From the UHGV virus genome UHGV-1801311: a stretch of 13,814 nucleotides of DNA; one strand, given 5' to 3'. The notes under the pieces are model-generated. The model worked only from the letters and a program-made list of their open reading frames with translations. It had not been told where the DNA came from and searched no databases. The position numbers were made by a program, and so were the translations under genes. Position 1 is the first letter of the stretch; each line of letters opens with the position of its first letter. Positions 1 through 13,814 of this stretch are shown one piece after another. This DNA is from a virus.

Positions 1-28
1 GGCAGCGTCAGATGTGTATAAGAGACAG
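1..28 (+). other. Illumina Nextera read-1 transposase adapter remnant ending in the 19-bp Tn5 mosaic end (10-28, AGATGTGTATAAGAGACAG)
   Basis: Direct read: GGCAGCGTCAGATGTGTATAAGAGACAG matches the 3' 28 nt of the Nextera read-1 adapter (TCGTCGGCAGCGTCAGATGTGTATAAGAGACAG). It abuts phage coding sequence mid-gene. Confidence 0.9.
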
Positions 29-29
29 C

Positions 30-446
30 TTTATGGGGCGGCGAAAATTCGTCGCATCCCGTCAGGCGAGCCAGATGTTTCTGTGCTGGCTGGAAGAGGC
101 CATCGTTCGCCGCGTGGTGACGTTACCTTCAAAAGCGCGCTTCAGTTTTCAGGAAGCCCGCAGTGCCTGGGGGAACTGTGACTGGATAGGCTCCGGTCGT
201 ATGGCCATCGATGGTCTGAAAGAAGTTCAGGAAGCGGTGATGCTGATAGAAGCCGGACTGAGCACCTACGAGAAAGAGTGCGCAAAACGCGGCGACGACT
301 ATCAGGAAATTTTTGCCCAGCAGGTCCGTGAAACGATGGAGCGCCGTGCAGCCGGTCTTAAACCGCCCGCCTGGGCGGCTGCGGCATTTGAATCCGGGCT
401 GCGACAATCAACAGAGGAGGAGAAGAGTGACAGCAGAGCTGCGTAA
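30..446 (+). CDS. B: Portal protein gpB, C-terminal fragment (5' truncated by contig end/adapter)
   Basis: ORF frame 12..446 ends ...GLRQSTEEEKSDSRAA*, recognised as the lambda portal protein C-terminus. No start codon is expected because the gene is cut by the adapter. Stop TAA at 444-446. Confidence 0.8.
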   Translation, partial: FMGRRKFVASRQASQMFLCWLEEAIVRRVVTLPSKARFSFQEARSAWGNCDWIGSGRMAIDGLKEVQEAVMLIEAGLSTYEKECAKRGDDYQEIFAQQVRETMERRAAGLKPPAWAAAAFESGLRQSTEEEKSDSRAA

Positions 447-1746
447 TCTCCCGCATATTGCCAGCATGGCTTTTAATGAGCCGCTGATGCTTGAACCCGC
501 CTATGCGCGGGTTTTCTTTTGTGCGCTTGCAGGCCAGCTTGGGATCAGCCGCCTGACGGATGCAGTATCCGGCGACAGCCTGACTGCCGGAGAGGCACCC
601 GCGGCGCTGGCGTTATCCGGTGATGATGACGGACCACGACAGGCCCGCAGTTATCAGGTCATGAACGGCATCGCCGTGCTGCCGGTGTCCGGCACGCTGG
701 TCAGCCGGACGCGGGCGCTGCAGCCGTATTCGGGGATGACCGGTTACAACAGCATTATCGCCCGTCTGCAACAGGCTGCCAGCGACCCGATGGTGGACGG
801 CATTCTGCTCGATATGGACACGCCAGGCGGGATGGTGGCGGGGGCATTTGACTGCGCTGACATCATCGCCCGTGTGCGTGACATAAAACCGGTATGGGCG
901 CTGGCCAACGACATGAACTGCAGTGCAGGTCAGTTGCTTGCCAGTGCCGCCTCCCGGCGTCTGGTCACGCAGACCGCCCGGACAGGCTCCATCGGCGTCA
1001 TGATGGCTCACAGTAATTACGGCGCTGCACTGGAGAAACAGGGCGTGGAAATCACGCTGATTTACAGCGGCAGCCATAAGGTGGATGGCAACCCCTACAG
1101 CCATCTACCGGGTGATGTCCGGGAGACACTGCAGTCCCGGATGGATGCAACCCGCCGGATGTTTGCGCAGAAGGTGTCGGCATATACCGGCCTGTCCGTG
1201 CAGGCTGTGCTGGATACCGAGGCTGCAGTGTACAGCGGTCAGGAGGCCATTGATGCCGGACTGGCTGATGAACTTGTTAACAGTACCGATGCGATCACCG
1301 TCATGCGTGATGCACTGGATGCACGTAAATCCCGTCTCTCAGGAGGGCGAATGACCAAAGAGACTCAATCAACAACTGTTTCAGCCACTGCTTCGCAGGC
1401 TGACGTTACTGACGTGGTGCCAGCGACGGAGGGCGAAAACGCCAGCGCGGCGCAGCCGGACGTGAACGCGCAGATCACCGCTGCGGTTGCGGCAGAAAAC
1501 AGCCGCATTATGGGGATCCTCAACTGTGAGGAGGCTCACGGACGCGAAGAACAGGCACGCGTGCTGGCCGAAACCCCCGGTATGACCGTGGAAACGGCCC
1601 GCCGCATTCTGGCCGCAGCACCACAGAGTGCACAGGCGCGCAGTGACACTGCGCTGGATCGTCTGATGCAGGGGGCACCGGCACCGCTGGCTGCAGGTAA
1701 CCCGGCATCTGATGCCGTTAACGATTTGCTGAACACACCAGTGTAA
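427..1746 (+). CDS. C: Head maturation protease / minor capsid protein gpC (S49 / ClpP-like peptidase family), 439 aa
   Basis: Translation from GTG at 427 gives TAELRNLPHIASMAFNEPLMLEP..., the lambda gpC N-terminus. RBS GAGGAGGAG at about 413-421. Overlaps the end of B by 20 nt as in lambda. Length is exactly 1320 nt. The six-frame ORF from 313 is an upstream read-through into B. Confidence 0.9.
   Translation: MTAELRNLPHIASMAFNEPLMLEPAYARVFFCALAGQLGISRLTDAVSGDSLTAGEAPAALALSGDDDGPRQARSYQVMNGIAVLPVSGTLVSRTRALQPYSGMTGYNSIIARLQQAASDPMVDGILLDMDTPGGMVAGAFDCADIIARVRDIKPVWALANDMNCSAGQLLASAASRRLVTQTARTGSIGVMMAHSNYGAALEKQGVEITLIYSGSHKVDGNPYSHLPGDVRETLQSRMDATRRMFAQKVSAYTGLSVQAVLDTEAAVYSGQEAIDAGLADELVNSTDAITVMRDALDARKSRLSGGRMTKETQSTTVSATASQADVTDVVPATEGENASAAQPDVNAQITAAVAAENSRIMGILNCEEAHGREEQARVLAETPGMTVETARRILAAAPQSAQARSDTALDRLMQGAPAPLAAGNPASDAVNDLLNTPV
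1141..1746 (+). CDS. Nu3: Scaffolding protein Nu3, in-frame internal initiation within C (201 aa)
   Basis: ATG at 1141 (MDATRRMFAQKVSAYTG...) is in the C frame, 606 nt before the shared stop, matching the known lambda C/Nu3 nested arrangement. Confidence 0.75.
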   Translation: MDATRRMFAQKVSAYTGLSVQAVLDTEAAVYSGQEAIDAGLADELVNSTDAITVMRDALDARKSRLSGGRMTKETQSTTVSATASQADVTDVVPATEGENASAAQPDVNAQITAAVAAENSRIMGILNCEEAHGREEQARVLAETPGMTVETARRILAAAPQSAQARSDTALDRLMQGAPAPLAAGNPASDAVNDLLNTPV

Positions 1747-1755
1747 GGGATGTTT

Positions 1756-2088
1756 ATGACGAGCAAAGAAACCTTTACCCATTACCAGCCGCTGGGCAAC
1801 AGTGACCCGGCTCATACCGCAACCGCGCCCGGCGGATTGAGTGCGAAAGCGCCTGCAATGACCCCGCTGATGCTGGACACCTCCACCCGTAAGCTGGTTG
1901 CGTGGGATGGCACCACCGACGGTGCTGCCGTTGGCATTCTTGCGGTTGCTGCTGACCAGACCAGCACCACACTGACGTTCTACAAGTCCGGCACGTTCCG
2001 TTATGAGGATGTGCTCTGGCCGGAGGCTGCCAGCGACGAGACGAAAAAACGGACCGCGTTTGCCGGAACGGCAATCAGCATCGTTTAA
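1756..2088 (+). CDS. D: Head decoration protein gpD, 110 aa
   Basis: [27 protein letters not shown]...TAISIV is recognised as lambda gpD. Start chosen at the second ATG (1756) with AGGGA RBS 5 nt upstream; the ORF-track start at 1750 adds two residues. Confidence 0.9.
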
Positions 2089-2108
2089 CCTGACCCTTCA
2101 TCACTAAA

Positions 2109-2130
2109 GGCCGCCTGTGCGGCTTTTTTT
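2109..2130 (+). terminator. Weak terminator-like hairpin (GCCGC-CTGT-GCGGC) followed by a run of 7 T, between D and E
   Basis: Direct read: 5-bp GC stem at 2110-2114 / 2119-2123, then TTTTTTT at 2124-2130. The stem is short, so it may be an attenuator or mRNA-stability element rather than an efficient terminator. Confidence 0.35.
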
Positions 2131-2143
2131 ACGGGATTTTTTT

Positions 2144-3169
2144 ATGTCGATGTACACAACCGCCCAGCTGCTGGCGGCAAATGAGCAGAAATTTAAGTTT
2201 GATCCGCTGTTTCTGCGTCTCTTTTTCCGTGAGAGCTATCCCTTCACCACGGAGAAAGTCTATCTCTCACAAATTCCGGGACTGGTAAACATGGCGCTGT
2301 ACGTTTCGCCGATTGTTTCCGGTGAGGTTATCCGCTCCCGTGGCGGCTCCACCTCTGAATTTACGCCGGGATATGTCAAACCCAAGCATGAGGTGAATCC
2401 GCAGATGACCCTGCGTCGCCTGCCGGATGAAGATCCGCAGAATCTGGCGGACCCGGCTTACCGCCGCCGTCGCATCATCCTGCAGAACATGCGAGACGAA
2501 GAGCTGGCCATTGCTCAGGTCGAAGAGATGCAGGCCGTTTCTGCCGTGCTTAAGGGCAAATACACCATGACCGGTGAAGCCTTCGATCCGGTTGAGGTGG
2601 ATATGGGCCGCAGTGAAGCGAATAACATCACGCAGTCCGGCGGCACGGAGTGGAGCAAGCGTGACAAGTCCACGTATGACCCGACCGACGATATCGAAGC
2701 CTACGCGCTGAACGCCAGCGGTGTGGTGAATATCATCGTGTTTGATCCGAAAGGCTGGGCGCTGTTCCGTTCCTTCAAAGCCGTCAGGGAGAAGCTGGAT
2801 ACCCGTCGCGGCTCTCATTCCGAGCTGGAGACAGCGGTAAAAGACCTGGGCAAAGCGGTGTCCTATAAGGGAATGTATGGCGATGTGGCCATCGTCGTGT
2901 ATTCCGGACAGTACGTGGAAAACGGCGTCAAAAAGAACTTCCTGCCGGACAACACGATGGTGCTGGGGAACACTCAGGCACGCGGTCTGCGCACCTATGG
3001 CTGCATTCAGGATGCGGACGCACAGCGCGAAGGCATTAACGCCTCTGCCCGTTACCCGAAAAACTGGGTGACCACCGGCGATCCGGCGCGTGAGTTCACC
3101 ATGATTCAGTCAGCACCGCTGATGCTGCTGGCTGACCCTGATGAGTTCGTTTCCGTACAACTGGCGTAA
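2144..3169 (+). CDS. E: Major capsid protein gpE (HK97 fold), 341 aa
   Basis: MSMYTTAQLLAANEQKFKFDPLFLRLFFRESYPFT...EFVSVQLA is recognised as lambda gpE. Start at ATG 2144 (the ORF-track start at 2117 is an upstream in-frame extension). Length 1026 nt matches lambda E. Confidence 0.92.
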   Translation: MSMYTTAQLLAANEQKFKFDPLFLRLFFRESYPFTTEKVYLSQIPGLVNMALYVSPIVSGEVIRSRGGSTSEFTPGYVKPKHEVNPQMTLRRLPDEDPQNLADPAYRRRRIILQNMRDEELAIAQVEEMQAVSAVLKGKYTMTGEAFDPVEVDMGRSEANNITQSGGTEWSKRDKSTYDPTDDIEAYALNASGVVNIIVFDPKGWALFRSFKAVREKLDTRRGSHSELETAVKDLGKAVSYKGMYGDVAIVVYSGQYVENGVKKNFLPDNTMVLGNTQARGLRTYGCIQDADAQREGINASARYPKNWVTTGDPAREFTMIQSAPLMLLADPDEFVSVQLA

Positions 3170-3172
3170 TCG

Positions 3173-3198
3173 TGGCCCTTCGGGGCCATTTTCTCTCT
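3173..3198 (+). terminator. Stable hairpin with a UUCG tetraloop (TGGCCC-TTCG-GGGCCA) followed by a T-rich tract, just after the E stop codon
   Basis: Direct read: perfect 6-bp stem at 3173-3178 / 3183-3188 with TTCG loop, followed by ATTTTCTCTCT. Sits between the most highly expressed capsid gene and FI. Confidence 0.45.
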
Positions 3199-3210
3199 GT
3201 GGAGGAGTCC

Positions 3211-3606
3211 ATGACGAAAGATGAACTGATTGCCCGTCTTCAGGTGCTGGGTGAGCAACTGAACCGTGATGTCAGCCTGACGGGGACGAAAGAAGAACTG
3301 GCGCTCCGTGTGGCAGAGCTGGAAGAGGAGCTTGATGACACGGATGACGCAGCCGGTCAGGACACGTCTGTCAGCCCGGAAAATGCACTGACCGGACATG
3401 AAAATGAGGTGGTATCAGCACAGACGGATACCGTGACTGATACGGCTGCTCTGGTCACGGTTGTGGCACTGGTGACGCTGCATACTGATGCACTTCACGC
3501 CACGCGGGATGAGGCTGTGGCATTTGTGCTGCCGGGAACGGCGTTCCGTGTCTCTGCCGGTGTGGCAGCTGAAATGACAGAGCGCGGCCTGGCCAGAATG
3601 CAATAA
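3211..3606 (+). CDS. FI: DNA-packaging / head assembly protein gpFI, 131 aa
   Basis: MTKDELIARLQVLGEQLNRDVSLTGTKEELALRVAELEEEL... is recognised as lambda gpFI. RBS GGAGGAG at 3201-3207. The ORF-track start at 3172 is an upstream extension through the hairpin. Confidence 0.85.
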   Translation: MTKDELIARLQVLGEQLNRDVSLTGTKEELALRVAELEEELDDTDDAAGQDTSVSPENALTGHENEVVSAQTDTVTDTAALVTVVALVTLHTDALHATRDEAVAFVLPGTAFRVSAGVAAEMTERGLARMQ

Positions 3607-3617
3607 CGGGAGGCGCT

Positions 3618-3971
3618 GTGGCTGATTTCGATAACCTGTTCGATGCTGCCATTGCCCGCGCCGATGAAACGATACGCGGGTACATGGGAACGTCAGCCAC
3701 CATGACATCCGGTGAGCAGTCCGGCGCAGTAATACGTGGTGTTTTTGATGACCCTGAAAATATCAGCTATGCCGGACAGGGCGTGCGCGTTGAAGGCTCC
3801 AGCCCGTCCCTGTTTGTCCGGACTGATGATGTGCGGCAGCTGCGGCGCGGCGACACGCTGACCATCGGTGAGGAAAACTTCTGGATAGACCGGATTTCGC
3901 CGGATGATGGCGGAAGCTGTCATCTCTGGCTTGGGCGGGGCGTACCGCCTGCCGTTAACCGTCGCCGCTGA
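3618..3971 (+). CDS. FII: Head-tail connector / head completion protein gpFII, 117 aa
   Basis: GTG start at 3618 with GGGAGG RBS at 3607-3612. MADFDNLFDAAIARADETIRGYMG... is recognised as lambda gpFII; length matches. Confidence 0.88.
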   Translation: MADFDNLFDAAIARADETIRGYMGTSATMTSGEQSGAVIRGVFDDPENISYAGQGVRVEGSSPSLFVRTDDVRQLRRGDTLTIGEENFWIDRISPDDGGSCHLWLGRGVPPAVNRRR

Positions 3972-3982
3972 AAGGGGGATGT

Positions 3983-4561
3983 ATGGCCATAAAAGGTCTT
4001 GAGCAGGCCGTTGAAAACCTCAGCCGTATCAGCAGAACGGCGGTGCCCGGTGCCGCCGCAATGGCCATTAACCGCGTTGCTTCATCCGCGATATCGCAGT
4101 CGGCGTCACAGGTTGCCCGTGAGACAAAGGTACGCCGGAAACTGGTAAAGGAAAGGGCCAGGCTGAAAAGGGCCACGGTCAAAAATCCGCAGGCCAGAAT
4201 CAAAGTTAACCGGGGGGATTTGCCCGTAATAAAGCTGGGTAACGCGCGGATTGTCCTGTCCCGACGCAGGCGTCGTAAAAAGGGGCAGCGTTCATCCCTG
4301 AAAGGTGGCGGCAGCGTGCTTGTGGTGGGAAACCGTCGTATTCCCGGCGCGTTTATTCAGCAACTGAAAAATGGCCGGTGGCATGTCATGCAGCGTGTGG
4401 CCGGGAAAAACCGTTACCCCATTGATGTGGTGAAAATCCCGATGGCGGTGCCGCTGACCACGGCGTTTAAACAAAATATTGAGCGGATACGGCGTGAACG
4501 TCTTCCGAAAGAGCTGGGCTATGCGCTGCAGCATCAACTGAGGATGGTAATAAAGCGATGA
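3983..4561 (+). CDS. Z: Minor tail protein gpZ (tail completion), 192 aa
   Basis: MAIKGLEQAVENLSRISRTAVPGAAAMAINRV... is recognised as lambda gpZ. RBS AAAGGGGGA upstream of ATG 3983. Length matches. Confidence 0.9.
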   Translation: MAIKGLEQAVENLSRISRTAVPGAAAMAINRVASSAISQSASQVARETKVRRKLVKERARLKRATVKNPQARIKVNRGDLPVIKLGNARIVLSRRRRRKKGQRSSLKGGGSVLVVGNRRIPGAFIQQLKNGRWHVMQRVAGKNRYPIDVVKIPMAVPLTTAFKQNIERIRRERLPKELGYALQHQLRMVIKR

Positions 4562-4953
4562 AACATACTGAACTCCGTGCAGCCGTACTGGATGCACTGG
4601 AGAAGCATGACACCGGGGCGACGTTTTTTGATGGTCGCCCCGCTGTTTTTGATGAGGCGGATTTTCCGGCAGTTGCCGTTTATCTCACCGGCGCTGAATA
4701 CACGGGCGAAGAGCTGGACAGCGATACCTGGCAGGCGGAGCTGCATATCGAAGTTTTCCTGCCTGCTCAGGTGCCGGATTCAGAGCTGGATTCGTGGATG
4801 GAGTCCCGGATTTATCCGGTGATGAGCGATATCCCGGCACTGTCAGATTTGATCACCAGTATGGTGGCCAGTGGCTATGACTACCGGCGCGACGATGATG
4901 CGGGCCTGTGGAGTTCAGCCGATCTGACTTATGTCATTACCTATGAAATGTGA
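4558..4953 (+). CDS. U: Tail terminator protein gpU, 131 aa
   Basis: [33 protein letters not shown]... is recognised as lambda gpU. ATGA start/stop overlap with Z (translational coupling). Confidence 0.9.
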
Positions 4954-4960
4954 GGACGAT

Positions 4961-5701
4961 ATGCCAACACCAAATCCTCTGGCACCGGTGAAAGGGGCCG
5001 GGACCACACTGTGGGTTTATAAGGGGAGCGGTGACCCTTATGCGAATCCGCTTTCAGACGTTGACTGGTCGCGTCTGGCAAAAGTTAAAGACCTGACGCC
5101 CGGCGAACTGACCGCTGAGTCCTATGACGACAGCTATCTCGATGATGAAGATGCAGACTGGACTGCGACCGGGCAGGGGCAGAAATCTGCCGGAGATACC
5201 AGCTTCACGCTGGCGTGGATGCCCGGAGAGCAGGGGCAGCAGGCGCTGCTGGCGTGGTTTAATGAAGGTGATACCCGTGCCTATAAAATCCGCTTCCCGA
5301 ACGGCACGGTCGATGTGTTCCGCGGCTGGGTCAGCAGTATCGGTAAGGCGGTGACGGCGAAGGAAGTGATCACCCGCACGGTGAAAGTCACCAATGTGGG
5401 ACGTCCGTCGATGGCAGAAGATCGCAGCACGGTAACAGCGGCAACCGGCATGACCGTGACGCCTGCCAGCACCTCGGTGGTGAAAGGGCAGAGCACCACG
5501 CTGACCGTGGCCTTCCAGCCGGAGGGCGTAACCGACAAGAGCTTTCGTGCGGTGTCTGCGGATAAAACAAAAGCCACCGTGTCGGTCAGTGGTATGACCA
5601 TCACCGTGAAAGGTGTTGCTGCAGGCAAGGTCAACATTCCGGTCGTATCCGGTAATGGTGAACTTGCTGCGGTTGCAGAAATCAACGTCACCGCCAGTTA
5701 A
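4961..5701 (+). CDS. V: Major tail tube protein gpV with C-terminal Ig-like (Big_2-type) domain, 246 aa
   Basis: [37 protein letters not shown]... is recognised as lambda gpV. Start at ATG 4961 with GAGGA RBS; the ORF-track start at 4931 overlaps the end of U. C-terminal [25 protein letters not shown]... is an Ig-like repeat. Confidence 0.9.
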
Positions 5702-5716
5702 TCCGGAGAGTCAGCG

Positions 5717-6139
5717 ATGTTCCTGAAAACCGAATCATTTGAACATAACGGTGTGACCGTCACGCTTTCTGAACTGTCAGCCCTGCAGCGTATTGAGCAT
5801 CTCGCCCTGATGAAACGGCAGGCAGAACAGGCGGAGTCAGACAGCAACCGGAAGTTTACTGTGGAAGACGCCATCAGAACCGGCGCGTTTCTGGTGGCGA
5901 TGTCCCTGTGGCATAACCATCCGCAGAAGACAAAGCTGCCTTCCATGAATGAAGCCGTTAAACAGATTGAGCAGGAAGTGCTTACCACCTGGCCCACGGA
6001 GGCAATTTCTCATGCTGAAAACGTGGTGTACCGGCTGTCCGGTATGTATGAGTTTGTGGTGAATGATGCTCCTGAACAGACAGAGGACGCCGGGCCTGCA
6101 GAGCCTGTTTCTGCGGGAAAGTGTTCGACGGTGAGCTGA
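5717..6139 (+). CDS. G: Tail assembly chaperone gpG, 140 aa
   Basis: MFLKTESFEHNGVTVTLSELSALQRIEHLALMKRQAEQ...SAGKCSTVS* is recognised as lambda gpG. RBS GGAGAG upstream. Confidence 0.9.
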   Translation: MFLKTESFEHNGVTVTLSELSALQRIEHLALMKRQAEQAESDSNRKFTVEDAIRTGAFLVAMSLWHNHPQKTKLPSMNEAVKQIEQEVLTTWPTEAISHAENVVYRLSGMYEFVVNDAPEQTEDAGPAEPVSAGKCSTVS

Positions 6140-6555
6140 GTTTTGCCCTGAAACTGGCGCGCGAGATGGGGCGACCCGACTGGCGTGCCATGCTTGCCGG
6201 GATGTCATCCACGGAGTATGCCGACTGGCACCGCTTTTACAGTACCCATTATTTTCATGATGTTCTGCTGGATATGCACTTTTCCGGGCTGACGTACACC
6301 GTGCTCAGCCTGTTTTTCAGCGATCCGGATATGCATCCGCTGGATTTCAGTCTGCTGAACCGGCGCGAGGCTGACGAAGAGCCTGAAGATGATGTGCTGA
6401 TGCAGAAAGCGGCAGGGCTTGCCGGAGGTGTCCGCTTTGGCCCGGACGGGAATGAAGTTATCCCCGCTTCCCCGGATGTGGCGGACATGACGGAGGATGA
6501 CGTAATGCTGATGACAGTATCAGAAGGGATCGCAGGAGGAGTCCGGTATGGCTGA
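5717..6555 (+). CDS. GT: Tail assembly chaperone gpGT, made by -1 programmed ribosomal frameshift from G into the T frame at the slippery site 6115-6121
   Basis: The T frame (6121..6555) has no independent start or RBS. It overlaps the 3' end of G and follows the slippery heptamer G GGA AAG positioned exactly as in lambda. The T frame ends at TGA 6553-6555, overlapping the H start. Confidence 0.8.
6115..6121 (+). promoter_or_regulatory. Slippery heptanucleotide GGGAAAG for the G/GT -1 programmed ribosomal frameshift
   Basis: Direct read: in the G frame the codons are G GGA AAG (Gly-Lys, codons 134-135), 6 codons before the G stop. Shifting -1 enters the T ORF. Confidence 0.85.
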
Positions 6556-9109
6556 ACCGGTAGGCGATCTGGTCGTTGATTTAAGTCTGGATGCGGCCAG
6601 ATTTGACGAGCAGATGGCCAGAGTCAGGCGTCATTTTTCCGGTACGGAAACTGATGCGAAAAAAACAGCGGCAGTCGTTGAACAGTCGCTGAGCCGACAG
6701 GCGCTGGCTGCACAGAAAGCGGGGATTTCCGTCGGGCAGTATAAAGCCGCCATGCGTATGCTGCCTGCACAGTTCACCGACGTGGCCACGCAGCTTGCAG
6801 GCGGGCAAAGTCCGTGGCTGATCCTGCTGCAACAGGGTGGTCAGGTTAAGGACTCCTTCGGCGGGATGATCCCCATGTTCAGGGGGCTTGCCGGTGCGAT
6901 CACCCTGCCGATGGTGGGGGCCACCTCGCTGGCGGTGGCGACCGGTGCGCTGGCGTATGCCTGGTATCAGGGCAACTCAACCCTGTCCGATTTCAACAAA
7001 ACGCTGGTCCTTTCCGGCAATCAGGCGGGACTGACGGCAGATCGTATGCTGGTCCTGTCCAGAGCCGGGCAGGCGGCAGGGCTGACGTTTAACCAGACCA
7101 GCGAGTCACTGACGGCGCTGGTGAATGCCGGTGTGCGTGGTGGTGAGCAGTTTGAGGCGATCAGCCAGAGTGTGGCGCGTTTCTCCTCTGCATCCGGCGT
7201 GGAGGTGGACAAGGTCGCTGAAGCCTTCGGGAAGCTGACCACAGACCCGACGTCGGGGCTGACGGCGATGGCACGCCAGTTCCATAACGTGACGGCGGAG
7301 CAGATTGCGTATGTTGCTCAGTTGCAGCGTTCCGGCGATGAAGCCGGGGCATTGCAGGCGGCGAACGAGGCCGCAACGAAAGGGTTTGATGACCAGACCC
7401 GCCGCCTGAAAGAGAACATGGGCACGCTGGAGACCTGGGCAGACAGGACAGCGCGGGCATTCAAATCCATGTGGGATGCGGTGCTGGATATTGGTCGTCC
7501 TGATACCGCGCAGGAGATGCTGATTAAGGCAGAGGCTGCGTTTAAGAAAGCAGACGACATCTGGAATCTGCGCAAGGATGATTATTTTGTTAACGATGAA
7601 GCGCGGGCGCGTTACTGGGATGATCGTGAAAAGGCCCGTCTTGCGCTTGAAGCCGCCCGAAAGAAGGCTGAGCAGCAGACTCAACAGGACAAAAATGCGC
7701 AGCAGCAGAGCGATACCGAAGCGTCACGGCTGAAATATACCGAAGAGGCGCAGAAGGCTTACGAACGGCTGCAGACGCCGCTGGAGAAATATACCGCCCG
7801 TCAGGAAGAACTGAACAAGGCACTGAAAGACGGGAAAATCCTGCAGGCAGATTACAACACGCTGATGGCGGCGGCGAAAAAGGATTATGAAGCGACGCTG
7901 AAAAAGCCGAAACAGTCCGGCGTGAAGGTGTCTGCGGGCGATCGTCAGGAAGACAGTGCTCATGCTGCCCTGCTGACGCTTCAGGCAGAACTCCGGACGC
8001 TGGAGAAGCATGCCGGAGCAAATGAGAAAATCAGCCAGCAGCGCCGGGATTTGTGGAAGGCGGAGAGTCAGTTCGCGGTACTGGAGGAGGCGGCGCAACG
8101 TCGCCAGCTGTCTGCACAGGAGAAATCCCTGCTGGCGCATAAAGATGAGACGCTGGAGTACAAACGCCAGCTGGCTGCACTTGGCGACAAGGTTACGTAT
8201 CAGGAGCGCCTGAACGCGCTGGCGCAGCAGGCGGATAAATTCGCACAGCAGCAACGGGCAAAACGGGCCGCCATTGATGCGAAAAGCCGGGGGCTGACTG
8301 ACCGGCAGGCAGAACGGGAAGCCACGGAACAGCGCCTGAAGGAACAGTATGGCGATAATCCGCTGGCGCTGAATAACGTCATGTCAGAGCAGAAAAAGAC
8401 CTGGGCGGCTGAAGACCAGCTTCGCGGGAACTGGATGGCAGGCCTGAAGTCCGGCTGGAGTGAGTGGGAAGAGAGCGCCACGGACAGTATGTCGCAGGTT
8501 AAAAGTGCTGCCACGCAGACCTTTGATGGTATTGCGCAGAATATGGCGGCGATGCTGACCGGCAGTGAGCAGAACTGGCGCAGCTTCACCCGTTCCGTGC
8601 TGTCCATGATGACAGAAATTCTGCTTAAGCAGGCAATGGTGGGGATTGTCGGGAGTATCGGCAGCGCCATTGGCGGGGCTGTTGGTGGCGGCGCATCCGC
8701 GTCAGGCGGTACAGCCATTCAGGCCGCTGCGGCGAAATTCCATTTTGCAACCGGAGGATTTACGGGAACCGGCGGCAAATATGAGCCAGCGGGGATTGTT
8801 CACCGTGGTGAGTTTGTCTTCACGAAGGAGGCAACCAGCCGGATTGGCGTGGGGAATCTTTACCGGCTGATGCGCGGCTATGCCACCGGCGGTTATGTCG
8901 GTACACCGGGCAGCATGGCAGACAGCCGGTCGCAGGCGTCCGGGACGTTTGAGCAGAATAACCATGTGGTGATTAACAACGACGGCACGAACGGGCAGAT
9001 AGGTCCGGCTGCTCTGAAGGCGGTGTATGACATGGCCCGCAAGGGTGCCCGTGATGAAATTCAGACACAGATGCGTGATGGTGGCCTGTTCTCCGGAGGT
9101 GGACGATGA
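6548..9109 (+). CDS. H: Tail tape-measure protein gpH, 853 aa
   Basis: MAEPVGDLVVDLSLDAARFDEQMARVRRHF... is recognised as lambda gpH. Has a long Ala/Gln/Lys/Glu-rich helical middle and a Gly-rich C-terminal segment (GIVGSIGSAIGGAVGGGASASGG...). Length matches lambda H. Confidence 0.92.
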   Translation: MAEPVGDLVVDLSLDAARFDEQMARVRRHFSGTETDAKKTAAVVEQSLSRQALAAQKAGISVGQYKAAMRMLPAQFTDVATQLAGGQSPWLILLQQGGQVKDSFGGMIPMFRGLAGAITLPMVGATSLAVATGALAYAWYQGNSTLSDFNKTLVLSGNQAGLTADRMLVLSRAGQAAGLTFNQTSESLTALVNAGVRGGEQFEAISQSVARFSSASGVEVDKVAEAFGKLTTDPTSGLTAMARQFHNVTAEQIAYVAQLQRSGDEAGALQAANEAATKGFDDQTRRLKENMGTLETWADRTARAFKSMWDAVLDIGRPDTAQEMLIKAEAAFKKADDIWNLRKDDYFVNDEARARYWDDREKARLALEAARKKAEQQTQQDKNAQQQSDTEASRLKYTEEAQKAYERLQTPLEKYTARQEELNKALKDGKILQADYNTLMAAAKKDYEATLKKPKQSGVKVSAGDRQEDSAHAALLTLQAELRTLEKHAGANEKISQQRRDLWKAESQFAVLEEAAQRRQLSAQEKSLLAHKDETLEYKRQLAALGDKVTYQERLNALAQQADKFAQQQRAKRAAIDAKSRGLTDRQAEREATEQRLKEQYGDNPLALNNVMSEQKKTWAAEDQLRGNWMAGLKSGWSEWEESATDSMSQVKSAATQTFDGIAQNMAAMLTGSEQNWRSFTRSVLSMMTEILLKQAMVGIVGSIGSAIGGAVGGGASASGGTAIQAAAAKFHFATGGFTGTGGKYEPAGIVHRGEFVFTKEATSRIGVGNLYRLMRGYATGGYVGTPGSMADSRSQASGTFEQNNHVVINNDGTNGQIGPAALKAVYDMARKGARDEIQTQMRDGGLFSGGGR

Positions 9110-9435
9110 AGACCTTCCGCTGGAAAGTGAAACCCGGTATGGATGTGGCTTCGGTCCCTTCTGTAAGAAAGGTGCGCTTTGGTGATGGCTATTCTCAGCG
9201 AGCGCCTGCCGGGCTGAATGCCAACCTGAAAACGTACAGCGTGACGCTTTCTGTCCCCCGTGAGGAGGCCACGGCGCTGGAGTCGTTTCTGGCTGAGCAC
9301 GGGGGCTGGAAAGCCTTTCTGTGGACGCCGCCTTATGAGTGGCGGCAGATAAAGGTGACCTGCGCAAAATGGTCGTCGCGGGTCAGTATGCTGCGTGTTG
9401 AGTTCAGCGCAGAGTTTGAACAGGTGGTGAACTGA
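9106..9435 (+). CDS. M: Minor tail protein gpM (tail tip), 109 aa
   Basis: MKTFRWKVKPGMDVASVPSVRKVRFGDGYSQRAPAGLNANLKTYS... is recognised as lambda gpM. ATGA overlap with the H stop. Confidence 0.9.
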   Translation: MKTFRWKVKPGMDVASVPSVRKVRFGDGYSQRAPAGLNANLKTYSVTLSVPREEATALESFLAEHGGWKAFLWTPPYEWRQIKVTCAKWSSRVSMLRVEFSAEFEQVVN

Positions 9436-10133
9436 TGCAGGATATCCGGCAGGAAACACTGAATGAATGCACCCGTGCGGAGCAGTCGGCCAGCGTGGTG
9501 CTCTGGGAAATCGACCTGACAGAGGTCGGTGGAGAACGTTATTTTTTCTGTAATGAGCAGAACGAAAAAGGTGAGCCGGTCACCTGGCAGGGGCGACAGT
9601 ATCAGCCGTATCCCATTCAGGGGAGTGGTTTTGAACTGAATGGCAAAGGCACCAGTACGCGCCCCACGCTGACGGTTTCTAACCTGTACGGTATGGTCAC
9701 CGGGATGGCGGAAGATCTGCAGAGTCTGGTCGGTGGAACGGTGGTCCGGCGTAAGGTTTACGCCCGTTTTCTGGATGCGGTGAACTTCGTCAACGGAAAC
9801 AGAGACGCCGATTCGGAGCAGGAGGTGATCAGCCGCTGGCGCATTGAGCAGTGCAGCGAACTGAGCGCGGTGAGTGCCTCCTTTGTACTGTCCACGCCGA
9901 CGGAAACGGATGGCGCTGTTTTTCCGGGACGTATCATGCTGGCCAACACCTGCACCTGGACCTATCGCGGCGATGAGTGCGGTTATAGCGGTCCGGCGGT
10001 CGCGGATGAATATGACCAGCCGACGTCCGATATCACGAAGGATAAATGCAGCAAATGCCTGAGCGGTTGTAAGTTCCGCAATAACGTCGGCAACTTTGGC
10101 GGCTTCCTTTCCATTAACAAACTTTCGCAGTAA
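9435..10133 (+). CDS. L: Minor tail protein gpL (tail tip, Cys-rich C-terminus), 232 aa
   Basis: MQDIRQETLNECTRAEQSASVVLWEIDLTEVGGERYFFCNEQ... is recognised as lambda gpL. Stop TGA of M overlaps ATG 9435. C-terminal Cys cluster (CTWTYRGDECGY...CSKCLSGC). Confidence 0.9.
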   Translation: MQDIRQETLNECTRAEQSASVVLWEIDLTEVGGERYFFCNEQNEKGEPVTWQGRQYQPYPIQGSGFELNGKGTSTRPTLTVSNLYGMVTGMAEDLQSLVGGTVVRRKVYARFLDAVNFVNGNRDADSEQEVISRWRIEQCSELSAVSASFVLSTPTETDGAVFPGRIMLANTCTWTYRGDECGYSGPAVADEYDQPTSDITKDKCSKCLSGCKFRNNVGNFGGFLSINKLSQ

Positions 10134-10137
10134 TCCC

Positions 10138-10881
10138 ATGACAGAGACAGAATCAGCGATTCTGGCGCACGCCCGGCGATGTGCGCCAGCGGAGTCGTGC
10201 GGCTTCGTGGTGAGAACACCGGAGGGGGAAAGATATTTTCCCTGCGTGAATATCTCCGGTGAGCCGGAGGCGTATTTCCGGATGTCGCCGGAGGACTGGC
10301 TGCGGGCAGAGATGCAGGGTGAGATTGTGGCGCTGGTCCACAGCCACCCCGGTGGTCTGCCCTGGCTGAGTGAGGCTGACCGGCGGCTGCAGGTGCAGAG
10401 TGATTTGCCGTGGTGGCTGGTCTGCCGGGGGACGATTCATAAGTTCCGCTGTGTGCCGCATCTCACCGGGCGGCGCTTTGAGCACGGGGTGACGGACTGT
10501 TACACGCTGTTCCGGGATGCTTATCATCTGGCGGGGATTGAGATGCCGGATTTTCATCGCGGGGATGACTGGTGGCGTCACGGCCAGAATCTCTATCTGG
10601 ATAATCTGGAGGCCACAGGGCTGTATCAGGTGCCGTTGTCATCAGCACAACCGGGCGATGTGCTGCTGTGCTGTTTTGGTTCATCGGTGCCGAATCATGC
10701 CGCCATTTACTGTGGTGACGGTGAGCTGCTGCACCATATTCCTGAACAACTGAGCAAACGAGAGAGGTATACCGACAAATGGCAGCGACGCACACACTCC
10801 CTCTGGCGTCACCGGGCATGGCGCGCATCTGCCTTTACGGGGATTTACAACGATTTGGTCGCCGCATCGACCTTCGTGTGA
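10138..10881 (+). CDS. K: Tail tip assembly protein gpK, JAB/MPN metalloprotease-like plus NlpC/P60 domain. Extended N-terminus; the classical lambda start corresponds to ATG 10282.
   Basis: The region matching the 199-aa lambda K annotation begins MSPEDWLRAEMQGEIVALVHSHPGG at 10282. The same frame is open upstream to ATG 10138 (MTETESAILAHARRCAPAESCGFVVRTPEGERYFPC...), which supplies the Glu-containing N-terminal half of a JAB/MPN domain ahead of the HSHPGG...SEAD metal-binding motif. The 3' end overlaps I by 103 nt. Confidence 0.8.
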   Translation: MTETESAILAHARRCAPAESCGFVVRTPEGERYFPCVNISGEPEAYFRMSPEDWLRAEMQGEIVALVHSHPGGLPWLSEADRRLQVQSDLPWWLVCRGTIHKFRCVPHLTGRRFEHGVTDCYTLFRDAYHLAGIEMPDFHRGDDWWRHGQNLYLDNLEATGLYQVPLSSAQPGDVLLCCFGSSVPNHAAIYCGDGELLHHIPEQLSKRERYTDKWQRRTHSLWRHRAWRASAFTGIYNDLVAASTFV

Positions 10882-11450
10882 AAACGGGGGCTGAAGCCAT
10901 CCGGGCACTGGCCACACAGCTCCCGGCGTTTCGTCAGAAACTGAGCGACGGCTGGTATCAGGTACGGATTGCCGGGCGGGACGTCAGCACGTCCGGGTTA
11001 ACGGCGCAGTTACATGAGACTCTGCCTGATGGCGCTGTGATTCATATTGTTCCCAGAGTCGCCGGGGCCAAGTCAGGTGGCGTATTCCAGATTGTCCTGG
11101 GGGCTGCCGCCATTGCCGGATCATTCTTTACCGCCGGAGCCACCCTTGCAGCATGGGGGGCAGCCATTGGGGCCGGTGGTATGACCGGCATCCTGTTTTC
11201 TCTCGGTGCCAGTATGGTGCTCGGTGGTGTGGCGCAGATGCTGGCACCGAAAGCCAGAACTCCCCGTACACAGACAACGGATAACGGCAAACAGAACACC
11301 TATTTCTCCTCACTGGATAACATGGTTGCCCAGGGCAATGTTCTGCCGGTTCTGTACGGTGAAATGCGCGTGGGGTCACGCGTGGTTTCTCAGGAGATCA
11401 GCACGGCAGACGAAGGGGATGGTGGTCAGGTTGTGGTGATTGGTCGCTGA
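10779..11450 (+). CDS. I: Tail tip assembly protein gpI (ubiquitin-like N-terminal domain, Gly/Ala-rich hydrophobic C-terminal half), 223 aa
   Basis: MAATHTLPLASPGMARICLYGDLQRFGRRIDLRVKTGAEAIRAL... is recognised as lambda gpI. Overlaps K in a different frame exactly as in lambda. Confidence 0.9.
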   Translation: MAATHTLPLASPGMARICLYGDLQRFGRRIDLRVKTGAEAIRALATQLPAFRQKLSDGWYQVRIAGRDVSTSGLTAQLHETLPDGAVIHIVPRVAGAKSGGVFQIVLGAAAIAGSFFTAGATLAAWGAAIGAGGMTGILFSLGASMVLGGVAQMLAPKARTPRTQTTDNGKQNTYFSSLDNMVAQGNVLPVLYGEMRVGSRVVSQEISTADEGDGGQVVVIGR

Positions 11451-11468
11451 TGCAAAATGTTTTATGTG

Positions 11469-11497
11469 AAACCGCCTGCGGGCGGTTTTGTCGTTTA
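11469..11497 (+). terminator. Terminator-like hairpin (AAACCGCC-loop-GGCGGTTT) followed by a T-rich tract, between I and J
   Basis: Direct read: 8-bp stem at 11469-11476 / 11482-11489 with a 5-nt loop, then TTTTGTCGTTT. Lies in the 60-nt I-J intergenic gap upstream of the J RBS (GGAG at 11499-11502). Confidence 0.45.
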
Positions 11498-11510
11498 TGG
11501 AGCGTGAGGA

Positions 11511-12931
11511 ATGGGTAAAGGCAGCAGTAAGGGGCATACCCCGCGCGAAGCGAAGGACAACCTGAAGTCCACGCAGTTGCTGAGTGTGATCGATGCCATC
11601 AGCGAAGGGCCGGTTGAAGGTCCGGTGGATGGATTAAAAAGCGTGCTGCTGAACAGTACGCCGGTGCTGGACAGTGAGGGGAATACCAATATATCCGGCG
11701 TCACGGTGGTGTTCCGGGCCGGTGAGCAGGAGCAGACACCGCCGGAGGGATTTGAATCCTCCGGCTCCGAGACGGTGCTGGGTACGGAAGTGAAATACGA
11801 CACGCCGATCACCCGGACCATCACGTCGGCAAACATTGACCGACTGCGTTTTACCTTCGGCGTGCAGGCACTGGTGGAAACCACCTCAAAGGGGGACAGG
11901 AATCCGTCGGAAGTCCGCCTGCTGGTTCAGATCCAGCGTAATGGTGGCTGGGTGACGGAAAAAGACATCACCATTAAGGGCAAAACCACCTCGCAGTATC
12001 TGGCCTCGGTGGTGGTGGATAACCTGCCGCCGCGCCCGTTCAATATCCGGATGCGCAGGATGACGCCGGACAGCACCACAGACCAGCTGCAGAACAAAAC
12101 GCTCTGGTCGTCATACACCGAAATCATCGATGTGAAACAGTGCTACCCGAACACGGCACTGGTCGGCGTGCAGGTGGATTCGGAGCAGTTCGGCAGCCAG
12201 CAGGTGAGCCGTAATTATCATCTGCGCGGGCGCATTCTGCAGGTGCCGTCGAACTATAACCCGCAGACGCGGCAATACAGCGGTATCTGGGACGGAACGT
12301 TTAAACCGGCATACAGCAACAACATGGCCTGGTGTCTGTGGGATATGCTGACCCATCCGCGCTACGGCATGGGGAAACGTCTTGGTGCGGCGGATGTGGA
12401 TAAATGGGCGCTGTATGTCATCGGCCAGTACTGCGACCAGTCAGTGCCGGACGGCTTTGGCGGCACGGAGCCGCGCATCACCTGTAATGCGTACCTGACC
12501 ACACAGCGCAAGGCGTGGGATGTGCTCAGTGATTTCTGCTCGGCGATGCGCTGTATGCCGGTATGGAACGGGCAGACGCTGACGTTCGTGCAGGACCGAC
12601 CATCAGATAAGGTGTGGACCTATAACCGCAGTAATGTGGTGATGCCGGATGATGGCGCGCCGTTCCGCTACAGCTTCAGCGCCCTGAAGGACCGCCATAA
12701 TGCCGTTGAGGTGAACTGGATTGACCCGAATAACGGCTGGGAGACGGCGACAGAGCTTGTGGAGGACACGCAGGCCATTGCCCGTTACGGTCGTAACGTC
12801 ACGAAGATGGATGCCTTTGGCTGTACCAGCCGGGGGCAGGCACACCGCGCCGGGCTGTGGCTGATTAAAACGGAACTGCTGGAAACGCAGACCGTGGACT
12901 TCAGCGTGGGCGCAGAAGGGCTTCGCCATGT
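11511..12931 (+). CDS. J: Tail tip / central tail fibre protein gpJ, N-terminal ~473 codons only (3' truncated at a chimeric junction)
   Basis: MGKGSSKGHTPREAKDNLKSTQLLSVIDAISEGPVEGPVDGLKSVLLNSTPVLD... is recognised as the lambda gpJ N-terminus and stays J-like through ...TVDFSVGAEGLRH. After about 12931 the frame reads Gly/Arg/Ala/His-rich low-complexity sequence and the DNA is non-phage. Full-length J is 1132 aa. Confidence 0.85.
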
Positions 12932-13050
12932 GCACGCATGCGCTGGTGCTGGCGAAGGGCAAAGTGGTGGCGTTCGACGAGAAGGACGCGTTCGATTTCG
13001 ACGAGTTCTCGACGCTGTATCGCTCGACGGTTGGCATGGGGGTGGCGTAG
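12929..13050 (+). CDS. C-terminal fragment (about 40 codons) of an ABC-transporter ATP-binding protein, plausibly CcmA-like; 5' truncated at the junction
   Basis: Frame +2 reads ...CTHALVLAKGKVVAFDEKDAFDFDEFSTLYRSTVGMGVA* with stop TAG at 13048-13050 immediately before the CcmB-like ATG. This is a typical ABC-ATPase C-terminal tail. Assignment is by position and motif only. Confidence 0.4.
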
Positions 13051-13767
13051 ATGGCGGTCGAGCTAAAGAAGCCCTCGACCTTCCAGCAGTACAAGACGCT
13101 GCTGCGCAAGGACTTGGAGCAGGAGTTCCGCACGAAGGAGATGCTCACGTCCATGGGCATCTACGCGCTTTTGGTGATCATCGTGTACGGGGCGGCGCTG
13201 GCGCAGACCTCGCAGACCACCGACGTGCTGCAGATGAGCGGCGGCCTTCTGTGGGCGCTCATCGTGTTCACGTCGCTTTTGGGCCTGAACCGCTCGTTCG
13301 CGCACGAGAAGGAGCAGGGCTGCATGGAGGGCATCCTGCTGGTGCCGATGGACCGTTCGGTGGTGTTCCTGGCGAAATCGACGTCGAACCTGCTGTTCTT
13401 GCTGGTGGTGGAAGTGATCGCCGTGCCGCTGTTCTACTTCTTCTTCCTGACCACCACCACGCCGTCCGAGAGCTTCTGGCTGCTCGTGGTGCCGCTGCTC
13501 GTGGGCACCGTCGGCGTGGCGGGCATCGGCACGCTGCTGTCCACCATCACCATCAACACGCGCGGCAAGGACGTGATGTTGGCCGTGCTGTTCATCCCGC
13601 TGATCTTTCCGCTGCTGTACGCATGCGTGTCCGCGACGACGGCGGTCATCGTGGGCGCGGAAGGATATGCGGACATCATGCTGACGTCGTTGGCGCTTGC
13701 GGGCGGCTACGACGTGATCATGATCCTCGCATCGTGGGTTCTGTACGATTTCGTGATTAGCGCTTGA
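13051..13767 (+). CDS. ccmB: CcmB-like heme exporter permease (cytochrome c maturation ABC transporter membrane subunit), 238 aa
   Basis: About six hydrophobic segments and an FAHEKEQGCMEGILLVP motif resembling the conserved FxxExExG...E.L region of CcmB. Higher GC with G/C-rich third codon positions, unlike the phage region. ATG follows the upstream stop directly (operon-like). Product call is by motif recognition, not alignment. Confidence 0.6.
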   Translation: MAVELKKPSTFQQYKTLLRKDLEQEFRTKEMLTSMGIYALLVIIVYGAALAQTSQTTDVLQMSGGLLWALIVFTSLLGLNRSFAHEKEQGCMEGILLVPMDRSVVFLAKSTSNLLFLLVVEVIAVPLFYFFFLTTTTPSESFWLLVVPLLVGTVGVAGIGTLLSTITINTRGKDVMLAVLFIPLIFPLLYACVSATTAVIVGAEGYADIMLTSLALAGGYDVIMILASWVLYDFVISA

Positions 13768-13768
13768 T

Positions 13769-13796
13769 GTTCCGTCGGCCTGCCGGCCGACGGAAC
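13769..13796. repeat. Perfect 12-bp inverted repeat (GTTCCGTCGGCC-TGCC-GGCCGACGGAAC) immediately after the ccmB-like stop
   Basis: Direct read: the arms at 13769-13780 and 13785-13796 are exact reverse complements. No downstream T-tract is visible within the window (only 18 nt remain). Confidence 0.7.
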
Positions 13797-13814
13797 TGCT
13801 CGATGCTGCGAGGC

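Follow-up and report, generated by a model that had tools for sequence, protein, structure and literature searches.

The window analysed here, a stretch of 13,814 nt, opens in the middle of a lambda-type portal gene, and the 28 bases that stand before the phage DNA raise the question of whether they belong to the phage or to the library from which it was sequenced. The original prediction held that they are the 3′ end of the Nextera read-1 adapter with its complete 19-bp mosaic end, that phage sequence begins directly afterwards inside gene B, and that the arrangement is a library-preparation artefact. Exact-protein look-ups identified the window as the complete contig NODE_1148_length_13814_cov_5.509412 of ENA analysis ERZ652080 (locus L094 is identical), with a coverage of ~5.5. 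Since no part of the contig lies outside the window, the adapter stands at a true contig end, and it does so in a thinly covered assembly. The contig name has the format of SPAdes or metaSPAdes. The features on which the argument depends are the following:

1–9, plus strand: adapter-specific bases GGCAGCGTC, positions 6–14 of the oligo, outside the mosaic end (oligo match).
10–28, plus strand: synthetic 19-nt Tn5 mosaic end AGATGTGTATAAGAGACAG, whose 3′ end abuts the phage DNA (exact match).
12–446, plus strand: spurious 144-aa ORF, in which an ATG and five adapter codons (MCIRDS) run in frame into the final 138 codons of B (ORF list).
29–446, plus strand: 3′ fragment of a lambda-type portal gene B, consisting of codon 395 (third base only), codons 396–533 and the stop at 444–446 (homology).
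29–12933, plus strand: structural module of a lambdoid E. coli prophage, B′ C Nu3 D E FI FII Z U V G T H M L K I and ~474 codons of J (homology and gene calls).
11511–13760, plus strand: spurious 749-aa ORF, consisting of 474 N-terminal residues of the tail tip protein J followed by out-of-frame ccmA/ccmB (ORF list and public gene call).
12912–12933, plus strand: chimeric junction, with 20 nt (GCAGAAGGGCTTCGCCATGT, 12912–12931) common to lambda J and Eggerthellaceae ccmA (comparison).
12934–13814, plus strand: foreign Eggerthellaceae (Gordonibacter-like) DNA, with the ccmA 3′ end and its stop at 13050, a complete ccmB (13051–13767, 238 aa) and 47 nt downstream (identity to contigs L005 and L007).

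Bases 1–28 (GGCAGCGTCAGATGTGTATAAGAGACAG) were identical at 28 of 28 positions to positions 6–33 of the Tn5ME-A, or Nextera read-1, oligo (5′-TCGTCGGCAGCGTCAGATGTGTATAAGAGACAG-3′; Picelli et al. 2014, PMC4248319), and the predicted assignment and its coordinates proved to be exact. A text search found this 33-mer in 3,734 papers. The 19-bp mosaic end is the hyperactive end that replaces the natural OE and IE ends in vitro (PMC4248319); as had been predicted, it was complete, with 0 mismatches, and it was the sole copy in the window when both strands were searched with up to 3 mismatches. The nine bases ahead of it mark adapter A and not the interior of IS50 or of a mini-Tn5. The adapter occupies the contig terminus on the plus strand, with the 3′ end of the mosaic end facing the insert. 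The oligo identity, the terminal position and the normal gene B of native genomes together bear out the claim of a library-preparation artefact. Our data confirm that bases 1–28 are a laboratory or assembly artefact and not biology, and they indicate, with a probability of about 0.97, that these bases are an untrimmed Illumina Nextera adapter A (Tn5ME-A) in a low-coverage, metaSPAdes-style contig assembled from the reads of a tagmentation library.

A scan of IMG/VR with the same 28-mer returned at least 120 contigs (L095–L214). Among the IMG/VR matches listed, 119 of the 121 copies of the 28-mer were located no more than 58 nt from a contig end and pointed inward, and where extra bases were kept on the outward side, they were TCGTC, which completes the adapter, and the sequences of an i5 index and of P5. 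The adapter in the window has the same geometry as these copies, and there is no essential difference between it and the Illumina Nextera (Tn5ME-A) contamination seen at other contig ends. Only 28 of the 33 or more adapter bases were kept in the window, and likewise nothing was present outside the 28-mer in 5 of the 121 listed IMG/VR copies. Adapter-capped contig ends are a common and well-populated class of artefact. Many of the adapter-bearing IMG/VR contigs came from one metagenome (3300045988). One contig (L113) carried the 28-mer on both ends with the same i5 index, and in another (L098) an internal 28-mer adjoined a run of N.

The adapter may have reached the contig end in a few steps. 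Tn5 transposase would have cut the prophage DNA, and the transferred strand of adapter A would have been joined to the 5′ end of the resulting fragment, which begins at base 29. If the fragment was shorter than the read length, read 2 would have run through it into the adapter, which appears there in reverse complement as …CTGTCTCTTATACACATCTGACGCTGCC…. This stretch would have been left untrimmed, and the contig would then show it in the opposite orientation, as the reverse complement of read 2. With a coverage of ~5.5x, no reads or too few reads would have extended leftwards, and the tip of the adapter would have stayed as the end of the contig. We infer the read-through, the lack of trimming and the coverage gap at the contig start from the arrangement of the window.

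The sequence next to the adapter was compared with 50,697 phage records by megablast, of which 279 gave a match, and the best matches started at query base 29 and ended at 12931–12933. The identity to lambda and its derivatives was 97.9% over the matched region. In a direct blastn comparison, positions 4019–16925 of lambda imm434 aligned to positions 29–12931 of the window; 273 positions were mismatched, and there were two small indels. The window is like the B–J morphogenetic module of phage lambda in its gene order as well as in its nucleotide sequence, and its portal fragment is 100% identical at the protein level. A region covering at least 80% of the query was present in 2,966 of 5,426 complete E. 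coli genomes, with a best identity of 98.3%, and the E. coli alignments listed (4,724 records matched) also started at base 29. The place of the adapter is taken in lambda, in E. coli PEC131 and in the contigs L092 and L093 (4 of 4) by the native sequence GGGCCAGTGCGAACGAGTCGTGGGCGTA, which shows no relation to the adapter. Within portal gene B, base 29 falls at the third position of codon 395. The start of the listed alignments at this base, at codon 395/396, agrees with the prediction that phage DNA begins inside gene B immediately after the adapter.

The window differs from laboratory lambda by its 273 substitutions, most of which are synonymous, and by the two small indels, and no record was closer to it than 98.3–98.4%. 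Among the 259 in-gene substitutions relative to lambda, 182 were at codon position 3, and synonymous changes (175) outnumbered non-synonymous ones (84). Because of this third-position and synonymous bias, the phage part of the window is a genuine natural variant of a lambdoid prophage, and neither laboratory lambda nor noise. Laboratory lambda control DNA was considered as a source and is ruled out by the 273 substitutions together with the bias; for the same reason, the 2% divergence does not stem from sequencing noise.

The differences from lambda were clustered, with, for example, 23 in 3250–3500 (FI), 19 in 7000–7250 (H) and 16 in 10500–10750 (K). This clustering suggests either the normal mosaicism of lambdoid phages or, at a coverage of 5.5x, an assembly path that crosses several prophage haplotypes present together. 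Relative to lambda, FI carries an in-frame 3-nt deletion at ~3439 of the window. At the L/K boundary there is a 1-nt deletion at the L stop codon (gap at 10132), and L still keeps all 232 codons and ends at 10133. The call for gene K is short here (199 aa, 10282–10881), compared to 247 aa with an added JAB domain in the related contig L092.

The consequence of the adapter for gene B can be read from the ORF at 12–446. Residues 7–144 of this ORF were identical to residues 396–533 of lambda B (138 of 138), and these are the only residues of the portal protein that the window holds; a full-length portal ORF of 533 aa with its own start is not present. The gene B fragment is a truncated real gene and not a short novel protein. 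The original prediction had stated that the fragment has no start codon, which is right for the real gene B but not for the contig as assembled, where the mosaic end supplies an in-frame ATG (bases 12–14). Since this ATG is in frame with B, ORF finders give a fake complete protein of 144 aa. It begins with MCIRDS followed by FMGRRKF…, and the S codon of MCIRDS straddles the junction of adapter and phage. The in-frame position of the mosaic-end ATG relative to the truncated B is a coincidence. The public gene call on the window's contig runs from 3 to 446 (147 aa) and starts inside the adapter, and the 144-aa version has been called as a gene on another public contig (L010). Public gene calls therefore already hold adapter-encoded residues, and the earlier warning that it would be wrong to annotate the B fragment as a short novel protein is concretely justified. 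The ORF had no match in Pfam, including none to a portal domain, so the fragment could pass for a small novel protein. A literature search found no report of MCIRDS as a known fake peptide.

The contig L010 (k141_118203 of ENA analysis ERZ27294962, 688 nt) bears on whether the junction arose once. It starts with a bare 19-nt mosaic end joined to the same nucleotide of B, it has no context upstream of the mosaic end, and the fake protein of 144 aa that it encodes is identical to that of the window. Over the 669 nt of its phage part it shows 17 differences from the window, the first of them at 118 nt, with the first 117 nt identical. The junction might form repeatedly, across independent libraries, if this position of lambdoid portal genes were a strong hot spot for Tn5 tagmentation. 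In favour of this explanation, L010 comes from another ENA analysis, another assembler (as its k141 naming indicates) and another haplotype (17/669), and yet it has an identical junction nucleotide. If L010 came from an independent sample, it would be uncomfortable to invoke chance alone, and a hot spot would have to be assumed; the junction would still be an artefact, only not a one-off. Against a hot spot stands the identity of the two contigs over the first 117 nt of phage DNA, because the same short adapter-bearing reads could then underlie both. Two lambdoid haplotypes could be present together in one sample or in sibling samples, of which ERZ652080 and ERZ27294962 would be re-assemblies. 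The median number of lambda-like regions per E. coli genome is 3, and the 5′ junction of adapter and phage had no match in the IMG/VR or JGI metagenome contigs. The reported consensus for Tn5 targets is A-GNTYWRANC-T, and we take the 9-bp target here, CTTTATGGG, to be a poor fit to it. On this evidence a hot spot is unlikely. If it were real, independent data sets would come to contain the same adapter-capped end together with one and the same spurious portal protein, 'MCIRDS…', and the phenomenon would still be technical and not biological.

A very different origin would be an in vivo insertion of Tn5, or of an engineered mini-transposon with mosaic ends, into prophage gene B, the contig having broken off within the transposon. 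Transposase can bind the mosaic end as a functional end, and as in a natural Tn5/IS50 or an EZ-Tn5-type insertion, a 19-bp transposase-binding end directly abuts the target DNA; L010, the second public contig, has its mosaic end at this nucleotide of gene B too and could also be read in this way. However, the mosaic end is derived from the laboratory and is not a natural OE or IE (PMC4248319), and the 9 nt on what would be the transposon side are the tail of adapter A (GGCAGCGTC) and not part of the IS50 transposase or of a marker cassette. Compared to an insertion by Tn5/IS50 or EZ-Tn5, the window thus has a synthetic end, an interior made of adapter tail, a single end, no 9-bp duplication and a position at the contig terminus. 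No second inverted end was detected in the window on either strand with up to 3 mismatches, a search that covers OE, and IE was also absent. The putative target CTTTATGGG occurred only once, at 29–37, so that no 9-bp target-site duplication was present in the window; the contig ends inside the putative element, and the other flank is not represented. Transposon interior was not found next to the mosaic end. Among the alignments listed, the E. coli genomes that have the module (~3,000) showed only normal B sequence at this position, and both junction contigs start at the adapter, as do 119 of the 121 listed IMG/VR copies. The original prediction had named an independent long-read assembly with a second inverted end and a 9-bp duplication as the mark of a real insertion; L010, the other public contig with the junction, shows no such arrangement and likewise begins with the mosaic end. 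In tagmentation the two adapters are separate oligos, so the reaction fragments DNA and cannot leave an integrated element. A genuine Tn5 insertion is extremely improbable and is effectively refuted. The chance occurrence of the 28-mer, or an unrelated natural sequence that resembles the adapter, can be given practically no weight, because ~4e-13 occurrences would be expected in the window, 0 of 200 shuffled sequences contained even the 19-nt mosaic end when up to 3 mismatches were allowed, and the 28-mer is absent from the native homologues compared.

Untrimmed adapter A thus remains the reading of the 5′ end. A point absent from the original prediction is that the contig is also chimeric at its 3′ end. 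Homology to lambda J stops at ~12931–12933, and two metagenome contigs of Mb scale (L005 and L007) matched positions 12912–13814 at 100% identity, with others at 98.6–99.3%. In the matching contigs the native locus reads ccmF-ccmA-ccmB-ccmC (CcmF, ABC_tran, CcmB and Cytochrom_C_asm). The ccmB product matched Pfam CcmB at 1.1e-27, and the locus has the arrangement of a CcmAB exporter, with a CcmB membrane protein beside an ABC ATPase in a ccm cluster. The closest named genomes are Eggerthellaceae, with Gordonibacter pamelaeae at 97% amino acid identity and only 88.7% nucleotide identity. By these sequence matches, the 3′ end is a false join of gene J of an E. coli lambdoid prophage to ccmA-ccmB of a gut Eggerthellaceae.

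The junction lies in the 20 nt that J and ccmA have in common. In the closest prophage haplotype (E. coli PEC131) the next codon is GTG and not GTA, which extends the shared stretch to 22 nt (GCAGAAGGGCTTCGCCATGTGC). For one phage of 48.5 kb and one genome of 3.4 Mb, about 0.3 shared 20-mers are expected by chance, and such identities are therefore unremarkable in a metagenome. The smallest default k of SPAdes is 21, and an identity of 22 nt is one (k+1)-mer at k=21. A de Bruijn graph at k=21 would be unable to separate an identical stretch of 20–22 nt and could in this way have joined the prophage J to ccmA. Since the 22 nt correspond to a (k+1)-mer at k=21, a misjoin by the assembler at low coverage is the most likely cause of the 3′ join; a PCR template-switch chimera formed at the microhomology is the alternative. 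The contig is like other inter-genome chimeras of de Bruijn graphs in that two unrelated genomes are joined through an exact repeat of 20–22 nt in a contig of low coverage. Adapter B (GTCTCGTGGGCTCGG), the TruSeq adapter, a second mosaic end, OE and IE were all absent from the window, and because no adapter is present at the 3′ junction, the join was not mediated by an adapter. The 3′ chimera is an artefact independent of the 5′ adapter. The sequence of the 3′ junction had no match in IMG/VR.

The join has also produced a fake protein. In the 749-aa ORF at 11511–13760, Pfam J domains were found only within residues 86–473, and the last ~275 residues are an out-of-frame read over the bacterial ccmA/ccmB. 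Because this ORF was called as a gene, the genuine ccmB was left uncalled on the public contig.

The value of these findings is limited to data hygiene and quality control. The adapter adds a fake start and six fake N-terminal codons to a truncated portal gene, and both fake proteins have already been called as genes in a public protein and contig collection. The contig can be cleaned by trimming 1–28, splitting or trimming at ~12931 (to keep ~29–12931) and dropping the two fake ORFs. As it stands, the contig would mislead work on the host range of phages and on the receptor-binding diversity of J, claims about auxiliary metabolic genes (a "phage-encoded heme exporter"), and the linkage of phage to host, where an E. 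coli phage would be tied to the Eggerthellaceae.

Follow-up and report, generated by a model that had tools for sequence, protein, structure and literature searches.

Among siphophages, phage lambda serves as the reference, and gpK is one of the last essential proteins of its tail for which neither a location nor a function is known. The protein is required for tail assembly (PMC12617516), and mass spectrometry does not detect it in virions (PMC10721106). Lambda K already figures among the JAMM proteins in a 2003 study, which defined the JAMM motif as E-Xn-H-S/T-H-X7-S-X2-D (Ambroggio et al. 2003, PMC300881). The accessible part of a later survey (Iyer et al. 2006, PMC1779556) describes a family in which a JAB domain is joined to an NlpC/P60 domain, links it to a ubiquitin-like (Ubl) domain in gpI, the Lambda_tail_I domain, and proposes that gpI is cut by the JAB domain behind the terminal glycine of its Ubl domain; that part of the article discusses neither the start site of lambda K nor a frameshift in the lambda reference. 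Minimal prokaryotic JAMM/MPN+ enzymes (P. furiosus JAMM1, or PfJAMM1, 5ld9/5lda; DSY2949, 2kks; archaeal desampylases) have the E...HxH...S..D motif in common with K, and the NlpC/P60 endopeptidases E. coli MepS/Spr and B. subtilis CwlO/LytE, retrieved by Foldseek and HMM searches, resemble K in a full-length NlpC/P60 Pfam match and in their Cys-His-His residues. The truncated 199-aa entry for lambda gpK (NP_040598.1/AAA96551.1) is still in use for analysis and cloning. A 2020 review applied HHpred to "199 residues in total", found a peptidase at residues 52-182 only and missed the JAB domain, and a 2025 immune-trigger screen gives NP_040598.1 as its gpK.

The window analysed here (the whole 13,814-nt stretch of DNA, UHGV virus genome UHGV-1801311) carries a lambdoid late operon with the gene order H-M-L-K-I-J, the same as in lambda. 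Its K, a phrog_30 (TAPK) match, sits between the L and I homologues and upstream of J, as expected for that family, and the stretch from L to I is 98.7% identical in DNA sequence to phage 21 and 97.7% identical to lambda. K is the orthologue of lambda gpK: residues 49-247 of the window protein correspond to the annotated lambda protein, and NP_040598.1 is shorter by 48 N-terminal residues than the protein encoded by the window open reading frame (ORF) and by the real lambda DNA. In domain architecture and in its L-K-I-J neighbourhood, where I bears the Lambda_tail_I/Ubl domain, K is identical to the family as described in the accessible part of Iyer et al. 2006 (PMC1779556), and no architectural difference is apparent. 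An earlier note on this sequence had argued for a K of ~247 aa with an intact JAB/MPN domain and a C-terminal NlpC/P60 domain, encoded next to ubiquitin-like gpI, and had pointed out that this arrangement is already in the literature; the profile matches in K and gene I (Table 1) and the published family bear this out. The long start of K and its two-domain architecture are already known from databases and from the family literature, so that the present result is a correction and not new biology, and the corrected start reveals no new kind of system. The cause of the truncation, a single G missing from the lambda reference sequence, goes beyond the account given in the earlier note.

An open and constrained frame directly follows gene L

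In the window, the stop codon of L and ATG 10138-10140 are separated by a 4-nt spacer (TCCC), one base shorter than the spacer of lambda. The positions given in the earlier note for this ATG, for the L stop, for the internal ATG 10282 and for the end of the gene at 10881 agree exactly with the window sequence. Its statement that the frame is open back to ATG 10138 holds in the window and in all other lambda records examined, and fails in J02459.1/NC_001416.1, where the G is missing. Within the extension, the window protein reads T2-E3 where lambda reads T-Q, and has R26 where lambda has S.

Table 1. Positions of gene K, its predicted domains and motifs, and neighbouring features in the window
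Feature	Position	Strand	Basis or remark
Gene H	6548-9109	+	
Gene M	9106-9435	+	
Gene L stop codon TAA	10131-10133	+	L CDS 9435-10133; minor tail / tail tip protein L; Pfam Phage_tail_L 331.5 bits
Gene K, full-length CDS (247 aa, 28.3 kDa; stop TGA 10879-10881)	10138-10881	+	ORF; phrog_30 residues 1-247, 546 bits
K N-terminal 48 codons, absent from the classical lambda annotation	10138-10281	+	helix 3-15, beta-hairpin 21-27/30-36, P17-x-E19-x-C21-G22 motif
JAB/MPN (JAMM) metalloprotease domain, residues 4-104	10147-10449	+	Pfam PF14464 Prok-JAB 53.1 bits, profile 4-112 of 114
Glu19 codon, predicted catalytic Glu of the JAMM motif, 5' of the classical start	10192-10194	+	conservation; alignment with solved JAMM proteins
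GGAGG Shine-Dalgarno-like sequence inside K (codons E42-P43-E44-A45)	10266-10270	+	10-11 nt 5' of ATG 10282
G absent from J02459.1/NC_001416.1 (after reference nt 14266)	10272	+	alignment of window, reference and other lambda records
Internal ATG, codon 49 (Met49, MSPEDWL...), classical lambda K start	10282-10284	+	not conserved
H68-S-H70-x7-S78-x2-D81, JAMM motif Ser and predicted zinc ligands	10339-10380	+	codons checked; conservation
NlpC/P60 (C40) cysteine peptidase domain, residues 111-224	10468-10809	+	Pfam PF00877 47.7 bits, profile 1-105 of 105
NlpC/P60 catalytic residues C121 / H187 / H199	10498-10500 / 10696-10698 / 10732-10734	+	conservation
Gene I, classical 223-aa call	10779-11450	+	overlaps K end by 103 nt, other frame; Pfam PF06805 100 bits, residues 14-97
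Gene J start	from 11511	+	

We set the openness of the frame aside as proof of coding, since with P between 0.16 and 0.34 it is not beyond chance: a 48-codon open stretch has P ~0.16 by composition in this 58% GC DNA, and across the phage part of the window 34% of 48-codon stretches contain no stop. Substitutions among six related DNA sequences were examined as well. The 144-nt extension contains 25 variable sites, distributed 5/3/17 over codon positions 1/2/3 (binomial p = 4e-4), and the changed codons comprise 11 synonymous and 4 non-synonymous ones, so that the constraint on the extension, judged from this pattern, is at least that on the rest of the gene. The pattern is indicative of purifying selection acting on the extension in the K frame. 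Two reverse-strand ORFs in the same region (9983-10219 and 10153-10581) are unsupported, and the third-position bias fits the plus-strand K frame.

The position of the upstream ATG relative to L is shared among relatives. An ATG lies directly after the L stop, or overlaps it, in 11/11 loci compared, and the L-K junction measures -4 to +8 nt in all ten other long-form phage and prophage records, including Providencia, mEp013 and T1-like phages. A short K call would leave a gap of 148 nt after L, compared with -4, -1 and -103 nt at the other junctions of the operon.

The long form of K carries a complete JAMM motif and two full domain matches

Pfam gathering scores are 25 bits for Prok-JAB (PF14464) and 23 bits for NlpC/P60 (PF00877), and a profile search of 10138-10881, proposed in the earlier note as a check, returns both domains above these scores. 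The Prok-JAB match of the 247-aa K (53.1 bits over nearly the whole profile) runs unbroken across the junction between the extension and the classical start. The 199-aa form, with a predicted mass of 23.0 kDa, retains the NlpC/P60 match and reaches 23.5 bits with Prok-JAB, over profile positions 63-112 only and under the 25-bit cut-off, and the 48 N-terminal residues by themselves score 24.1 bits over positions 3-41. HSHPGG begins at residue 68 of the 247-aa K (residue 20 in the 199-aa numbering), and SEAD stands at residue 78 of the longer protein; this placement and the partial profile match sustain the earlier argument that HSHPGG lies too near the N-terminus of the 199-aa form for a full JAB domain.

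All elements of the JAMM motif are present in the 247-aa K, namely E19, H68-S69-H70, S78 and D81. Three of these residues (H68, H70 and D81) never vary in an alignment of 28 homologues with 32-58% identity, and conservation of the other three (E19, S69 and S78) is 90% or higher; in the NlpC/P60 domain, H187 does not vary either, and C121 and H199 again reach at least 90%. The assignment of the latter three residues as a Cys-His-His triad follows established knowledge of the NlpC/P60 family. Sequence comparison with the JAMM proteins 2kks, 2kcq and PfJAMM1 yields alignments that begin at residue or profile position 3-16 and extend across the P-x-E-x-C-G segment of K, placing Glu19 opposite the Glu of all three. 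Both the predicted catalytic Glu, whose codon lies upstream of the classical start, and half of the fold would be missing from the 199-aa form.

The AlphaFold2 model of K, built from a shallow alignment of 20 sequences, has a mean pLDDT of 78, with values of 88-94 over residues 1-40 and again ~90 over residues 60-70. In this model the N-terminal region forms first a helix (residues 3-15) and then a beta-hairpin (21-27/30-36). The earlier note had expected the extra residues to supply an N-terminal strand and helix together with a conserved Glu; the Glu is there, and the predicted order of the elements is the other one, helix first. In a Foldseek search of the PDB, the best matches of the model are PfJAMM1 (5lda/5ld9), alone and bound to the ubiquitin-like SAMP2, which superpose over 107-108 columns with an rmsd of 2.4-2.7 Å (E ~2e-5, target-normalised TM-score 0.65-0.68), followed by Rpn11 and NlpC/P60 endopeptidases. 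The N-terminal domain of K is accordingly predicted by the model to adopt the MPN fold. A sequence search of the PDB retrieved no solved gpK structure, only distant JAMM and NlpC/P60 relatives.

On the evidence of motifs and profiles, K is a putative two-domain enzyme, with a complete JAMM-type JAB/MPN domain followed by a complete NlpC/P60 domain. Unlike the minimal JAMM enzymes, it has its JAMM domain fused to NlpC/P60 and encoded in a phage tail operon, and its activity is a prediction. K was also compared with the archaeal desampylases (NCBIfam NF041370), to which it gives a weak match of 28.9 bits against an equivalog cut-off of 130, placing it outside that orthologous group. Compared with the NlpC/P60 endopeptidases, K has neither a signal peptide nor a cell-wall-binding module in the retrieved annotations.

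Homologues share the upstream start and not the internal ATG

An exhaustive HMMER search against 1.84 billion representatives returned 2789 K homologues. The alignment of homologues upstream of the classical start, which the earlier note had suggested as a check, came out in favour of the long form: for each of the 99 full-length representatives with less than 62% identity the alignment starts within query residues 1-19, the N-termini are mostly offset by -1 to +7 from the long-form start, and none (0/99) begins near residue 49. Across the alignment of 28 sequences, three positions of the extension never vary (C21, G22 and N38), and three more (P17, E19 and F47) are conserved at 90% or above. 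By contrast with this upstream conservation, codon 49 is variable. The 26 close representatives of 247-aa clusters have Met (14), Ile (10) or Pro (2) at this position; the codon is ATT (Ile) in E. coli prophages and Stx-type relatives with ~85% identity, and L007 and L008 have Ile at this position. In distant homologues the column is a hydrophobic position occupied by I, M, L or V, within the consensus F-x-I-x-P-x-D. Relatives at ~85% identity cannot use the classical start because their codon 49 is Ile, and Met49 cannot be a conserved start because so many close relatives have Ile in its place.

Three other upstream codons could serve as the start of K, namely TTG 10096 inside L, GTG 10207 and GTG 10246. 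TTG 10096 is the first start in a mechanical ORF list, KT232076 annotates the equivalent of GTG 10246, and protein clusters with 224-aa and 211-aa calls exist (P0026 and P0039). A start at any of these codons is nevertheless highly improbable: the N-termini of the 99 distant homologues coincide with ATG 10138 to within a few residues, homologues have nothing that corresponds to the residues encoded by 10096-10137, which overlap L, either GTG would remove the conserved helix 1 and Glu19, and it is an ATG directly after the L stop that recurs in 11/11 loci. We conclude that K very probably starts at ATG 10138. The 48-codon extension itself is coding, as attested by five independent lines of evidence: the profile matches, the alignments with solved JAMM proteins, the distant homologues, the substitution pattern and the predicted fold.

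A missing base in the lambda reference truncates K

The annotation of J02459.1/NC_001416.1 places the end of L at 14127 and K at 14276-14875. Alignment of the window, the reference and other lambda records locates a missing G in the reference at CCGGAGGC^GTATTTCC (the caret marks the site), 10 nt before the internal ATG. The reference ORF that opens at ATG 14133 reads MTQTESAILAHARRCAPAESCGFVVSTPEGERYFPCVNISGEPEA, then frameshifts and terminates at 14363 after 76 codons, and in the annotated K frame of the reference a stop codon stands only 7 codons upstream of ATG 14276. With this one G missing, the true N-terminal 45 codons are out of frame in the reference, and the internal ATG is left as the sole start that the sequence allows, which forced the 199-aa call.

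The G is absent only from J02459.1/NC_001416.1 and present in 11/11 other records checked: lambda LC730321, PV340536, KT232076 and OM418625, which we count as four independent lambda genomes, DE3, HK629, phage 21, three E. coli prophages and Lys8385Vzw. A commercial supplier's lambda sequence notes are also said to list an inserted G at 14266. Independently, '14266 C->CG' is among the constitutional differences from the reference that a whole-genome study gives for the MutaMouse lambda-gt10 transgene (PMC6760142 Table 5). The missing G is most simply read as a base missed in 1982 or as a private mutation of that stock.

The possibility that the classical annotation is right, with K at 199 aa and the upstream 144 nt serving as an untranslated spacer or as part of a separate small ORF (the 76-codon ORF ending at reference position 14363), was weighed against these data. 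J02459.1/NC_001416.1 and many records derived from it annotate 199 aa, the internal start has a Shine-Dalgarno sequence, and a PHROG family of 76 positions (phrog_7305) matches residues 1-76. However, the frame is continuous in the window and in every non-reference lambda record examined, the upstream part is conserved as protein down to 32-58% identity and constrained by codon position, the JAB profile match runs straight across the junction, the internal ATG is missing from close relatives, and the frameshift of the reference amounts to a single base that is not seen in any resequenced lambda. With such evidence the classical reading retains hardly any probability. The 199-aa lambda K is an annotation artefact of a one-base omission in the 1982 reference, which argues for correcting the J02459/NC_001416 record. 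No statement that connects the truncated K with the frameshift of the reference was found in the searchable literature.

Translation signals at the two ATGs

No Shine-Dalgarno sequence precedes ATG 10138, the best duplex there being +0.7 kcal/mol. Because of this, and because the L stop lies only 4 nt upstream, translation of K is probably coupled to termination of L; K synthesis would then begin by termination-reinitiation of ribosomes that end on L. The GGAGG inside K, with a predicted anti-Shine-Dalgarno duplex of -9.5 kcal/mol, carries an RBS label in the CPT annotation of lambda imm21.

These signals would also suit a nested arrangement in which a 247-aa K coupled to L is accompanied by a 199-aa K' initiated at ATG 10282 from the GGAGG, the shorter product consisting of the NlpC/P60 domain and a non-functional JAB remnant, like other in-frame nested pairs of lambda. 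The GGAGG is strong, its distance of 10-11 nt from ATG 10282 resembles that of the Shine-Dalgarno sequence of the classical I start, it is the element marked in lambda imm21, and several gene callers pick ATG 10282 (199-aa clusters P0055 and P0063-65). Yet Met49 gives way to Ile or Pro in 12 of the 26 close representatives and to I, L or V in distant homologues, the GGAGG is kept in relatives that have ATT at codon 49, and the product would begin inside the MPN fold, without helix 1, the first hairpin and the catalytic Glu. A conserved internal start with its Shine-Dalgarno sequence, as a nested gene pair would call for, was not found among the 26 close representatives and the distant homologues. 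Since the GGAGG is kept where the ATG is missing, it is explained by the coding of E-P-E-A rather than by initiation, and with Met49 not conserved and the GGAGG persisting without the ATG, selection for an internal start is unsupported. We regard the nested pair as unlikely, if less so than either of the other departures from a single start at ATG 10138.

A proposed role for K in tail assembly

The pairing of a JAMM-type protein with a ubiquitin-like neighbour bears on the function of K. Two cryo-EM studies of the tail tip resolve only residues 134/135-223 of gpI, and virion mass spectrometry yielded one gpI peptide only (9.9% coverage), too little to be informative on loss of the gpI Ubl domain. 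That only residues 134/135-223 are seen in the maps fits processing of gpI by K without proving it; alternatively, the N-terminal region of gpI may simply be disordered in the cryo-EM maps and not cleaved. Literature searches retrieved no reports of zinc binding or (iso)peptidase activity by gpK.

A mechanism can be sketched in which K acts as a non-virion assembly enzyme with gpI as its proposed substrate or partner, and in which the JAMM domain would probably process gpI at the glycine ending its beta-grasp domain. gpK is also a candidate for the cut that converts the tape-measure protein gpH to gpH*. As a tentative and on balance doubtful proposal, gpK could be an active JAMM peptidase, with its catalytic Glu in the 48 residues missing from the classical annotation, that clips the gpI Ubl domain during tail-tip assembly, so that the C-terminal plug (~134-223) stays in the virion, and/or cuts gpH to gpH*. 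If this were true, experimental and analytical work on the 199-aa construct was carried out with a catalytically inactive fragment, and the phage would use a deubiquitinase-like step as a morphogenetic checkpoint. A role of K in cell-wall digestion at infection is doubtful because gpK is not detected in virions, and the substrate of its NlpC/P60 domain may be protein rather than murein.

Annotated forms of K

Database calls for K differ in length. The 744-nt (247-aa) call is made by PGAP in E. coli chromosomes and prophages, under the name "C40 family peptidase", and is found in phage 21, in Lys8385Vzw and in the 2025 lambda record PV340536. The 600-nt (199-aa) call stands in NC_001416, HK629, DE3 and lambda imm21, and KT232076 has a 636-nt (211-aa) call. 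Among protein clusters, the 199-aa ones have thousands of members, with NlpC/P60 as the sole Pfam label. Full-text literature searches found no experimental gpK N-terminus and no discussion of the gpK start, and direct protein-level data (N-terminal sequence, intact mass or ribosome profiling) were found there for neither form. The 247-aa form is the correct construct for testing the JAB-ubiquitin-like hypothesis on gpK and gpI. By computation, it gives rise to the predicted peptides (M)TETESAILAHAR, CAPAESCGFVVR and YFPCVNISGEPEAYFR, none of which would come from the 199-aa form.

The lambda reference lacks one base in K

The 1982 lambda reference sequence (J02459.1/NC_001416.1) lacks one G at nt 14266-14267, equivalent to window position 10272, and this G is present in all 11 of the other records checked, which comprise lambda genomes, lambdoid phages and E. 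coli prophages. Owing to the missing base, the first 45 codons of the tail-assembly gene K are frameshifted in the reference. An independent variant list for lambda-gt10 records the same position as 14266 C->CG (PMC6760142). The entry 137 AG->A, which appears likewise in that list (PMC6760142), suggests a second discrepancy of the reference sequence, near cos.

The N-terminal region of K is matched by phrog_7305, a PHROGs family of 76 positions and unknown function that aligns with residues 1-76 (window 10138-10365) at 172 bits. The frameshifted upstream ORF of the lambda reference is 76 codons long, the same length as the family. Given this match and this shared length, phrog_7305 may have been built from truncated or frameshifted fragments of K.

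The spacer between the stop codon of the minor tail protein gene L and the start of K (window 10133-10138) is 4 nt (TCCC) in the window and in phage 21, and 5 nt (ATCCC or ATCCA) in lambda and most relatives. This one-base indel lies in the spacer, outside which every base of the junction is coding.

The annotated start of gene I

As for K, the annotated start of gene I varies between records. The classical call begins at ATG 10779, encodes 223 aa and overlaps K by 103 nt, while PGAP and some phage records begin at GTG 10878 (573 nt, 190 aa), which overlaps the K stop codon as GTGA. The Pfam Lambda_tail_I (ubiquitin-like) domain starts at residue 14 of the 223-aa gpI (Met14, ATG 10818), so that the 190-aa call would lose the first strands of the ubiquitin-like fold. 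One review gives gpI as 190 residues.

K and a possible role in the processing of gpH

Which protease cuts gpH, the tape-measure protein (gene at 6548-9109), to give gpH* has been reported as unknown (PMC12617516). K carries two peptidase domains, acts in assembly only and has its gene two genes downstream, which makes it an obvious candidate for this step.

The 3' end of the window is foreign

Homology to phage gene J ends at 12933, and J is cut off after ~474 codons at a junction near 12933/12934. The segment that follows (12934-13814) has no match among 5,426 complete E. coli genomes, and its CcmB-type permease shares 97% protein identity with that of Gordonibacter pamelaeae. Gordonibacter pamelaeae is an actinobacterium of the gut, of the family Eggerthellaceae. 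The window is chimeric, and the foreign segment probably stems from metagenome mis-assembly. The ORF end that precedes the permease is read, by eye only, as a putative ABC ATPase C-terminus. The 749-aa 'J' ORF, with a listed end of 13760, is an artefact of a frame read across the junction.

Features of the segment beyond the junction
Feature	Coordinates	Pfam
Partial ORF (3' end only)	12935-13050	no hit
CcmB-type permease	13051-13767	CcmB, 97 bits

Follow-up and report, generated by a model that had tools for sequence, protein, structure and literature searches.

Introduction

Inter-species translocations are reported to be the prevalent class of misassembly in benchmarks of metagenomes (metaMIC preprint). 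The repeats in this category, as used by metaQUAST and metaMIC, are typically conserved genes or mobile elements with a length of hundreds of bases. PCR template-switch chimeras form another class of false joins, usually described for templates that are close relatives and share long homology, for example 16S amplicons. Phage morons and specialised-transduction cargo, on the other hand, are biological insertions.

Here, we analyzed a window of 13,814 nucleotides, which is the whole stretch of UHGV virus genome UHGV-1801311. All features described below lie on its + strand. In this window, a lambda-like tail gene J is joined to ccmA and ccmB of Eggerthella lenta. In phage lambda, the C-terminal region of gpJ includes the receptor-binding C-terminus. 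The 474 N-terminal residues of J on the contig are 99% identical to lambdoid J at the DNA level and contain the FNIII-A_GpJ and Phage-tail_3 domains, whereas the ~690 C-terminal codons are missing. In System I cytochrome c maturation, CcmAB acts as a heme-handling ABC transporter. The ccmB gene of the contig is complete and encodes the E. lenta CcmB. In contrast, ccmA is cut to its last ~45 codons, and phage DNA replaces the rest of the operon.

The join shares several features with the inter-species translocations. Each flank of the contig is nearly 100% identical to its own parent, and the two meet in an exact repeat that is at least as long as the presumed smallest k. Coverage of the contig is low, and the junction occurs in one assembly only. 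Unlike the typical case, the repeat is a 22-mer, shared by chance, in unrelated genes and in different frames. As in PCR template-switch chimeras, the crossover falls in a short identity, and a Nextera adapter is present on the contig. The two templates, however, share 22 nt only. Bacterial DNA adjoins phage late genes on the contig, which recalls morons and transduction cargo. But this DNA comes from a phylum other than that of the phage host, interrupts an essential tail gene in the middle of a domain, and has no promoter/terminator unit of its own at the join. The join is a member of a known category, the inter-species assembly chimeras, and we regard the junction as an artefact of some kind almost with certainty.

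A low-coverage contig with an adapter at its start

An exact look-up of the 749-aa ORF that spans the join returned a single record, and the whole window is one contig, ena:ERZ652080:NODE_1148_length_13814_cov_5.509412. Comparison with the ena:ERZ652080 record revealed that contig bases 1511–13814 are identical to those of the window. The mean k-mer coverage, as read from the contig name, is low (5.5). The NODE_..._cov_ form of the name is in SPAdes style. Judging from the two parents, the contig probably comes from a gut metagenome; a literature search for ERZ652080 gave no hit.

The first 28 bases of the contig have no phage match, and phage homology starts at base 29. These bases (1–28), GGCAGCGTCAGATGTGTATAAGAGACAG, are located at the contig end and correspond to the last 28 nt of the Illumina Nextera (Tn5) read-1 adapter TCGTCGGCAGCGTCAGATGTGTATAAGAGACAG, a sequence that 1,955 papers, PMC4248319 among them, mention along with 'Nextera'. 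The 19-nt Tn5 mosaic end occurs once in the window, at 10–28, where none would be expected by chance. The segment is thus an untrimmed adapter remnant. An adapter at the contig start indicates that the reads were assembled without proper trimming, and its Nextera origin indicates a tagmentation-based library. We also considered a join mediated by the adapter. This was rejected, since the mosaic end is found only at 10–28 and not at the J/ccmA join.

The left part is a lambdoid structural module with a truncated gene J

Across bases 29–12933, the contig aligns as a single collinear block with lambda-like E. coli phages; identity is 98.1% for Escherichia phage Chlobot, and 97.9% for lambda, HK630 and others. 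The part found in phages only (29–12911) is a structural module that begins within the portal gene, of which it has the 3' part, and extends to codon 467 of J. On the basis of the Chlobot annotation and Pfam families, the gene order is portal 3' end, C/Nu3, D, E, FI, FII, Z, U, V, G, T, H, M, L, K, I and J.

The tail-tip/host-specificity gene J occupies 11511–12933 with its 5' 474 codons, as supported by its translation, Pfam matches and identity to the Chlobot J. The J segment is 99.4% identical to Chlobot J up to 12933. Residues 86–207 match FNIII-A_GpJ (Pfam, 2.9e-42), and residues 330–472 match Phage-tail_3 (Pfam, 2.2e-36). An earlier note, made from the letters of this DNA, had read the frame as gpJ through ...DFSVGAEGLRH, and the matches of residues 1–473 to these two domains agree with this reading.

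J retains 474 of 1160 codons, taking the full length from phage Chlobot, so that ~690 codons are gone. The loss of about 660 codons put forward earlier comes to ~690 by the length of Chlobot J. We found no full-length J with its C-terminal half on the contig, as the remainder of the frame is out-of-frame E. lenta DNA. Because the C-terminal region, including the receptor-binding C-terminus, is missing, the assembled ORF is not a functional J.

Downstream of ...DFSVGAEGLRH, the Gly/Arg/Ala/His-rich run without a stop continues, as had been described, to the stop codon at 13758–13760. The result is a spurious fusion ORF of 749 aa (11511–13760), which appears in the ORF list and as MGnify MGYP000369483080. 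It consists of the J N-terminus followed by an out-of-frame read-through of ccmA and ccmB.

The right part derives from Eggerthella lenta ccmA and ccmB

The bacterial source of the right part had been left to a separate search, which identified the chromosome of Eggerthella lenta (Actinomycetota) at 100%. Positions 12912–13814 are 100% identical to a 2.6-Mb E. lenta chromosome contig (L084) and 98.7% identical to CP001726, the genome of the type strain E. lenta DSM 2243. Gordonibacter and uncultured Eggerthellaceae gave the best matches in a scan of species-representative genomes, in which E. lenta was not listed. We rejected them as the source, since their DNA identity reaches only 86–93%, compared with 98.7–100% for E. 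lenta. Among 50,697 phage records, no match to the right part (12934–13814) was found.

The right part contains the last ~45 codons of ccmA, the whole ccmB and 47 nt downstream. Beyond the stretch common to both parents, positions 12934–13050 comprise the final 38 codons and the TAG of the ccmA-like ABC ATPase gene and are 100% identical to L084. In a frame other than that of J, positions 12931–13050 translate as ...CTHALVLAKGKVVAFDEKDAFDFDEFSTLYRSTVGMGVA. The ATPase tail, ...QKGFAMCTHALVLAKGKVVAFDEKDAFDFDEFSTLYRSTVGMGVA, ends at the TAG at 13048–13050, where the earlier note had placed its end, and is identical to the C-terminus of a 241-aa E. lenta ABC ATPase. The parent ccmA gene matches PF00005 ABC_tran. 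On the contig, only residues ~197–241 of the ATPase remain, without Walker A (GPNGAGKT), the signature motif, Walker B (VVFLDE) or the H-loop histidine. The proposed loss of the N-terminal domain is thus borne out, with all catalytic motifs located upstream of the join. With ~690 codons lost from J and all catalytic motifs lost from the ATPase, neither gene is functional at the join, in agreement with the initial reading.

The ccmB gene (13051–13767) is complete and encodes a heme exporter permease of 238 aa. The protein matches Pfam PF03379 (CcmB) with 97.3 bits (cut-off 24.9; 1.1e-27), while its score against the stricter NCBIfam equivalog TIGR01190 is 53.3, below the cut-off of 156.2. Its sequence is that of E. 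lenta ACV56534.1, among others, and at least 1000 contigs encode it. In NCBI, this same protein bears the name 'heme ABC transporter permease CcmB [Eggerthella lenta]'. The PF03379 score and the identity to E. lenta CcmB show that the labels 'ccmA/ccmB-like' and CcmB-like permease had been chosen correctly. The last 47 nt (13768–13814) are E. lenta intergenic DNA 3' of ccmB, and the 100% match to L084 reaches the contig end at 13814.

In the parent neighbourhood, multihaem cytochrome genes are followed by ccmE-ccmF-ccmA-ccmB-ccmC in 10/10 of the places listed. An intact CcmA next to ccmB, as in the parent genomes, is not found on the contig, where ccmA residues 1–196 are absent.

A visible shift of base composition at the join had also been claimed. 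The shift is clear at the third codon position, where GC3 is 0.60–0.74 in the phage genes and 0.87–0.92 in ccmA/ccmB. In bulk GC it is marginal: overall GC changes from 0.58 to 0.62 across the join, just above the highest 880-nt window of the phage part (0.616).

The two parents share an exact 22-mer at the join

The breakpoint separates DNA of two genomes, with matches to lambdoid coliphages on the left (98–99%) and to E. lenta on the right (98.7–100%). The match to phage runs as far as 12933, and that to E. lenta starts from 12912. The overlap (12912–12933) is an exact 22-mer, GCAGAAGGGCTTCGCCATGTGC, present in both parents. A three-way alignment of the contig with its parents defines this 22-mer as the crossover interval and reveals that identity breaks off immediately on either side of it. 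The junction is therefore not 'abrupt', as it had been called; the breakpoint lies somewhere inside the 22 bases common to both parents. Past the 22-mer, J continues in the phage with CGGGCGATGT..., while the ccmA sequence upstream of it in E. lenta reads ...CATGACTT.

J and ccmA use different frames of the 22-mer, which gives AEGLRHV in the former and QKGFAMC in the latter. Comparing 17 kb of phage with 16.7 kb of E. lenta, we found no other common word of 15 nt or more, and the next longest has 14 nt. In this comparison, the 22-mer yields two common 21-mers, one common 22-mer and no common 23-mer. The expected number of shared 22-mers is 0.02–0.05 for this genome pair, and ~5 for a 48.5-kb phage against a 1 Gb metagenome. 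With such an expectation of ~5, coincidences of this kind are available in any complex sample. Since the frames differ and ~5 are expected per 1 Gb metagenome, chance identity is an adequate explanation and common ancestry is not needed. We considered shared ancestry or horizontal transfer of the 22-mer as well, and discarded both in view of the different frames, the sharp ends of identity and a length within the chance expectation for a metagenome. The 22-mer is a chance identity and not homology.

In their own genomes, both flanks of the 22-mer are native. It is present on at least 120 lambdoid contigs of IMG/VR, with phage sequence on both flanks in 80/80 of those read. On the bacterial side, it occurs in 10/10 E. 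lenta loci, in three Gordonibacter/uncultured Eggerthellaceae loci and in one Paraeggerthella locus. All six loci that were aligned (four E. lenta, two Gordonibacter-like) have bacterial flanks on both sides. Some lambdoid J alleles, including that of lambda, share only 20 nt, and their matches end at 12931 instead of 12933. We also notice an IMG/VR contig (L121) whose length is 13,814 nt as well; it is a separate, ordinary lambdoid contig whose J runs on beyond the 22-mer.

The junction was found on a single contig

Elsewhere, both parents occur commonly and in intact form. The 749-aa fusion ORF, in contrast, is known from a single contig, and clustering of ~15 billion proteins at 90% identity leaves it as the only member of its cluster. 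No JGI metagenome contig contains the words of 38 and 28 nt that span the junction. In IMG/VR, neither the junction-spanning 38-mer nor the reciprocal junction is present. The J segment is matched in 4,364 of 5,426 complete E. coli genomes and ends at 12933 in every match listed. None of the 4,364 goes on into E. lenta DNA, and no genome covers at least 80% of a query reaching into the bacterial part. The same junction in unrelated assemblies had been named earlier as evidence that would speak against a chimera, and our searches of protein clusters, JGI, IMG/VR and E. coli genomes did not find it.

Explanations of the join

Because the join sits exactly in the 22-nt identity, it points to an artefact guided by homology, either a k-mer misjoin or PCR template switching. 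We consider an inter-genome misassembly through a common k=21 node of the de Bruijn graph, rather than a molecule from a cell, to be the likely explanation. SPAdes and metaSPAdes use k of 21, 33 and 55 by default, with 21 as the smallest. In the multi-k scheme of SPAdes, contigs of the k=21 round are fed to later rounds, and a false path may persist. An identity of 22 nt is just sufficient to merge two paths at k=21, through two shared 21-mers, and does so at no larger k. Assuming k=21, as the SPAdes-style name and these defaults suggest, the J path and the E. lenta ccmA path would meet at one node (two consecutive 21-mers). At ~5.5x coverage, the true continuations, namely J downstream and ccmA upstream, were probably broken or clipped, as tips or gaps. 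From J, the assembler may then have proceeded into ccmA, leaving a chimeric path that would persist to the final contig. Since the final k of SPAdes (55 by default) exceeds 22, the join would need to be inherited from the k=21 round. We infer that the join originated in the graph and not in a chimeric read, and presumably reads do not support it across the breakpoint.

The alternative within the artefacts is an in vitro chimera at the read level. Tagmentation libraries are PCR-amplified. During amplification of such a Nextera library, an incomplete J fragment ending in the 22 nt could prime on ccmA, and the chimeric read or reads would then be assembled faithfully. The adapter at 1–28 fits this scheme, as it marks a tagmentation library. 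Template switching also puts the crossover inside the shared stretch, as seen, and at 5.5x one or two chimeric fragments could be enough to connect two contigs. What it leaves unexplained is why 22 nt is the exact minimum for an edge in a k=21 graph. Moreover, PCR chimeras of two low-abundance templates are rare in a complex metagenome and are normally outvoted by correct reads. The balance depends on the phage allele. If the phage in the sample carried the 20-nt allele, the k=21 graph would not link the two genomes and a read-level chimera would be needed; template switching works with 20 nt too and would become the better explanation. Overall, we regard template switching as a rather unlikely origin and the lesser rival to the graph misjoin, although it is equally artefactual. 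Random ligation, or a blunt-end chimera of unrelated fragments formed in library construction, would likewise give two dead genes and a unique junction, and nothing speaks for it specifically. Such joins carry zero to few bases of microhomology, and 22 nt by chance would occur at ~4^-22 per join. To our knowledge, tagmentation libraries have no step in which fragments are ligated to each other. In view of the 22-nt overlap, random ligation is effectively excluded. An assembly or ligation chimera had been proposed for this join. The artefact holds, given the E. coli phage and E. lenta parents and a junction found on one 5.5x contig, whereas random ligation does not, given the 22-nt overlap.

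A real recombinant would have formed in vivo through the 22-nt microhomology between a lambdoid prophage and E. lenta DNA, either taken up by an E. coli lysogen or meeting phage DNA in E. lenta, and would be a defective prophage with ccmB. Recombination at identities of ~20 nt exists in E. coli, and ccmB is intact on the contig. Against this, the donor is of another phylum than the host of the phage, and the join destroys both genes. The bacterial side matches present-day E. lenta at 100% and shows native GC3 and no amelioration, and the contig combines low coverage with an adapter artefact. Furthermore, the junction is absent from the 5,426 complete E. coli genomes, the examined E. lenta loci, IMG/VR, the JGI metagenomes and the 15-billion-protein collection. 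Cargo beside J does not recur in related phages or prophages among 50,697 phage records and the 5,426 complete E. coli genomes. We therefore consider a recombinant very improbable. If it were true, it would be a case of cross-phylum illegitimate recombination caught in a metagenome. The unique junction, the destruction of both genes and a donor from another phylum likewise support the earlier view that a biological insertion, as a moron or cargo, is unlikely.

Implications

The false join has already reached public data. The spurious 749-aa protein is public as MGYP000369483080 and is apparently flagged as full length (tag 'CR=1 FL=1'). Such a contig could suggest, wrongly, that a phage carries a cytochrome c maturation gene or that a coliphage is linked to Eggerthella as its host. 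Many lambdoid J genes, 10/10 E. lenta ccmA loci and a few related Eggerthellaceae carry the conserved 22-mer, so that other gut assemblies made at k=21 from low coverage could show the same false join. Chimeras of this kind can be tested for quickly by comparison with references, asking whether the parents overlap by ~k bases at the breakpoint.

Each half of the contig is an ordinary member of a known family, a lambdoid J on one side and the E. lenta System I ccmA/ccmB on the other, and there is no biological novelty in it. The biological significance of the join is nil, and its practical significance is modest, as a warning of database contamination.

Additional artefact and catalogue record of the chimeric contig

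At the start of the contig, an untrimmed Illumina Nextera read-1 adapter of 28 nt, GGCAGCGTCAGATGTGTATAAGAGACAG, occupies window positions 1–28 and includes the 19-nt Tn5 mosaic end; the first phage base is at position 29. This adapter remnant is therefore a second artefact on the chimeric contig.

The chimeric open reading frame that reads through the junction (window 11511–13760) corresponds to the MGnify protein MGYP000369483080, which forms a singleton cluster. Its source tag ‘CR=1 FL=1’ apparently denotes full length. We conclude that MGYP000369483080 is a spurious record in public protein catalogues.

Features of the phage part and of the compared loci

In the phage part, we notice a slippery heptamer, GGGAAAG (window 6115–6121), near the end of an open reading frame at 5717–6139, which overlaps the next one at 6121–6555. 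This G/T overlap is presumably the site of a programmed -1 frameshift making gpGT, as in lambda. The count of GGGAAAG in the window is not above chance (2 found versus 1.7 expected), and the heptamer at the G/T overlap is an ordinary lambdoid feature.

Among the IMG/VR contigs carrying the 22-mer of the join, L121 (IMGVR_UViG_2740892423_000026) is also exactly 13,814 nt long. It is 97% identical to the window up to position 12933, beyond which it stays J. L121 is a separate, normal lambdoid contig, and the matching length is a coincidence.

In one E. lenta genome (L088), the ccm cluster is preceded by a nitrite-reductase-like gene for a multihaem cytochrome (Cytochrom_C552) that is interrupted by a Transposase_mut-family insertion sequence at 1468–2640; this insertion has no bearing on the J/ccmA junction.

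Conservation of the shared 22-mer

Conservation of the 22-mer GCAGAAGGGCTTCGCCATGTGC (window 12912–12933) was assessed in the window and in the Eggerthellaceae ccm loci and lambdoid contigs L001–L003, L040, L082–L091 and L093–L172. The word is kept in many lambdoid J genes, and also in the E. lenta, Gordonibacter and Paraeggerthella ccmA genes. Lambda-type J alleles have just 20 nt in common with it (…CATGTA…). Since the 22-mer is kept in both lineages, the J/ccmA false join could appear again in other gut assemblies that use k=21.
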